IMG/VR virus record: IMGVR_UViG_2579778804_000005 | Direction: 5' to 3' (one strand) | DNA from: a virus | Taxonomy: Duplodnaviria; Heunggongvirae; Uroviricota; Caudoviricetes | Length of the DNA: 7,355 bases | Shown here: in pieces, positions 1-7,355 of the stretch | Position numbering within the stretch: position 1 is the stretch's first letter | How the letters are laid out: every line of letters starts with the position of its first letter | Notes under the pieces: model-generated | Database searches by the model: none | What the model was told of the DNA's origin: nothing | Seen by the model: the letters and a program-made list of their open reading frames with translations, nothing else | Translations under genes and position numbers: made by a program

Positions 1-8
1 GGCGGGAA

Positions 9-1838
9 TTACCCGCCGTTGGATTGTCCTGATAAGCTGGTTAATGTTAATGATTTCAAGAAGCTATCCCGACTTGCTCTCGCTGTAAAATCCACATAAT
101 CGCTTAATCTGGATGTGTCAGAATTAATAGTAAGAGGAACCTCTGTTACCACTTCAAATGTAGGATTCAGATTAAACACAGGAGATAAATTATAAGCCGG
201 AGTTGTCATTGCAAGATTATTTAAAGCACCCTGTTTGAGATTGGTTATCGGTGCTTCGCTGACTGACATTTTTACATCTGACACAGAAGATTTATCATCG
301 AAAAGCAATCCCTTAATCGTATTAAATAGAGAATGACTATTATCAGGTGTAGTTGTTGCAGTGCCAGCGCCTTTATATTGATCAGGAACGAGATTAGAAA
401 GATTCTGTTTCATTCCTTCATTGCTTAATGGCGGTGCATCTCCCATATTTTTCTGAATAGCTTCCGTCTTATCATCATTACGATTAAACCAGTTTACAAT
501 CTTCATAATAGCTTCAAAGAGACTTCCTGTAGCTTCTCCCAGCTTCGTAAAATACGGAGTGAGATTAGAAAGGTTTTTCATAAACTCTTCCGTTACTTTT
601 GGATCGAGAGATTTCATAAAGCCGTCTACGAATGCTACTTGTCTTGCATCAGAAAGCTGTGAAAGCTGTCTGTTTAGTTCTCTGAATTTAACAATAGAGT
701 CTTGCTGTGTTTCTGTTAGCCATTTTCCAGAGGCTTTTTGCTGATTAATACTTTCTTGTACATCTTTAACGGAACGTTGCCAATATTTTGATGTAAGCAT
801 CAAATCATCGCCCAGGTCTTCTAAACGTTGTCCAATTTGGGAGTCTGAAAACCCTTTTTTCATCATTCCATTAACAGCCTTAGAAATTAATCCAGCCGGA
901 TTATCAGCAAATTTTTTAAGGTCGCTTTTGTTAATAACACCGATGTTTAGAAGTTCATTAATAGCGTTATCACCGCCTTTCCATTCAGATTTTCCTTTCT
1001 TGTCTTTCACCAATTCAGCTTCACTGTAAGATTTTGCGGCACGTTCCCTAACATCTTTCATCTGATCCAGGTATTTCCTAGCCCCTTGATCACCCTGGAG
1101 GCTATCGATCCCGTGTCTATAGGCCCATTCTGTAAGGTTGTACATCTGGTTAACGTCTACACCGCCAAGCCTTGCACGTTGAATTAATTCTCCTTGTGTC
1201 TCTGCGTTAGCGAAGCTATTAGCCATAAATTCAGCGGTTTTGCTTACAGCCATCACGCCAGCAGCAGCCGTAGCGCCTCCAAATAACAGAGCGCCCATAG
1301 TGGCGGAATTCCCTGATCCTCCTCCCTTAACGGGGGCTAATTGAGCTTTTCTGTTGCCATTAATCTTACGTTGTTGTTGTTGTAGGCGTTTCATCTGGCT
1401 ATTCATACGTGCAAGCGAGATAGCCCCTTGCTCATATTGTTTTGCTATCTCTCTAGCCTGTGCAATAGCTTTGTATTGTTCCGCTACAGAGAGGCGGTGC
1501 ATTGCACTGATAGAGCTTGACACATCAAGGAGTTTTAATTCTGCTTTCTCTTTACGTGCTGCTATTTGTTGCTGTTGCCTTGCCTGTGCTCTTGCTGCGG
1601 CAGCTTGTGCTCTTTGATTCTGTTTTTCTGTTTTGGCTTTCTGTTGAGCAATCTTATCTACTTCACTTTGTGCTTTCTTATAGCCTTTAGTGACATTATC
1701 AAATCTTAATTTAGCTGGCTTGATATTTTCTGCGAATTCCTTTAAGCCTGTAATAGAGTCTTTCGCTTTTTTCAAGCTGTCTTTATCTACACTAAATGTT
1801 ACTGTGTTCTTAATTTTAGAAGTGTTAATTTCTAACAT
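9..1838 (-). CDS. Large virion-associated protein (609 aa) with a Q/A/R/K-rich coiled-coil-like segment and a Gly/Ala-rich hydrophobic segment; possibly tape-measure-like or an internal/ejection protein
   Basis: Complete ORF: ATG at 1838-1836, TAA at 11-9, AGGGGA ribosome-binding site upstream. The protein has a low-complexity stretch (QNQRAQAAAARAQARQQQQIAARKEKAELK) followed by GGGSGNSATMGALLFGGATAAAGVMAV. It is the longest gene and lies downstream of the capsid gene. Being a real gene is well supported; the function is inferred from composition and position only. Confidence 0.5.
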   Translation of the reverse strand: MLEINTSKIKNTVTFSVDKDSLKKAKDSITGLKEFAENIKPAKLRFDNVTKGYKKAQSEVDKIAQQKAKTEKQNQRAQAAAARAQARQQQQIAARKEKAELKLLDVSSSISAMHRLSVAEQYKAIAQAREIAKQYEQGAISLARMNSQMKRLQQQQRKINGNRKAQLAPVKGGGSGNSATMGALLFGGATAAAGVMAVSKTAEFMANSFANAETQGELIQRARLGGVDVNQMYNLTEWAYRHGIDSLQGDQGARKYLDQMKDVRERAAKSYSEAELVKDKKGKSEWKGGDNAINELLNIGVINKSDLKKFADNPAGLISKAVNGMMKKGFSDSQIGQRLEDLGDDLMLTSKYWQRSVKDVQESINQQKASGKWLTETQQDSIVKFRELNRQLSQLSDARQVAFVDGFMKSLDPKVTEEFMKNLSNLTPYFTKLGEATGSLFEAIMKIVNWFNRNDDKTEAIQKNMGDAPPLSNEGMKQNLSNLVPDQYKGAGTATTTPDNSHSLFNTIKGLLFDDKSSVSDVKMSVSEAPITNLKQGALNNLAMTTPAYNLSPVFNLNPTFEVVTEVPLTINSDTSRLSDYVDFTARASRDSFLKSLTLTSLSGQSNGG

Positions 1839-1852
1839 TTAAAATCCCCTTA

Positions 1853-2056
1853 TTAATCATTTTTACCACCTTCTTTACTTAAGAAATGGTGTAGAGCCTG
1901 ATCAATACTCTCGTTTAGTCTGAACATACGGGCTTTTACTCCTTCATATGGAACATCTAGGAGAGAACATAGATATTTCAGATTTAACAATCCTCTAGAA
2001 TCATTAGCATCTAAATGTACGTGTACACCATTTTTTGATTTCAAAATCACTTCCAT
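1853..2056 (-). CDS. Hypothetical small protein (67 aa)
   Basis: ATG at 2056-2054 preceded by a GAGGTGA ribosome-binding site; TAA at 1855-1853, 14 nt before the next gene's ATG. Same strand and tight spacing as its neighbours. No recognisable motif. Confidence 0.55.
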   Translation of the reverse strand: MEVILKSKNGVHVHLDANDSRGLLNLKYLCSLLDVPYEGVKARMFRLNESIDQALHHFLSKEGGKND

Positions 2057-2079
2057 ATTTTAATCACCTCTCAAAATTT

Positions 2080-2123
2080 AAAAATAAATAAAAAAAAGGC
2101 GAAGCGTGAATACACGCCACGCC
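2080..2123 (-). terminator. Rho-independent terminator immediately after the capsid gene
   Basis: Hairpin at 2098-2123 (ggcgaagcgtgaatacacgccacgcc): inner 5-bp stem gcgtg/cacgc with a 4-nt loop, outer ggcg/cgcc stem across a 2-nt internal loop. On the minus strand it is followed by a long U-run (plus-strand A-run 2080-2097). It starts about 20 nt past the capsid stop codon (2145-2143). Confidence 0.6.
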
Positions 2124-2142
2124 TCTAATACACGTTAAAATA

Positions 2143-3171
2143 TTATTTCACAGTGATTTGAACGGAGAAGCCAACGCCGTGGTTTACAACCATCTGGCTA
2201 TTCTCTGTAACAACGTTAACAGCATCACCACGAGAAGATTCATAGCTATAGCTGTACACCTCAGCAGGAGCGGTATTAATCAGTTCAAAGGTGCTGGAAG
2301 CAGCCCCGTAGATGTTCTGATATACATTAGAGCCTTTAGCAAACTTCGGAACCGCTACAGCGTCTGCGGTCATATGTGCAAGGTGTAGCGGATCTACCAG
2401 TTTAATAACATCAATGTTAGTTCCTGGAATAGTGAACGCTGTCACCCCTGGCAGCAGGTCACGACGCTGATACACAACGTTCCCTTCTTCCAGTGGGCTT
2501 ACATACTGGAATGCGTTTGCCATACCCGCAGAGAATCGAATTGCAGAGAAGGCTTCCGGCTTACAGAAAACAACAATACGCTCTACAGCAGCCGCCTGGC
2601 TTTGTGCTTTCTCGATAATGTCAGTAGCAATCTGATCAAATTCTTTAAAAATCTTCGTGGTGTCAGTGCTGGAAGCGTTCACAGTGGCTTTCATAGCTGA
2701 TACGTTAAACAGCTTGCCCCACTCGATAAGAACATCGTCAGTTTTCGGGGTATGTGTCTTGCCAGAGAACAAAGAAGCCGCCAACACGCTCTCTTTTGTA
2801 CGCTGATACGCTACGTGATGTTTAGCAACATAGTCAGCATAAATATCAGTGAGTGTTTCCTGAAAATCAGTGCCAGGCTTACGCTTGCCTTGCACGTCCT
2901 GCGGTTTGATCAGGTCTTCCCTTAAAAAGTACGGGATTTCGACCAGCCATTCTTTACCTTGTTCTCGCTTAGTAACATTGTGTTCAGAAGAGAAACGAGA
3001 GGTTTCTTTGTTGAACAGAGATTCGTTAGTTTCCACCAGTTGGCTAACAGCTACTTTATGAGAACTAACGCCCACCGGATCAGTGAAGTCGAGAGTAGAA
3101 AGCAGATAGTTTCTAGTGCTATGCGCAGAGAACAAAGGAGCTAAATCAACGTAATCATTACCTAGAATCAT
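2143..3171 (-). CDS. Major capsid protein (342 aa), HK97 fold, resembling the T7 gp10 family
   Basis: Complete ORF: ATG at 3171-3169, TAA at 2145-2143, followed by an intrinsic terminator. By recall, ERIVVFCKPEAFSAI...MANAFQY...PLEEG resembles T7 gp10A DRVFYCDPDSYSAIL...MPNAANY...DPEKG, and PKFAKGSNV resembles FPANKGEGNV. Length matches gp10A (~345 aa). This is a recalled comparison, not a computed alignment. Confidence 0.62.
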   Translation of the reverse strand: MILGNDYVDLAPLFSAHSTRNYLLSTLDFTDPVGVSSHKVAVSQLVETNESLFNKETSRFSSEHNVTKREQGKEWLVEIPYFLREDLIKPQDVQGKRKPGTDFQETLTDIYADYVAKHHVAYQRTKESVLAASLFSGKTHTPKTDDVLIEWGKLFNVSAMKATVNASSTDTTKIFKEFDQIATDIIEKAQSQAAAVERIVVFCKPEAFSAIRFSAGMANAFQYVSPLEEGNVVYQRRDLLPGVTAFTIPGTNIDVIKLVDPLHLAHMTADAVAVPKFAKGSNVYQNIYGAASSTFELINTAPAEVYSYSYESSRGDAVNVVTENSQMVVNHGVGFSVQITVK

Positions 3172-3189
3172 TTATTATTATTCCTTTTA

Positions 3190-3552
3190 TTAAGAAGTGA
3201 AAACAGAATGGAACCCTTCAAGCTGGAAGCCTTTTTTAATTAATGCTGTTTTTGCTGCTTCACTTACAGCATTCAGGGCATCAGCTTTAATGCACACAAG
3301 GCCAGCATTGCTACGTAGCACATCTACAGGCTTGTTTTCTCCTGCCGTTACAAATTCACTCATAACAACATAGATATCATCTCCTGATTCATATTTAGCG
3401 CCCGTGCTTGTGATCAAGTCGCCACACTCAACATCAGCAGGAAGAGAAGCAAAAACCTTGCTTTCTACAGAGGCAAACGGATCAGTACAATAACTTACAA
3501 TATCTGTGAAAGTCTTTCTAACTGGAAACAGAGTGTCTAAATCAATAATCAT
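3190..3552 (-). CDS. Hypothetical capsid-module protein (120 aa); possibly a scaffold, decoration or assembly factor
   Basis: ATG at 3552-3550 with an AAGGAGA ribosome-binding site 7 nt upstream. The start overlaps the upstream gene's stop as ATGA (3552-3549), indicating translational coupling. TAA at 3192-3190, 18 nt before the capsid ATG. Function is guessed from position only. Confidence 0.55.
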   Translation of the reverse strand: MIIDLDTLFPVRKTFTDIVSYCTDPFASVESKVFASLPADVECGDLITSTGAKYESGDDIYVVMSEFVTAGENKPVDVLRSNAGLVCIKADALNAVSEAAKTALIKKGFQLEGFHSVFTS

Positions 3553-3761
3553 TTAGTAATCTCCTTAGCTTTTAATTTGATTAGTTCATTAAGGGAAGGT
3601 GTAGACGGAGAAGAAGGAGAAAAATATTTTTCAACACATCTTTCCACTTCCTCTACAGAACACCCAGCGTATTTAGCTACCATTTCGGTAATTTGTGGAT
3701 TAATTTTCAGCATTTCATCTCGATACTTGATGATTTGCTCTTTATCATTTAAGAACAACAT
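3549..3761 (-). CDS. Small protein (70 aa) with a helix-turn-helix-like segment; possibly DNA-binding
   Basis: ATG at 3761-3759; the TGA stop overlaps the next gene's ATG. The segment QITEMVAKYAGCSVEEVERCVEKY has HTH-like periodicity. It is the first gene after a 344-bp intergenic region containing an operator-like inverted repeat. The exact start codon is uncertain. Confidence 0.5.
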   Translation of the reverse strand: MLFLNDKEQIIKYRDEMLKINPQITEMVAKYAGCSVEEVERCVEKYFSPSSPSTPSLNELIKLKAKEITK

Positions 3762-3828
3762 TTATATAAACCTTGTTACCTTGTTTAAAGTAAGAAATAC
3801 AACTTTTAAGTTGCATAACGGGCAAAAT

Positions 3829-3855
3829 AAAAGGCAGCATTTAGAGCCGCCTTTT
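3829..3855 (-). terminator. Weak hairpin, possible terminator between the upstream operon and the structural operon
   Basis: aaaaggc (3829-3835) pairs with gcctttt (3849-3855) around a 13-nt loop. Flanked by A-rich and T-rich runs, so it could act in either direction. Only three G/C pairs in the stem. Confidence 0.25.
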
Positions 3856-3883
3856 ATTAACTTGTACCTATGTAATTACCCTA

Positions 3884-3915
3884 TGTTATGCATACTCCAA
3901 GATGTATGCATAACA
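3884..3915. promoter_or_regulatory. Perfect 12-bp inverted repeat (operator-like) upstream of the structural genes
   Basis: tgttatgcatac (3884-3895) and gtatgcataaca (3904-3915) are exact reverse complements separated by an 8-bp spacer (tccaagat). A third copy of the TGCATAAC core lies at 3812-3819. All sit in the intergenic region upstream, in transcription sense, of the ATG at 3761. Confidence 0.45.
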
Positions 3916-4105
3916 AAGGAAAAAAGAGGTAATAATGACACTTAAGGAGGAGGAGAAGCGGGGAGCGGAGATTTTACTCCCCTTTAATGACAGGAAGAAT
4001 TTTTAATATCGAACCAACAAAGGAAAAATAATCACCCCTATATAATTATATTAACATACAATATATGAAATGTCAAGATATTTTACAACTTTTTTGTTGC
4101 TTTTT

Positions 4106-4441
4106 TTATTCTTCTGTGATAGCGCCTAAGCGTTGCGCTAGTTCAACAAGTCCGTCTCCTACATAGCGAATATCAGATTCAATATCTTCTATCCAGTTTG
4201 ATAACTCCCATATCTGATCCGCTGTCAGGTATGCGTTCTCACGCTTACAGAGCATCTCTACACGCTTAGAGAGGTGTTCAAAGGCACACACAGCTAAATC
4301 CCAGTGTTTAAACGCCTCATTTAGTGCCGCTGGCGTGTTTTCTTTGTATGCTTCAAGTTCAGCGCGGTTTAAAGGCAGGAGGTAATCATCCTCATAATAA
4401 TTAATTAGTGAGTAAATTGTATCATACGTGTTTTTGTTCAT
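4106..4441 (-). CDS. Hypothetical protein (111 aa after start revision)
   Basis: The ORF track starts this gene at 4468, but that ATG and the next one (4456) have no ribosome-binding site and overlap the upstream gene. The ATG at 4441-4439 has a GGAGA site 8 nt upstream and sits 1 nt after the upstream TAA (4445-4443). TAA at 4108-4106. Confidence 0.55.
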   Translation of the reverse strand: MNKNTYDTIYSLINYYEDDYLLPLNRAELEAYKENTPAALNEAFKHWDLAVCAFEHLSKRVEMLCKRENAYLTADQIWELSNWIEDIESDIRYVGDGLVELAQRLGAITEE

Positions 4442-4442
4442 A

Positions 4443-4850
4443 TTAAAAGTCTCCATAGTGATCTGCATTATCTAAATGGAATTCAGGAACTAAATTATTT
4501 AGGCCATTGGTGGCGAGATAACCAACGTAGTGATTATAATCTTCAAATCCTAAAATCTGGTATTTGCGTAAATCAGAGCTATCAACAATATACTCTTTTC
4601 TTTTTCTAGGTTTCCAGAATACGCCAGGTGTTGAAGATAAGATTTCTTGCAAGGCGTTAAATTCATCTCCACAAGGCACAGAGGGAGAATGTTCTATGAT
4701 CTCTGTTTTCCATTCGCCAGGGGCGCTATTTTGCTTGGTGAGCGTAACTAGCTCTTTAAAGTCTTTGCGTCTTAGAATAGATTTAGGTTTACTTAGAAGA
4801 GAAGCTGAATCACCGATCTTCTTAACAACGTTGTTTTTTCTTTTTGCCAT
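4443..4850 (-). CDS. Hypothetical protein (135 aa) with a basic N-terminus (MAKRKNNVVKK)
   Basis: ATG at 4850-4848 with an AAGGAAA-type ribosome-binding site; TAA at 4445-4443. Co-directional with and tightly joined to the downstream gene. No confident family assignment. Confidence 0.55.
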   Translation of the reverse strand: MAKRKNNVVKKIGDSASLLSKPKSILRRKDFKELVTLTKQNSAPGEWKTEIIEHSPSVPCGDEFNALQEILSSTPGVFWKPRKRKEYIVDSSDLRKYQILGFEDYNHYVGYLATNGLNNLVPEFHLDNADHYGDF

Positions 4851-4982
4851 TATTTACTTTTCCTTTTCTTTTAAAGGAAAACACCCCGAAGTATGTTTCT
4901 AACGTGAGAAAGAACAATAACCAATACATAGCTACTATCATAATAATGTTTTCCTTTTATATTTTAATTACATAGAGAGATT

Positions 4983-5258
4983 TTAGAGAGTGGAATAGAT
5001 GAATTCTACTTTATCCAGTCTTTTGAGATTGAATGTAGAGAAAGATAATTCTTTAATCTCTATAACACCGAAATTTGATAGCTGTCTAAGCCAGAATTTT
5101 AAACCATCTTCAGAGCAAGCTGCTCGATGTAACACATCGCTATATTTTAGCGGTGTTGGCTTTCCTTTATAGAGGTAAGCAAGTGTTTCGTAGATGCGTT
5201 TTCCTGTGTCATTACACTGAATTCTGTCTACTTGATTTTTTACTAAATATTGAATCAT
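4983..5258 (-). CDS. Hypothetical protein (91 aa)
   Basis: ATG at 5258-5256 with a strong AAGGAGG ribosome-binding site that overlaps the stop codon of the upstream replication-initiator-like gene, suggesting coupled expression. TAA at 4985-4983. Confidence 0.55.
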   Translation of the reverse strand: MIQYLVKNQVDRIQCNDTGKRIYETLAYLYKGKPTPLKYSDVLHRAACSEDGLKFWLRQLSNFGVIEIKELSFSTFNLKRLDKVEFIYSTL

Positions 5259-5269
5259 AACCCTCCTTA

Positions 5270-5923
5270 TTAAAATGGAATATCAAAGTCATCATACACA
5301 TTTGGGTAATGCTTAGAAAAATATGCCTCAATACCATTTGGTAGCTTTAACCTGTGCTTATAGGCTAACGATGTTGCAAATTCTATAAAGGATGCTCCTG
5401 CTGTTCTGGTGTTTTTCTGCTGGCAGATAAGAGAGGCAAAATTCTCTAACACATCCTCCTCATTATCATTAGCTACCTTTTCATTTGATGAAACAGGTGT
5501 TTCTTCCGTCTCCCACGGCAAAGGCGCATCCCAATCATCAAGAACATCAAAAGAAGACTCTTTATTATCTTCTGTAGGGGGAAGCTGTTCAGGAACAGCT
5601 TTAACGGTAGCTTCTTGTTGTGTTTTGGCTTCTTGTCTAGCTTCTTCTTGTGGAATATCTACCACTTGATAGACATTAGAACTTCCTGGTCGTGCATCTT
5701 TTATAATTAATCCCATTTCGAGCAATTTCTTAACCCTTTCCTCTGCTGCTCTTGGTGTTATGCCAAAAACATCGCCTATCTTAGCGTAAGAGGGAAATGC
5801 ACGATCAAACCCTTTCAGATAGCAGTAAAGGTTTTTAGCACTATCTGTAAATTTATGCCCGTTTACTTGGCTTATTTTTAGAATCCACATAGGAACTTTT
5901 ACAAATTGTTCTTCATTAATCAT
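5270..5923 (-). CDS. Replication-initiator / replisome-organiser-like protein (217 aa): N-terminal winged-HTH, acidic linker, C-terminal DDFDIPF tail
   Basis: ATG at 5923-5921 with an AAGGAGA ribosome-binding site. The N-terminus (VPMWILKIS...YAKIGDVFGITPRAAEERVKKLLEMGLI) is typical of HTH replication-initiator and phage replisome-organiser N-domains. The middle is acidic and Pro/Glu-rich. The last residues NVYDDFDIPF were checked codon by codon at 5302-5273, with TAA at 5272-5270. Confidence 0.6.
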   Translation of the reverse strand: MINEEQFVKVPMWILKISQVNGHKFTDSAKNLYCYLKGFDRAFPSYAKIGDVFGITPRAAEERVKKLLEMGLIIKDARPGSSNVYQVVDIPQEEARQEAKTQQEATVKAVPEQLPPTEDNKESSFDVLDDWDAPLPWETEETPVSSNEKVANDNEEDVLENFASLICQQKNTRTAGASFIEFATSLAYKHRLKLPNGIEAYFSKHYPNVYDDFDIPF

Positions 5924-5974
5924 TAAAAATCTCCTTATAAATCACGCTTAATGCGCTACTAAAGTGAATGAGGA

Positions 5975-6142
5975 TCACTTACCCTTTTTTTGTTTGATGT
6001 TCTCTGCTGCTTCAGTAATGATTTCTAACATCAAATCACTGACCATAATTTGCCTTTTCTTGGCTTCAGCAAATAAAACCTTGAAGATTTCAGGGTCAAC
6101 GTGTAGGTAAGTACGCGGAATTGGTTTCTTGGTTTCGCTCAT
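5975..6142 (-). CDS. Ribbon-helix-helix (CopG/Arc/MetJ-type) DNA-binding protein, 55 aa, absent from the ORF track
   Basis: Manual translation: ATG at 6142-6140 with an AAGGAGA ribosome-binding site, TGA at 5977-5975. Product MSETKKPIPRTYLHVDPEIFKVLFAEAKKRQIMVSDLMLEIITEAAENIKQKKGK shows the classic strand-helix-helix pattern (TYLHVDPEIF... then ...SDLMLEII). It lies 19 nt after the 62-aa gene and 51 nt before the replication gene. Confidence 0.6.
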   Translation of the reverse strand: MSETKKPIPRTYLHVDPEIFKVLFAEAKKRQIMVSDLMLEIITEAAENIKQKKGK

Positions 6143-6161
6143 AGTTTTCTCCTTCTATTCT

Positions 6162-6350
6162 TTACTCTGTTTCAGATTCTTTTTCATTTTTTCTTAGTTC
6201 ATCAATAATCTTGAGTGCTTCATTGAAGCAAGCTGCTCGCTCTGGATAACCTCGACTCCTTGCCATATTACGATTCATTACTACTTGATGGCGTGTAAGC
6301 TCACCTTTTTTAAATGCCTCCACGACGTGTTCTGATGTAAACCATTTCAT
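6162..6350 (-). CDS. Hypothetical small protein (62 aa), first gene of the regulatory/replication operon
   Basis: ATG at 6350-6348 with an AAGGAG ribosome-binding site 6 nt upstream; TAA at 6164-6162. It lies downstream of a predicted sigma70-type promoter. Basic/acidic composition, no confident motif. Confidence 0.5.
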   Translation of the reverse strand: MKWFTSEHVVEAFKKGELTRHQVVMNRNMARSRGYPERAACFNEALKIIDELRKNEKESETE

Positions 6351-6460
6351 AAAAAACTCCTTATTCAGTTAAAAGAAAAACACCTTGCAAGCCTGACGGC
6401 TTCAAAGTGCATTGATTTTGATTATTTAGAGAAGAATGTTTTTCTGTCCCTCTAATACCT

Positions 6461-6489
6461 ATTATTACATATAAAGAAACATTTGTCAA
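6461..6489 (-). promoter_or_regulatory. Sigma70/SigA-type promoter with an extended -10, reading toward the 62-aa, RHH and replication genes
   Basis: On the minus strand: TTGACA (-35, plus 6489-6484), a 17-nt spacer, then TGtAATAAT (extended -10, plus 6469-6461). The predicted transcript start is about 100 nt upstream of the ATG at 6350. Confidence 0.45.
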
Positions 6490-6581
6490 TACCTTTTCAC
6501 AAAAAATCTGATCTTTTTCATGCACTTACATTTTTTCTTAGCTATTCGTGCTCTTCTGTGTAGTGCTATTCTTCATTATTG

Positions 6582-6610
6582 TCTAAAACGCTCTAAAACG
6601 CGTTCTAACG
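6582..6610. repeat. Tandem direct repeats (iteron-like): two perfect TCTAAAACG copies at 10-bp period plus a degenerate third
   Basis: tctaaaacg at 6582-6590 and 6592-6600, then ttctaacg at 6603-6610. The junction forms the palindrome aacgcgtt (6597-6604). Located in non-coding DNA upstream of the promoter. Confidence 0.5.
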
Positions 6611-7015
6611 AGATTTTGATAAAAGCAATACATTCCCTTATCTAATGGCTGTTTAGCTCGCCAGAGGCTTATTTAAGGGGCTTATTTTGTATTTGTTAGG
6701 TATATGAAAAGGTAATGGCAGATATAAGATAGAGAGTCACTTTATAAAACGTTCTGTAAAGCCCTGTAGTGAGATTATATATGTAGGCAATGCGTTTCCA
6801 TTCCCTACCCTGCTTAATGCTGTTAGAGAAGCATTTAGACCCCTTATTTTTAATTAATTAAAGTATCCTCTGTACCTTGTGTTATGAAACACCTCTGAAT
6901 CCTTCATAAAACACATTATGACGCAAAGAACACTTTTCTAAGGTGATTCCCTTCCTGAATGCTGTTTCTTGCGTCAGAGAGCTACACAGAGCTTATAAAG
7001 CTATTATTAATAATA

Positions 7016-7076
7016 AAGTAGATAAAGTAAGATAAGTAAGTAAGATAACTAAGATAGATAAGATTAATAAGATCAG
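7016..7076. repeat. Low-complexity GATAAG/TAAGAT-rich tract
   Basis: About 60 bp built almost entirely from GATA(A/G) and TAAG units (gataaagtaagataagtaagtaagataactaagatagataagattaataagatc). No ORF on either strand. Confidence 0.5.
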
Positions 7077-7117
7077 AATTCTCTTTCGGTGTCGCCTCTG
7101 GCTTTTCCACCGAAAAC

Positions 7118-7274
7118 AATTACACGACTACAGAAGTAGGAAGTGGAATTGTATTGAGGCTTAGTGAAATTACACGAGGAAAGCAGAGTGTAATTGAGCT
7201 TTAGCCGCTCTCTCTTCGAGTAATTACACAACTACAGAGAATAACGAGAGTTATTAAATGTAGGAAGTGGAATT
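7118..7274. repeat. Cluster of AATTACAC sites (three direct, one inverted) and a perfect 15-bp direct repeat
   Basis: AATTACAC at 7118-7125, 7168-7175 and 7222-7229; inverted copy GTGTAATT at 7188-7195. GTAGGAAGTGGAATT occurs at 7136-7150 and 7260-7274. The two long units (7118-7150, 7222-7274) differ by a ~20-bp insertion that contains a small ataac/gttat inverted repeat. Confidence 0.5.
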
Positions 7275-7341
7275 AAGAGGTAGAGAGAGTTAACACATAA
7301 GCAATCAGTATGATTGGTTAGGTGATTACTCTTCTGCGCAC

Positions 7342-7355
7342 CTGTCTCTTATACA
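7342..7355. other. Likely Tn5 mosaic-end (Nextera-type) adapter remnant, not biological sequence
   Basis: The final 14 nt, ctgtctcttataca, match exactly the first 14 nt of the mosaic-end adapter read-through sequence CTGTCTCTTATACACATCT. The match sits at the very end of the window. It fits the synthetic mosaic end, not the natural IS50 outside end (CTGACTCTTATACACAAGT) or inside end (CTGTCTCTTGATCAGATCT). Confidence 0.75.

Follow-up and report, generated by a model that had tools for sequence, protein, structure and literature searches.

An integrative island of Escherichia coli with its own capsid and tail genes, probably a satellite of phi92-like phages

The DNA analysed here, a window of 7,355 nt, represents most of a 12.3-kb island within the Escherichia coli chromosome. 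We consider it probable that this island is an integrative phage satellite with a self-made shell, a chimeric tail and packaging machinery borrowed from a helper phage. The evidence for this reading is indirect, namely a putative mimic of the helper packaging site and a gene set insufficient for autonomy. The capsid, tape measure and tube-initiator proteins of the island are diverged homologues (22-64% identity) of those of virulent Stephanstirmvirinae phages of ~150 kb (phi92 and phAPEC8 types), and the late genes stand in the helper order (scaffold, decoration, capsid ... tape measure, tube initiator). Such virulent myophages are the most likely helpers: Justusliebigvirus (phi92-like) for the copy in the window and a phAPEC8-like Phapecoctavirus for a sister lineage. 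No description of this island family was found in the literature searched.

Location, boundaries and distribution of the island

The island is inserted at tRNA-Thr (tRNA-Thr/att site at L001 22016-22095, outside the window), and it is bounded by direct repeats of 28 nt, derived from the 3' end of tRNA-Thr, which lie 12.3 kb apart. A gene for a tyrosine integrase (PF00589) is located at the end distal to tRNA-Thr, ~0.8 kb past the left end of the window. A preliminary description, made from the sequence of the window, had recognised no terminase, portal, protease or integrase there, and Pfam and PHROG profile searches of the window agree. The flanks likewise hold no conventional phage gene set, but integration functions, in the form of the integrase and the att repeats, do lie beyond the window. 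In the island and its flanks, Pfam/PHROG profiles and annotation gave no portal, terminase, protease, sheath, tube, baseplate or lysis gene. Since no small terminase, portal or protease was identified in the island, it must depend entirely on the helper to assemble its capsid and package its DNA.

Among 5,426 complete E. coli genomes, 721 match the window, 280 of these over at least 80% of its length; carriage is about one in eight (~13%) of E. coli genomes. Carriers include the well-used strains APEC O1, NC101, BEN2908 and O26:H11 11368 as well as strain 89-3156, and in an E. coli record that is 100% identical to the window PGAP annotates the same genes. Matches to the island in IMG/VR are prophage-style regions of isolate genomes. 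A small phage, a phage-plasmid or a capsid-encoding satellite had been proposed in the preliminary description; the satellite is now favoured, and the other two disagree with a chromosomal location, att repeats at a tRNA and a tyrosine integrase. An autonomous small virus or phage-plasmid, replicating as a plasmid and making complete virions unaided, would explain the presence of a capsid gene, a candidate initiator and iterons. However, 880 of the 881 matching places are chromosomal, plasmid coverage never exceeds 11%, and the portal, terminase and other virion and lysis genes listed above are missing, so that this alternative is largely refuted and retains very little probability.

Relatives of the island occur in other Enterobacterales. 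The same architecture is found at a tRNA-Gly gene, with a different integrase, and on a metagenome scaffold on which the capsid protein is 62% identical. Overall, an architecture of 13 genes has been maintained in different genera and at both tRNA sites, even where capsid identity falls to 38%. Moreover, every gene tested is under purifying selection, with dN/dS between island variants mostly of 0.04-0.26 and of 0.35 for the 217-aa protein. These data bear on a further possibility, that the island is a decaying cryptic prophage remnant consisting of functionless leftovers of a myophage morphogenesis module. The small number of recognisable genes, the long ORF-poor arm and the existence of copies truncated or broken by IS elements would fit such decay. 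Against it stand the purifying selection and the conserved architecture, the conservation of the cis elements and a gene set that is selective (capsid, tape measure and tube initiator only), unlike a random deletion series; we regard a remnant as improbable.

Gene array and morphogenesis genes

The window contains 11 ORFs, all on the minus strand between 9 and 6350, which encode proteins of 609, 67, 342, 120, 70, 120, 135, 91, 217, 55 and 62 aa. This single-strand array had been noted previously and is borne out by PGAP. The tight coupling also claimed for it is found within blocks, but not overall, as the array is interrupted by three gaps (344, 132 and 86 nt), by a further promoter-like site and by a terminator-like hairpin. 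The promoter noted ahead of the first gene corresponds to the best sigma-70-like site of the window (6461..6489, minus strand; TTGACA-17-AATAAT, extended -10, 11/12), which lies, at 6489-6461, exactly at the right edge of the segment described earlier; equivalent TTGACA-17 sites are present in the divergent islands L009 and L010. The second strong promoter-like site (hexamers 4076-4048, minus strand; TTGACA-17-TAATAT, extended -10, 10/12) is kept in L014 and L015 and has an equivalent in L010. Together with a structured leader of ~285 nt containing terminator-like hairpins (3762..4076, minus strand), it precedes the morphogenesis genes. The leader, a putative functional element, is predicted to fold at -76.7 kcal/mol (z = -5.05 vs shuffles). 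Finally, an intrinsic-terminator-like hairpin with a nine-pair stem followed by a T run is located 3' of the capsid gene (2101..2125, minus strand), and the helper phage likewise has a terminator-like hairpin 3' of its capsid gene.

The 342-aa protein (2143..3171, minus strand) is a major capsid protein of the lambda gpE/HK97-fold family. Its only Pfam match is Phage_cap_E (E 7e-14; 52 bits, cut-off 22.9; profile positions 14-329 of 329) and its only PHROG match is phrog_29, 'major head protein'; in the PDB it matches Phi92_gp124 (4.9e-7) and another capsid protein (1.2e-10). The earlier assignment as a capsid protein is therefore correct, but the likeness to T7 gp10 is not, the protein being of the lambda gpE type. 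Identity is 74-93% among island lineages, 38-64% to homologues in Citrobacter, Klebsiella, Enterobacter, Cronobacter and Serratia, and 22-25% over the full length to the helper capsid proteins. An identity to the helper protein of only ~23%, despite the required dependence on the helper, was counted against the satellite reading; if mobilisation is confirmed, it could be tested directly how such a capsid protein co-assembles with a foreign portal and protease.

Two smaller genes precede the capsid gene. The product of the first of them (3190..3552, minus strand; 120 aa) is probably a head decoration or auxiliary capsid protein, as judged from gene order and Foldseek comparison: the gene lies directly upstream of the capsid gene, the place of the helper's decoration gene, and the AlphaFold model, of moderate quality (pLDDT 69.7), has as its top seven PDB matches exclusively chains of 122-147 aa from myophage capsid reconstructions (Sf14, Bas63, PhiTE), with the weak statistics of E 6.5e-3 to 7e-2 and probability 0.89-1.0. 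This protein family is confined to these islands. The second gene (3549..3761, minus strand) encodes a helical protein of 70 aa whose likeness to the C-terminal part (~65 residues) of the helper scaffolding protein is suggestive of a mini-scaffold. Residues 20-70 align with scaffold residues 311-371 of 371 (hhalign; P 0.0056, 38% identity), and in Smith-Waterman comparisons of the window's copy the observed score was reached by 0 of 1000 shuffles for Bas61 and 5 of 1000 for Mt1B1_P17; these statistics are weak, and the signal is weaker still in other members of the family.

The 609-aa product of the gene at 9..1838 (minus strand), previously called a structural protein, is more exactly a tape measure protein homologue. 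It matches PHROG 16051, 'tail length tape measure protein' (1.9e-52), and PDB chain 21vq_V, Phi92_gp134 (1.9e-37), and is 25-35% identical from end to end to the 659-662-aa tape measure proteins of Justusliebigvirus and Phapecoctavirus. The island protein is only ~8% shorter than that of the helper, so a resizing of the tail is not obvious. The first 29 codons of the gene share 86% DNA identity with phage EmilieFrey/Bas61, and its dN/dS is 0.07-0.12. It stands immediately upstream of the tube-initiator gene, in the same order in the island and in phage EmilieFrey. The latter gene, just beyond the window (L001 11262-11975), encodes a tail tube initiator/Dit-like protein with a Dit_like domain (PF21821; 101.9 bits, cut-off 24.2). 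This protein matches Phi92_gp135 (1e-78) and the 'Tube initiator protein' chains 9cuy_K and 7yfz_a, and is 56-64% identical to phi92 gp135 and its relatives.

A 67-aa protein is encoded between the tape measure and capsid genes (1853..2056, minus strand), at a position kept in all island variants, with identities of 25-27% between sublineages. It gave weak matches only, to the helix-turn-helix of sigma-factor region 4 (E 0.19-1.5), is a probable helix-turn-helix protein and a candidate regulator or excision factor, and has no similarity to the product of the 75-aa gene that precedes the helper's tape measure gene.

Early genes and the cis-acting arm

The 217-aa protein (5270..5923, minus strand) is a candidate iteron-binding, winged-helix replication initiator, a proposal that combines a sub-threshold match to Pfam HTH_36 (20 bits, cut-off 25) with co-variation, in five islands, between the type of its N-terminal domain and the presence of TAACAGAATTCTGT iterons. 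It also matches PHROG 270, 'replication initiation protein' (8.6e-11), and O-like families. The iterons (L001 19565-19974) lie 1.6 kb upstream of the gene. The C-terminus resembles an SSB tail, ending in IPF in all island versions (YDDFDIPF in the window's copy), and over its first 118 aa the protein shares 83% identity with an early protein of phage Mt1B1_P17. A comparison with copG-repB copy-number control had been drawn for the early genes, in which the 55-aa protein was an RHH protein. It does not hold: the 55-aa protein has no RHH profile match and is modelled by AlphaFold as one long helix (pLDDT 86), and the 217-aa protein matches neither Rep_1, Rep_2 nor HUH families. We take the latter for a candidate initiator of the iteron type and not for a rolling-circle enzyme of the RepB type.

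The 55-aa protein (5975..6142, minus strand) is common to the helper phages; 53 of 53 residues are identical to inny_185 of phage inny, and its region shares 99.6% DNA identity with phage muut. More broadly, window positions 5570-6154 share 90-99.6% identity with early regions of phages Mt1B1_P17, BI-EHEC, inny and muut. DNA has recently been exchanged between the island and Stephanstirmvirinae phages. Four other genes of the array gave no match in profile searches. The 62-aa protein (6162..6350, minus strand), encoded by the first gene of the early operon, is conserved across the family (65-100% identity among island lineages). A 120-aa protein (4106..4468, minus strand; PGAP start 4441, 111 aa) is kept in close island variants, and a 91-aa protein (4983..5258, minus strand) is supported by its ORF and annotation. 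The 135-aa protein (4443..4850, minus strand), which has no PDB match either, is family restricted: identity between island sublineages is 31-35%, and only 30 representatives were found in 1.84 billion proteins, small and of similar length with the exception of one weak match (E 4.6e-05) to a 2,373-aa protein.

An ORF-poor, cis-acting arm adjoins the tRNA and extends outside the window. Its start (7013..7240, no strand assigned) consists of a tandem AAGTAAGATAAGT repeat followed by three copies of AATTACAC(G/A)A.. (minus-strand reading GTGTAAT). The 31-kb locus has 14 GTGTAAT sites, ten of them within 1.7 kb; three on the minus strand in the window and six on the plus strand beyond it flank the iteron cluster, and the remaining one, at L001 19188, stands alone on the plus strand amid the three minus-strand copies. 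Further along the arm, a 46-bp element (L001 20873-20918) is 93.5% identical to phi92 318-363 (E 8e-9 vs 2.3 Gb). This phage segment straddles position 343, the annotated end of the 343-bp terminal repeat of phi92, i.e. its right boundary. For the left boundary no significant match was found; one boundary alone is mimicked. Four other islands retain the element with a single mismatch, including cases in which the DNA around it has been exchanged. It is missing from the divergent island L010, which has instead a ~80-bp match to Phapecoctavirus (phAPEC8-type) genomes; among Phapecoctavirus records that start or end nearby, the match is in most cases ~270-357 nt from that start or end. The aligned elements share an invariant CGTTAAGC core, and island lineage co-varies with phage genus. 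We infer that the element mimics the packaging site of the helper, and it is a candidate for how the direct-terminal-repeat terminases of phi92-like phages choose their cut site.

These cis elements also bear on whether the island could be an immobile defence island, whose diverged capsid, tape measure and tube-initiator proteins would act as poison subunits or decoys derailing the assembly of phi92-like phages, so that the population is protected and the island stays unpackaged. Structural proteins homologous to those of the helper yet highly diverged are what dominant-negative subunits would look like, and a search for the predicted circular (attP) junction in IMG/VR and metagenome contigs gave no match. 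Satellites, moreover, frequently have defence functions as well: ICP1 is blocked by PLEs, and Rta, a protein specific to PLE11, restricts the assembly of phage tails (PMC11838301). However, none of 10 proteins matches a PADLOC defence model, and a pure defence locus needs neither a helper-type terminal-repeat-boundary element co-varying with phage genus, nor iterons paired with a cognate winged-helix protein, nor an integrase with att sites, nor a complete shell set (scaffold-like, decoration-like and capsid proteins). We consider pure defence unlikely, though less so than decay; interference and mobilisation can coexist.

For the satellite, the following cycle can be envisaged. Infection by the helper would trigger excision of the island; the 217-aa protein would bind the iterons, and its SSB-like tail would recruit replication proteins, leading to amplification. 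The late operon would then supply a satellite-specific shell of mini-scaffold, decoration-like and capsid proteins, built on the helper portal and sized for about 12 kb, and the helper terminase would recognise and cut the mimicked boundary sequence and package island DNA. The satellite tape measure and tube initiator would replace their counterparts in an otherwise helper-made contractile tail, a chimeric tail, probably at a cost to the helper. If mobilisation is confirmed, the reason why satellites replace these two proteins could be tested as well. Against the satellite reading count the negative attP search and the prophage-style nature of the IMG/VR matches, the mimicry of a single terminal-repeat boundary, a tape measure protein of nearly helper length, and the weak statistics behind the mini-scaffold, decoration and initiator assignments. 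The link to phi92-like phages, the tape measure identity of the 609-aa protein and the packaging-site mimic are all absent from the preliminary description.

Relation to known satellites

It is possible, and we propose it tentatively, that these islands form an undescribed, widespread family of Enterobacterales satellites, parasites of virulent phi92/phAPEC8-type myophages, which would unite three strategies until now seen one at a time: a capsid shell of their own (cf-PICI-like), a tail core of their own that gives chimeric tails (PLE-like) and, in a P4-like manner, a copy of the site at which the helper terminal repeat is cleaved. The island matters because phi92-type phages serve in phage therapy and because it is present in about one of every eight E. 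coli genomes. Therapeutic and biocontrol collections commonly include phi92- and phAPEC8-like phages, and the island could reduce phage yield or spread genes in treatment. If the proposal is true, no satellite-helper system would have been known before for a virulent group of coliphages with therapeutic use, and carriage of the island could influence how well such phages succeed. Confirmed mobilisation would also provide a tractable pair of satellite and virulent helper in E. coli, a relationship until now studied mainly in Vibrio cholerae (PLE/ICP1).

PLEs depend on a recombinase of the large serine type and a RepA_N initiator, and they use the capsid protein of ICP1 itself, which the TcaP scaffold reshapes. 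In the island the corresponding proteins are a tyrosine integrase, a candidate initiator of the winged-helix type and a self-encoded capsid protein, and both host and helper lineages differ; no RepA_N match and no PLE protein family were detected in it. The likeness lies in the tail and is one of function, the island not being a member of the PLE family. In addition to a tail assembly chaperone, the PLEs, satellites of the virulent myophage ICP1, encode a tape measure protein and a baseplate hub; these proteins are 19-41% identical to those of ICP1 and build chimeric tails (PMC11838301, PMC12987554). In both cases, a small element (12-18 kb) with a large virulent myophage as known or probable helper encodes a tape measure and a hub-proximal baseplate/tube protein of low identity to the helper's, the values for the island being 25-35% (tape measure) and 56-64% (tube initiator).

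Like the island, cf-PICIs such as EcCIEDL933 are enterobacterial chromosomal islands with their own HK97-fold capsid, the rest of the virion being made by the helper (10.1101/2022.09.08.507074; PMC10085698). However, they encode a full head and packaging set (protease, portal, head-tail connectors, HNH, TerS, TerL) as well as alpA and a primase-type rep; in the island ORFs, Pfam and PHROG gave no cf-PICI head/packaging gene and no AlpA or primase domain was found. Conversely, cf-PICIs are described as devoid of tail genes, which SatelliteFinder treats as 'forbidden' (PMC10085698), whereas the island has tape measure and tube-initiator genes; for a sample of cf-PICIs, however, the 2026 Nature paper on PLEs does map putative tmp genes (PMC12987554, Extended Data Fig. 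10). The island family would escape current satellite finders, in which tail genes are disqualifying.

P4, a satellite of P2, is also about 12 kb and tRNA-integrated and encodes capsid-size and decoration factors. It depends on the P2 terminase through the packaging signal of the helper, and its cos resembles that of P2. P4 uses the P2 capsid protein with Sid and Psu and replicates by the alpha primase-helicase; the psu, delta, sid and alpha primase-helicase families were not matched in the island (Pfam, PHROG). Its helper has cos ends, in contrast to the virulent helper with direct terminal repeats proposed here. A 2017 study by Dearborn et al. reportedly describes CpmB of SaPI1 as a helical protein of ~70 aa whose C-terminus mimics that of the helper scaffold and redirects shell size. 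The 70-aa island protein similarly matches the C-terminus of the helper scaffold, in this case by sequence resemblance alone (P ~0.006), and, because the island also encodes its own capsid protein, it may be a true scaffold rather than a competitor like CpmB. Finally, the EPIPs of Mycolicibacterium are small satellites said to encode capsid, scaffold and tape measure proteins (preprint PMC12822802); set beside the island by description only, they differ from it in having TerS, head-tail adaptors, a serine integrase and a temperate siphophage helper.

Setting and spread of the island

The window was matched in 721 of 5,426 complete E. coli genomes, and over at least 80% of its length in 280. 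Matching places were chromosomal in 880 of 881 cases and no plasmid covered more than 11% of the window; an autonomous small virus or a phage-plasmid, which a preliminary description had considered from the mix of replication-type and capsid genes, is a highly improbable reading of this DNA. The window lies inside a 12.3-kb island of strain 89-3156 (L001 9738-22043, L001 being the island locus of this strain; window position equals L001 position minus 12000). This island lies between direct repeats of 28 nt that correspond to the 3′ end of a tRNA-Thr gene; this gene adjoins proBA, and we take it to be thrW. A gene for a 237-aa Dit-like protein (PF21821, 101.9 bits) is found just past the left end of the window and a gene for a 425-aa tyrosine integrase also lies on this side, while to the right 3.7 kb nearly devoid of ORFs extend up to the tRNA, with chromosomal genes beyond the island on both sides. 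Inspection of the flanks for phage genes and an integrase thus recovered the latter, together with the att repeat, and no terminase, portal, protease, sheath, tube or lysis genes; the island is therefore not a conventional prophage. That it is the cryptic remnant of a prophage is distinctly unlikely, since purifying selection acts on all genes tested (dN/dS 0.04-0.35), which argues against decay. The tRNA was the sole match in an Rfam search of the whole island.

The same architecture is present at thrW in strains 89-3156 and APEC O1; strains ST70, ES1 and 97_3250 have it at a tRNA-Gly gene beside actS, where the integrase is another one. Strains NC101, BEN2908 and O26:H11 11368 are further carriers of the island. 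It was also found in a metagenome scaffold, where the capsid protein is 62% identical, and capsid homologues at 38-64% identity occur in Citrobacter, Klebsiella, Enterobacter, Cronobacter, Dryocola and Serratia. A scan of GTDB genomes with the capsid protein as single query returned one locus, a low count that reflects a limitation of the method. Identity between island lineages is 74-93% for the capsid protein and only 25% for the tape measure protein. In APEC O1 (L014 1-5200), the island has as immediate neighbours vat, an autotransporter toxin gene, and a second integrase that is degraded; it is there part of what is treated as a thrW pathogenicity island. Some otherwise intact copies are broken by IS elements (IS600/IS3 within the capsid gene; IS481), including NZ_AP042483.1, NZ_CM166344.1 and NZ_CP157090.1 among the records examined, and the tRNA-proximal arm stands alone in some genomes, truncated by IS1 (L008, a further island compared with L001), indicating that inactivated copies are common.

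Gene array and structural proteins

The window contains 11 ORFs, all on the minus strand and spanning 9-6350, that encode in window order proteins of 609, 67, 342, 120, 70, 120, 135, 91, 217, 55 and 62 aa. The same genes are annotated by the NCBI pipeline (PGAP) in a 100%-identical E. coli chromosome, and the 135-aa protein is a family-restricted ORFan. The one-strand array at 9-6489 described from the sequence is real, its coordinates agreeing with the ORFs and with the best sigma-70-like site of the window (6489-6461, minus strand; TTGACA-17-AATAAT with an extended -10). It is not the tightly coupled unit that had been proposed: it is interrupted by gaps of 344 nt (3762-4105) and 132 nt (4851-4982), a second strong promoter-like site (4076-4048, minus strand) is located inside the former, and a terminator-like hairpin (2125-2101, minus strand) follows the 342-aa gene. 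Between this second promoter and the morphogenesis genes, a leader of ∼285 nt (3762-4045, minus strand) has an unusually stable fold (z = -5.05) and contains a terminator-like hairpin (GGCGGC...GCUGCC, then a U run), which suggests that control is of an antitermination type or RNA-based, or that a small RNA is made here. The equivalent gap measures about 0.9-1.0 kb in divergent islands.

The 342-aa protein, previously labelled T7-gp10-like, is instead a lambda-gpE-type major capsid protein (Pfam Phage_cap_E, E 7e-14, above threshold). Its best match among solved structures is a 344-aa 'Capsid protein' (PDB 9zbi_A, E 1.2e-10), which is not that of phi92. The 609-aa protein is a tape measure protein (PHROG 16051, 1.9e-52; PDB chain Phi92_gp134, 1.9e-37), and the 237-aa protein matches Phi92_gp135 (1e-78) as well as proteins that were named tail tube initiators on deposition. 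In the phage collection, matches to the tape measure and the tube initiator came almost solely from virulent Stephanstirmvirinae myophages of ∼145-160 kb belonging to the genera Justusliebigvirus (phi92-like) and Phapecoctavirus (phAPEC8-like). Identity to the phage homologues is 56-64% for the tube initiator and, end to end, 25-35% for the tape measure and 22-25% for the capsid. The late genes of the island follow the order of phage Bas61 (scaffold, decoration, capsid ... 75-aa gene, tape measure, tube initiator) with the intervening genes removed. At the start of the tape measure gene, 29 codons (window 1752-1838) are 86% DNA-identical to phage EmilieFrey/Bas61, while the remainder of the protein is ∼26% identical, a pattern that suggests either strong constraint on an N-terminal interaction or a patch acquired by recent recombination.

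The small proteins of this block were compared with those of the helper, the presumed Stephanstirmvirinae partner phage. For the 120-aa protein encoded upstream of the capsid gene (AlphaFold model of moderate quality, pLDDT 69.7), the seven best fold matches in the PDB are, without exception, small auxiliary chains from capsid reconstructions of myophages (Sf14, Bas63 and PhiTE; E 6.5e-3 to 7e-2), and the modelled fold is suggestive of a decoration protein; BLAST detected no similarity to the helper decoration protein. The 70-aa protein aligns with the final ∼65 residues of the 371-aa scaffolding protein of the helper (hhalign P 0.0056), and for this copy the observed score was reached by none of 1000 shuffles with Bas61 and by 5 of 1000 with Mt1B1_P17. 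This alignment, whose signal is weaker in other members of the 70-aa family, is suggestive of a mini-scaffold. No similarity was detected by BLAST between the 67-aa protein and the 75-aa protein of the helper.

Replication candidate and ORF-poor arm

Four phages, Mt1B1_P17, BI-EHEC, inny and muut, have early regions with 90-99.6% DNA identity to window 5570-6154. So close a resemblance indicates recent recombination, and hence that island and phages have occupied the same cells. Over 53 residues the 55-aa protein does not differ from inny_185, and an early protein of Mt1B1_P17 shares 83% identity with the first 118 residues of the 217-aa protein. The 217-aa protein matches replication-initiator PHROGs (8.6e-11), its Pfam HTH_36 score being below threshold. 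Its C-terminus (window 5270-5320) reads YDDFDIPF, and IPF ends all five island variants; the phage homologues, which contain two HTH_36 domains, have a T5orf172-type C-terminal domain in place of this tail. In E. coli, the C-terminal tail of SSB (DDDIPF) docks many replication proteins. The tail of the 217-aa protein resembles this docking tail in sequence and might recruit replication proteins. The analogy drawn earlier with the copG-repB copy-number control of small plasmids does not hold: nothing resembles a RepB-type initiator, and an RHH fold is not supported for the 55-aa protein, which has no RHH profile match and models as a single long helix.

The ORF-poor 3.7-kb arm beside the tRNA covers window 6351-7355 and continues to L001 22019. 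It holds about six TAACAGAATTCTGTGGGGGTGTC copies and further tandem repeat sets (L001 19565-19974). In a comparison of five islands, the type of iteron varied with the N-terminal domain of the 217-aa protein, TAACAGAATTCTGT iterons being present in the three islands with the same N-domain and absent in the two with different ones (APEC O1 and 97_3250). The 31-kb locus has 14 GTGTAAT sites, 10 of them in window 7118-7240 (minus strand) and L001 20018-20791 (plus strand); nine form arrays of opposite polarity flanking the iterons, three minus (window 7118-7240) and six plus (beyond the window). These arrays, which may be binding sites or promoters, are conserved in the islands L014 and L015 and were not found in the phage stretches examined.

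The arm is mosaic in other islands, with a small serine recombinase at L015 14310-14849 and L010 17566-18117 (L010 being the island of strain 97_3250) and genes for uncharacterised 97-183-aa proteins at L008 13399-14642 and L009 15772-16323. In addition to being the cis-acting region, the arm may serve as a cargo hotspot. An ORF-poor terminal region of EmilieFrey (L012 9356-10522) contains multiple AATGATAATCATT copies, resembling the E. coli Fur-box consensus, around a terminal-repeat-like sequence; these copies are unrelated to the island.

Terminal-repeat boundary element and relation to known satellites

When the ORF-poor arm was searched against all phage records, the sole significant match was a 46-bp stretch at L001 20873-20918, outside the window, that is 93.5% identical (E 8e-9) to 54 phi92-like records; one other, weaker match was to Citrobacter phage Tr1 (80.9%). 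In phi92, the match lies at 318-363. Both ends of this genome are annotated with a direct terminal repeat of 343 bp, and the match therefore straddles the right boundary of the repeat (...GCGTTA/AGCACC..., the slash marking the boundary). For the left boundary, only a weak similarity of 20 nt was found (L001 19065-19085), which is not significant. The 46-bp element is retained with a single mismatch in four other islands, including L015, where a serine-recombinase gene replaces the adjacent DNA; it is thus conserved as DNA rather than as a portion of a gene. The overlapping orf127 was rejected as a gene, as it has no PGAP annotation and its body is replaced by the recombinase gene in L015. The divergent island L010 lacks the 46-bp element and has instead a match of ∼80 bp (E 2e-10) to Phapecoctavirus genomes, located about 270-357 nt from the record end in most records having a start or end nearby; three listed records differ in position (24-104, 203-283 and 488-568). 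An alignment of all versions of the element reveals an invariant CGTTAAGC core, and island lineage co-varies with phage genus. Together, these observations on the element form the strongest argument that the island is built for recognition by the packaging enzyme of the helper.

We consider that the island is probably a phage satellite of Stephanstirmvirinae. What the sequences show directly is the anatomy of the island, the homologies, the terminal-repeat boundary element with its co-variation, and recent exchange with the phages. Among the possibilities raised in the preliminary description, the capsid-encoding satellite is the one favoured, and the plasmid, T7 and copG-repB readings are not. 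In the life cycle that we infer, the island would excise and undergo iteron-dependent amplification. A satellite shell made of the mini-scaffold, the decoration-like protein and the capsid would then be assembled on the portal and protease of the helper, whose terminase would package the DNA at the mimicked site. The tail would be chimeric, with the tape measure and tube initiator of the satellite in place of those of the helper. This last step has experimental precedent, since PLEs, the Vibrio cholerae satellites of phage ICP1, encode a tail assembly chaperone, a tape measure protein and a baseplate hub 19-41% identical to those of ICP1 and incorporate them into their particles (PMC11838301; PMC12987554).

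An exact-pattern search for the predicted circular (attP) junction, of low sensitivity because the match had to be exact, gave 0 matches in IMG/VR and 0 in JGI metagenome contigs. The capsid protein retrieved 12 loci from IMG/VR, which are not evidence of packaging as all lie within 19-76-kb predicted prophage regions of isolate genomes. A non-mobile defence island acting by interference with assembly, a reading compatible with that of a satellite, seems unlikely; no PADLOC or NCBIfam match was obtained for any of 10 window proteins.

With satellite families defined as published (PMC10085698; 10.1101/2022.09.08.507074), the gene content of the island departs from the defining features of every established family. 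It lacks the portal, protease, connectors, HNH and TerS/TerL of cf-PICIs (capsid-forming PICIs) and, unlike them, has tail genes; it also lacks the alpA, primase-rep and terS of PICIs, the psu, delta, sid and alpha of P4-like elements, and the serine recombinase and RepA_N of PLEs. In SatelliteFinder, tail genes are forbidden components for PICIs and cf-PICIs (PMC10085698), so that this tool would not report the island family. Tail genes alone do not set the island apart, since putative tmp genes are mapped in a sampling of cf-PICIs in a 2026 Nature paper on PLEs (PMC12987554). In open-access literature and bioRxiv preprints, we found no paper describing the island or linking a satellite to phi92/phAPEC8-type phages, although an earlier description is possible. 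The island resembles cf-PICIs in having its own capsid, PLEs in having its own tail core, and P4 in carrying a copy of the packaging signal of the helper.

Follow-up and report, generated by a model that had tools for sequence, protein, structure and literature searches.

A tail tape-measure protein gene in an Escherichia coli chromosomal island, a probable new satellite of lytic phages related to phi92

The stretch of DNA analysed here (7,355 nucleotides, IMG/VR record IMGVR_UViG_2579778804_000005, Caudoviricetes; referred to as the window) is 100% identical to the E. coli chromosome NZ_CP027366.1 and was matched in 721 of 5,426 complete E. coli genomes. It is part of an island of about 12.3 kb that resides at the 3' end of a tRNA-Thr gene, is bounded by att repeats and carries a tyrosine integrase gene at its far end. 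The att core repeat (core TGGTGCCGATAATAGGAGT) is 19 nt long and overlaps the tRNA-Thr 3' end. Strains 89-3156, NC101, BEN2908 and MRE162 are among the carriers of the island. All 12 IMG/VR loci have contig names of the numeric-ID UViG type, which we take to be provirus calls from isolate genomes, and for this reason they are uninformative on packaging. Searches against Pfam and PHROG returned no portal, terminase, protease, sheath or tube match for any ORF of the island. PADLOC found no match among ten island proteins, ruling them out as a known defence system. The features of the window and the gene just outside it are collected in Table 1.

Table 1 Features of the window and of the adjoining part of the island. 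Positions refer to the window unless stated otherwise.
Feature	Position	Strand	Remarks
TMP gene	9..1838	(-)	609 aa, ATG start; WP_028985906; homologue of phi92 gp134
C-terminal segment, aa 580-609	12..101	(-)	Ends in ...LTLTSLSGQSNGG; alignment to phi92 gp134
Conserved central, mostly helical domain, aa ~210-450	489..1211	(-)	With WKGGD hairpin; alignment and AF2
Gly/Ala-rich hydrophobic segment GALLFGGATAAAGVMAV, aa 182-198	1245..1295	(-)	Hydropathy and family alignment
Q/A-rich charged helical, coiled-coil-like block, aa 44-167	1338..1709	(-)	AF2 and composition; contains the (CAA)4 run
N-terminal segment, aa 1-46	1701..1838	(-)	Close to phi92 gp134
67-aa ORF	1853..2056	(-)	Immediately 5' of the TMP gene; conserved
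Terminator-like hairpin	2101..2125	(-)	Separates the capsid gene from the 67-aa ORF and the TMP gene; consensus match only
Major capsid protein, 342 aa, HK97 fold, Phage_cap_E	2143..3171	(-)	Pfam PF03864, E=7e-14; WP_028985907
120-aa protein, probable capsid decoration/cement protein	3190..3552	(-)	Fold search with AF2 model
Replication-initiator-like HTH protein (217 aa) and 55-aa ORF	5270..6154	(-)	Common to Justusliebigvirus phages
Tube initiator homologue	Locus L001 9262-9975, just outside the window		Next gene 3' of the TMP gene; Phi92_gp135 match; WP_024176008

The gene under study encodes a protein of 609 amino acids and is preceded by a ribosome binding site (AAGGGG) 8 nt upstream of its start codon. 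A first-pass annotation, made from the letters alone, had described this ORF, a Q/A-rich block, a Gly/Ala-rich hydrophobic segment and a (TTG)4 repeat at 1371-1382, and all of these were found again when the ORF listing and the sequence were inspected. Glutamine or alanine account for 24 of the 50 residues between about aa 51 and 100. The protein contains two QQQQ runs, the first at aa 88-91 and the second at aa 153-156, the latter encoded by CAACAACAACAA, i.e., (CAA)4, which reads as the (TTG)4 repeat on the plus strand. The Gly/Ala segment coincides with the hydropathy maximum of the protein (aa 180-198; Kyte-Doolittle 1.6 over 19 aa). In the AlphaFold2 (AF2) model, helices extend over aa 19-167 and 197-464; those of the Q/A block (44-111, 118-136 and 142-167) reach pLDDT values of 78-93 and aa 210-390 of the central domain values of 76-93, while confidence is low for the C-terminal region. 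Most of the invariant columns in an alignment of 17 family members fall into the central domain. This domain has no match in Pfam or NCBIfam, and Foldseek against the PDB yielded only non-significant helical-bundle matches (E >= 0.2); an enzymatic or other known fold was ruled out on these grounds. A segment rich in G, A and L is present at the same alignment position (columns ~270-300) in 17/17 members, those from phages as well as those from islands.

Profile and structure comparisons identify the protein as a relative of tail tape-measure proteins (TMPs). It matched phrog_16051, "tail length tape measure protein", with E=1.9e-52 over aa 127-609, corresponding to profile positions 195-659 of 660; a protein library clustered at 50% identity contained 72 representatives of this family. 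The second strong match (E=1.9e-37) was to the TMP gp134 of the Justusliebigvirus phi92 (PDB 21vq, chain V), a protein seen in a cryo-EM structure (PMC13450770), with N-terminal, central and C-terminal stretches in collinear order and homology over the whole length. The best Foldseek match of the model in BFVD was a 653-aa phage protein (E=1e-17); another match, with E=5e-4, was to an entry named "Tail tape measure". Two of the checks that the first-pass annotation had proposed, a profile search and a structure prediction, lend weight to its guess of a tape-measure protein, the former through the match to phrog_16051 and gp134, the latter through long helices and fold matches to phage TMPs. 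The alternative it had named, an internal/ejection or scaffolding protein, is not needed. Judged by its homology, the product of the gene is a true TMP.

The resemblance to phi92 gp134 is unevenly distributed along the protein. At the N-terminus, the two sequences hardly differ, agreeing at 22 of the first 23 and at 29 of the first 40 residues, and the first 87 nt of the gene share 86% identity with phi92 DNA. TMPs from sister islands are identical to the 609-aa protein at 12-26 of the 40 N-terminal residues, fewer than the 29 shared with phi92. In phage 80alpha, the TMP N-termini touch the tail completion protein beneath the DNA end (PMC11661146) and by analogy, the N-terminus of the 609-aa TMP may make the same neck contact. 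The two proteins also have the Gly/Ala segment, the central domain and a C-terminal ...LTL..SGQS..GG motif in common. At the C-terminus, aa 580-609 (...LTLTSLSGQSNGG) align with gp134 residues ~629-659 (...LTLQLSSGQSSTGG), and the sequence motif of the putative hub contact is conserved. Residues 631-656 of gp134 are resolved as a trimer within the phi92 baseplate (PMC13450770). In contrast, the middle of the protein is only ~28-31% identical to gp134. In addition, gp134 is longer (659 aa), and the alignment shows that its Gly/Ser/Pro linker and a charged stretch of ~46 aa are missing from the Q/A block of the island protein.

The genetic neighborhood of the TMP gene matches that in phages on one side and differs on the other. 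The tube initiator homologue directly 3' of it shares 61% identity with phi92 gp135 (PDB 21vq_N, E=1e-78), and the order of the two genes mirrors that of gp134 and gp135 in phi92. In related islands, the gene following that for the TMP matches PF21821 (Dit_like). Typical of the TMP family are also the extended, helical shape predicted for the protein, the hydrophobic segment in its interior (AF2, hydropathy, alignment) and the Dit-like tube initiator gene downstream. The chaperone gene that precedes the TMP gene in phages (Phage_TAC_15; gp132/gp133 in phi92) was not found in the chromosomal island. Its place is taken by the 67-aa ORF, which every related island has in the corresponding place (33-54% identity). 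The encoded protein is HTH-like, with only weak HTH-type matches in Pfam, and showed no similarity to phi92 gp133 in BLASTP and hhalign comparisons; it is unrelated to gp132/gp133 and was ruled out as a tail assembly chaperone. As no chaperone-family match was obtained with Pfam or PHROG for any other ORF of the island either, the TMP would have to use the chaperone of a helper phage.

Upstream of the 67-aa ORF, the terminator-like hairpin consists of a 9-bp stem with five GC pairs followed by a T run, and it may serve as an attenuator setting the stoichiometry of capsid and tail proteins. The capsid protein matches Phi92_gp124 in the PDB (E=5e-7) and is 22% identical to phi92 gp124; its best matches in the phage collection share only 23-26% identity. 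The 120-aa protein is probably a capsid decoration or cement protein: the top six Foldseek matches of its AF2 model (pLDDT 65, pTM 0.59) in the PDB are all chains of 122-146 aa in capsid reconstructions of Sf14, Bas63 and PhiTE (probability 0.99-1.0, TM about 0.5), and its gene precedes that for the capsid protein in the same place as gp123 does in phi92, even though there is no similarity to gp123 at the sequence level. Gene order in the window is as the first-pass annotation had stated, with the capsid gene, one small gene and the TMP gene following each other on the same strand. The annotation was also right to remark that such a location is at odds with a standard siphovirus layout: the gene is part of neither a siphovirus nor a complete phage. 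The odd order results from the island keeping few structural genes, namely those for the decoration-like protein, the capsid protein, the TMP and the tube initiator, and all four are related to phi92-type myophages. Links to these phages extend beyond the structural genes. The HTH protein is a lambda-O-like initiator that matches the replication initiation families phrog_270/391 (E=9e-11), and the 55-aa protein is 100% identical to gp095 of phage muut. At the DNA level, 239 nt (5916-6154) are 99.6% identical to phage muut, positions 5578-5962 are 90% identical to phage Mt1B1_P17 and 46 nt of the island agree with the phi92 terminal-repeat boundary at 93.5% identity.

A genome scan with an alignment of six TMP sequences as the query revealed that the island is a member of a larger family. 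The module comprising genes for the decoration-like protein, the capsid protein, a protein of ~65 aa, the TMP, the tube initiator and the integrase recurs in six other enterobacterial genera. Synteny is kept across Escherichia, Buttiauxella, Citrobacter, Phytobacter, Kluyvera and Enterobacter, and relatives were also seen in Klebsiella, Leclercia and Cronobacter. TMPs encoded in the island context comprise 596-625 aa, those of phages 634-668 aa; the phage homologues whose genes adjoin Phage_TAC_15 (upstream), sheath and terminator genes have 642-659 aa. Upstream of the structural module, no k-mer or block suggestive of a late-promoter motif is conserved across the islands. Against E. coli variants, the TMP gene shows dN/dS ratios of 0.12-0.24. 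Taken together with the full-length homologues in several enterobacterial genera and in phages, these values mark the ORF as a real gene. The gene is the fastest-diverging one of the module, with 29-35% identity between genera compared with 53-63% for the capsid gene, and within E. coli with 87-88% identity compared with 94-99.6% for the neighboring genes. In some E. coli variants, the central domain is a recombinant block, with dS above 1 as opposed to 0.05-0.2 in its flanks. The idea that the (TTG)4 repeat could allow in-frame length variation was not borne out. When 120 close homologues were aligned with the query, QQQQ at aa 153-156 proved invariant in all 121 variants. Length did vary between 603 and 616 aa, but the indels are located at aa 172, at aa 281-283, at aa 516 and at the C-terminus. 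Repeat slippage at this site was therefore rejected.

We consider it fairly probable that the ORF is the TMP gene of an integrative satellite of ~12.3 kb that parasitises virulent phi92-type myophages of ~150 kb (Justusliebigvirus, Stephanstirmvirinae). The closest precedent is provided by the PLE satellites of the lytic myophage ICP1, in which satellite versions of the TMP, the chaperone (TAC) and the baseplate hub protein BhuB replace those of the phage, leading to chimeric tails that are 10 nm shorter; the PLE TMP consists of 582 aa as opposed to 677 aa in ICP1 (PMC12987554/PMC11838301). For PLE11, replacement of the helper TMP and hub protein in transducing particles has been documented by western blot and mass spectrometry, and the TMPs of PLE and ICP1 share only ~20% identity (PMC12987554). 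The E. coli island resembles these satellites in that it is a small integrative element without most virion genes, shares DNA as well as structural homologues with Justusliebigvirus phages, on which it would depend as helpers, and encodes its own TMP and a central baseplate/tube-start protein, both diverged homologues of the presumed helper's proteins. Here, too, the satellite TMP is the shorter one (609 versus 659 aa). On the other hand, the two systems have nothing in common in host, helper or gene set, and the island has no recognisable chaperone gene. Moreover, the PLE remodel the ICP1 coat by means of TcaP, whereas the island has capsid and decoration-like genes of its own. A relationship between the 609-aa TMP and the PLE TMP at the sequence level is unlikely.

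Other groups of satellites are less similar. P4-like satellites are characterised by a psu/delta/sid capsid-size module and an alpha primase, and no ORF of the island matches Pfam or PHROG families of this kind. The cf-PICIs are likewise integrative islands of enterobacteria that have their own HK97-fold capsid gene and rely on a helper for the rest, and some have been reported to carry putative tmp genes (PMC12987554). However, cf-PICIs encode their own portal, protease, head-tail adaptor and connector and terminase and, by definition, take complete tails from the helper, and the SatelliteFinder model treats tail genes as "forbidden" for them (PMC10085698). None of these further head and packaging genes was detected in the island with Pfam and PHROG, where only the PF03864 capsid gene and the decoration-like gene represent the head; it carries two tail genes instead, those for the TMP and the tube initiator. 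The EPIPs, satellites of the Mycolicibacterium prophage HerbertWM, also combine a capsid gene with a TMP gene and alter tail length (PMC12822802). They differ in their actinobacterial host, a temperate siphophage as the helper, tails that are longer and variable, and the presence of terS, adaptor, stopper, scaffold and serine integrase genes.

In principle, the protein could serve primarily in defence, entering the tail assembly of the helper by virtue of its compatible ends and poisoning the tails through wrong length or defective ejection, thereby protecting the bacterial population rather than building particles. Helper-like termini around a diverged middle would be in line with such a dominant-negative decoy, and the high rate of divergence would fit an arms race. 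Interference with tail assembly is an established theme in defence, the Tai systems and the PLE11 protein Rta being reported to act on the TMP or tail assembly (PMC11364771, PMC12987554). We nevertheless regard a mainly anti-phage function as unlikely. The TMP gene is always linked to the capsid, decoration-like, tube initiator and integrase genes and the replication module, which fits particle production, PADLOC gave no family match, and the PLE TMP is structurally incorporated and needed for efficient transduction (PMC12987554). Decoy and structural roles of a satellite TMP are compatible with each other.

It is even harder to reconcile the data with a decaying prophage remnant of a larger phi92-like or other myophage, in which the TMP gene would be a relic without a current role. 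The small number of structural genes, an ORF-poor stretch of 3.6 kb in the island and IS insertions in the capsid gene of some strains might be read as signs of decay, but phi92-type phages are virulent, have genomes of ~150 kb and are annotated without a lysogeny module, while the islands of six other genera, whose proteins share 29-63% identity, retain the compact gene set and order, neither the att sites nor the integrase show damage, the TMP gene is under purifying selection and a relative of 14,065 bp assembles as a circle. This origin is very improbable. Assignment of the protein to the satellite head, as an internal, ejection or scaffolding protein and not a tail component, is the least probable of the readings considered and hardly to be expected: while its gene immediately follows the capsid gene and a long charged helical region with a hydrophobic segment is also typical of such proteins, the protein can be aligned collinearly from end to end with a TMP that has its C-terminus resolved in the phi92 baseplate, the next gene codes for a homologue of the tube initiator just as it does in the phage, and no similarity to the phi92 scaffold gp122 emerged when the phi92 structural region was searched by tblastn.

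Returning to a satellite of phi92-type phages, the following sequence of events can be envisaged. Upon infection by the helper, the island would excise and express its own capsid and decoration-like proteins, presumably forming a small head; transcription past the terminator-like hairpin would also provide the 67-aa protein, the TMP and the tube-initiator homologue. Three TMP copies would dock through their conserved C-termini in the hub of a baseplate built by the helper, together with the satellite tube initiator, and the tube and sheath of the helper would then polymerise around the extended TMP, the length of which would set that of the tail. The helper-like N-terminus would keep the TMP compatible with neck, tail-completion or chaperone proteins of the helper. 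By analogy to the Vibrio PLE, the satellite TMP may in this way build chimeric, slightly shorter tails on helper baseplates. With a TMP 50 aa shorter than phi92 gp134, the tail is predicted to be shorter by ~7-8 nm, roughly two tube rings, an estimate that is uncertain because the difference includes the Gly/Ser/Pro linker of gp134, which is perhaps not helical. At the next infection, the TMP would leave the particle ahead of the DNA. Judging from general TMP biology, its Gly/Ala segment may insert into the membrane and help to form a conduit. Co-assembly of the satellite capsid protein with portal and scaffold of the helper is not obvious, since it is only 22% identical to phi92 gp124.

Until 2025, the prevailing view was that satellites take over tails in complete form. 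Vibrio cholerae PLE were then shown to make chimeric tails with a TMP of their own (PMC12987554). A full-text search of the literature available without subscription retrieved no satellite of Stephanstirmvirinae phages and none of the protein accessions dealt with here. The island appears to be a satellite of lytic phages related to phi92 that has so far not been described. Our judgement is evenly balanced as to a wider reading, according to which the islands would constitute an undescribed, widespread family of Enterobacteriaceae satellites that hijack virulent phi92/rV5-type myophages of ~150 kb with a private small head, assembled from capsid and decoration proteins of the island, and a contractile tail that is chimeric and shortened, the TMP and the tube initiator likewise being supplied by the island, i.e., an E. 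coli counterpart of the PLE-ICP1 pair with a more extensive private virion module. Current satellite finders, in which tail genes count as "forbidden", would miss this class. Phi92/rV5-like phages are often isolated and have been characterised as candidates for therapy directed at E. coli that is encapsulated and pathogenic. If our reading is correct, the chimeric-tail strategy would be present in a common E. coli island and aimed at these very phages, which would offer a possible reason for strain-specific resistance to them and at the same time a warning that such phages may mobilise chromosomal islands. The island would also provide a tractable E. coli model for the control of tail assembly and tail length by satellites.

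We identify the 609-aa product of the gene that follows the capsid gene and a 67-aa ORF as a tape measure protein (TMP), from matches in PHROGs, among solved structures and in phage genomes. The first-pass annotation had guessed at a tape measure function from composition, and this is borne out by a match to phrog_16051, 'tail length tape measure protein' (E=1.9e-52). The only real match among solved structures is Phi92_gp134 (PDB 21vq_V, 659 aa, E=1.9e-37), the TMP of the virulent Escherichia myophage phi92 (Justusliebigvirus, Stephanstirmvirinae), with similarity in three collinear stretches (aa 1-68, 148-455 and 568-609). By tblastn, the gene was found at about 34-35% identity in 134 phage records, most of them from Escherichia phages, with named Justusliebigvirus and Phapecoctavirus entries among them. 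No match was obtained in Pfam, NCBIfam or PADLOC. The family is small: a set of 1.84 billion proteins yields only 72 representatives at 50% identity, and its full-length members span 578-668 aa. Several of the phage records (MG065639.1 and others, 'Campylobacter phage A150', 'C3' and 'A145') are labelled Campylobacter jejuni, yet they are Justusliebigvirus genomes whose TMP and tube-initiator matches to the island equal those of phi92 in identity, E-value and score; these host labels are probably wrong.

The TMP gene is preceded by an AAGGGG ribosome-binding site 8 nt 5' of the ORF. The compositional features described earlier were recovered: aa 51-100 contain 24 Q or A along with many K, R and E, and the Gly/Ala segment GALLFGGATAAAGVMAV (aa 182-198, window 1245-1295) has the highest hydropathy in the protein. 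Four glutamines in a row (QQQQ) occur twice, at aa 88-91 and at aa 153-156; the latter run is encoded by the (TTG)4 repeat at plus-strand 1371-1382, as CAACAACAACAA. The suggestion that this repeat allows in-frame length variation found no support; the (TTG)4/(CAA)4 run exists but does not vary among 121 sequences, which give no evidence for slippage-driven variation of tail length. Length variants among close homologues (603-616 aa) stem instead from insertions and deletions, located at aa 172, 281-283, 516 and the C-terminus. An AlphaFold2 model built from a 17-sequence alignment (mean pLDDT 61) predicts long helices with confidence at aa 44-167 and, at aa 210-390, a domain that is mostly helical; confidence is low for the hydrophobic segment and the C-terminal 200 aa. 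A Foldseek search of the PDB with this model returned nothing significant; in BFVD, a phage protein of 653 aa ranked first (E=1e-17), and a protein annotated as tail tape measure was also matched (E=5e-4).

Features of the window on the minus strand
Feature	Position	Strand	Remarks
TMP gene	9..1838	-	ORF with ATG start, 609 aa
67-aa ORF	1853..2056	-	lies between capsid and TMP genes in every related island
Terminator-like hairpin with T run, strong	2101-2125	-	directly after the capsid gene, before the 67-aa ORF, TMP and tube initiator genes
Capsid protein gene	2143..3171	-	342 aa, Phage_cap_E
120-aa ORF	3190..3552	-	decoration/cement-like, from model fold match
Sigma-70-like promoter match	4048-4076	-	in the 345-bp gap that precedes the structural module
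Sigma-70-like promoter match	6461-6489	-	upstream of the early gene block

The phi92 protein provides a structural reference. A 2026 cryo-EM paper (PMC13450770) identifies gp134 as a trimeric TMP with residues 631-656 resolved inside the baseplate, and names gp135 the tube initiator (a hexamer), gp123 the cement protein and gp124 the capsid protein (T=13), in a phage whose tail has 24 tube/sheath rings. In pairwise alignment, 22 of the first 23 and 29 of the first 40 residues of the island TMP are identical to gp134, the central domain is about 30% identical, and the C-terminal motif is kept (LTLTSLSGQSNGG vs LTLQLSSGQSSTGG). The island protein is shorter by a net 50 aa and lacks both the Gly/Ser/Pro linker and a charged stretch of about 46 aa. 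Over the first 40 residues, sister-island TMPs share only 12-26 positions with it. The N-terminus thus goes with the local helper, not with the lineage of the satellite.

The whole window is 100% identical to the chromosome of E. coli 89-3156 and matches 721 of 5,426 complete E. coli genomes, with at least 80% of its length covered in 280. Strain 89-3156 carries the region as a 12.3-kb insertion with a direct repeat at its ends (core TGGTGCCGATAATAGGAGT); one copy overlaps the 3' end of tRNA-Thr, and the other adjoins a tyrosine integrase gene. The gene directly 3' of the TMP gene, just outside the window, is 61% identical to phi92 gp135 (PDB 21vq_N, E=1e-78), so that the island repeats the phage order gp134-gp135. 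By sequence and by this downstream neighbour, the island TMP is a member of the phi92-type TMP family, from which its gene differs in having no chaperone gene upstream. The 67-aa ORF in that position is unrelated to phi92 gp133; members of its family give weak HTH matches only (Sigma70_r4_2, wHTH, HTH_17), and the product resembles a small DNA-binding protein more than a tail chaperone. Upstream of the capsid gene, the 120-aa ORF parallels the gp123-gp124 arrangement. Its product has no sequence similarity to gp123, and each of the top six PDB matches of its model is a small decoration/cement chain (122-146 aa) from a myophage capsid reconstruction (Sf14, Bas63 or PhiTE; Foldseek probability 0.99-1.0, TM ~0.5). 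No island ORF matched portal, terminase, protease, sheath, tube, wedge or fibre families. The hairpin between capsid and tail genes may be an attenuator setting the capsid-to-tail-core expression ratio, which would fit the large copy-number gap between these proteins. The two promoter matches listed are the best in the window (TTGACA, 17-nt spacer, extended -10); the total of promoter-like matches was not above that of shuffled controls. In NZ_AP042483.1 and NZ_CM166344.1, an IS3-family (IS600) insertion interrupts the match at the capsid region and the annotation lists the capsid gene twice, so the element has been inactivated in some lineages.

Links to phi92-type phages were also found at the DNA level. 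Window 5570-6154 overall is DNA common to virulent Justusliebigvirus and related phages. Positions 5916-6154 are 99.6% identical to phage muut and encode a 55-aa protein 100% identical to muut gp095, and 5578-5962, with 90-95% DNA identity to Mt1B1_P17 and BI-EHEC of the same subfamily, covers the N-terminal HTH part of a 217-aa replication-initiator-like protein whose phage homologue is longer (332-367 aa). This sharing suggests recent exchange with phages, and the initiator-like protein possibly mimics the origin-binding protein of the helper. Outside the window, in the 89-3156 locus that holds the island (L001, NZ_CP027366.1), 46 nt at 18873-18918 (ATCGGGGGGCGCTGAAAATCGCGTTAAGCACTTCTCGCAA...) are 93.5% identical to phi92 318-363, which extends across the inner edge of the left terminal repeat (343 bp). 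The island stretch lies 8.9 kb into the element, is conserved among E. coli islands and may be a packaging or terminase recognition site that was copied from the helper. Tandem 18-23-nt repeats of several families at L001 17565-17974, e.g., TAACAGAATTCTGTGGGGGTGTC in 6-7 copies, look like iterons of a replication origin; they reside in the 3.6 kb, poor in ORFs, that separate the early genes from tRNA-Thr, and one degenerate copy is present at window 7071-7093. Taking att sites and integrase, the few structural genes and the phage DNA links together, we infer that the island is a phage satellite dependent on a virulent phi92-type myophage as helper.

Around diverged TMP homologues (29-39% identity), the gene order is kept: ORFs of 91, 135 and 120 aa come first, then a gap and an ORF of 70 aa, and after these the genes for the decoration-like and capsid proteins, an ORF of about 65 aa, TMP, a Dit_like tube initiator and the integrase. 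This order was found in Buttiauxella, Citrobacter, Phytobacter, Kluyvera and Enterobacter as well as in metagenomic contigs, and the decoration-like family occurs also in Klebsiella, Leclercia and Cronobacter. A distant relative on Logan contig SRR7500800_3305 (14,065 bp), with a 599-aa TMP, capsid and Dit_like genes, a ParA-like ATPase and an integrase, has ends that overlap by 30 nt, giving a circular assembly; it may represent an excised or plasmid-like version of such an element. Among those checked, TMPs in island context measure 596-625 aa and those in phage context, which have Phage_TAC_15, terminator and sheath genes beside them, 642-659 aa; the alignment places the extra linker and charged stretch in the long class. 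The TMP gene is under purifying selection (dN/dS 0.12-0.24) and is the fastest-diverging of the module, with 29-35% identity between genera vs 53-63% for the capsid protein, and 87-88% within E. coli vs 94-99.6% for neighbouring genes. Some E. coli alleles (loci L016 and L017) carry a recombinant central block (aa ~210-420, window ~580-1210), 73% identical at the protein level, with dS of 1.1-2.6 vs 0.05-0.23 in the flanks. Its donor was another satellite-type TMP, not a phage TMP, and these alleles point to mosaic evolution of the tape measure gene.

In principle, the protein could serve inside the head or as a scaffold; this is contradicted by its full-length collinearity with a baseplate-anchored TMP and by the adjoining tube initiator gene. 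That the island is a decaying prophage remnant is unlikely, given compact synteny kept across genera, purifying selection on the TMP gene, intact att sites and integrase, and the existence of a circular relative. A dominant-negative defence against the helper is possible, and the helper-like ends, fast-evolving middle and recombination of the TMP would all fit it; such a role is not exclusive of participation in tail assembly.

In long-tailed phages, a TMP trimer together with the hub and the tube initiator nucleates tube polymerisation, and TMP length sets tail length. The best-supported reading is that island TMP and satellite tube initiator replace gp134 and gp135 in helper-built baseplates, which would yield chimeric tails. 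With 50 fewer residues at 1.5-1.6 Å per residue, such tails are predicted to be about 7-8 nm shorter. Tail rings rise by about 4 nm each, and on this assumption the shortening would amount to roughly two of the 24 rings. One conserved TMP terminus would keep the fit with the helper hub, and the other would fit helper neck or tail-completion proteins or a helper chaperone; helper-compatible termini matter because no chaperone gene was found in the island. In 80alpha, the tail completion protein, directly under the DNA end, is bound by TMP residues 1-37, and the TMP C-termini bind the tail tip (PMC11661146).

Satellites carrying TMPs have been reported before. In Vibrio cholerae, the PLEs, which are satellites of the lytic myophage ICP1, carry genes for a TMP, a chaperone and a baseplate hub protein; in virions their TMP and hub take the place of those of ICP1, the tails are 10 nm shorter (TMP of 582 aa vs 677 aa in the phage), and PLE11 additionally blocks the phage TMP with the protein Rta (PMC11838301, published as PMC12987554). 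Putative tmp genes were noted in some cf-PICIs, satellites with their own capsid genes (PMC12987554), and the EPIP satellites of Mycolicibacterium also carry a TMP (PMC12822802). The island would work most like PLEs, to which it is unrelated in host, helper and gene content, and has a private capsid protein in addition. It falls outside the cf-PICIs, as it has tail genes and lacks portal, protease, adaptor and terminase, and also outside the definitions of P4-like satellites and classical PICIs. Full-text searches of the openly accessible literature found neither an account of a satellite of Stephanstirmvirinae phages nor these protein accessions. PLEs are a direct experimental precedent for the chimeric tails proposed here. 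The satellite-encoded TMP is a recently established concept; this satellite family, its helper group and the pairing of a private head with part of a private tail core appear not to have been described before.

Follow-up and report, generated by a model that had tools for sequence, protein, structure and literature searches.

A capsid gene of lambda gpE type in a tRNA-Thr island of Escherichia coli, a probable satellite of Stephanstirmvirinae phages

Introduction

What is a gene for a virus capsid protein doing in a short stretch of DNA that lacks most other virion genes? The question is raised by a 7,355-nt stretch (here called the window) filed under Caudoviricetes as IMG/VR record IMGVR_UViG_2579778804_000005. 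The initial annotation read positions 2143-3171 as a capsid protein resembling T7 gp10A, set in a small plasmid-like element with a non-T7 gene complement. If that reading fails, both the family of the capsid protein and the nature of the element that carries it have to be found elsewhere. Phage satellites, which shape phage resistance and gene transfer, are one place to look; among those that exploit strictly lytic phages, most known examples come from Vibrio (PLE and PICMI). Here, we describe the capsid gene, the chromosomal island in which it lies and the phages to which both are related.

Results

The window is part of a 12.3-kb island at tRNA-Thr

The window is 100% identical to the chromosome of E. 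coli 89-3156, where it belongs to a 12.3-kb island extending from an integrase gene to tRNA-Thr beside proA. The integrase is a tyrosine integrase, and a 20-bp direct repeat, ATGGTGCCGATAATAGGAGT, is found at both island ends (positions 5741 and 18019 of locus L001), the second copy lying in the 3´ end of the tRNA. The island thus has a trait of satellites, that of an integrated mobile element with a recombinase and intact att sites. Blastn of the whole window against phages and plasmids returned short patches only; the window is chromosomal, and we rejected a plasmid or a complete small phage as its source. The proposed small plasmid-like element was therefore right in being replicon-like, with its own Rep and origin, but wrong in that it is a chromosomally integrated island with an integrase and att repeats.

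The features of the window are collected in Table 1. Iterons are densely arrayed 1.6 kb upstream of rep, at the predicted origin (L001 15565-15980). Several Rep allele classes are present in E. coli, different alleles go with different iteron sets, and Rep is an allele-swapping module. From its sequence, the island appears to have a replication module of its own, comprising Rep and the iteron origin.

Table 1. Features of the 7,355-nt window
Feature	Position	Strand	Remarks
TMP homologue, 609 aa (phi92 gp134-like)	9..1838	-	phrog_16051 E 2e-52; Phi92_gp134 E 2e-37
Conserved 67-aa protein between MCP and TMP	1853..2056	-	Present in nearly all related islands
Intrinsic-terminator-like hairpin and T-run	2101..2125	-	Directly after the MCP gene
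MCP ORF	2143..3171	-	342 aa; HK97 fold; Pfam Phage_cap_E (lambda gpE-like); distant phi92 gp124 homologue
Candidate beta-tulip cement/decoration protein, 120 aa	3190..3552	-	Directly upstream of MCP; AF2 and Foldseek; position as lambda gpD, phi92 gp123, Sf14 gp33
Conserved 70-aa protein, first gene of the capsid operon	3549..3761	-	No family match
Leader of ~290 nt with 16-nt palindrome	3880-3919 (palindrome)		After the 4048..4076 promoter
Near-consensus sigma-70 promoter, TTGACA-17-TAATAT with TG	4048..4076	-	Heads the p70-cement-MCP-TMP operon; consensus match only
Three conserved small genes	4106..5258	-	120 aa 4106-4468, 135 aa 4443-4850, 91 aa 4983-5258
Rep initiator, 217 aa, N-terminal winged-helix/HTH_36	5270..5923	-	PHROG 270/391 replication initiation, E 9e-11; Pfam HTH_36
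55-aa gene	5975..6142	-	No Pfam match
62-aa gene, first of the early operon	6162..6350	-
Near-consensus sigma-70 promoter (11/12, TG), early/replication operon	6461..6489	-	Consensus match only

Matches to the island were detected in 721 of 5,426 complete E. coli genomes (about 13%), and 280 of these were near full length. Carrier strains include 89-3156, NC101, MRE162 and BEN2908. The same core, with Rep and integrase modules swapped, occupies more than 30 loci in Escherichia, Klebsiella, Citrobacter, Enterobacter, Serratia, Kluyvera and others, and a compact gene set with full-length ORFs recurs across genera at 38-98% identity. Within the right arm, a segment of about 2 kb lacks annotated genes; a search of Rfam with the whole island gave tRNA only, as did comparison of the right arm with phages. 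In one strain, a separate P4-like element adjoins the island. Pfam and PHROG searches for P4-like traits (Sid/Psu/Delta and the alpha primase-helicase) gave no match in any island protein.

We saw no free or circular copies of the island in IMG/VR or in metagenomes. All IMG/VR loci lie within contigs of 20-76 kb, none being a free 12-kb genome, and because most bear IMG isolate-genome identifiers we take them for prophage predictions. A 12.3-kb metagenome scaffold with a homologue is likewise an integrated copy. The exact predicted attP junction, ...GATTTTCTTG-ATGGTGCCGATAATAGGAGT-AAAACACTCGAT..., was not found in viral or metagenome contigs, an absence that is uninformative.

The capsid protein belongs to Phage_cap_E and not to the T7 family

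The initial annotation gave the exact coordinates of the ORF (minus strand, 342 aa), and its assignment as a capsid protein was borne out by Pfam, by PHROG and by AF2 modelling with Foldseek. The search of capsid profiles identified a capsid family, Phage_cap_E (PF03864), matched with an E of 7e-14 and 52 bits (cut-off 22.9) over profile positions 14-329 of 329; the match to PHROG 29 (major head protein) had an E of 6e-15. All island MCP homologues that we examined bear PF03864. With a score above the curated threshold over the whole domain, and with E-like HK97 capsids as its closest structures, the protein is a member of Phage_cap_E. Its nearest kin come from large lytic myoviruses, namely the MCPs of Pakpunavirus, phi92 and ICP1. 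A phmmer search of the PDB (E <= 10) gave full-length matches to the capsid of Pakpunavirus P7-1 (9zbi, 1e-10) and to phi92 gp124 (5e-7), and the MCP of phiWec188 is 23% identical across the full length (E 6e-11), identity to any phage MCP being only 22-26%. The AF2 model (pLDDT 75.8) had 274 PDB matches at E <= 0.001, headed by phage HK97-fold capsids and encapsulins. The best of these was the ICP1 MCP (8g1r; E 8e-18, TM 0.70), and other neighbours included PhiTE, Bas63, Sf14, YSD1/Chi and lambda (7vi9, E 4e-9). The MCP is under purifying selection, with a dN/dS of about 0.1 (0.10-0.17), and IS elements disrupt the gene in a few E. coli strains.

The four blocks that had suggested T7 gp10A are all present in the protein: VVFCKPEAFSAI, MANAFQY, PLEEGN and FAKGSNV, corresponding to VFYCDPDSYSAI, MPNAANY, DPEKG and ANKGEGNV in gp10A. 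The alignment between the two proteins, however, is confined to a 35-aa HSP (37% identity, pairwise E 0.002; BLASTP, NC_001604) that covers the first three blocks and leaves the fourth, with the rest of the protein, unaligned. In Smith-Waterman comparisons, z was 4.0 and the observed score was reached by 1 of 500 shuffles; the resemblance exceeds chance only marginally. The C, P, SAI and N residues responsible for the T7-like look are private to the E. coli allele; across the island family, conservation is limited to the skeleton R-h-h-h-F ... [FY][SN]..R ... A..Y ... N[VI]. There was no match to PF21703 (Gp10A-like) at E <= 1, whereas authentic gp10A scores 384 bits (E 6.5e-115), and no T7 chain appeared in the phmmer search of the PDB at E <= 10. 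Structure comparison did recover HK97-fold capsids, and T7 among them as a distant fold relative, but 3j7w ranked only 41st (TM 0.43, E 3e-7, compared with a TM of 0.70 for the ICP1 MCP). On all five comparisons with authentic gp10A (BLASTP, Smith-Waterman shuffles, Pfam, PDB phmmer and Foldseek) we rejected membership in the T7 family: the HK97 fold and one alignable stretch of 35 residues are common to the two proteins, and profile, fold score and genome context set them apart. The context is indeed not that of T7, as had been noted along with an HTH initiator: the neighbours are the cement candidate, TMP, Rep and integrase, there are no T7 genes, and comparison with the T7 locus found no gp9 scaffold, T7 RNA polymerase or T7 promoters around the MCP gene. 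The protein encoded at 2143-3171 is thus a virus capsid protein of the lambda gpE type and not of the T7 type. The capsid itself has an ordinary lambda-E-type fold; its genomic company is the unusual part.

A candidate cement protein is encoded beside the MCP

An adjacent gene for a beta-tulip cement protein is typical of the Phage_cap_E family, though not obligatory. In the island, a gene for a 120-aa protein directly precedes the MCP gene and co-occurs with it in all related islands (dN/dS 0.02-0.19). In the PDB, the three best matches of its AF2 model (pLDDT 72) were the small chains that decorate the Bas63 and Sf14 capsids, with a probability of 0.99-1.0, an E of 6e-3 to 2e-2 and a TM of about 0.5 over 117 columns. 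In Sf14, the capsid asymmetric unit comprises gp34 and the beta-tulip decoration protein gp33, each in nine copies (PMC11821841), and we therefore take the ~124-aa chains O and P to be gp33. Run against PDB sequences at E <= 10, a profile of the 120-aa protein retrieved neither capsid nor decoration proteins; the protein itself gave no Pfam match and showed no sequence similarity to the product of the gene upstream of the phiWec188 MCP, in the gp123 position. This modest structural match (E 6e-3, TM 0.5) makes the protein a candidate cement or decoration protein. The full-length PF03864 match and HK97 fold are shared with the MCPs that have gpD-type beta-tulip cement, and the gene order, with the cement candidate followed by the MCP, corresponds to that of lambda D-E, phi92 gp123-gp124 and Sf14 gp33-gp34. 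Unlike in phages with PF03864 MCPs, however, the MCP gene of the island is not accompanied by genes for portal, protease or terminase.

The island encodes a tail core related to that of phi92 and few other virion proteins

The TMP of the island aligns end to end and collinearly with the 651-aa TMP of phiWec188 (27% identity, E 1e-57), both termini being far better conserved than the middle. Over the first ~30 codons, its DNA is 86% identical to the TMP genes of Justusliebigvirus. Tblastn of the TMP against phages gave 134 matches, and all among the matches listed lie in ~145-152-kb genomes of the phi92-type group. Also encoded in the island is a tube initiator (Dit-like), which matches Phi92_gp135 with an E of 1e-78 and is 50% identical to the product of the phiWec188 gene located right after its TMP gene. 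Judged by these alignments, with the roles of the phi92 genes taken from PMC13450770, the MCP, TMP and tube initiator are diverged homologues of gp124, gp134 and gp135 of phi92 (Stephanstirmvirinae). Relatives in this subfamily are lytic myoviruses of 146-152 kb. The dN/dS of the TMP is 0.14-0.24. A hairpin and T-run also follow the MCP gene of phiWec188, a helper-type phage, on reading of its sequence.

The cement candidate, MCP, TMP and tube initiator are the four recognisable virion genes of the island. The three small genes between 4106 and 5258 are kept across most of the island family and have no significant family match, and five conserved small proteins had no assignable family in Pfam, PHROG, PADLOC or NCBIfam. 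The Klebsiella homologue of the 67-aa protein gave faint, sub-threshold HTH matches, and the 67-aa protein showed no similarity to the phage gene upstream of TMP. For the RHH regulator that had been suggested at 5975..6142, a Pfam search offered no family match in support. Ten island proteins compared with PADLOC defence-system models and NCBIfam gave no match. Since no other island ORF exceeds 127 aa, there is no gene for a portal, terminase, protease, sheath or tube, consistent with Pfam and PHROG, which detected none of these. When we looked for a hidden terminase or portal via the diverged Klebsiella and Serratia homologues, only sub-threshold matches of HTH type were obtained (e.g. PF10668, E 0.028). 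No small terminase or pac function was recognisable in Pfam, PHROG, PADLOC or NCBIfam or via diverged homologues. Because the virion gene set is incomplete, a helper would be needed.

Predicted phage nucleases carry domains matching island Rep alleles

Phage Mt1B1_P17 encodes a 328-aa protein in which residues 1-105 are 99% identical to the N-terminus of Rep from island variants L026/L027, and residues 112-210 are 85-88% identical to the N-terminus of Rep from variants L019/L023. The C-terminus is a MUG113/T5orf172 domain (GIY-YIG superfamily), homologous to annotated phage homing endonucleases, with Pfam scores at or just below the threshold (21.2-22.5 bits versus 22.3). The Rep of the window itself is 83% identical to this nuclease over 119 aa. 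Versions of the nuclease are also present in phages muut, inny and BI-EHEC, and its occurrence is sporadic among otherwise similar phi92/phAPEC8-type phages. The 55-aa gene that lies beside rep in the window adjoins the nuclease gene in muut and inny as well, with DNA that is 95-98% identical. The two DNA-binding domains of the predicted nuclease are thus copies of those in two island Rep alleles. We looked for the isolation host of Mt1B1_P17 as a carrier of an island allele, and it was absent among the matches listed (60 of 507).

Discussion

We consider it probable that the island is a PLE-like phage satellite of Stephanstirmvirinae that brings its own MCP, cement candidate, TMP and tube initiator. 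This view is founded on the identified genes, the layout of the island, purifying selection on its core, homology to one group of phages and phage-borne predicted nucleases that bear Rep DNA-binding domains of the island; PLE offers a precedent for tail-core proteins encoded by a satellite. Infection by such a phage would induce excision of the island and its replication from the iteron origin by its own Rep. The MCP and cement protein would form a shell for about 12 kb, which by analogy may be T=4 or smaller compared with T=13 for the helper, and chimeric tails would be built around the TMP and tube initiator of the island. Portal, terminase, tube, sheath, baseplate and fibres would be taken from the phage, whose yield would probably be lowered, and the island would be packaged and transferred in the resulting particles. 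Against this explanation stand the lack of free island copies in IMG/VR and metagenomes, the lack of a recognisable small terminase or pac function, and the low identity (only 23%) between the island and helper-type MCPs, which bears on how well such a shell would fit the portal, scaffold and protease of the helper.

An unlikely alternative is that the island serves defence only. In this case, the diverged MCP, TMP and tube initiator would act as dominant-negative decoys, spoiling the heads and tails that phi92/phAPEC8-type phages assemble and so protecting the population, and the island would not be packaged or transferred in particles. The contact-making parts, both TMP termini and the tube initiator (50% identity), are preserved whereas the remainder has diverged, as would suit decoys, and neither a recognisable packaging function nor a sign of free or packaged island DNA was found in the searches described above, including IMG/VR and metagenomes. 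Interference with tail assembly is also known as a means of defence, both from Tai systems (PMC11364771) and from Rta of PLE11 (PMC11838301). Yet an integrase, intact att sites and a Rep with an iteron origin and fast allele turnover are what an element needs in order to excise and amplify; moreover, a matched pair of cement candidate and MCP under strong purifying selection fits shell building better than poisoning, and no PADLOC model matched. As known satellites combine defence and transfer, this alternative is partly contained in the satellite explanation.

That the island is the inert remnant of a decayed prophage, with functionless leftover structural genes, is already disfavoured and highly improbable. 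While the fragmentary virion gene set, the stretch of right arm without annotated genes and the disruption of the MCP gene in a few strains could all be signs of decay, a dN/dS of about 0.1-0.2 in all core genes, the compact full-length gene set of many genera and the intact att sites argue otherwise, as do phage nucleases that appear aimed at the specificity of island Rep proteins. We know of no prophage form of phi92-type phages, and given that their relatives were isolated as lytic phages of 146-152 kb, a decaying prophage is an unlikely source.

There is very little likelihood that the island is a capsid-forming PICI (cf-PICI), which would build complete heads of its own and steal only tails. 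It does encode its own MCP, as cf-PICIs do (10.1101/2022.09.08.507074), and it is an integrase-bearing island in Enterobacteriaceae; against this, genes for portal, protease, head-tail connectors and terminase are absent, with no room for them, and the TMP and tube initiator, unlike anything in cf-PICIs, are homologous to lytic myovirus genes. Finally, that a capsid gene of the T7 gp10 family has been left behind in a small replicon of plasmid type is close to inconceivable, T7 family membership being already refuted despite a 35-aa match over three of the four blocks, and the element being chromosomal.

A wider claim, which we regard as evenly balanced between true and false, is that the island represents a widespread family of enterobacterial satellites of Stephanstirmvirinae that, unlike any characterised satellite, replaces the capsid shell and tail core, that the phages answer with bivalent origin-directed nucleases, their DNA-binding domains taken from two satellite Rep alleles, and that the whole is an E. 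coli counterpart of the arms race between PLE and ICP1. Our incomplete coverage of the literature on satellites linked to phi92, phAPEC8, Stephanstirmvirinae, rV5 or thrW, or encoding both MCP and TMP, yielded no account of the island, and an earlier description is possible.

Therapeutic cocktails directed at encapsulated and avian-pathogenic E. coli include phages of the phi92/phAPEC8 type. If the satellite explanation is true, the host range and yield of these phages would be determined in part by a hidden factor, the island, which would also offer a tractable model in E. coli K-12-compatible phages. Small capsids are made by P4, SaPI and PLE via external or internal scaffolds and by cf-PICIs via a whole head module; the island would add a third route, in which its shell proteins are combined with a portal and motor borrowed from the phage, and would extend chimeric tail assembly beyond PLE. 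Phage nucleases with two Rep domains would then document an arms race in clear and datable form and could readily serve to map island origins.

Among known satellites, cf-PICIs and the Streptomyces satellites MiniFlayer and MulchMansion resemble the island in encoding capsid proteins of their own, beyond remodelling those of the helper. However, cf-PICIs encode all proteins for capsid formation and packaging (10.1101/2022.09.08.507074), and these satellites combine a complete head and packaging set with unchanged helper tails, whereas the island has shell proteins only for the head, plus tail-core genes. Of the cf-PICI head module (MCP, portal, protease, head-tail connectors and small terminase), the island has the MCP, accompanied by the cement candidate.

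The closest parallel is with PLE and ICP1, likewise a small integrated island set against a large lytic myovirus. The differences are considerable: PLE has no MCP and reshapes that of ICP1 with the external scaffold TcaP (title of PDB 8g1r; PMC11838301), whereas the island has its own MCP and cement candidate, and the PLE initiator is RepA_N, whereas the island Rep is HTH_36/phage-O-like. PLE resides in Vibrio cholerae with ICP1 as its helper and the island in enterobacteria with a helper of another lineage; judged by Pfam and PHROG matches and by the hosts, a RepA_N initiator, a TcaP scaffold and an ICP1 helper are all absent from the island system. The likenesses extend to several levels. 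The ICP1 MCP is of the same structural clade as the helper-type MCP and is the best fold match to that of the island. Both satellites have an initiator and iteron origin of their own with several specificity alleles (for PLE, PMC8263062). PLEs encode TAC, TMP and a baseplate hub (BhuB) with 20-41% identity to the ICP1 versions, which are built into chimeric tails (PMC11838301); genes for a TMP and a baseplate-proximal tail protein with 20-50% identity to the phage versions are present in both, and the products of those in the island may likewise replace the helper proteins. In both systems, too, a phage T5orf172 nuclease is fused to the DNA-binding domain of the satellite initiator. Odn of ICP1, which cleaves the PLE origin, has the same architecture as the Mt1B1_P17 protein (PMC8263062), in which a C-terminal domain of the T5orf172/GIY-YIG superfamily follows a copy of a satellite initiator domain at the N-terminus, and is similarly sporadic. 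The captured domain of Odn has 42% identity, whereas the predicted nuclease of the E. coli phages carries two tandem domains, matching two Rep alleles at 85-99%.

The capsid protein is of the lambda gpE type

The minus-strand ORF that the initial annotation had read as a T7-gp10-like capsid protein (342 codons in our ORF scan, which placed every long ORF of the window on this strand) was compared with the authentic T7 gene 10A product (NC_001604). The gp10A-like motif blocks named in that annotation are present in the sequence. In the pairwise comparison, BLASTP returned a single 35-residue HSP (query 200-232, T7 206-239, 37% identity, pairwise E 0.002) that spans three of the four blocks, leaving the KG(S/E)NV block and the rest of the protein unaligned. 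The Smith-Waterman score of 57 was 4.0 SD above 500 shuffles, one of which reached 57. Among the 27 aligned members of the major capsid protein (MCP) family, only a skeleton of R-h-h-h-F, [FY][SN]..R, A..Y and N[VI] is conserved, and the T7-like C, P, SAI and N residues are a peculiarity of the E. coli allele. Given the short HSP, the z of 4.0 and the confinement of the T7-like residues to this allele, the likeness at the sequence level is genuine yet marginal, and partly coincidental. Membership of the T7 family failed every test: T7 gp10A scores 384 bits on PF21703 (Gp10A-like), a profile that the MCP did not match in the Pfam search; no T7 chain was recovered in a PDB sequence search at E ≤ 10; and T7 (3j7w) ranked 41st, with a TM of 0.43, in Foldseek against the PDB.

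That the ORF encodes a capsid protein was borne out by profile and structure searches alike. The MCP covers the whole of Pfam PF03864 (Phage_cap_E, lambda gpE family; 52 bits, threshold 22.9); in PHROG, its match is family 29, major head protein. Its best sequence matches among solved structures are 9zbi, the Pakpunavirus P7-1 capsid (E 1e-10), and phi92 gp124 (E 5e-7, full length). For an AlphaFold2 model with 27 homologues as input (mean pLDDT 75.8), the top Foldseek ranks in the PDB are HK97-fold capsids, led by the ICP1 MCP (8g1r, E 8e-18, TM 0.70) and followed by PhiTE, Bas63, Sf14, YSD1, Chi and lambda. Searching 50,697 phage records by tblastn gave only 22-26% identity, to the MCPs of phi92/phAPEC8-type coliphages and of ~95-kb Pseudomonas myoviruses. 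The protein thus belongs with the lambda-E-type HK97 capsid proteins and not with the T7 family, and is in itself an ordinary new member of PF03864.

The G+C content of the MCP region (window 2001-3000) is 42-48%, against 33-39% across most of the island described below, and is likewise raised (44-48%) at 1001-1750 within the tape measure protein (TMP) gene. In at least two strains (H24 and H43) an IS3-family insertion (IS600/IS3) breaks the MCP gene, leaving two fragments that are each annotated as 'major capsid protein'; an IS3-family element also lies inside the island match in H47 and H51. A 9.4-kb contig with a Bacillota MAG label (JAEWTL010000083.1), whose MCP is 73% identical to that of the window, probably entered that bin as contamination from an Escherichia island.

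The gene lies in a 12.3-kb chromosomal island

The idea of a plasmid-like element did not hold, as the window is 100% identical to the E. coli 89-3156 chromosome (locus L001, in which the window is 8001-15355), where the island genes lie between a tyrosine integrase and a tRNA-Thr adjoining proA. A 20-bp direct repeat, ATGGTGCCGATAATAGGAGT, one copy of which is the tRNA 3´ end, marks both ends and gives the island its length of 12.3 kb. Of the 5,426 complete E. coli genomes searched, 721 gave a match, which was nearly full length in 280. The HTH replication initiator (Rep) proposed earlier was supported by its PHROG matches. The ORF scan found no ORF above 127 aa in the island other than those named in the table, and Pfam and PHROG profile searches of the island proteins detected no gene for a portal, terminase, protease, sheath or tube, recognized no packaging function and yielded no assignment for five conserved small proteins.

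Features of the island, in gene order, and of related phage loci (window coordinates unless prefixed; L001, E. coli 89-3156; L011, phage Mt1B1_P17; L003, phage muut)
Feature	Coordinates	Strand	Remarks
1. Integrase
2. Dit-like tail protein			PF21821
3. 609-aa protein (TMP)	9-1838
4. 67-aa ORF
5. MCP	2143-3171	minus
6. 120-aa ORF and 70-aa ORF
7. Promoter region
8. Three small ORFs
9. Replication initiator Rep			HTH, 217 aa; PHROG 270/391
10. Two small ORFs and second promoter
11. Gene-poor arm
Near-consensus sigma-70 promoter	4076-4048		heads capsid operon; consensus match
Predicted intrinsic terminator	2125-2101		directly after MCP gene; same place in helper-type phage
Iterons, 23-bp TAACAGAATTCTGTGGGGGTGTC	L001 15565-15980		6-7 copies
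Iterons, 22-bp TAGTTCACAGTGACCTACCCCC	L001 15565-15980		3 copies
Iterons, 35-bp unit TTCCTAGG...	L001 15565-15980		2-3 copies
Iterons, 18-bp unit	L001 15565-15980		2.6 copies
Chimeric nuclease-type protein, Mt1B1_P17	L011 1866-2852		328 aa
Chimeric nuclease-type protein, muut	L003 2371-3369		328-332 aa for the two phages

The capsid operon has a leader of ~290 nt from promoter to first gene (window 3762-4047), with a 16-nt palindrome (3880-3895/3904-3919, 94% complementary) and hairpin-like G+C-rich segments, and helper-dependent regulation might act on this leader. At the island's tRNA-Thr, several elements have come to lie in tandem (loci L004 16970-21357 and L005 1-4575): the island is adjoined by a second integrase and a CbtA/YeeU toxin-antitoxin element in MRE162, and by a P4-like element (psu, ogr/delta) with a reverse transcriptase in Res13-Lact-PEB08-01. 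The ~2 kb from iterons to tRNA (L001 16000-18000) has a single annotated gene (52 aa), gave no Rfam hit and no phage match, and is ~95.6% identical between two islands, about equal to the coding parts.

Virion genes are related to those of phi92-type phages

For the 609-aa protein, matches were obtained to PHROG 16051 (tape measure protein; E 2e-52) and to phi92 gp134 (E 2e-37). Its alignment with the 651-aa TMP of phiWec188, a phi92/phAPEC8-type phage (E 1e-57, 27% identity overall), runs over the full length of both, the first ~41 and last ~42 residues being about 66-71% identical, and the first ~30 codons of the island gene share 86% DNA identity with Justusliebigvirus TMP genes. By tblastn, all 134 matching phage records listed for the TMP are ~145-152-kb genomes of the phi92/phAPEC8-type group. 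The Dit-like protein matches phi92 gp135 (E 1e-78) and is 50% identical to the product of the phiWec188 gene directly after the TMP gene. In the phi92 structure (PMC13450770), the role of cement protein falls to gp123, which forms a beta-tulip trimer, that of MCP to gp124 (T=13), that of TMP to gp134 and that of tube initiator to gp135.

For the 120-aa protein encoded upstream of the MCP, neither PHROG nor direct comparison with the phage gene in the same position revealed a sequence relative among phages, and its profile retrieved no capsid or decoration protein from PDB sequences. The sole near-1-probability Foldseek matches of its model (pLDDT 72) are the small chains that decorate the capsids of Bas63 and Sf14. 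The Sf14 chains are taken to be gp33, encoded just upstream of the Sf14 MCP; gp33 is a beta-tulip decoration protein (PMC11821841). This modelled fold makes the 120-aa protein a candidate cement protein. Together, the matches of the TMP, the Dit-like protein, the MCP and the 120-aa protein indicate that the island has two short segments of a virion module of the phi92 type, (candidate) cement plus MCP and TMP plus tube initiator, with identities to the phage versions of about 23% (MCP), 27% (TMP) and 50% (tube initiator).

The core is conserved and under selection

MCP family members share 38-98% identity, are always ~342-345 aa and chromosomal, and occur in Escherichia, Citrobacter, Klebsiella, Enterobacter, Cronobacter, Serratia, Kluyvera, Buttiauxella, Scandinavium and others. 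The core found in Klebsiella and Serratia reads ~70 aa, ~120 aa, MCP, ~63 aa and ~620-aa TMP, then integrase. Across the 34 loci compared, the morphogenesis core is retained, the Rep and integrase modules are swapped and the tube initiator may be missing. Comparison with other island copies by the Nei-Gojobori method gave dN/dS values of 0.10-0.17 (MCP), 0.14-0.24 (TMP) and 0.02-0.19 (120-aa protein).

Iterons of four distinct families are densely packed 210-625 bp past the window's right end, in the gene-poor arm, and from its repeats this array is read as the predicted replication origin. In islands bearing other Rep alleles, another iteron set is amplified (4.9 copies of set 2 in island variant L016, 2.8 copies of set 3 in L019), and the sets co-vary with the Rep allele. 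The indel separating two 96%-identical islands falls inside this region. Upstream of rep, a 55-aa gene (window 5975-6142) shows 100% amino-acid conservation in most E. coli islands. The early regulatory region (5921-6727; 55-aa and 62-aa genes plus promoter) is 90% identical to the 166-kb conjugative-type E. coli plasmid NZ_CP126938.1, where the match falls under three hypothetical genes. A 19-bp repeat, AATTACACGACTACAGAAG, occurs three times in non-coding sequence upstream of the early promoter (7118-7240; spaced 50 and 54 bp).

Phages carry a putative counter-weapon

Window 5570-6154 shares 86-98% DNA identity with a handful of phi92/phAPEC8-type phages. Two HTH_36 domains stand in tandem in the chimeric proteins of Mt1B1_P17 and muut, and each resembles the N-terminus of Rep from a different island allele (65-99% identity). 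In the Mt1B1_P17 protein, identity to the window Rep is 83% over the first 119 residues, identity to the N-terminus of Rep in island variants L026/L027 is 99% over residues 1-105, and the second HTH (residues 112-210) is 85-88% identical to the N-terminus of Rep in another allele class (L019/L023). The last ~100 residues of this protein match MUG113/T5orf172 (GIY-YIG superfamily) with a score at or near threshold, and this domain is 35-47% identical to annotated homing endonucleases/GIY-YIG nucleases of T5-like and other phages. The full-length chimeric protein was found in six phage records only. In muut and inny, the island 55-aa gene lies directly upstream of the chimeric nuclease gene at 95-98% DNA identity (L003 3421-3588).

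ICP1 Odn is a T5orf172 nuclease whose N-terminus is copied from the DNA-binding domain of RepA of PLE, a Vibrio satellite of ICP1, and which cuts the PLE origin (PMC8263062). The phage proteins, known here from sequence, share this architecture of a T5orf172-type C-terminus and a captured initiator domain, but have two captured domains, and look like a two-headed version of Odn. A putative phage-side counter-weapon to the island is recognizable. The chimeric nucleases and the phage-borne 55-aa gene are strong circumstantial evidence that the island replicates during infection by these phages, to their harm.

Proposed life cycle and comparison with known satellites

By analogy with PLE, the island would be excised upon infection by its own integrase and replicated at the iterons by Rep. 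The capsid operon would be expressed from its sigma-70 promoter, a small shell of the island MCP and cement protein would form on the helper portal and be filled by the helper terminase, and the shell would join tails nucleated on the island TMP and tube initiator. With the capsid sizes of P4, SaPI and PLE as a yardstick, the 12.3-kb genome suggests a shell of T=4 or smaller. Because the phage TMP exceeds that of the island by 42-50 residues, tails should be just slightly shorter. IMG/VR and metagenome contigs yielded no copy of the island that was free, circular or packaged. The main rival reading is a defence-only 'assembly poison' island, which is partly compatible with a satellite. An inert prophage remnant is contradicted by selection, conservation and the intact att sites; from the dN/dS values, the core conserved across genera and the co-variation of Rep and iterons, the island is not a decaying prophage.

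Membership of the capsid-forming PICIs (cf-PICIs) was rejected, as no portal, protease, connectors or terminase were detected, as was that of the P4 and PLE groups, judged by their marker genes. The literature, covered non-exhaustively so that an earlier description is possible, held no satellite tied to phi92/phAPEC8-type phages (Stephanstirmvirinae, large lytic myoviruses) and no island with this gene set. The island appears to be a new satellite variation that combines its own shell and its own tail core with a lytic helper, on which we infer that it depends for packaging. The nearest precedent that has been worked out is that of the PLEs, which encode a tail assembly chaperone, a TMP and a baseplate hub of their own, 20-41% identical to the ICP1 versions, and these tail proteins enter chimeric tails on which satellite transfer depends (PMC11838301). 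The island likewise encodes its own TMP and tail protein.

What the first reader, a model, noticed from the sequence alone, without database searches (positions are those of the whole stretch)
3812..3915. Operator-like perfect 12-bp inverted repeat plus a third half-site upstream of the structural operon
A perfect 12-bp inverted repeat with an 8-bp spacer is very unlikely by chance in a 344-bp intergenic region, and the same TGCATAAC core recurs 65 bp away. The layout suggests dimeric regulator binding that controls structural-gene expression. Candidate binders are the RHH protein, the 62-aa protein, the 70-aa HTH protein, or a helper or host factor.
Basis: seen in the sequence. Interest (0 to 1): 0.55.

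Follow-up and report, generated by a model that had tools for sequence, protein, structure and literature searches.

The report
Hairpin in a capsid-operon leader RNA
The perfect 12-bp inverted repeat is real and conserved, but it lies inside a short transcript that starts at a strong promoter and ends at a terminator just before the capsid genes of a widespread E. coli island, so it is more likely an RNA stem-loop than a repressor-binding operator.

Summary
TGTTATGCATAC (3884-3895), an 8-nt spacer and GTATGCATAACA (3904-3915) form a perfect inverted repeat, the longest in the window (about 0.2% of shuffled intergenic regions reach it). It is present in all 47 close relatives recovered.

The operator reading is only partly supported. 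All genes are on the minus strand. A near-consensus sigma-70 promoter (4076-4048) fires towards the repeat, which lies at about +127 to +158. An intrinsic terminator (3858-3824) sits between the repeat and the first structural gene. Every divergent relative has this promoter, long non-coding leader and terminator layout.

In one sister clade the leader shows strong base-pair covariation. In this clade, all six variable predicted pairs change only by wobble that is allowed on the minus-strand RNA.

The "third half-site" is polymorphic and its spacing varies. It belongs to a different dyad, CAAC-N6-GTTG, which occurs at the promoter and after the terminator across the family and is the better operator candidate.

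The RHH protein and the Rep protein do not co-vary with the repeat.

Best reading: an RNA stem-loop in a termination-controlled leader (about 0.52). A DNA operator is not excluded (about 0.27).

The parts
3884..3915 (-). The perfect 12-nt inverted repeat with an 8-nt spacer. On the minus-strand transcript it forms a 12-bp stem with loop AUCUUGGA.
   Evidence: Folded with its flanks it gives -21.3 kcal/mol, z -5.8. Across 47 loci there are only two haplotypes, differing by U-A to U.G on the minus strand.
3880..3919 (-). Extended base of the hairpin: four more pairs after a U.U mismatch, CCUU paired with UAGG.
   Evidence: In one variant the two outer pairs change from U.G to C-G and from C-G to U.G.
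4048..4076 (-). Predicted sigma-70 promoter: TTGACA, 17-nt spacer, TAATAT, with a TG extended -10. The inferred start is near 4041.
   Evidence: 10 of 12 matches, TG present. The -35 hexamer is invariant in 31 distinct leaders; the -10 hexamer differs in two (TAGTAT in L037, TAACAT in L060). A comparable promoter follows the upstream gene's stop in most divergent relatives.
3826..4041 (-). Predicted non-coding leader or terminated RNA of about 215 nt, from the inferred start through the terminator.
   Evidence: The minus-strand fold is -64.2 kcal/mol (z -5.4), against -54.6 (z -3.5) for the plus strand. No Rfam match. All six variable predicted pairs keep a standard pair.
3824..3858 (-). Intrinsic-terminator-like hairpin GGCGGC/GCUGCC, extended by A/U pairs, followed by UUUUAUUUU.
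   Evidence: I4. The fold is -17.8 kcal/mol on the minus strand and -13.7 on the plus strand, which has an A.C mismatch. The only variation is in the loop. A terminator-like hairpin is present in every relative examined. The scan did not list it.
3960..3982 (-). Upstream G/C-rich hairpin of the leader (GGGGAGU...GCUCCCC), followed by a C/U-rich tract (3944-3959 on the + strand).
   Evidence: invariant in this clade. By eye, other clades have a G-rich/C-rich hairpin followed by UCUCC. A covariance model did not confirm homology.
3800..3813 (.). Dyad CAAC-N6-GTTG after the terminator, 39 bp before the 70-aa gene.
   Evidence: (D2, I15). As RNA it forms a small hairpin of -6.5 kcal/mol. The G-to-A polymorphism converts a G.U pair to A-U.
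4086..4099 (.). Second copy of the dyad CAAC-N6-GTTG, ending 9 bp upstream of the -35 hexamer. Its centre is at about -51.
   Evidence: D2, 15 of 17 identical; 2 matches in the window, 0.11 expected.
3549..3761 (-). First gene of the structural operon (70 aa). Downstream follow a 120-aa gene, a gpE-like major capsid protein, a 67-aa gene and a tape-measure-like protein.
   Evidence: The HTH-like assignment is weak.

Best explanation
The inverted repeat is the DNA image of an RNA stem-loop. It is the most stable helix of a roughly 215-nt non-coding leader.

The leader is transcribed on the minus strand from a near-consensus sigma-70 promoter (4076-4048). It ends at an intrinsic terminator (3858-3824) just upstream of the structural operon (70-aa gene, 120-aa gene, major capsid protein, tape-measure-like protein) of an integrated satellite-like island.

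In the resting island, transcription would stop at the terminator and yield a short structured RNA. Capsid genes would be expressed only when the terminator is overridden, for example by a factor supplied after helper-phage infection. Within this leader the hairpin would act as a folding, stability or processing element, or as a protein-binding element.

Shown here: the repeat, the promoter and terminator sequence matches, their conservation, and the substitution pattern.

Inferred: that the leader is transcribed, that termination occurs and is relieved, and the specific role of the hairpin.
For: 1. Geometry. There is a strong promoter match upstream, the repeat lies at about +127 to +158, and the terminator hairpin with its U-run starts 25 nt further on, before the first structural gene.

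2. Family-wide layout. The same arrangement (near-consensus promoter directly after the upstream gene's stop, 330-880 nt without conserved ORFs, a terminator 35-130 nt before the first structural gene) recurs in relatives from E. coli, Enterobacter, Klebsiella, Citrobacter, Dryocola and Serratia. Their capsid proteins are 38-79% identical to this one.

3. Covariation in a sister clade. In 11 leaders of 600-700 nt, 68 predicted pairs are 93.5% paired and 27 pairs show compensatory double changes. None of 500 shuffles reaches this, and slid controls give 39-50% paired. A core hairpin has 10 of 21 pairs with double changes.

4. Substitutions in this clade. In 31 distinct leaders, 60 predicted pairs are 100% paired. 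All six variable pairs change on one side only, to a pair allowed on the minus-strand RNA. In the repeat the counts are U-A in 17 and U.G in 14. On the plus strand these would be A.C mismatches. The A-to-G variant hairpin is as stable as the original (-21.0 against -21.3 kcal/mol).

5. Strand asymmetry. The minus-strand leader folds at -64.2 against -54.6 kcal/mol for the plus strand, and the terminator at -17.8 against -13.7.

6. Absence of an operator pattern. The half-site occurs nowhere else in the island. The exact repeat occurs in no other element in IMG/VR. No phage record shares the region.
Against: - No expression data were available. The promoter and terminator are consensus matches only, and the scan did not list this terminator.
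- This clade has no compensatory double changes. The structure tested was predicted from the same alignment, so that test is partly circular.
- One-sided transitions that keep a wobble pair are expected fairly often by chance (roughly one third to one half per event).
- The 8-nt loop and the flanks are as invariant as the arms, which fits protein recognition of either DNA or RNA.
- The repeat's sequence is not conserved outside the close clade. A covariance model of the sister-clade core hairpin does not detect this window's leader, so the homology of the leaders is not demonstrated.
- No antiterminator was identified. p111, p135 and p70 have no informative sequence or fold matches.
Confidence: 0.52

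Rival explanations
1. The repeat is a double-stranded DNA operator. A dimeric or tetrameric regulator binds the two 12-bp arms, whose centres are 20 bp (about two helical turns) apart. It controls the structural operon as a transcriptional roadblock downstream of the promoter, or by looping to other sites. The binder would be a protein of the linked module (p70, p91, p111 or p135), or a helper or host factor.
For: The symmetry is perfect and far beyond chance. The arms, the spacer and the flanks are invariant in 47 loci. Each arm contains the 8-bp palindrome TATGCATA (D9). p70, p91, p111 and p135 are at least 88% identical in every repeat-bearing locus, and at most 54% identical or absent where the repeat is missing. 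The low-confidence p70 model has a helix-turn-helix-like pair of helices, and its non-significant fold hits are mostly HTH domains.
Against: The repeat is not at a promoter. It lies about 127 nt downstream of the inferred start and upstream of a terminator. There is no second copy anywhere in the island. The third half-site is polymorphic and variably spaced. The RHH and Rep proteins do not co-vary with the repeat, and the 62-aa protein probably does not either. The common A-to-G variant breaks the DNA symmetry but keeps RNA pairing. The putative recognition helix of p70 is strongly acidic. A better operator-like motif exists in the same region.
Confidence: 0.27
2. The repeat has no function of its own. 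It is a neutral palindrome that persists because the clade is young and the whole intergenic region is about 95% identical.
For: The repeat is no better conserved than its surroundings; mean column identity of the intergenic region is 95%. It is absent from all more distant family members.
Against: It is very improbable by chance. The flanking stretches carry several indels (a 17-bp deletion 3' of it and a hypervariable tract 5' of it), yet all of them stop at the edges of the extended stem. The only substitution inside it preserves pairing.
Confidence: 0.12
3. The repeat is a DNA site for packaging or another DNA transaction, for example a pac- or cos-like site recognised by a helper terminase. 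Such sites often lie just upstream of the first structural gene.
For: The position at the head of the structural module resembles lambda cos (established knowledge). The island has no terminase or portal gene in the stretch examined, so it would have to present a site to a helper.
Against: No phage record shares the region, even at low stringency. The exact repeat is not found outside the island family in IMG/VR. The site is not conserved among family members that share the same capsid gene set.
Confidence: 0.06

Closest known systems
Lambda late-gene control module (pR' promoter, terminated 6S transcript at tR', Q antiterminator)
   Same: A strong constitutive-type sigma-70 promoter sits directly after a small upstream gene. 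It produces a terminated leader of about 200 nt. The whole structural operon lies behind the terminator (the lambda layout is established knowledge).
   Different: No Q-family protein was detected. No Q-binding element or pause element was shown. The relatives' leaders are long structured RNAs with covariation, which lambda 6S RNA is not known to require.
Satellite phage P4 immunity (PLE leader, CI RNA and premature termination; Rfam C4 antisense RNA family)
   Same: The element is satellite-like. A constitutive promoter feeds a structured leader whose terminator keeps a downstream operon silent.
   Different: There is no Rfam C4 match. The controlled operon is the structural one, not the early one. 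Target/effector complementarity within the leader was not demonstrated.
HK022 put RNA and other cis-acting antiterminator RNA stem-loops
   Same: Stable stem-loops lie in the transcript between a promoter and a downstream terminator.
   Different: No sequence or structure similarity could be tested. Here the hairpin is clade-specific and sits 25 nt (8 nt in deletion variants) before the terminator, without overlapping it.
Palindromic operators with an 8-bp spacer (for example the HipB operator TATCC-N8-GGATA, from memory)
   Same: Dyad symmetry with an 8-bp spacer.
   Different: Those operators overlap their promoter and occur in several copies. This repeat does neither.

Membership tests
Palindromic repressor/activator operator | Dyad-symmetric sequence beyond chance | tested here: met
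   Perfect 12+8+12 repeat; reached in 0.18% of shuffled intergenic regions.
Palindromic repressor/activator operator | Overlaps or adjoins the -35/-10 of the regulated promoter, or lies at an activator position (-40 to -90) | tested here: not met
   The only strong promoter match is 4076-4048. The repeat lies at about +127 to +158, and no promoter-like site was called at or just downstream of it on either strand.
Palindromic repressor/activator operator | Additional copies or half-sites at this or other regulated promoters | tested here: not met
   No other TGCATAAC or GTTATGCA in the roughly 12-kb island. The third half-site is polymorphic and variably spaced.
Palindromic repressor/activator operator | Co-variation with a cognate DNA-binding protein | tested here: inconclusive
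   Not met for the RHH protein (100%, 46% or absent) or Rep (29-95%). Doubtful for the 62-aa protein. Compatible for p70, p91, p111 and p135, which are simply linked to the repeat.
Palindromic repressor/activator operator | Demonstrated protein binding to the duplex | not testable with these tools
   Needs gel shift or footprinting.
Terminated leader / antitermination-controlled late operon (lambda pR'-tR' type) | Strong sigma-70 promoter directly upstream of the late operon | tested here: met
   TTGACA-17-TAATAT with TG. Conserved in 31 distinct leaders and in most divergent clades. This is a sequence prediction only.
Terminated leader / antitermination-controlled late operon (lambda pR'-tR' type) | Intrinsic terminator between the promoter and the first late gene | tested here: met
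   Hairpin plus U-run at 3858-3824. A terminator-like hairpin is present in all relatives examined. This is a sequence prediction only.
Terminated leader / antitermination-controlled late operon (lambda pR'-tR' type) | Q-family antiterminator gene upstream | tested here: not met
   p111 and p135 have no Pfam, PHROG, NCBIfam or PDB match to antiterminators. The p135 fold search gave nothing.
Terminated leader / antitermination-controlled late operon (lambda pR'-tR' type) | Promoter-proximal sigma-dependent pause element | tested here: inconclusive
   A conserved TATAGGG-like motif follows the -10 hexamer in many relatives. No clean -10-like hexamer could be assigned.
Structured cis-regulatory or non-coding RNA | Base-pair covariation | tested here: inconclusive
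   Strong in the sister-clade leader: 27 of 68 pairs with double changes, 0 of 500 shuffles reach it. In this clade there are only six one-sided, pair-preserving changes. Homology between the two leaders is not shown.
Any Rfam 15 family (including C4 antisense RNA) | Covariance-model match | tested here: not met
   No relevant hit in the window, the island or the relatives, even at permissive E-values.

The most novel reading that the evidence does not exclude
The region between the regulatory genes and the capsid genes of this undescribed family of capsid- and tail-gene-bearing islands encodes a new class of structured regulatory RNA. It is about 215 nt here and 600-700 nt, with at least 11 covarying helices, in Enterobacter, Klebsiella and Citrobacter relatives. 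It gates capsid-gene expression by termination. The inverted repeat would be a clade-specific module of this RNA, read by a helper- or island-encoded factor. The CAAC-N6-GTTG dyads that flank the leader would be the true DNA operators of a looping repressor.
Probability: 0.25. Interest if true: 0.7.

Novelty: new variant of a known kind. Interest (0 to 1): 0.45.

Why it matters
Some part of the window matches 721 of 5426 complete E. coli genomes (13%). The control region itself is present in 308 of them. Related islands occur in several other Enterobacteriaceae. The island carries its own capsid, tape-measure-like and distal-tail-like genes but no recognisable regulator.

If capsid-gene expression is gated by a terminated, structured leader RNA rather than by a classical operator, this gives a concrete and testable handle on how such an island stays silent and how it senses a helper phage. 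It may also add a sizeable structured RNA that is absent from Rfam.

For annotation, the practical lesson is that a perfect palindrome upstream of an operon need not be an operator. Strand, promoter and terminator context decide.

Tried and rejected
- Small + strand ORF 3935-4006 (23 aa, with a good ribosome-binding site), antisense to the leader. Rejected: it is frameshifted or truncated in at least 13 of about 57 loci.
- Known RNA families. None matched in the window, the island or the relatives.
- Helper-phage late-promoter motif. The region and the repeat have no credible match among 50,697 phage records. The single weak hit lies inside an rV5 coding gene at E = 3. The exact repeat occurs only in this island family in IMG/VR.
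- Identity of candidate binders or antiterminators. Pfam, PHROGs, NCBIfam and PDB sequence searches of p70, p111, p135, p91, p55 and p62 gave nothing significant. The AlphaFold model of p135 (pLDDT 61) and its Foldseek search gave nothing. The single-sequence p70 model (pLDDT 63) gave only non-significant HTH-like hits.
- Homology of this leader to the sister-clade leader. A covariance model of the sister-clade core hairpin finds its own clade (E = 2e-16) but not this window, L023, L027, L030, L033 or L072. With filters off, only a U-rich 5' segment aligns, at E = 0.09.
- A sigma-54 promoter or a second sigma-70 promoter between the terminator and the 70-aa gene.
- Literature. Searches for a described satellite family or thrW island with this gene set found none.

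Full report
**Observation.** The + strand reads TGTTATGCATAC (3884-3895), TCCAAGAT, GTATGCATAACA (3904-3915). This is a perfect 12-nt inverted repeat with an 8-nt spacer, extendable to 16 nt with one mismatch. It is the longest perfect inverted repeat in the window. A repeat this good arises in 0.18% of dinucleotide-preserving shuffles of the 344-bp intergenic region, and in 5 of 300 shuffles of the whole window. TGCATAAC recurs at 3812-3819, 65 nt from the left arm. That third copy is only marginally unexpected (2.7% of shuffles). The core occurs nowhere else in the window or in the roughly 12-kb island.

**What the window is.** All convincing genes are on the minus strand. From right to left they are:
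- a 62-aa protein and a 55-aa RHH-like protein;
- a replication-initiator-like protein with a winged helix (Rep217);
- p91, p135 and p111;
- the 344-bp gap;
- a 70-aa protein and a 120-aa protein;
- a lambda gpE-family major capsid protein;
- a 67-aa protein and a tape-measure-like protein.

The window is 100% identical to a stretch of two E. coli chromosomes. It forms part of a roughly 12-kb island between tRNA-Thr and a tyrosine integrase, next to a distal-tail-protein-like gene. Some part of it matches 721 of 5426 complete E. coli genomes. The control region itself is found in 308. Related islands with the same gene order occur in Enterobacter, Klebsiella, Citrobacter, Dryocola, Cronobacter and Serratia. 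I found no description of this family in the papers searched.

**Anatomy of the gap, read in the direction of transcription (minus strand).**
- Thirty bases after the stop codon of p111 lies TTGACA, a 17-nt spacer and TAATAT with a TG extended -10 (4076-4048). This is one of the two best promoter matches in the window. The inferred start is near 4041.
- Next comes a G/C-rich hairpin (3982-3960) and a C/U-rich tract.
- The inverted repeat follows, at about +127 to +158.
- Twenty-five nucleotides later there is a hairpin GGCGGC/GCUGCC flanked by A and U runs and followed by UUUUAUUUU (3858-3824). This is an intrinsic-terminator shape. It is better on the minus strand (-17.8 kcal/mol) than on the plus strand (-13.7, with an A.C mismatch).
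- Last come a small dyad/hairpin (3813-3800) and the ribosome-binding region of the 70-aa gene.

The repeat is therefore not at a promoter. It sits inside a promoter-to-terminator unit of about 215 nt that precedes the structural operon. The minus-strand RNA of this unit folds at -64.2 kcal/mol (z -5.4), against -54.6 (z -3.5) for the plus strand. The repeat alone gives a hairpin of -21.3 kcal/mol.

**Close relatives.** Forty-seven loci from IMG/VR, metagenomes and genomes carry the repeat. They show only two haplotypes: the perfect one, and an A-to-G change in the 3' arm of the minus strand. On the minus-strand RNA this turns a U-A pair into U.G, and the hairpin keeps its stability (-21.0 kcal/mol). 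On the plus strand it would be an A.C mismatch.

In 31 distinct leaders, the 60 predicted pairs are paired in 100% of cells. All six variable pairs change on one side only, to another standard pair:
- the repeat stem (U-A in 17, U.G in 14);
- two pairs at the base of the repeat;
- the post-terminator hairpin;
- a 5'-3' closing helix;
- a hairpin at the ribosome-binding site.

This is suggestive but partly circular, because the structure was predicted on the same alignment. Indels are frequent on both sides of the repeat, including a hypervariable tract 5' of it and a 17-bp deletion 3' of it. They stop at the edges of the extended stem.

**The third half-site.** Its G is replaced by A in 6 of 14 relatives, or 3 of 31 distinct leaders. 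This destroys the TGCATAAC core but improves the local hairpin ATRCAACUU-AA-AAGUUGUAU (G.U to A-U). The 17-bp deletion changes its distance to the repeat from 65 to 48 bp. It belongs to another element, described under the second dyad below.

**Candidate binders.** Among 34 repeat-bearing loci with enough upstream sequence:
- the RHH protein is 100% identical, 46% identical or absent;
- Rep217 ranges from 29 to 95% identity;
- the 62-aa protein ranges from 62 to 98% identity.

The repeat does not change across these loci. Conversely, L023 has an 81%-identical 62-aa protein and no repeat. Only p91, p135, p111 and p70 are always at least 88% identical where the repeat is present. They are physically linked to it, so this does not single them out.

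None of these proteins has an informative family, sequence or fold match. The p70 model is of low confidence. It has a helix-turn-helix-like pair of helices with an acidic second helix.

**Distant relatives.** The repeat's sequence is absent from family members whose capsid protein is 79% identical or less. The architecture is nevertheless kept in every clade examined:
- a TTGACA plus extended -10 promoter directly after the upstream gene in most loci;
- 330-880 nt without a conserved ORF;
- a terminator 35-130 nt before the first structural gene.

In the Enterobacter/Klebsiella/Citrobacter clade the leader is 600-700 nt and clearly a structured RNA. Its 68 predicted pairs are 93.5% paired, and 27 show compensatory double changes. 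None of 500 shuffles reaches this, and slid controls give 39-50% paired. A nested core hairpin has 10 of 21 pairs with double changes.

No Rfam family matches any of these leaders. A covariance model of that core hairpin does not detect this window's leader. The shared feature I can defend is therefore the architecture, not homology of individual helices.

**A second, better operator-like element.** CAAC-N6-GTTG occurs exactly twice in the window (0.11 expected; 1 of 200 shuffles reaches two). Both copies lie in this gap. One ends 9 bp upstream of the -35 hexamer (4086-4099).

Across 20 intergenic regions of divergent relatives, YAAC-N6-GTTR occurs 27 times against about 0.5 expected. It falls into two positional classes: at the promoter, and 34-63 nt before the first structural gene. 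This clade has CAAC/GTTG at both sites. All other clades have TAAC/GTTA. That is the pattern expected of a regulator and its operators changing specificity together. For the downstream copy alone, an RNA hairpin explanation also fits. This dyad, not the 12-bp repeat, is where I would look first for a DNA-binding regulator.

**Most likely mechanism.** The repeat is an RNA stem-loop in a constitutively initiated, terminator-capped leader that keeps the structural operon off until the terminator is overridden. The hairpin would serve folding, stability or processing, or act as a binding site for the factor that relieves termination (confidence 0.52). The layout works like the lambda pR'-tR' late module or the P4 leader. 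It is not a member of either: no Q-family protein and no C4-type RNA were found.

**Rivals.**
- A genuine DNA operator acting as a roadblock or looping partner (0.27).
- A neutral palindrome in a young clade (0.12).
- A packaging or other DNA site (0.06).

**What would settle it.** The key experiment is an arm-swap mutant, which keeps RNA pairing but changes the DNA half-sites, together with transcript mapping.

Noticed in passing
window 4086-4099 and 3800-3813; relatives L023-L033, L072-L088: The dyad CAAC-N6-GTTG flanks the leader, at about -51 of the promoter and just after the terminator. Family-wide, YAAC-N6-GTTR occurs 27 times in 20 intergenic regions (about 0.5 expected), in the same two positions. 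Both arms at both sites change together between clades (CAAC/GTTG here, TAAC/GTTA elsewhere). It looks like the real operator pair of an unidentified regulator.
   Followed up: partly
L025:5714-6392, L031:3744-4404, L077-L088 (equivalent intergenic regions): In Enterobacter, Klebsiella and Citrobacter relatives, the leader before the capsid operon is a 600-700-nt RNA with at least 11 helices and strong covariation. It has no Rfam match and may be an undescribed large structured RNA.
   Followed up: partly
window 7342-7355: The window ends in CTGTCTCTTATACA, which I recognise from memory as the start of the Nextera transposase adapter. The genomic match stops at 7341. The last 14 bases are therefore probably a sequencing artefact.
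   Followed up: partly
window 5570-6154: The 5' part of the Rep gene and the 55-aa gene are 90-99.6% identical to DNA of virulent rV5-like coliphages (muut, inny, Mt1B1_P17, BI-EHEC). This points to recent exchange with these phages and marks them as possible helpers.
   Followed up: partly
window 4983-6350 compared with L002-L058: The replication and early module is mosaic. In islands that are otherwise at least 94% identical, the 55-aa gene is identical, 46% identical or missing, and Rep is 29-95% identical. The swap boundary lies between p91 and Rep.
   Followed up: partly
window 7118-7274: Iteron-like repeats lie next to an A/T-rich tract (7000-7080). AATTACAC(G/A)ACTACAGA occurs three times at 50-54-bp spacing, and GTAGGAAGTGGAATT occurs twice. 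This is probably the replication origin served by Rep217.
   Followed up: no
L001 9903-22095 (island in E. coli 89-3156): The island carries an integrase, a distal-tail-like protein, a tape-measure-like protein, a capsid protein and a possible decoration protein. No portal, protease or terminase gene is annotated. This gene set fits none of the satellite families I know. About 3.6 kb between the 62-aa gene and tRNA-Thr has no convincing ORF.
   Followed up: partly
window 4016-4028 and 3912-3924 (leader); 3770-3785 (ribosome-binding region): The leader contains UUUUUCCUUUGUU twice. The second copy runs into the 5' arm of the repeat. This sequence is nearly complementary to the duplicated AACAAGGU just before the 70-aa start codon. 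The repeat's loop (UCUUG) can also pair with CAAGG. Sequestration of the ribosome-binding site is possible but untested (D3, D8).
   Followed up: no
window 3935-4006 (+): A 23-aa ORF with a good ribosome-binding site lies antisense to the leader. It is frameshifted or truncated in many relatives, so it is not a gene.
   Followed up: yes
L025 5698-5707 (promoter spacer): TGTGCATAAC lies in the -35/-10 spacer of the Enterobacter relative's leader promoter. It is identical to 10 nt of the variant arm of the repeat. This may be a coincidence.
   Followed up: no
window 6461-6489 and 6579-6622: A second near-consensus promoter (TTGACA-17-AATAAT with TG, minus strand) lies ahead of the 62-aa gene. 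Upstream of it are repeats and a palindrome of the TCTAAAACGC type. This is the probable early control region.
   Followed up: no

Follow-up and report, generated by a model that had tools for sequence, protein, structure and literature searches.

The window analysed here, a stretch of 7,355 nucleotides, matches E. coli chromosomal DNA at 100% identity and belongs to an island of about 12 kb that is integrated between an integrase gene and tRNA-Thr; of 5426 complete E. coli genomes, 721 (~13%) contain related DNA. Across the island, a tail-fibre/baseplate-like gene is followed by a gene for a 609-aa tape-measure-like protein, a major capsid gene whose product matches Phage_cap_E at 7e-14, small open reading frames, the operon of an initiator-like gene and about 3 kb that is free of genes. 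The features of the window that concern us are these:

4983..5258, minus strand: an open reading frame of 91 aa, taken from the list of open reading frames, 11 nt downstream of the initiator gene.
5270..5923, minus strand (stop codon 5270-5272): the 217-aa initiator-like gene, from the same list, matched by phrog_270 at 8.6e-11 and weakly by Pfam HTH_36.
5660..5923, minus strand: the N-terminal winged-HTH DNA-binding domain of this protein (aa 1-88), which appears to be a swappable specificity module, from matches to HTH_36/HTH_24 and from iteron co-variation.
5462..5659, minus strand: an acidic, Pro-rich, disordered linker (aa 89-154), from AF2 pLDDT and composition.
5489..5554, minus strand: an invariant acidic/aromatic motif, SFDVLDDWDAPLPWETEETPVS, within the linker (aa 124-145), found in alignment A1 with all N-terminal types.
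5300..5461, minus strand: a small C-terminal helical domain (aa 155-208).
5273..5299, minus strand: the SSB-Ct-like tip VYDDFDIPF, from the sequence itself, its conservation and an identical 7-mer in bona fide SSBs.
5975..6350, minus strand: the two small upstream genes of the initiator operon, read as open reading frames of 62 aa (6162-6350) and 55 aa (5975-6142).
6461..6489, minus strand: a sigma-70-like promoter, TTGACA-17-TGnAATAAT, upstream of the operon, identified purely by its match to the consensus (11/12 positions, with an extended -10 TG).
6990..7341, no strand: the start of the ~3 kb non-coding origin region, with an AT-rich GATAAG-type stretch and AATTACAC / GTAGGAAGTGGAATT repeats.

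The 55-aa protein encoded upstream of the initiator is 100% identical to gp095 of phage muut, which stands directly upstream of muut's own homologue of the initiator; the 91-aa frame downstream has no match in Pfam or PHROG. An earlier note on this DNA had called the 217-aa protein replication-initiator-like, and this identity is supported by both its relatives and its surroundings. PHROG families for replication initiation, for O-like and for DnaD-like proteins all match its N-terminal half, the best being the phrog_270 match given above, followed by phrog_391 at 7.2e-8 and the further initiator families 8540 and 678; the Pfam match to HTH_36 is weak (20 bits against a cut-off of 25), and HTH_36 and HTH_24 both fall on aa 26-73. 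Turning to the surroundings, the repeat families D7 and D19 lie at the start of the origin region, together with a degenerate iteron copy at L001 19071-19093 (window 7071-7093); the main iteron arrays follow shortly after the window stops (L001 19565-19974), about 1.6 kb upstream of the initiator gene. These arrays consist of 22-23 bp direct repeats, with 5-6 copies of a 23-bp repeat, and adjoin an AT-rich stretch. An Rfam scan of the 3 kb non-coding region returned the flanking tRNA only. In all nine loci with enough flanking DNA, which are related to one another and so do not count as nine independent events, the initiator's N-terminal type agrees with the kind of repeat array bordering the AT-rich stretch:

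N-terminal type A (that of the window's initiator): ACAGAATTCTGT-type repeats, 3/3 loci.
N-terminal type B: GGTAGGTCAYWGTGARCTA repeats, 5/5 loci.
N-terminal type C: AATACTATAATTA repeats, 1/1 locus.

Repeats spaced at 22 bp, again with an AT-rich stretch, are also found in the element that encodes the homologue P0142. Because initiator families match the protein, and because the iterons co-vary with its DNA-binding domain, the 217-aa protein most likely serves the island as its origin-binding initiator.

The island's only phage relatives are Stephanstirmvirinae of about 150 kb (Phapecoctavirus, Justusliebigvirus), with which it has a gene cassette in common as well as homologues of tail and capsid proteins. 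Compared with phage muut, the tail protein is 61% identical and the tape-measure-like protein 28-53% identical, and aa 1-118 of the initiator are 83-89% identical to a Phapecoctavirus protein. With an integrase, a tRNA att-site, a small size and a partial, helper-related set of virion genes, the island looks like a satellite of lytic Stephanstirmvirinae myoviruses and is presumably induced and packaged as such; no description of such a satellite family was found in the literature searched. The plasmid setting suggested by the plasmid-maintenance assay of the earlier note thus gives way to an integrated, phage-satellite-like island at tRNA-Thr. Among the island's proteins there is no match to a helicase, primase or polymerase in Pfam or PHROG, and no SSB according to our own HMM, and an island that lacks genes for helicase, primase and SSB must recruit such functions from elsewhere.

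The Stephanstirmvirinae also carry a homologue of a different build. P0014 (327 aa) consists of two winged HTHs and a C-terminal endonuclease domain; its first winged HTH is 89% identical to the DNA-binding domain of the initiator, its second matches the satellite domain of type C, and its endonuclease domain is matched by phrog_681 at 1.6e-18 and by Pfam MUG113, a family that we take to belong to the GIY-YIG clan, at 1.6e-4. A fusion of satellite-initiator DNA-binding domains to an endonuclease mirrors Odn of phage ICP1, which copies the DNA-binding domain of PLE RepA to cut the satellite's origin (PMC8263062). The architecture of P0014 therefore provides independent support both for reading the island as a satellite and for an origin-binding role of the initiator's N-terminal domain.

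Beyond that domain, the initiator is built from parts that are peculiar to its family. The same C-terminal region is fused to at least four unrelated-looking N-terminal types, with a fifth in L009. The linker (aa 89-154) has 18 D+E, 5 K+R and 7 P among its 66 residues, and AF2 pLDDT falls below 50 at aa 86-153, indicating disorder; the full-length model is of low quality (mean pLDDT 50), owing to a shallow alignment and to heterogeneity among the N-terminal domains, and is read here for order and disorder only. Within the linker, SFDVLDDWDAPLPWETEETPVS is possibly a second docking motif, judging from its invariance; it is absent from P0142, and the second lineage of homologues described below has related PDW[DF] and LPW motifs. 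When aa 145-217 are modelled separately with AF2, a four-helix domain of ~55 aa is predicted with confidence (aa ~155-212, pLDDT 84.7), followed by the last five residues as coil (pLDDT ~66) right after a short helix of the folded domain, so that the spacer between domain and tip amounts to only about five residues. A structural-neighbour search with the helical domain gave no significant match. Exhaustive HMMER searching with the C-terminal module recovered the family itself and P0142 only, that is, two clusters at 50% identity among 1.84 billion proteins; two further matches were rejected as low-complexity repeats, and a word-indexed search returned fragments of the same family only. The suggestion that the tip is preceded by an acidic, Pro/Glu-rich region like the SSB linker thus holds only loosely: an acidic, Pro-rich, disordered stretch does exist at aa 89-154, but a folded helical domain separates it from the tip. 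The linker of E. coli SSB is, moreover, Gly/Gln/Pro-rich rather than acidic.

Read again from the sequence, window positions 5273-5302 on the minus strand are AAT GTG TAT GAT GAC TTT GAT ATT CCA TTT, followed by TAA at 5270-5272, and their translation, N V Y D D F D I P F and stop, is the C-terminus of the 217-aa frame (5270-5923, minus strand). Both the DDFDIPF ending and its place at 5270-5302, as first reported, are therefore correct. Phe217 directly precedes the stop codon and so is a terminal Phe with a free carboxylate; Pro occupies position -2 and Ile position -3 (IPF), as in SSB-Ct, and the acidic residues D211, D212 and D214 precede the hydrophobic end, with Phe at -5 where E. coli SSB has Asp. 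DDFDIPF is thus an acidic C-terminal tip of the [IL]PF kind that ends bacterial SSB. Pockets for SSB-Ct are reported to read the side chain of the C-terminal Phe, its carboxylate and, through a basic rim, the acidic residues that precede it (PMC5872125), and all three of these features are found in the tip of the initiator. SSB-Ct is described as a nine-residue acidic tip that docks more than 14-17 genome-maintenance proteins (PMC5872125; PMC7145534), or at least 17 (PMC7145534; PMC10018359), and the binding of partners by SSB is ascribed to the tip and not to the linker (PMC7145534).

Coincidence is not a serious explanation of this likeness, because by our own estimates, made from typical amino-acid frequencies, a DIPF ending is expected in only about 5e-6 of random proteins (and DFDIPF in about 1e-8). 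When IMG/VR DNA was scanned for an exact [DE]DFDIPF followed by a stop, 26 loci were found, comprising 11 OB-fold SSBs, 11 members of the initiator family and 4 other proteins. For two of the 11 tip-bearing SSBs, Pfam confirmed membership of PF00436 (9e-36 and 3.5e-26), and all 11 match an SSB HMM that we built ourselves, a test that is partly circular since the HMM had been trained on some of them. They include phage SSBs and one from an enterobacterium (Tatumella), ending ...PPMDFDDDFDIPF. The resemblance to the bacterial SSB tip that had been noticed at the outset is consequently closer than was claimed: at the level of sequence, DDFDIPF is a naturally occurring SSB tip and not merely similar to one, because genuine OB-fold SSBs end in the exact peptide. 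A relaxed genome-wide pattern, [DE]DFD[ILMF]PF followed by a stop, gave 96 frame ends against about 39 expected by chance (again our own estimate); many of these frames are short and spurious, and only a few large, Pfam-classified proteins were used.

The tip also ends replication proteins of mobile elements that are unrelated to the initiator, namely two primase-DnaB-type helicases, a DUF927/Cch helicase and a DUF2800 PD-(D/E)XK nuclease, and it is carried by a small phage protein family, phrog_23504 (78 aa), and a 61-aa relative, neither of which is a DNA-binding protein. Its spread over unrelated replication proteins fits a portable docking motif, as far as can be judged from their sequences. 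A motif that is the same as in SSB would also serve a decoy, however, in which the tip competes with SSB for the pockets of its partners and blocks host or helper DNA metabolism instead of recruiting a replisome; nucleases such as ExoI and RecJ, RecQ, or helper replication would then be the targets, and interference by the satellite or protection of its DNA the outcome. The 78-aa and 61-aa proteins fit the part of such a competitor, and interference with the helper is common among satellites, as the PLE literature attests. In the initiators, however, the tip is always fused through a long linker to an origin-binding domain, which makes it a tether and not a soluble competitor, and the single tip of each initiator would have to outcompete an abundant, tetrameric SSB. 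We regard inhibition as an unlikely purpose for the tip of the initiator, and return to recruitment by docking.

The earlier note had named the absence of the motif from homologues as an outcome that would count against it, and the homologues turn out to keep the tip, even where their C-terminal domains are not homologous. Among the best 120 homologues, which are closely related and do not count as independent events, 116 end in Y[DE]DFD[IL]PF (in one of these, YYDFDIPF), although their N-terminal domains are as little as 47% identical. Of the remaining four, two are phage proteins whose C-terminal half is wholly different, and two look truncated or frameshifted. Variation is seen within the tip as D/E at -7 and I/L at -3, with LPF in eight proteins, and I/L alternation at -3 occurs in natural SSB tips too. 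The C-terminal domain of P0142 is 50% identical to that of the initiator and ends YDDFEIPF; searching with P0142 led in turn to a second lineage of 17 proteins from Enterobacter, Klebsiella and Buttiauxella. Here 13 of the 17 end in IPF (FDPIPF, FDTIPF, FDSIPF, FDEIPF, FGEIPF, FEIPF or DFDIPF), three end in RFEISF and one is apparently frameshifted, so that a terminal Phe is present in 16/17 proteins of this lineage as it is in 116/120 of the close homologues. P0147, P0154, P0155, P0158, P0159 and P0161 all end in the tip while their C-terminal domains, once the tip is removed, have no BLASTP similarity to that of the initiator. P0147 belongs to an island of Enterobacter whose genes run in the order seen in the E. 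coli island, and P0160 to small Klebsiella islands with defence genes such as Hachiman. With only nine distinct alleles and few synonymous changes, a test of codons for purifying selection at the tip had too little power.

A tip that stays in place while both flanking domains are swapped is, so far as sequence comparison goes, the signature of a self-contained docking motif. It also bears on whether the tip acts within its own protein, either in autoinhibition, by folding onto the helical domain or the basic DNA-binding surface, or as a protease signal that sets the level of the initiator. The tails of SSB and of T7 gp2.5 do fold back on their own DNA-binding domains in this way; the tip of the initiator abuts a folded domain and is modelled with intermediate confidence (~66), its hydrophobic F, I and F could pack in cis, and initiators such as lambda O are controlled by proteases. 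However, persistence on mutually dissimilar C-terminal domains speaks against co-evolved packing, plain electrostatic autoinhibition has no need of an exact IPF-COOH, and the tip is unlike the known C-terminal tags for ClpX or Lon. An intramolecular or turnover function has, in our view, only a slim chance of being correct.

The second lineage also raises the matter of what the docking partner is. Many of its tips are non-acidic at -4 (FDPIPF, FDTIPF, FGEIPF), departing there from the SSB consensus, and the three RFEISF endings have Ser for Pro at -2, the same change as in ssb-113, which weakens partner binding of E. coli SSB. These departures would be understandable if the end, written as ...F-[DE]-x-IPF, bound a dedicated protein of the element or its helper, such as a helper primase/helicase or polymerase, through a pocket outside the SSB interactome, with the likeness to SSB-Ct being convergent; T7 gp4 and gp2.5, whose acidic tails end in Phe, would be the parallel. 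An aromatic residue at -5 or -6 and an upstream Tyr are better conserved here than in SSBs, and the helper-like phage muut has genes for a primase/helicase and a DNA polymerase of its own and none for a bacterial-type SSB. Against this, true bacterial-type SSBs bear the exact 7-mer, the only acidic, Phe-ended candidate in muut (gp203) ends in DDDSEF and not in IPF, and the tip is kept in islands with very different cargo, including Klebsiella islands without a capsid gene, making a helper-specific partner less likely. We consider convergence on a dedicated partner improbable. The same survey of muut led us to reject another derivation, in which the tip is a copy of the helper phage's own SSB, since muut has no bacterial-type SSB to copy and gp203 ends differently.

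We therefore favour docking of the tip on proteins that interact with SSB. In the model that we propose, the swappable N-terminal winged HTH would bind its cognate iterons beside the AT-rich stretch, as homology and co-variation suggest, and the acidic, disordered linker would join it to the helical domain that ends in ...DDFDIPF-COOH. The terminal Phe and carboxylate of the tip would insert into the SSB-Ct pocket of at least one SSB-interacting replication protein, and the host candidates would be PriA, DnaG primase and the chi subunit of the Pol III clamp loader. All three belong to the SSB interactome, and PriA acts through PriB, DnaT and DnaC/DnaB. An equally possible partner would be a replisome protein of the helper phage whose usual docking site is host SSB; as muut has no bacterial-type SSB, its replisome may itself dock on that of the host. 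Helicase-loading or priming activity would thereby be brought to the melted origin, leading to assembly of a replisome at the origin of the satellite.

The retention of the tip while its neighbouring domains change argues that the island probably borrows a replisome by this route, and we put the probability that the initiator of this satellite-like island recruits a replisome by docking its SSB-like tip on SSB-interacting proteins at roughly 55%. The short spacer of about five residues, in place of a long flexible linker, makes reach into deep pockets uncertain, and Phe for Asp at -5, the non-acidic -4 of many second-lineage tips and the three natural ISF endings also weigh against docking. 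With a lytic helper the host replisome is possibly unavailable, and the partner may then not be a classical SSB-interacting protein of the host. A further point against docking is that the initiator family is confined to the Enterobacteriaceae. It is conceivable, although we would give this rather less than even odds, that the satellites and defence islands with initiators of this family, which lack replisome genes, reach the SSB interactome of the host, or of a helper reliant on host SSB, through the tip of their initiator; the SSB tip would then more broadly be a portable replisome-access peptide, taken up also by unrelated initiators, primase-helicases and nucleases of mobile elements.

Genome maintenance in bacteria has its central docking hub in the C-terminal tip of SSB, which has also been proposed as an antibiotic target. 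If correct, the model would explain how a minimal satellite without replication enzymes replicates, and would provide a bacterial instance of the motif mimicry that is well known from eukaryotic viruses. The element would also be a natural and tractable reporter of which SSB partner suffices to start replication at a defined origin, and inhibitors of SSB-Ct would be predicted to block elements that bear the tip. The value of the locus for experiments is raised further by an apparently undescribed family of Stephanstirmvirinae satellites and by phage proteins in which copies of the satellite's DNA-binding domains are fused to a nuclease.

The arrangement we describe has analogues in several known systems, none of which it matches in full; in function, T7 gp4 and gp2.5, RK2 TrfA and PLE RepA come closest. 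Like SSB-Ct of E. coli (...MDFDDDIPF), the tip is at the extreme C-terminus, has the identical last four residues, DIPF, and has acidic residues upstream together with an aromatic. Unlike SSB, the initiator has no OB fold and no match to PF00436 in a Pfam scan, which returned only weak HTH families; it is predicted to bind double-stranded iterons through a winged HTH, it is not known to form the tetramer of SSB, and its tip follows a folded domain, whereas that of SSB follows a disordered linker of ~56 residues. Judged by these matches it is a non-SSB protein whose N-terminus belongs with the lambda-O-like phage initiators. In phage T7, the gp4 helicase-primase and the gp2.5 SSB both carry acidic, Phe-ended tails that dock on the same replisome partner, and this is a precedent for a tail of the SSB kind on a replication protein that is not an SSB, echoed by the primase-helicases of other mobile elements that end ...DDFDIPF. 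However, tail and partner are both encoded by the phage in T7 and the carrier is a helicase, while here a tip of bacterial-SSB type is found on the initiator of an element without replisome genes. TrfA of plasmid RK2, an iteron-binding initiator with an internal beta-clamp-binding motif of the QL[SD]LF type, is similar in being the initiator of a mobile replicon with a short linear motif that copies a docking peptide of the host replisome and so draws the host's machinery to the origin; but the motif and its target, the beta clamp, are different, and its position is internal and not C-terminal.

Lambda O and O-like proteins (PHROGs 270, 391, 8540 and 678) share the N-terminal winged HTH and the combination of iterons with an AT-rich origin, but the C-terminal half of our initiator is not matched by them, and the island yielded no P-like helicase loader. 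A parallel in lifestyle is RepA of PLE in Vibrio cholerae, likewise the iteron-binding initiator of a satellite that exploits a lytic myovirus and has no replisome of its own (PMC7145576); the initiator described here nevertheless has no RepA_N match (Pfam, E<=0.1), hosts and phages are different, and we found no report of an SSB-like tip on PLE RepA. Nor did we find a precedent in the searchable literature for a copy of SSB-Ct on an initiator, although absence there is not proof of novelty. On the strength of sequence comparison, we would rate recruitment of a replisome through a short motif, and mimicry of a docking hub, as being of a known kind, and the apparent copy of SSB-Ct on an initiator as what is new.

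The first 7,341 nucleotides of the window correspond to positions 12001-19341 of the E. coli chromosome region L001, where the whole island spans roughly 9900-22100 (about 12 kb) at tRNA-Thr. The chromosomal match ends at 7341, and the remaining nucleotides, 7342-7355 (CTGTCTCTTATACA), are the beginning of the Nextera/Tn5 mosaic-end adapter; they are an untrimmed sequencing adapter at the contig end and not biological. Among the island's products are an integrase, a capsid protein of the Phage_cap_E family, a tape-measure-like protein and a tail protein, the latter two being 28-61% identical to proteins of phage muut, and no terminase, portal or replisome genes were found in its approximately 12 kb. 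Similar DNA is present in 721 of the 5426 complete E. coli genomes, and no description of this satellite-like family was found in the literature searched.

Phages of the Stephanstirmvirinae encode a protein of about 330 amino acids that combines two initiator-type winged HTH domains with a C-terminal endonuclease domain, the latter matching phrog_681 (1.6e-18) and Pfam MUG113 (1.6e-4):

L002 6001-6987: two-HTH endonuclease protein of phage Mt1B1_P17 (QNJ49226; protein P0014)
L030 31258-32256: two-HTH endonuclease protein of phage muut, gp094

Of its two HTH domains, the first shares 89% identity with residues 1-118 of the window protein and the second matches the N-terminus of another satellite variant, L009. 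Directly upstream of this nuclease-fusion gene in muut lies gp095 (81027-81265), which is almost indistinguishable from the 55-aa gene that precedes the initiator gene in the window (5975-6154; 99.6% identical in DNA, 100% in protein). This near-identity suggests that a cassette containing the 55-aa gene was swapped between phage and satellite very recently.

The initiator module appears to be common to different kinds of islands. In Klebsiella variicola (L148 and L149) a related initiator gene, at 10001-10744 and with the tip FFDPIPF, lies downstream of some 1.9 kb of non-coding sequence in small integrase/resolvase islands. Capsid genes are missing from these islands, which carry defence cargo instead, one having HamA with a helicase (Hachiman-like) and the other Peptidase_M78 with Beta_protein. 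The tip itself varies in three proteins from Buttiauxella and related bacteria (P0152, P0153 and P0157), which end in RFEISF rather than RFEIPF; this proline-to-serine replacement at -2 is also the one found in ssb-113, a classical mutation of E. coli. Either the variant is tolerated, or it points to a partner unlike the classical SSB-Ct pockets. The disordered linker contains a second invariant acidic/aromatic motif, which may be another docking motif and to which the PDW[DF] and LPW motifs of the Enterobacter/Klebsiella lineage are related:

Window 5489-5554, minus strand: motif SFDVLDDWDAPLPWETEETPVS, aa 124-145

SSB-type endings of the DDFDIPF kind also occur on unrelated mobile-element proteins, in IMG/VR records (L023, L024), genomes (L050, L127) and the further loci L016 and L144. 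Their bearers are:

Two helicases of the primase-polymerase/DnaB type (626 and 805 aa)
A DUF927/Cch helicase (L050), ending in EDDFDFPF
A DUF2800 PD-(D/E)XK nuclease
A small phage protein family, phrog_23504

A scan of the DNA pieces for six of these loci, L144 not among them, turned up no SSB gene.

Annotated genes are absent from about 3 kb of the island (L001 18350-21256, the first part being window 6350-7341), an unusual length for an element of 12 kb, and the flanking tRNA is the only Rfam family in this stretch. It includes the origin region (L001 19500-20000, just past the window end), a composite of several iteron families of a kind also seen in L006, L008, L009, L010, L013, L015, L018 and L026. 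The family adjoining the AT-rich stretch is that of the island's own initiator type, and the fuller origin regions (L001, L026 and L009) also retain one to three copies of other types' iterons. These foreign iterons might be kept for cross-recognition or as decoys against the phage nuclease, or they might be recombination scars. The HTH-HTH-endonuclease protein of the Stephanstirmvirinae, for its part, looks like an analogue of Odn, the origin-directed nuclease of ICP1, aimed in this reading at the origins of these satellites.

Follow-up and report, generated by a model that had tools for sequence, protein, structure and literature searches.

What does a very small ribbon-helix-helix (RHH) gene do when it lies directly ahead of a replication gene in virus-derived DNA, and where on that DNA would its product act? 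The question is raised by a stretch of 7,355 nucleotides (here called the window) from the Caudoviricetes record IMGVR_UViG_2579778804_000005 in IMG/VR. A first-pass annotation, made from the letters of the window alone, had proposed that a 55-aa RHH gene between a 62-aa gene and the replication gene (rep) forms a control cassette like copG-rep of small plasmids. The reading favoured here, and held with middling confidence, is that the RHH protein, encoded by the middle gene, acts as a small transcriptional regulator and holds down expression of the 62-RHH-rep module, above all of rep.

The host element and the layout of the module

The window is part of a phage-satellite-like integrative island of about 12 kb, which is located at tRNA-Thr in E. 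coli and encodes a tyrosine integrase along with capsid, tape-measure-like and Dit-like proteins. In 721 E. coli genomes the locus lies on the chromosome, against a single match on a plasmid, and at least 80% of the window is found in 280 of 5,426 complete E. coli genomes; carriers of the island include 89-3156, NC101 and BEN2908. The small-plasmid operon of the first-pass annotation therefore gives way to a replication module on an island that is chromosomal and encodes both an integrase and a capsid protein. Related loci come from E. coli, other Escherichia, other isolate genomes (where the RHH protein is only 32% identical) and metagenome contigs, and a profile search of genome contigs with the Rep alignment returned one locus. 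The tape-measure protein of the island is 33-35% identical to that of Stephanstirmvirinae phages, and this likeness, along with Rep domains and an RHH gene held in common, links the island to these phages, of which it looks like a satellite at the sequence level. A search of one literature collection returned nothing on satellites of Stephanstirmvirinae or phAPEC8-like phages, and an E. coli satellite family of these phages is apparently undescribed.

The features of the module all lie on the minus strand and are given here in the direction of that strand:

6461..6489, minus strand: sigma-70-type promoter-like site, TTGACA-17-(TG)TAATAAT
6428..6451, minus strand: leader stem-loop SL1, just past the predicted transcription start (RNAfold on four divergent leaders)
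6412..6423, minus strand: tandem AATCAA-AATCAA in a single-stranded part of the leader, recurring in all leaders
6371..6409, minus strand: intrinsic-terminator-like hairpin (6409-6381) with U tract (6380-6371), past the promoter and ahead of the 62-aa gene (folding, covariation)
6162..6350, minus strand: 62-aa gene, first in the module, for a conserved protein with three predicted helices (ORF, Shine-Dalgarno sequence, homologues, AF2)
5975..6142, minus strand: gene for the 55-aa predicted RHH protein of the Arc/CopG class (Shine-Dalgarno sequence, conservation, AF2/Foldseek, synteny)
5941..5960, minus strand: conserved motif AGTAG-hairpin-GTGAT, with a short GC hairpin, between the RHH stop codon and the rep Shine-Dalgarno sequence (kept downstream of the RHH gene)
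5270..5923, minus strand: 217-aa winged-helix (HTH_36, O-like) replication-initiator candidate (phrog_270, modular termini, iteron co-variation)

The three ORFs thus run from 6350 to 6162 (62-aa), 6142 to 5975 (55-aa) and 5923 to 5270 (217-aa), each with an AAGGAG Shine-Dalgarno sequence on its 5′ side; 19 nt separate the 62-aa and 55-aa genes, and in the window the gap between the RHH gene and rep is 51 nt. Two operons of the island each open with a leader terminator; a further promoter is placed at 4048-4076 and a hairpin at about 3826-3858.

The first gene of the module encodes a protein with 30 homologues, all from Escherichia or metagenomes, and with dN/dS of 0.11-0.2 in unsaturated pairs. 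The AF2 model of this protein (pLDDT 87.5) consists of three helices, and searches for related proteins yielded neither a Pfam or NCBIfam match reaching the cut-off nor an informative fold or family match. In L021 and L016 its homologue apparently starts with ATT.

The 55-aa gene and its fold

The 55-aa ORF is a real gene. It is found at a constant position in more than 25 loci, flanked by a gene of about 60 aa and a winged helix-turn-helix gene of 200-275 aa, and pS is well above pN in every pair compared (0.78 versus 0.18 for the window and L019; dN/dS 0.19 for L021 and L022). The RHH allele called type A is carried by 216 of the 5,426 complete E. coli genomes. The gene had been described as unannotated, which holds for the earlier ORF track and not for public records: it is entered in RefSeq as hypothetical protein WP_000005056.1 and in phage muut as muut_153.

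The AF2 model of the 55-aa protein has a pLDDT of 86.5 overall and above 90 over the core, with residues 1-16 extended, helix A at 17-29 and helix B at 34-53. DSSP calls no strand in the monomer model, which is expected because the ribbon forms only in the dimer. All of the best 50 Foldseek matches in the PDB are RHH proteins; the top match is Arc (1par), and MazE-mt9 (6a6x), CopA_SO (6iya), ORF56 (2k9i/3ft7), CopG (1b01/2cpg/1ea4), TacA, AtaR, VapB, ParG and NikA are also included. Foldseek probability reaches 0.99 and TM-scores are 0.66-0.75 for the best five, with individual E-values of merely 0.09-1.2 because the domain is so small. The predicted strand, P9-R10-T11-Y12-L13-H14-V15, alternates between polar or basic side chains facing outward and hydrophobic ones facing inward; T11 and L13 are invariant, and positions 10 (R/K/S), 12 (Y/C/S) and 14 (H/T/M) differ among allele types. 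The protein amounts to an RHH core of about 45 residues with a basic N-terminus and a short basic tail.

Sequence comparison gave weaker signals. A comparison with HMMs of RHH families, suggested by the first-pass annotation as a check, turned up no significant Pfam or NCBIfam match for the window protein or five homologues; the PHROGs entry phrog_582 ('Arc-like repressor') matched weakly in three of nine family members (best E 0.002). PHROGs and PADLOC searches gave nothing significant for either the 55-aa or the 62-aa protein, and a PDB sequence search with the 55-aa protein gave no match. In hhalign the family aligned in the correct register, at low probability, with CopG (pairwise E 0.007) and Arc (0.043). 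HMMER, run exhaustively over 1.84 billion representatives, returned only eight matches to the 55-aa protein, and therefore no broad family could be built. The RHH family alignment is without a conserved stretch. The RHH fold of the Arc/MetJ/CopG superfamily is thus supported by modelling, in agreement with the first-pass annotation, which had also placed the gene correctly between the 62-aa and replication genes; a protein of this fold would be expected to act as a dimer that binds DNA.

The replication initiator and its iterons

The 217-aa protein is very probably the replication initiator, as had been assumed for the gene downstream of the RHH gene, because the type of its N-terminal winged helix co-varies with iteron arrays. 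It comprises a variable N-terminal DNA-binding domain, an acidic linker and a conserved C-terminal domain, and it matches phrog_270 ('replication initiation protein') at 8.6e-11, with HTH_36 below the cut-off. The E. coli islands combine one common C-terminal domain with N-termini of at least six types (alpha to zeta). The iteron arrays are situated just outside the window, beside an AT-rich stretch (the iteron region of L011 is at 16500-17000), and four types of Rep DNA-binding domain each go with an array of their own: alpha with a 23-bp iteron array of ACAGAATTCTGT, epsilon with TAGGTCACTGTGAACTAGGGGG, gamma with GGGTATCAG..TTGATAG and zeta with ACCTAGGAAATGA.TTCC. A comparison of arrays across islands revealed none for the beta type. 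Two further ideas about this gene were set aside: the putative lambda O-like iterons within rep are just short repeats reflecting repeated QEEA codons, and an RCR (HUH) identity does not fit a protein with an HTH_36/O-like winged helix.

The RHH gene lies directly 5′ of rep, in the same orientation, in every intact locus, and in the L026 island a very divergent RHH protein (23% identical) occupies the same slot. It is this gene order, which the first-pass annotation had likened to copG-rep, that suggests autoregulation of rep expression by the RHH protein.

Promoter, leader and candidate sites of action

The promoter-like site at 6489-6461 scores 11 of 12, the best in the window, and its -35 box and spacing are kept in all island types. 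A promoter scan detected no internal promoter-like site in the spacer between the RHH gene and rep, and the plus strand holds only weak promoter-like (6181-6209) and terminator-like (6100-6138) sites that do not form a unit. Within the leader, the arms of SL1 vary in sequence among island types with their complementarity kept, and all leaders contain two to four AATCMA units, irregularly spaced, at the position of the tandem repeat. Whole-leader z-scores from RNAfold range from -2.9 to -4.3. The terminator that follows is conserved. In an alignment of six sequences its hairpin shows compensatory changes in 7 of 13 pairs; among ten sequences all 70 cells of the outer stem are paired, three of its seven pairs show double changes, and a covariation score as high as that of these ten was reached by none of 500 shuffles. 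The hairpin was missed by a simple terminator scan. No Rfam family was found, at E values up to 1, for the leader or the 3.6 kb ORF-poor region. The proposal that all three genes are fed by one promoter therefore needs qualification: the promoter-like site stands as the best in the window, yet a terminator-like hairpin (6409-6371) intervenes between it and the start of the 62-aa gene.

These elements suggest the following scheme. Transcription would start at the strong promoter (6489-6461) and in most cases end at the leader terminator (6409-6371); transcripts that continue past the terminator would carry the message for the 62-aa protein, the RHH protein and Rep. The RHH protein would then limit expression of the module, mainly of rep, much as CopG does for repB. 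Repression, its target and the co-transcription of the three genes are all predicted by this scheme from the arrangement of the locus.

The site of such an action is less readily placed. An operator made of repeats had been anticipated near the promoter, and here the comparison with copG-rep, sound for gene order, breaks down: a repeat search identified no inverted or direct repeat overlapping 6461-6489, and yielded only an 11-nt direct repeat and a 9-nt inverted repeat with arms 54 nt apart (AGAAAAACA/TGTTTTTCT). The latter was rejected as an operator, as the sequence of its 5′ arm is replaced in L003. SL1 was likewise discarded, since the window and L003, both with RHH type A, differ in it, and the window (type A) and L018 (type B) have it in identical form. 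The same promoter, leader and 62-aa gene occur in islands whose RHH alleles are about 45% identical and differ on the recognition strand (Y12 versus C12); a CopG-style operator at the promoter is therefore not indicated. The iterons were excluded as RHH targets, as they co-vary with Rep type and not with RHH type.

A k-mer test found no RHH-type-specific site in the promoter, the origin region or elsewhere in the island save for the 3′ flank of the RHH gene, where 50 bp form the only segment that tracks RHH type. This flank contains the AGTAG-hairpin-GTGAT motif, which follows the RHH gene in almost every locus with this RHH family and additionally precedes it in L012-15, L019 and L020. The motif of L021 has CGAT where TGAT stands elsewhere, the hairpin is another one in L016, and the motif is missing from L026, which has the other RHH protein; by folding energy the hairpin is weak (z -0.74). 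Tracking of RHH type by the 3′ flank could reflect plain linkage. Candidate sites for the RHH protein are of two kinds: an element that every promoter and leader shares, or AGTAG-hairpin-GTGAT, which accompanies the RHH gene and immediately precedes the ribosome-binding site of rep.

Alternative explanations

That the 62-aa and 55-aa proteins are a toxin-antitoxin pair, with the toxin gene first and the RHH protein as antitoxin, is barely credible, and here the first-pass annotation, which had ranked it below copy control, judged well. The two small genes do adjoin, 19 nt apart, and numerous RHH antitoxins (MazE-mt9, CopA_SO, TacA, AtaR, VapB) appear among the fold matches; however, the 62-aa three-helix bundle matches no toxin family, no toxin is among its PDB or BFVD fold matches, and PADLOC yields only weak PDC-S05 matches (E 0.003). 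The RHH protein consists of the core without a toxin-binding extension, and the two genes do not diverge together: one 62-aa protein (97-98% identical) is paired with RHH types A and B (about 45% identical), and the same RHH allele is paired with 62-aa alleles about 70% identical. Phages carry the RHH gene without the 62-aa gene, and the apparent ATT start of the 62-aa homologue in L021 and L016 also speaks against a toxin. A role as excisionase, or recombination directionality factor, of the island is very improbable too. The protein is small with a basic N-terminus, and the island has a tyrosine integrase with no AlpA/Xis-type family detected among the window proteins by Pfam or PHROGs, but the RHH gene is tied to rep, about 7 kb from int, keeps its position when integrase and integration site change from island to island, and is retained by lytic phages. 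Known recombination directionality factors are, moreover, mostly winged-helix proteins. Improbable, though less so, is an accessory role at the origin, in which the RHH protein, like ParG, omega or TraY, would bind there or serve as an architectural protein, aiding Rep at the iterons and leaving transcription alone. Such a role would suit a gene that always adjoins rep, the presence of ParG and NikA among the fold matches, and the several distinct repeat arrays of some islands, which exceed the needs of one Rep type. Against it, no repeat array co-varies with RHH type, as types A and B each occur with alpha and epsilon arrays; L003 and L035, both type A, have none of the four arrays; and the k-mer test gave no type-specific site in the origin region.

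A further alternative, unlikely but the strongest of the rivals, is that the RHH gene and its 3′ motif are a swappable specificity module in a conflict between islands and Stephanstirmvirinae, acting in trans on the DNA of another element, be it helper genes or the rep of a rival. The copy in the lytic phages muut and inny would shut off synthesis of satellite Rep, and satellites would escape by exchanging RHH and motif type. In these phages the RHH gene comes with the intergenic motif and with the 5′ portion of a gene resembling rep; the window protein is identical to muut_153 (99.6% for the gene at the nucleotide level), and the neighbouring phage protein combines two satellite-type Rep DNA-binding domains with a nuclease-like domain, MUG113/T5orf172 (GIY-YIG-class). 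RHH alleles are swapped independently of promoter, 62-aa gene, Rep domain and iterons, and the sole type-specific DNA is the motif-bearing 50 bp 5′ of the rep Shine-Dalgarno sequence. The pattern recalls PLE and ICP1, in which the phage's origin-directed nuclease Odn borrows the DNA-binding domain of PLE RepA (PMC8263062); a search of one literature collection for Odn-like nucleases outside Vibrio returned nothing. Yet the RHH gene is present in only 2 of 50,697 phage records, passenger capture with the 5′ end of rep explains these equally well, and no RHH-type-specific site was found elsewhere in the island. More speculative, and rather improbable, is a combination with the regulator reading, by which the RHH gene and AGTAG-hairpin-GTGAT would be a portable module that gates Rep synthesis; muut and inny would have acquired it along with a GIY-YIG-class nuclease to which satellite Rep domains are fused. 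With the RHH copy the phages would halt replication of satellites, and the exchange of RHH alleles would be driven by it.

Implications

An RHH gene before a replication gene is a familiar control design, and the finding that the RHH protein probably has its place in one more such design would by itself be modest. The cassette gains in interest as the entry point to a widespread island that resembles a satellite of large lytic coliphages. The modular replication module, the leader terminators and the phage-held copies of the RHH gene and Rep domains would make it an E. coli counterpart of the conflict between Vibrio PLE and ICP1. The target of the RHH protein, once known, would show how the island stays silent and how it switches on.

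Comparison with known systems

The closest parallel for the preferred reading, the RHH protein as a regulator of rep, is copG-repB of pMV158. In both systems an RHH gene for about 45-55 aa lies immediately 5′ of the initiator gene in the same orientation, and CopG (1b01, 2cpg, 1ea4) is among the fold matches of the 55-aa protein. CopG limits expression of repB from a pseudo-symmetric operator over the -35 box, and antisense RNA II is a second control element. The island differs in that its Rep is an HTH_36/O-like winged-helix protein matched to iterons rather than an RCR initiator, in being chromosomal rather than a small plasmid, and in the additional 62-aa gene that precedes the RHH gene. 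The repeat search gave no pseudo-symmetric operator overlapping the -35 box, the plus-strand scan for a possible antisense RNA gave only the weak sites noted above, and the leader contains a terminator. In the Sulfolobus plasmid pRN1 the gene for ORF56 immediately precedes that for the replication protein, whose expression ORF56 likewise limits. ORF56 matches the 55-aa protein in fold (2k9i, 3ft7), and the depositors of 2k9i describe it as a plasmid copy-control protein; pRN1, however, comes from an archaeon and has a primase-helicase as its replication protein, and there is no sequence similarity.

Arc and Mnt of phage P22 resemble the 55-aa protein in size and secondary structure. They control the ant gene from a palindromic operator, whereas the neighbour here is rep, and the hhalign match to Arc is weak. 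Type II RHH antitoxins (MazE-mt9, CopA_SO, TacA, AtaR, VapB) have in common with the 55-aa protein the fold and an adjoining small gene, but the 55-aa protein lacks a toxin-like partner and a C-terminal tail for binding a toxin, and it does not co-vary with its neighbour.

For the leader, the comparison is with satellite phage P4, where immunity relies on a constitutive promoter and premature termination in the leader, governed by CI RNA. Here too a strong, constitutive-looking promoter and a terminator within about 90 nt stand ahead of satellite-like early or replication genes. There is no sequence or Rfam match, and the likeness does not imply a leader RNA regulator in the island.

For the initiator, the nearest known system is RepA and ori of PLE in V. 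cholerae. The protein families differ (HTH_36 here, RepA_N in PLE), and no RHH gene has been described upstream of PLE repA. The phage proteins, known here from sequence alone, contain two Rep-type domains, unlike ICP1 Odn. In both systems, nonetheless, a swappable N-terminal DNA-binding domain of the initiator co-varies with the iterons and is joined to a conserved C-terminus, and lytic phages, in a manner like that of Odn, join the same Rep DNA-binding domains (alpha in Mt1B1_P17, beta in inny, gamma in muut) to a MUG113/T5orf172 domain.

Gene organization and genomic setting

Every gene of the window lies on the minus strand, and re-derivation of the ORF positions bears out the coordinates and gene order that the first-pass annotation gave for the cassette, namely a 62-aa gene, a 55-aa ribbon-helix-helix (RHH) gene and a 217-aa rep gene. 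The elements of the cassette and of a second operon are the following:

6489-6461, minus strand: sigma-70-like site, TTGACA-17 nt-TG-TAATAAT (11/12, the top score in the window)
6451-6428, minus strand: leader 5′ stem-loop
6423-6412, minus strand: single-stranded stretch (two to four AATCMA units)
6409-6381, minus strand: 12-13-bp terminator-like hairpin, followed by TTTTTCTTTT at 6380-6371
6350-6162, minus strand: 62-aa ORF, AAGGAG 5′ of the start
6142-5975, minus strand: 55-aa ORF, AAGGAG 5′ of the start
5941-5960, minus strand: AGTAG-[short GC hairpin]-GTGAT motif in the RHH-rep spacer, just 5′ of the rep ribosome-binding site
5923-5270, minus strand: 217-aa ORF, AAGGAG 5′ of the start
4076-4048, minus strand: second strong promoter-like site, TTGACA-17-TAATAT with TG, 5′ of the 70-aa, 120-aa and capsid genes
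about 3858-3826, minus strand: second terminator-like hairpin (z -3.8), about 190 nt after the second promoter

The chromosome of E. coli 89-3156 carries bases 1-7341 of the window at 100% identity, and at least 80% of the window is found in 280 of 5,426 complete E. coli genomes. Bases 7342-7355 (CTGTCTCTTATACA) have no match in the E. coli 89-3156 genome; as they match the Nextera mosaic-end adapter, this contig end is an artefact.

In E. coli 89-3156 the window falls within an island of about 12 kb that adjoins tRNA-Thr and proA (6903-19095 of locus L011). The island encodes a tyrosine integrase, a Dit-like tail protein, a Phage_cap_E major capsid protein and a 609-aa protein that is 33-35% identical to tape-measure proteins of the ~147 kb Stephanstirmvirinae phages, along with several small genes, the 217-, 55- and 62-aa genes and about 3.6 kb of nearly ORF-free DNA. 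No terminase or portal gene was seen in its annotation. We infer that the island is phage-satellite-like, and the cassette, which had been likened to small-plasmid operons, is instead set in a satellite-like chromosomal island with integrase and capsid genes. At its start (~120 nt, 1716-1837), the tape-measure-like gene is 77-86% nucleotide-identical to tape-measure gene starts of many Escherichia and Klebsiella phages of ~145-150 kb; beyond the gene start, the protein has just 33-35% identity to phage homologues.

A second island type (L003-L010) sits between rcnR and thiM. It has only the cassette and non-coding DNA in common with the tRNA-Thr type, and bears GmrSD_N, HTH_31 and resolvase genes in place of the others. 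Upstream of the cassette, a stretch of about 1 kb that lacks ORFs (window 6375-7341, L003 8774-9770) is ~95% identical between the two types, whereas the adjacent 62-aa gene is merely ~65-70% identical between the window and L003, so the non-coding DNA is better conserved than the coding DNA. This region contains three copies of AATTACACGACTACAGA, spaced 50-54 nt, and two of GTAGGAAGTGGAATT, 124 nt apart (7118-7274). These repeats are probably not Rep iterons, because they are kept in L003 despite its different Rep type.

The 55-aa ribbon-helix-helix gene

The 55-aa ORF had been described as unannotated, which does not hold for RefSeq, where it is entered as hypothetical protein WP_000005056.1; that it is a genuine RHH gene is upheld by conserved synteny, an excess of synonymous changes and exclusively RHH fold matches. 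The family is small, two very large protein searches having yielded eight matches apiece, and extends down to 32% identity. The gene stands between one gene of ~60 aa and a winged-helix gene of 200-275 aa in all related loci, whether these come from the two E. coli island types, from other Escherichia, from isolate genomes or from metagenome and IMG/VR contigs. Synonymous differences far outnumber non-synonymous ones in all pairs, for the 55-aa and 62-aa genes alike.

The AlphaFold model (pLDDT 86.5) has an extended N-terminus followed by two helices, and all of its best 50 Foldseek matches in the PDB are RHH proteins, among them Arc, MazE-mt9, CopA_SO, MatP, ParG, ORF56, TacA, CopG, AtaR and NikR. 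The E-values are individually weak (0.09-1.2) because the RHH domain is small. Searches with sequence models did not detect the family, save for weak exceptions: three members match an Arc-like PHROG weakly, and hhalign places the family on CopG and Arc in the correct register with low probability. The predicted RHH fold is nevertheless well supported, and DNA binding would follow from the known role of this fold. In one E. coli island (L026, 3817-4005) the gene that separates the 62-aa gene from rep, and overlaps the rep start, encodes another RHH-like protein (MNINFDSATYNALLNRAKAEGKSIPKLVNELL...), 23% identical to the family (pairwise E 3e-4 against the family profile). The sole Pfam match (FitA-like) and best PDB match (AvtR) of this protein are both RHH and both weak.

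Probable leader RNA and termination

A single leader plan, comprising the 5′ stem-loop, the AATCMA units and the terminator-like hairpin, separates the promoter from the start codon of the 62-aa gene in every island. Folding of whole leaders gives z-scores from -2.9 to -4.3. The stems vary in a compensatory manner between island types: 7 of the 13 hairpin pairs do so among six sequences, and in an alignment of ten, pairing of the outer stem holds in 70/70 cells with double changes at 3 of 7 pairs, a score that none of 500 shuffles attains. An Rfam search with the leader gave no match. The claim that one promoter feeds all three genes is therefore partly right, since a conserved terminator-like hairpin intervenes. 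Because of this position, the promoter at 6489-6461 probably yields a leader RNA of ~85 nt, with the operon relying on read-through; the leader (6371-6454, minus strand) may act as a small RNA of that length or as an attenuator. The second operon (3826-4076) has the same promoter-then-terminator design.

A perfect 9-nt complement links AGAAAAACA at 6437-6445, in the loop region of the first stem-loop, with UGUUUUUCU at 6374-6382, which spans the terminator 3′ arm and U tract on the minus strand. Their pairing could form an alternative fold that competes with termination. In L003, the sequence at the 5′ arm of this complement is replaced.

Function of the RHH protein

Two readings of the RHH gene can be weighed. 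The first-pass annotation favored control of rep by analogy with copG-rep operons, and in gene order the analogy holds, as every intact locus has an RHH gene immediately 5′ of rep; its operator part does not, for no inverted or direct repeats overlap the 6489-6461 promoter. Moreover, in L018, L017 and L025 the promoter, leader and 62-aa gene are essentially those of the window, whereas the RHH allele shares only ~45% identity and has C where the window has Y12 on the recognition strand. RHH types are also not tied to particular Rep domain types or iteron arrays. In a k-mer comparison of eight type-A loci (the window's type) with nine type-B loci (L018's type), type-specific DNA was confined to the RHH gene and ~50 bp 3′ of it (window 5929-5977). 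The AGTAG-hairpin-GTGAT motif lies 3′ of the gene in almost every locus that has this RHH family; in L012-15, L019 and L020 it additionally occurs 5′ of the gene, so that copies flank the gene in L012 (5915-5936, 6207-6225) and L019 (1112-1132, 1358-1377). Its hairpin is weak (z -0.74), and the metagenome locus L016 has a different one; the motif is absent from L026, with its other RHH-like gene. It could be a site bound by the RHH protein or an RNA element, or could simply be linked to the gene.

The other reading, in which the 62-aa and 55-aa proteins form a toxin-antitoxin pair, had been ranked unlikely, and the evidence agrees in running against it. The 62-aa protein is a predicted three-helix bundle that matches no toxin family or toxin fold, its best fold matches being small uncharacterised phage proteins; the RHH protein consists of a DNA-binding core with no further extension; the two genes do not diverge jointly, and phages bear the RHH gene without the 62-aa gene. 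Such a pairing is thus very improbable. Control of the replication module remains the most economical reading of the RHH protein, and we would give it roughly an even chance. In two divergent metagenome loci (L021, 105-293; L016, ~181-372) the 62-aa homologues apparently start with ATT (IKYF...), keeping frame and SD, and elsewhere with ATG (MKYF/MKWF).

Rep and the origin-like region

The label of replication gene for the 217-aa ORF is supported by matches to the PHROG 'replication initiation protein' and O-like families (best 8.6e-11) and by covariation of Rep type with repeat array; a match to HTH_36 is below cut-off. Across islands, Rep joins a variable N-terminal winged-helix domain, of which there are six or more types (alpha to zeta; alpha in the window), through an acidic linker to one conserved C-terminal domain. 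Approximately 1.1-1.6 kb upstream of the cassette, an AT-rich stretch is followed by tandem arrays of 18-24-bp repeats; this origin-like region (L011 16500-17000, window-equivalent 7500-8000) lies just past the right end of the window. The N-terminal type predicts which array is present or expanded:

Rep alpha: ACAGAATTCTGT, 23-bp period
Rep epsilon: TAGGTCACTGTGAACTAGGGGG
Rep gamma: GGGTATCAG..TTGATAG
Rep zeta: ACCTAGGAAATGA.TTCC

No array was found for Rep beta in the repeat comparison of islands. The distant island L012, with an alpha-like Rep and the array GGGGTAACAGAGTTTTGTGGGG, fits the alpha link. Some islands hold three or four different arrays.

Phage-borne copies

Among 50,697 phage records the RHH gene occurs only in muut and inny, both lytic Justusliebigvirus. 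The muut protein is identical to the window's (DNA 99.6% identical to 5916-6154); that of inny is identical over residues 1-53 and carries the C-terminal tail of L003. In both, the next gene encodes a protein of 332-367 aa that combines two HTH_36 domains with a MUG113/T5orf172 (GIY-YIG-class) domain, the MUG113 score being slightly over cut-off in muut and slightly under in Mt1B1_P17. All three are lytic Stephanstirmvirinae phages. In each of their proteins, the first domain belongs to one of the satellite Rep types:

muut_154 (L001 2371-3369): gamma, 90% identical to L018 Rep
inny_184 (L038 877-1980): beta, 91% identical to L003 Rep
Mt1B1_P17 QNJ49226 (L002 2366-3352): alpha, 83% identical to the window's Rep

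The zeta type occupies the second position in all three proteins, with 85-91% identity to L026 Rep. A literature search found no description of such two-headed Rep-domain/nuclease proteins. As the RHH variant, spacer and beta domain of inny are exactly those of L003/L035-type islands, the phage RHH gene and the 5′ end of rep were probably acquired together as one block.

Comparison with known systems

The cassette is a new, unmodelled example of a known design, with no operator found at the island promoter and a leader terminator ahead of the operon; more unusual than the RHH gene are the leader RNAs, modular origin and phage-borne copies around it. Immunity in satellite P4 is a case of control by termination, which the island leaders resemble, and P4-like control of the operons would be a lead rather than a result. 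A repeat array that tracks the Rep N-terminal type has likewise been described for PLE RepA and its origin (PMC8263062). The phage proteins, in joining a satellite Rep domain to a nuclease-like domain, are similar to Odn of ICP1, in which a PLE RepA-like domain and a T5orf172 nuclease are combined and which cuts the PLE origin (PMC8263062); they look like a two-headed version of it, pairing a variable Rep domain with a zeta domain.

Follow-up and report, generated by a model that had tools for sequence, protein, structure and literature searches.

A gene-free, repeat-dense interval upstream of the rep operon in a satellite-like island of Escherichia coli: a proposed regulatory and accessory flank of the replication origin

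The window, by which we mean the whole stretch of 7,355 nt that was analysed, carries a leftward operon of three genes, encoding a 62-aa protein, a 55-aa ribbon-helix-helix (RHH) protein and a Rep-like initiator, and upstream of these genes a gene-free interval at 6351-7341 (Table 1). The genomic matches all end at 7341, and the true continuation, read from a chromosome identical to the source (reference locus L001, NZ_CP027366.1, of which 31 kb were examined), is ...agcgcaatag. In the source, the contig end cuts an ORF-poor tract short. In L001 the tract is bounded by the 62-aa gene and tRNA-Thr, measures 3.67 kb and has a single annotated CDS (52 aa) and at least eight repeat families, and the interval is the first, gene-proximal third of these ~3.7 kb.

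The tract belongs to a 12.3-kb island at tRNA-Thr, carried by 721 of 5,426 E. coli genomes (~13% of complete genomes); non-coding DNA makes up 30% of the 12 kb. Strains 89-3156, NC101 and BEN2908 are among the carriers. The island encodes an integrase (a tyrosine recombinase acting at the tRNA gene), capsid and tail proteins of its own (major capsid, tape-measure-like and Dit-like) and the Rep-like initiator, and has neither terminase nor portal. Profile scans of ten window proteins and four further island proteins gave Pfam, PHROG or NCBIfam matches for the integrase, the Dit-like protein, the tape-measure-like protein, Phage_cap_E and the O-like initiator only. No marker gene of P4-like elements (alpha primase-helicase, sid, psu, delta), PICI (alpA, pri-rep) or cfPICI (small terminase, portal, protease) was found among the scanned proteins with these three databases. 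The island family fits no described satellite class (P4-like, PICI, cfPICI, PLE), and our search of the literature found nothing on it or on satellites of phi92/rV5-like phages. The island is phage-satellite-like, behaving like a parasite of large lytic phages on which it presumably depends as helpers.

About 43 true loci of the family were kept by the BLAST filter; before filtering, the pattern scans across genome and metagenome collections had little specificity, and unrelated GC-rich genomes accounted for most of their matches. Searches of IMG/VR with the exact patterns of the iterons and the interval repeats recovered only island copies in prophage calls, apart from two chance matches (L023 and L029) that have nothing else in common with the island, and the plasmid matches to the tract are copies of the same island. 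Metagenome contigs of ~12.5 kb were considered as packaged satellite genomes and rejected: their ends lie just outside the att sites and are therefore assembly breaks rather than physical ends. The att direct repeat itself (ATGGTGCCGATAATAGGAGT, the tRNA 3' end) occurs at both island borders (L001 9738-9765 and 22016-22043) and is absent from the window, so the attachment site once suspected within the interval is to be placed at the island ends.

The Rep-like protein matches PHROG 270, 'replication initiation protein' (E = 8.6e-11), several O-like families and, below the curated cut-off, Pfam HTH_36 (E = 6e-4); its N- and C-terminal domains are modular among 22 relatives. These profiles identify the 217-aa protein as an O-like replication initiator with a winged helix. 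The 55-aa protein was modelled by AlphaFold with a pLDDT of 90, and Foldseek aligned the model with Arc, CopA_SO, MazE and CopG (probability 0.9-0.99, TM-score 0.6-0.75). Its gene is 99.6% identical in nucleotide sequence to a gene of phage muut. The 62-aa protein is predicted to form three helices (pLDDT 89); it has no significant fold or sequence relatives, its best indication being a sub-threshold NCBIfam match to 'RNA-binding regulator' (E = 0.02).

The first-pass annotation had described the interval as about 1 kb of DNA lacking any ORF of 60 aa or more, dense in independent repeat families and placed upstream of the operon of the Rep-like gene. All three points held up on closer analysis, and the interval was found to contain the promoter of that operon as well. 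The longest ORF overlapping 6351-7355 on either strand has 54 aa (6361-6525, minus strand, GTG start). Among 1000 dinucleotide-preserving shuffles of the same stretch the longest ORF averaged 54.0 aa, and 73% likewise contained no ORF of at least 60 aa. ORF lengths in 6351-7341 thus equal the random expectation with no excess of stop codons, and the stretch therefore looks non-coding; what is odd about it is the absence of genes in a compact element, not an ORF statistic. The small ORFs (54, 52, 45 and 41 aa) were rejected as genes, being unconserved as well as of random length: indels in block A and a 104-nt deletion that removes the 52-aa ORF show that they are not kept. Repeats exceed chance at every word length compared, with 44 repeated 8-mers against 15.6 +/- 4.7 in shuffles (maximum 32), 10 repeated 10-mers against 1.2 +/- 1.5 and four repeated 12-mers against 0.09. 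The families concerned are AATTACAC... (three copies), GTAGGAAGTGGAATT (two), TCTAAAACGC (two) and a 9/13-nt tandem array at 7013-7073. The GC content is 34.8%, compared with 38.2% for the whole window.

The 991 nt of the interval are present in 414 complete E. coli genomes at 92-100% identity, and no annotated feature lies under them in 40 RefSeq rows sampled across the ranking of these genomes. No Pfam or PHROG family, phage gene or plasmid gene matched the interval. Rfam 15, searched at gathering and permissive thresholds on three islands (up to E = 1, and up to E = 10 on L001 18351-19600), returned tRNA-Thr and tRNA-Gly only, both outside the tract, and ARAGORN found no tRNA or tmRNA.

Table 1. 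Features of the window in and beside the gene-free interval (window coordinates).
Feature	Position	Strand	Basis or remark
Rep-like initiator, 217 aa; N-terminal winged helix of variant I; C-terminus DFDIPF	5270-5923	-	
55-aa ribbon-helix-helix protein, candidate operator-binding regulator	5975-6142	-	
62-aa three-helix protein, first gene of the leftward operon	6162-6350	-	
Intrinsic terminator/attenuator in the 5' leader	6371-6410	-	fold and relatives
Sigma-70 promoter of the 62aa-RHH-rep operon: TTGACA, 17 nt, TG-extended AATAAT	6461-6489	-	
Quasi-palindrome AAAAAATCTGATCTTTTT with a GATC site, upstream of the -35 box; candidate site for a regulator or architectural protein	6501-6518	.	
Operator-like array: two copies of TCTAAAACGC and a degenerate third copy, GTTCTAACGA	6582-6611	+	tandem repeat search
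Candidate rightward promoter: TTGATA, 17 nt, TATCTA; abuts the operator-like array	6616-6644	+	inferred only
Two degenerate paralogues of the 6578-6742 unit (6739-6902 and 6899-7062)	6739-7062	+	alignment A4
AT-rich tandem repeat (AAGTAAGATAAGT and related units), variable in copy number	7013-7073	.	TRF, period 9/13
5' 270 nt of a ~430-nt hairpin-rich element	7071-7341	+	fold, alignment
Three related hairpin modules	7117-7151, 7168-7195, 7222-7274	+	fold, alignment
GCGC-ACA-GCGC hairpin, first half only, as the contig ends within it	7336-7341	+	
Nextera transposase adapter (ctgtctcttataca; CTGTCTCTTATACA)	7342-7355	.	assembly artefact, not genome

The gene-proximal part of the interval reads as the control region of the rep operon. 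Its sigma-70 promoter agrees with the consensus at 11 of 12 positions and is predicted to start transcription near 6454; the -35 box is invariant, and in the other lineage a -10 box survives as TAAAGT or TATTGT. Farther upstream, the A-run, GAT and TTTTCA columns of the quasi-palindrome are invariant in a 21-sequence alignment (A1). The leader contains a 13-bp hairpin (6380-6410) followed by UUUUUCUUUU (6371-6380), and directly downstream of this terminator come a ribosome-binding site, AAGGAG (6357-6362), and the ATG at 6350. A simple scan missed the structure because of a bulge. All 13 pairs are kept in 13 diverged relatives and the loop varies in sequence and length; two sequences lack one nucleotide in each arm, so that one base pair is removed, and two G-U pairs are possible on the minus strand only. 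As a conserved stem-loop with a U-run, lying between promoter and ORF, the element is by its sequence an intrinsic terminator. The constitutive-looking promoter (6489-6461, minus) would start a leader of ~100 nt that runs straight into this terminator (6410-6371). Since the terminator precedes the ribosome-binding site of the 62aa-RHH-rep operon, Rep synthesis should depend on read-through, which would take the form of attenuation or antitermination, presumably triggered by helper infection.

Upstream of this promoter lies the TCTAAAACGC array, which is almost invariant in both lineages of the island (a and b), themselves 72-80% identical around it; one relative (L020) has three copies. The exact 10-mer occurs only three times in the 31 kb of L001, twice in tandem in the interval and once in inverted orientation where the convergent int and Dit genes meet, within a 42-nt inverted homologue (L001 11217-11258). 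With two to three copies at 10-bp spacing, 440 nt from the RHH gene, the array places repeats of helical-turn spacing beside a gene of predicted RHH fold, an arrangement characteristic of RHH repressors and their operators. The array is thus probably the operator of the island's RHH protein, a CopG/Arc-type regulator, although the pairing of this protein with this site is our inference from motif, conservation and fold. A TCTAAAACGC site near the phage copies of the RHH gene was also sought, and none lies nearby. The candidate rightward promoter has an invariant -35 box and a weak -10 box kept as TATGTA or TATCTA; it does not appear in the output of the consensus scan. RHH protein bound at the array, ~100 bp upstream of the operon promoter, would gate rightward transcription toward the origin, and the second operator copy, at the far end of the late operon, would tie both island ends to one regulator.

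The unit containing the array is followed by its two degenerate paralogues, and the boxes common to the units are TAAAACG.., TTCCCTT.., AATGCTGTTT.., CAGAG.. and CTTATTTT. Compared with shuffles, the likeness is clear between units 1 and 2 (z = 4.3) and units 1 and 3 (z = 6.4) and not significant between units 2 and 3 (z = 0.9). Indels among 16 close relatives cluster mainly in the AT-rich tandem repeat that comes next. Taken together, the two decayed copies and the tandem repeat (6739-7073) probably serve as low-specificity architectural or spacer DNA.

From 7071 on, the interval enters a hairpin-rich element that runs 164 nt past the window to L001 19505, where it ends at the AT-rich flank of the origin described below. 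Its long-range closing helix has its 5' strand at 7082-7102, which pairs with L001 19470-19497. Folded as RNA, the plus strand of L001 19060-19505 reaches -158.6 kcal/mol against -112.5 +/- 6.2 (z = -7.5), and the minus strand has z = -5.6; with DNA parameters the values are -7.7 and -5.9 (plus and minus), and in the alignment-level fold of lineage a -7.6 and -5.7. The adjoining L001 18580-19060 has z = -1.7 only. In the three hairpin modules, what looks like a AATTACAC 'repeat' forms the 5' arm, paired with GTGGAATT or GTGTAATT as the 3' arm. Recombination between modules 1 and 3 has cost four relatives 104 nt (7126-7229). Lineage b, in which the whole of 6725-7500 is replaced by unrelated sequence, has at the matching position an element that again is closed by a long-range helix (z = -5.5 to -7.0); the single values for this unrelated sequence include -5.5 and -5.6. 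Two sequence anchors are common to all lineages, the GCGC-ACA-GCGC hairpin and TTCGKTGTGAGCGG, 68 nt further on.

Within lineage a, the hairpin element has the fewest substitutions of the whole tract, and 6800-7500 is more conserved than the flanking block A. The first-pass annotation had named a small ORF or a structured RNA behind the conservation of the region as grounds against its own reading; the outcome counts partly against that reading, the best-conserved part (7071-7341) belonging to a strongly structured element and not to an iteron array. The very high conservation within lineage a might also stem from a recent recombinational sweep instead of constraint. No compensatory double substitution was found at 132 pairs in 28 lineage-a sequences, where seven one-sided, wobble-preserving sites stand against seven pair-breaking ones, as neutral transitions would give; among six lineage-b sequences, 2 of 99 pairs are compensatory and wobble-preserving changes occur too.

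One reading of these data is that 7071 to ~7505 is a plus-strand gene for a structured non-coding RNA acting on helper or satellite transcripts, like SviR of PLE or the CI RNA of P4, and that its adjacency to the origin is incidental. The strength of the fold speaks for it, as does the preference for the plus strand in lineage a (~29 kcal/mol in the single sequence, ~27 kcal/mol in the alignment), the persistence of a fold whose sequence was replaced between lineages and, in lineage b, a variable arm of the closing helix that changes mostly by G-U-preserving transitions together with compensatory pairs in two small hairpins. There is also a precedent in PLE, where an abundant sRNA comes from an ORF-free intergenic region (bioRxiv 10.1101/2022.04.08.487710). 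However, the fold is equally significant with DNA parameters, no covariation is seen in lineage a, Rfam has no match even at E = 10, and the scan recognised neither a promoter directly upstream nor a terminator downstream. Lineage b has no strand preference, and therefore RNA, single-stranded DNA and inverted-repeat protein sites are indistinguishable. Moreover, in one relative (L007) every duplicated AT-rich/iteron cassette has its own copy of the terminal hairpin, a tie between hairpin and origin at the level of DNA. We regard an independent RNA gene as possible but rather doubtful.

The position of the origin follows from comparison of about 50 related islands, in which the Rep DNA-binding domain comes in five variants and each of these goes with an iteron family of its own. 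The pairings are I-F1 (at least four iteron copies in 14 of 15 loci), II-F2 (13 of 13), III-F3 (8 of 10), IV-F5 (6 of 6) and V-F6 (6 of 6). All five families sit at the place of L001 19560-19975, where the iterons cognate to the Rep of this island (TAACAGAATTCTGTGGGGG; partly palindromic, 18-23 bp) lie 220-630 nt beyond the window end, and the origin is therefore placed there. Iterons and flanking AT-rich stretches (blocks at 19500-19560 and 19765-19815) together occupy L001 19500-19975, 160-630 nt past the last genomic base. The same placement is favoured by T5orf172 nucleases of phages that carry copies of precisely these Rep domains, as nucleases of this kind target the iterons in the PLE-ICP1 system (PMC8263062). 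The origin proposed by the first-pass annotation is thus borne out for the 3.7-kb tract as a whole and not for 6351-7341. None of the repeat families in the interval co-varies with Rep: lineage alone decides whether they are missing or present, and they accompany every one of the five Rep variants.

For the interval itself to be the origin, Rep would have to bind AATTACAC, GTAGGAAGTGGAATT or TCTAAAACGC, with unwinding at 7013-7073. The interval does adjoin the rep operon, its direct repeats exceed chance and it has an AT-rich block; GATCAGAATTCTCTTTCGGTGTC (7071-7093) is even 74% like the F1 iteron. Yet its repeats are not initiator-matched as the downstream iterons are in ~50 loci, AATTACAC and GTGGAATT are two arms of a hairpin and not independent direct repeats, and TCTAAAACGC, invariant across all Rep variants, cannot be a specificity determinant. 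The tandem repeat at 7013-7073 varies in length and is separated from the nearest cognate iteron by ~490 nt. In lineage b, where unrelated sequence takes the place of all of 6725-7500, the same Rep variants nevertheless occur. We consider an origin within the interval quite improbable.

Another proposal is that the repeats are double-stranded sites for a packaging, partition or recombination protein, such as pac/cos, a centromere or the target of a small serine recombinase. The inverted AATTACAC...GTGTAATT pairs do resemble dimer sites, and a related motif, CTGTGTAAT, is arrayed in five copies of one orientation across the far side of the iterons; some relatives encode a 180-aa recombinase in the tract. 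The tract also holds a mimic of a phi92 boundary, a 40-46-nt match to phi92 318-363 that spans the end of the phage's 343-bp terminal repeat. However, this match (L001 20873-20918) lies 1.5 kb past the window end, the boundary mimic and the CTGTGTAAT array being 0.7-1.5 kb beyond the window, and it is the sole packaging-type signal that we found in the tract; a packaging site within the interval, as suggested earlier, is not supported. The source island has no recombinase gene in its tract, the att repeats are at the island ends, and a partition site would have no obvious use since the island is integrated in the chromosome. The segment is inverted in no aligned relative and has no hix- or gix-like sequence, leaving an invertible segment with a serine recombinase unsupported. 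The link that would make AATTACAC the same site as the CTGTGTAAT array is weak, with one exact shared 8-mer in block B. This proposal appears very improbable to us. We predict one end of packaged DNA after ...ATCGCGTTA at L001 20898. The boundary copy is the only phage match of the tract, apart from an AT-rich 22-nt match of 6834-6855 to the right-end non-coding region of phi92 (E = 0.003 in a 60-kb search).

A reading of the interval as decayed DNA without function (remnants of pseudogenes, or filler adjusting length for packaging) would agree with its random-like ORF statistics, the degenerate units 2 and 3, the variable tandem repeat and the tolerated 104-nt deletion, but it is very improbable given that block A motifs are invariant between lineages differing by 20-28% around them, that 6800-7500 is conserved beyond block A with a fold far from random, and that minimal islands without any capsid gene still carry blocks A and B and the origin.

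On balance we favour a working model in which 6351-7341 is the regulatory and accessory flank of the origin and not the origin itself. The interval is predicted, by analogy with the iteron-free thirds of the PLE non-coding region, to be dispensable for replication. The hairpin element would act by its fold rather than its sequence as an accessory of the origin, a role suggested by its structure potential, position and conservation; it might be the structured end of a rightward, origin-activating transcript, or its single-stranded hairpins might prime replication or load helicase once Rep melts the adjoining AT-rich DNA. A bolder proposal, which we hold to be unlikely, is that the element is the first of a new kind of large, structured nucleic acid, either RNA or single-stranded DNA that is extruded, and an obligatory partner of iteron origins in widespread satellites that have so far escaped description. 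If true, each lineage would have realised one architecture with a different sequence in satellites of phi92/phAPEC8-like lytic phages, the element, acting jointly with a Rep protein that mimics the SSB tail at its C-terminus, could for example recruit the replisome or prime it, and the satellite family would be engaged in a PLE/Odn-type arms race with its helpers. As a control region beside an origin, the interval is ordinary in kind; its context is not. It offers concrete handles within the window, namely the leader attenuator as an induction reporter, the candidate RHH operator and the structured element beside the origin.

Several parts of the model have counterparts in known systems. In the P4 immunity region, the P_LE transcript ends promoter-proximally under control of the CI RNA. 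P4 and the island, both ~12-kb E. coli satellites, have in common a strong constitutive promoter with a terminator within ~100 nt, before the replication genes, and short sequence repeats in the untranslated region. However, there is no homology between them, the island lacks alpha primase-helicase, sid, psu and delta, and we identified no RNA complementary to the leader. In lambdoid phages, transcription activates the origin, and lambda ori lies within the O gene. The island resembles them in its O-like winged-helix initiator, in part-palindromic iterons of 18-23 bp beside AT-rich DNA and in the proposed transcription toward the origin, whereas its origin is non-coding and lies 1.2 kb upstream of rep rather than inside the initiator gene; the Rep C-terminal domain is unrelated to O and ends in the SSB-like DFDIPF tip. 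As with CopG (pMV158), Arc (P22) and omega (pSM19035), the rep operon includes a gene for a small RHH protein, and short direct repeats at one helical turn (10 bp, two to three copies) lie beside a promoter; in the island, however, the putative operator is ~100 bp upstream of the rep-operon promoter without overlapping it, and its second copy lies between two convergent genes. Single-strand initiation and primosome sites flank plasmid origins, for example the G-site of R1, the n' sites of ColE1 and phiX174 and ssi of RSF1010. They share with the hairpin element strand-biased hairpin DNA within a few hundred nt of an iteron origin, but known signals of this kind measure 60-140 nt, compared with ~430 nt and a long-range closing helix here, and the likeness meant is one of architecture.

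The closest analogue is the non-coding region of PLE of Vibrio cholerae (Barth et al. 2020, NAR, PMC7145576; Barth, Nguyen and Seed 2021, eLife, PMC8263062), which covers 2.7 kb, contains four repeat families and is needed for replication in one third only (PMC7145576). PLE and the island are small integrated elements without terminase or portal, with 2.7 of 18 kb and 3.7 of 12.3 kb, respectively, in an ORF-free tract that carries several unrelated repeat families, one of them the iteron set of the initiator. It is the tract as a whole, not the interval, that combines multiple repeats with co-variation of initiator and iterons; in both systems the N-terminal domain of the initiator and the iterons are swapped as a module while the C-terminal domain is kept (PMC8263062). 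PLE and the island differ in that they have no sequence similarity, the initiator of PLE is of the RepA_N type rather than an HTH_36/lambda-O-like winged helix, and the island has a tyrosine recombinase at a tRNA gene as integrase and encodes its own major capsid, tape-measure-like and Dit-like proteins. Since Rep matches HTH_36 and O-like PHROGs only and nothing in NCBIfam, the island is an analogue of PLE, not a member. In both cases a large lytic myophage has a T5orf172 nuclease fused to a copy of the DNA-binding domain of the satellite initiator; in the PLE-ICP1 pair such nucleases target the satellite iterons (PMC8263062). The Odn-like T5orf172 nucleases of phi92-like phages, by comparison, carry two tandem satellite-derived Rep domains instead of one, and the helper dependence of the island is presumptive. 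Nucleases of the Odn-like kind include QNJ49226 of Mt1B1_P17 and gp154 of muut. If there is a counterpart here, its study could draw on a tractable host and on phages already isolated, such as phi92, muut, inny and Mt1B1_P17. The result also bears on phage therapy, since pathogenic E. coli is treated with phi92/phAPEC8-like phages. To our knowledge, the PLE-ICP1 conflict has so far been a single-system paradigm; module swapping, the mimic of the phi92 end and the two-domain phage nucleases suggest that the island and its phages are its counterpart in E. coli.

Window positions 1-7341 are 100% identical to the chromosome of E. coli 89-3156 (NZ_CP027366.1; L001, the locus containing the window, 12001-19341), and the last 14 bases (7342-7355) are the Nextera adapter CTGTCTCTTATACA, joined within the GCGCACAGCGC hairpin; this contig end arose in assembly and does not mark a physical end of the DNA. 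The window is a piece of a 12.3-kb island integrated at tRNA-Thr (thrW), which encodes a tyrosine integrase, Dit-like (tail) and tape-measure-like proteins, a major capsid protein of the lambda E type with a partner at the D position, several small proteins, a winged-helix, O-like initiator (Rep, 217 aa), a ribbon-helix-helix (RHH) protein of 55 aa and a three-helix protein of 62 aa. No terminase, portal, protease or lysis genes were found in the island, nor were marker genes of P4-like, PICI, cfPICI or PLE elements. Judging from its gene set, the island has the make-up of a phage satellite. Of 5,426 complete E. coli genomes, 721 carry related DNA, and no paper on the island family was found. 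The major capsid protein is just 23-26% identical to its closest relatives among phages, which come from Pseudomonas myophages rather than coliphages. With the tape-measure-like and Dit-like proteins it makes up a structural set (window 9-3552 and L001 11262-11975) that is unusual in an element of 12 kb. A second ORF-free gap (3762-4105) separates the head-gene cluster from the early genes; it measures 344 nt here versus about 900-990 nt in lineage b, one of two groups (a and b) of related islands. Within this gap, near 3880-3919, is an inverted repeat of 16 nt, CCTATGTTATGCATAC/GTATGCATAACAAAGG.

The first-pass annotation described 6351-7341 as ORF-free and repeat-dense, and both descriptions hold. 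No ORF of at least 60 aa overlaps 6351-7355, ORF lengths in the interval are those of dinucleotide shuffles, and repeated 8-, 10- and 12-mers are 3 to 40 times commoner than in shuffles. The 991-nt interval (34.8% GC) was found in 414 genomes at 92-100% identity, with no annotated gene under it in 40 sampled rows. The ORF-poor tract is cut by the contig end; in the chromosome it covers 3.67 kb, reaches the tRNA and bears one annotated CDS, of 52 aa. Relatives at tRNA-Thr, at tRNA-Gly and beside thiM all carry 2-3.7 kb of ORF-poor DNA at the same position, and BLAST against 8, then 24 relatives was used to divide the tract into blocks (see table). Beyond the iterons as seen from the window, both lineages have (C)TGTGTAAT or TGTGCAAT five times on one strand within ~800 nt, where chance would give about 2.5 copies in the entire 31-kb locus and 1.5 in the 14-kb one; this family-wide array is presumably bound by a conserved factor. 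Two thiM-adjacent islands, L011 and L012, are minimal, without capsid or tail genes, and retain the rep, RHH and 62-aa genes, blocks A and B and the origin; their integrase is a different one, and they also encode a small serine recombinase, an HTH protein and a nuclease (HNH or GmrSD). This gene content indicates that the replication and control module is common to different island backbones, some of them with defence genes.

Features of the island and its ORF-poor tract (plain positions, window; L numbers, compared loci)
Feature	Position	Strand	Description
Island direct repeat	L001 9738-9765 and 22016-22043		ATGGTGCCGATAATAGGAGT; borders of island
rep-operon promoter	6489-6461	minus	TTGACA, 17 nt, TG-AATAAT; 11/12 consensus positions
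Quasi-palindrome	6501-6518		centred on GATC
Operator-like array	6582-6611		TCTAAAACGC x2 + GTTCTAACGA; TCTAAAACGC x3 in one relative
Block A	6351-6724		all islands, 72-100% identity
Block B	6725 to about 7500		lineage a only; unrelated ~600-nt sequence in lineage b
Iteron zone	L001 19500-19990		hypervariable
Block D	L001 19971-20289		all islands; bears CTGTGTAAT array
Block E	L001 20447-21150		some islands
Block F	att-proximal		some islands
(C)TGTGTAAT/TGTGCAAT array	L001 20017-20797; L006 8186-8827		
Predicted sigma-70 promoter	L001 20491-20518	minus	TTGACT, 16 nt, TATAAT; 11/12 positions
Serine recombinase gene	L010 5470-6009; L011 5265-5816; L012 5488-6027		180 aa; in place of block E
Iteron F1, Rep variant I			TAACAGAATTCTGTGGGGGT; at least 4 copies in 14/15 loci
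Iteron F2, Rep variant II			TAGTTCACAGTGACCTACCCCC; 13/13 loci
Iteron F3, Rep variant III			GGAAATCATTTCCTAGGT; 8/10 loci
Iteron F5, Rep variant IV			ATGTAACGAATCGTTAC; 6/6 loci
Iteron F6, Rep variant V			TATCAGTTTTGATAGGGG; 6/6 loci

The suggestion that the interval is a replication origin holds in part for the whole tract and fails for 6351-7341 itself. An alignment of Rep from 22 islands resolves two modules, an N-terminal winged-helix domain with five unrelated variants and a C-terminal domain of two or three types. Across about 50 loci, the hypervariable zone holds a distinct iteron family for each N-terminal variant, the iterons being partly palindromic and lying between AT-rich stretches of ~60 nt. 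The Rep domain and the iterons swap jointly across 1.5 kb of conserved DNA, which argues for a functional pair. The same co-swapping has been demonstrated experimentally for RepA and its ori in PLE, a Vibrio cholerae phage satellite (PMC8263062), and only the iteron-bearing third of the PLE non-coding region is required for replication (PMC7145576). Since the iterons track the Rep variant and the repeat families inside the window are independent of it, the origin proper is best placed outside the window, starting about 160 nt past its last genomic base. The composite origin zone of this island (160-650 nt past the window end) holds six F1, three F2, three F3 and two F6 iterons, and in L007 the cassette of hairpin, AT-rich DNA and iterons is present twice in full. 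Transcripts from the leftward near-consensus promoter predicted in L001 would cross block D, the iterons and the hairpin element in the direction of the rep operon. Rep ends in ...YDDFDIPF (window 5270-5290), or in ...IYDSIPF in the other C-terminal type. The C-terminal tip of E. coli SSB, DDDIPF, docks PriA, primase, chi and other partners; the Rep tip resembles it and may be an SSB-tail mimic that recruits host replication proteins.

Within the interval, the promoter of the rep operon has an invariant -35, and a -10 is present in every lineage. In its predicted ~100-nt leader, a hairpin of 13 bp (6410-6380) precedes UUUUUCUUUU, after which come AAGGAG and the start codon (ATG) of the 62-aa gene. 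In 13 diverged sequences all pairs of this hairpin are kept and the loop varies in sequence and length, two sequences having lost one nucleotide from either arm; as two of the pairs are G-U, the hairpin is specific to the minus strand. We read the hairpin and UUUUUCUUUU as a putative attenuator gating the 62aa-RHH-rep operon. The TCTAAAACGC/GTTCTAACGA array adjoins an invariant TTGATA with a weak -10 17 nt downstream, and the exact 10-mer TCTAAAACGC occurs only three times in 31 kb. Because RHH operators are typically ten-bp tandem repeats and, among the small proteins of the island family, the RHH protein is the most conserved, we infer that the two are paired, the array being a candidate operator of this protein. 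The third TCTAAAACGC copy belongs to an inverted homologue, 42 nt long, of the operator region (L001 11217-11258), between the convergent int and Dit-like genes and beside a terminator hairpin.

Further on, the 6578-6742 unit recurs in degenerate form at 6739-6902 and 6899-7062 (unit 1 versus 2, z = 4.3; 1 versus 3, z = 6.4; 2 versus 3, not significant), and these copies terminate in an AT-rich tandem repeat of variable copy number. At 6834-6855, TTTAGACCCCTTATTTTTAATT matches the phage phi92 at 21 of 22 nt, in a non-coding region of 1.1 kb that is rich in repeats and immediately precedes the right terminal repeat; this AT-rich match may be due to chance. A hairpin-rich element begins at 7071. 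The fold of L001 19060-19505 reaches -158.6 kcal/mol against -112.5 +/- 6.2 in shuffles (z = -7.5; minus strand, z = -5.6; with DNA parameters, z = -7.7 and -5.9), whereas the 480 nt to its left are unremarkable (z = -1.7). A long-range helix of 7082-7102 with L001 19470-19497 closes the domain. AATTACAC and GTAGGAAGTGGAATT, taken as repeat families, are actually the two arms of three related hairpins, and recombination between hairpins 1 and 3 has removed 104 nt in four relatives. The element is the least variable part of the tract within lineage a, while lineage b has at the same place an unrelated sequence whose closing helix is 24 bp long and whose fold gives z = -5.5 to -7.0 on both strands; the plus-strand preference is confined to lineage a, and only two short anchors, GCGCACAGCGC and TTCGKTGTGAGCGG, are common to both lineages. 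Compensatory pairs number 0 of 132 in 28 sequences, which are near-identical, so that covariation is uninformative. No Rfam family, tRNA or tmRNA matched the element. We propose that it acts through its fold, as RNA or as single-stranded DNA.

Attachment and packaging sites had also been suggested for the interval. Neither suggestion finds support in the window: the direct repeats lie at the island borders, and the packaging candidate is at L001 20873-20918, a near-identical copy (40-46 nt) of a phi92 sequence. Here L001 20873-20912 and phi92 318-357 are identical at 39 of 40 positions, and the match contains the exact point at which the final 26 nt of the phi92 genome (...ATCGCGTTA) stop; because the genome terminus falls inside it, the match is a copy of the inner boundary of the 343-bp direct terminal repeat. 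This copy is plausibly a terminase cutting signal, making L001 20873-20918 a candidate packaging-signal mimic. The boundary sequence is also present in about 54 phi92-like genomes. In L001 the mimic lies in block E, where L010-L012 have the serine recombinase; the two may be alternative ways to resolve or process replicated DNA.

Taken together, the best description of 6351-7341 is a promoter, putative attenuator and candidate operator for the replication operon and, after them, a structured element that flanks the origin. This kind of region is already known, its closest analogue being PLE, and the likeness may extend to the presumed helper phages. Window 5570-6154 (Rep N-terminus and RHH gene) is 90-99.6% identical to Stephanstirmvirinae phages, in which the matching genes encode ~330-aa proteins that carry two HTH_36 domains in tandem and, at the C-terminus, a T5orf172/MUG113 (GIY-YIG-type) domain; the phages encoding these Rep-domain/nuclease fusions are phi92/phAPEC8-like lytic phages. 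The Mt1B1_P17 protein (QNJ49226.1; L244 863-1849) combines Rep variants I (83% over 119 aa) and III (85% over 100 aa), and in muut gp154 (L004 3010-4008) a first domain of variant V, near-identical over ~120 aa (88% over 139 aligned), precedes a variant III-like one. Odn, the origin-directed nuclease of phage ICP1, has the same architecture, and it binds and cuts PLE iterons (PMC8263062). From their domains, the ~330-aa phage proteins look like E. coli counterparts of Odn; if so, they would explain the swapping of Rep/iteron modules and composite origins such as that of this island.
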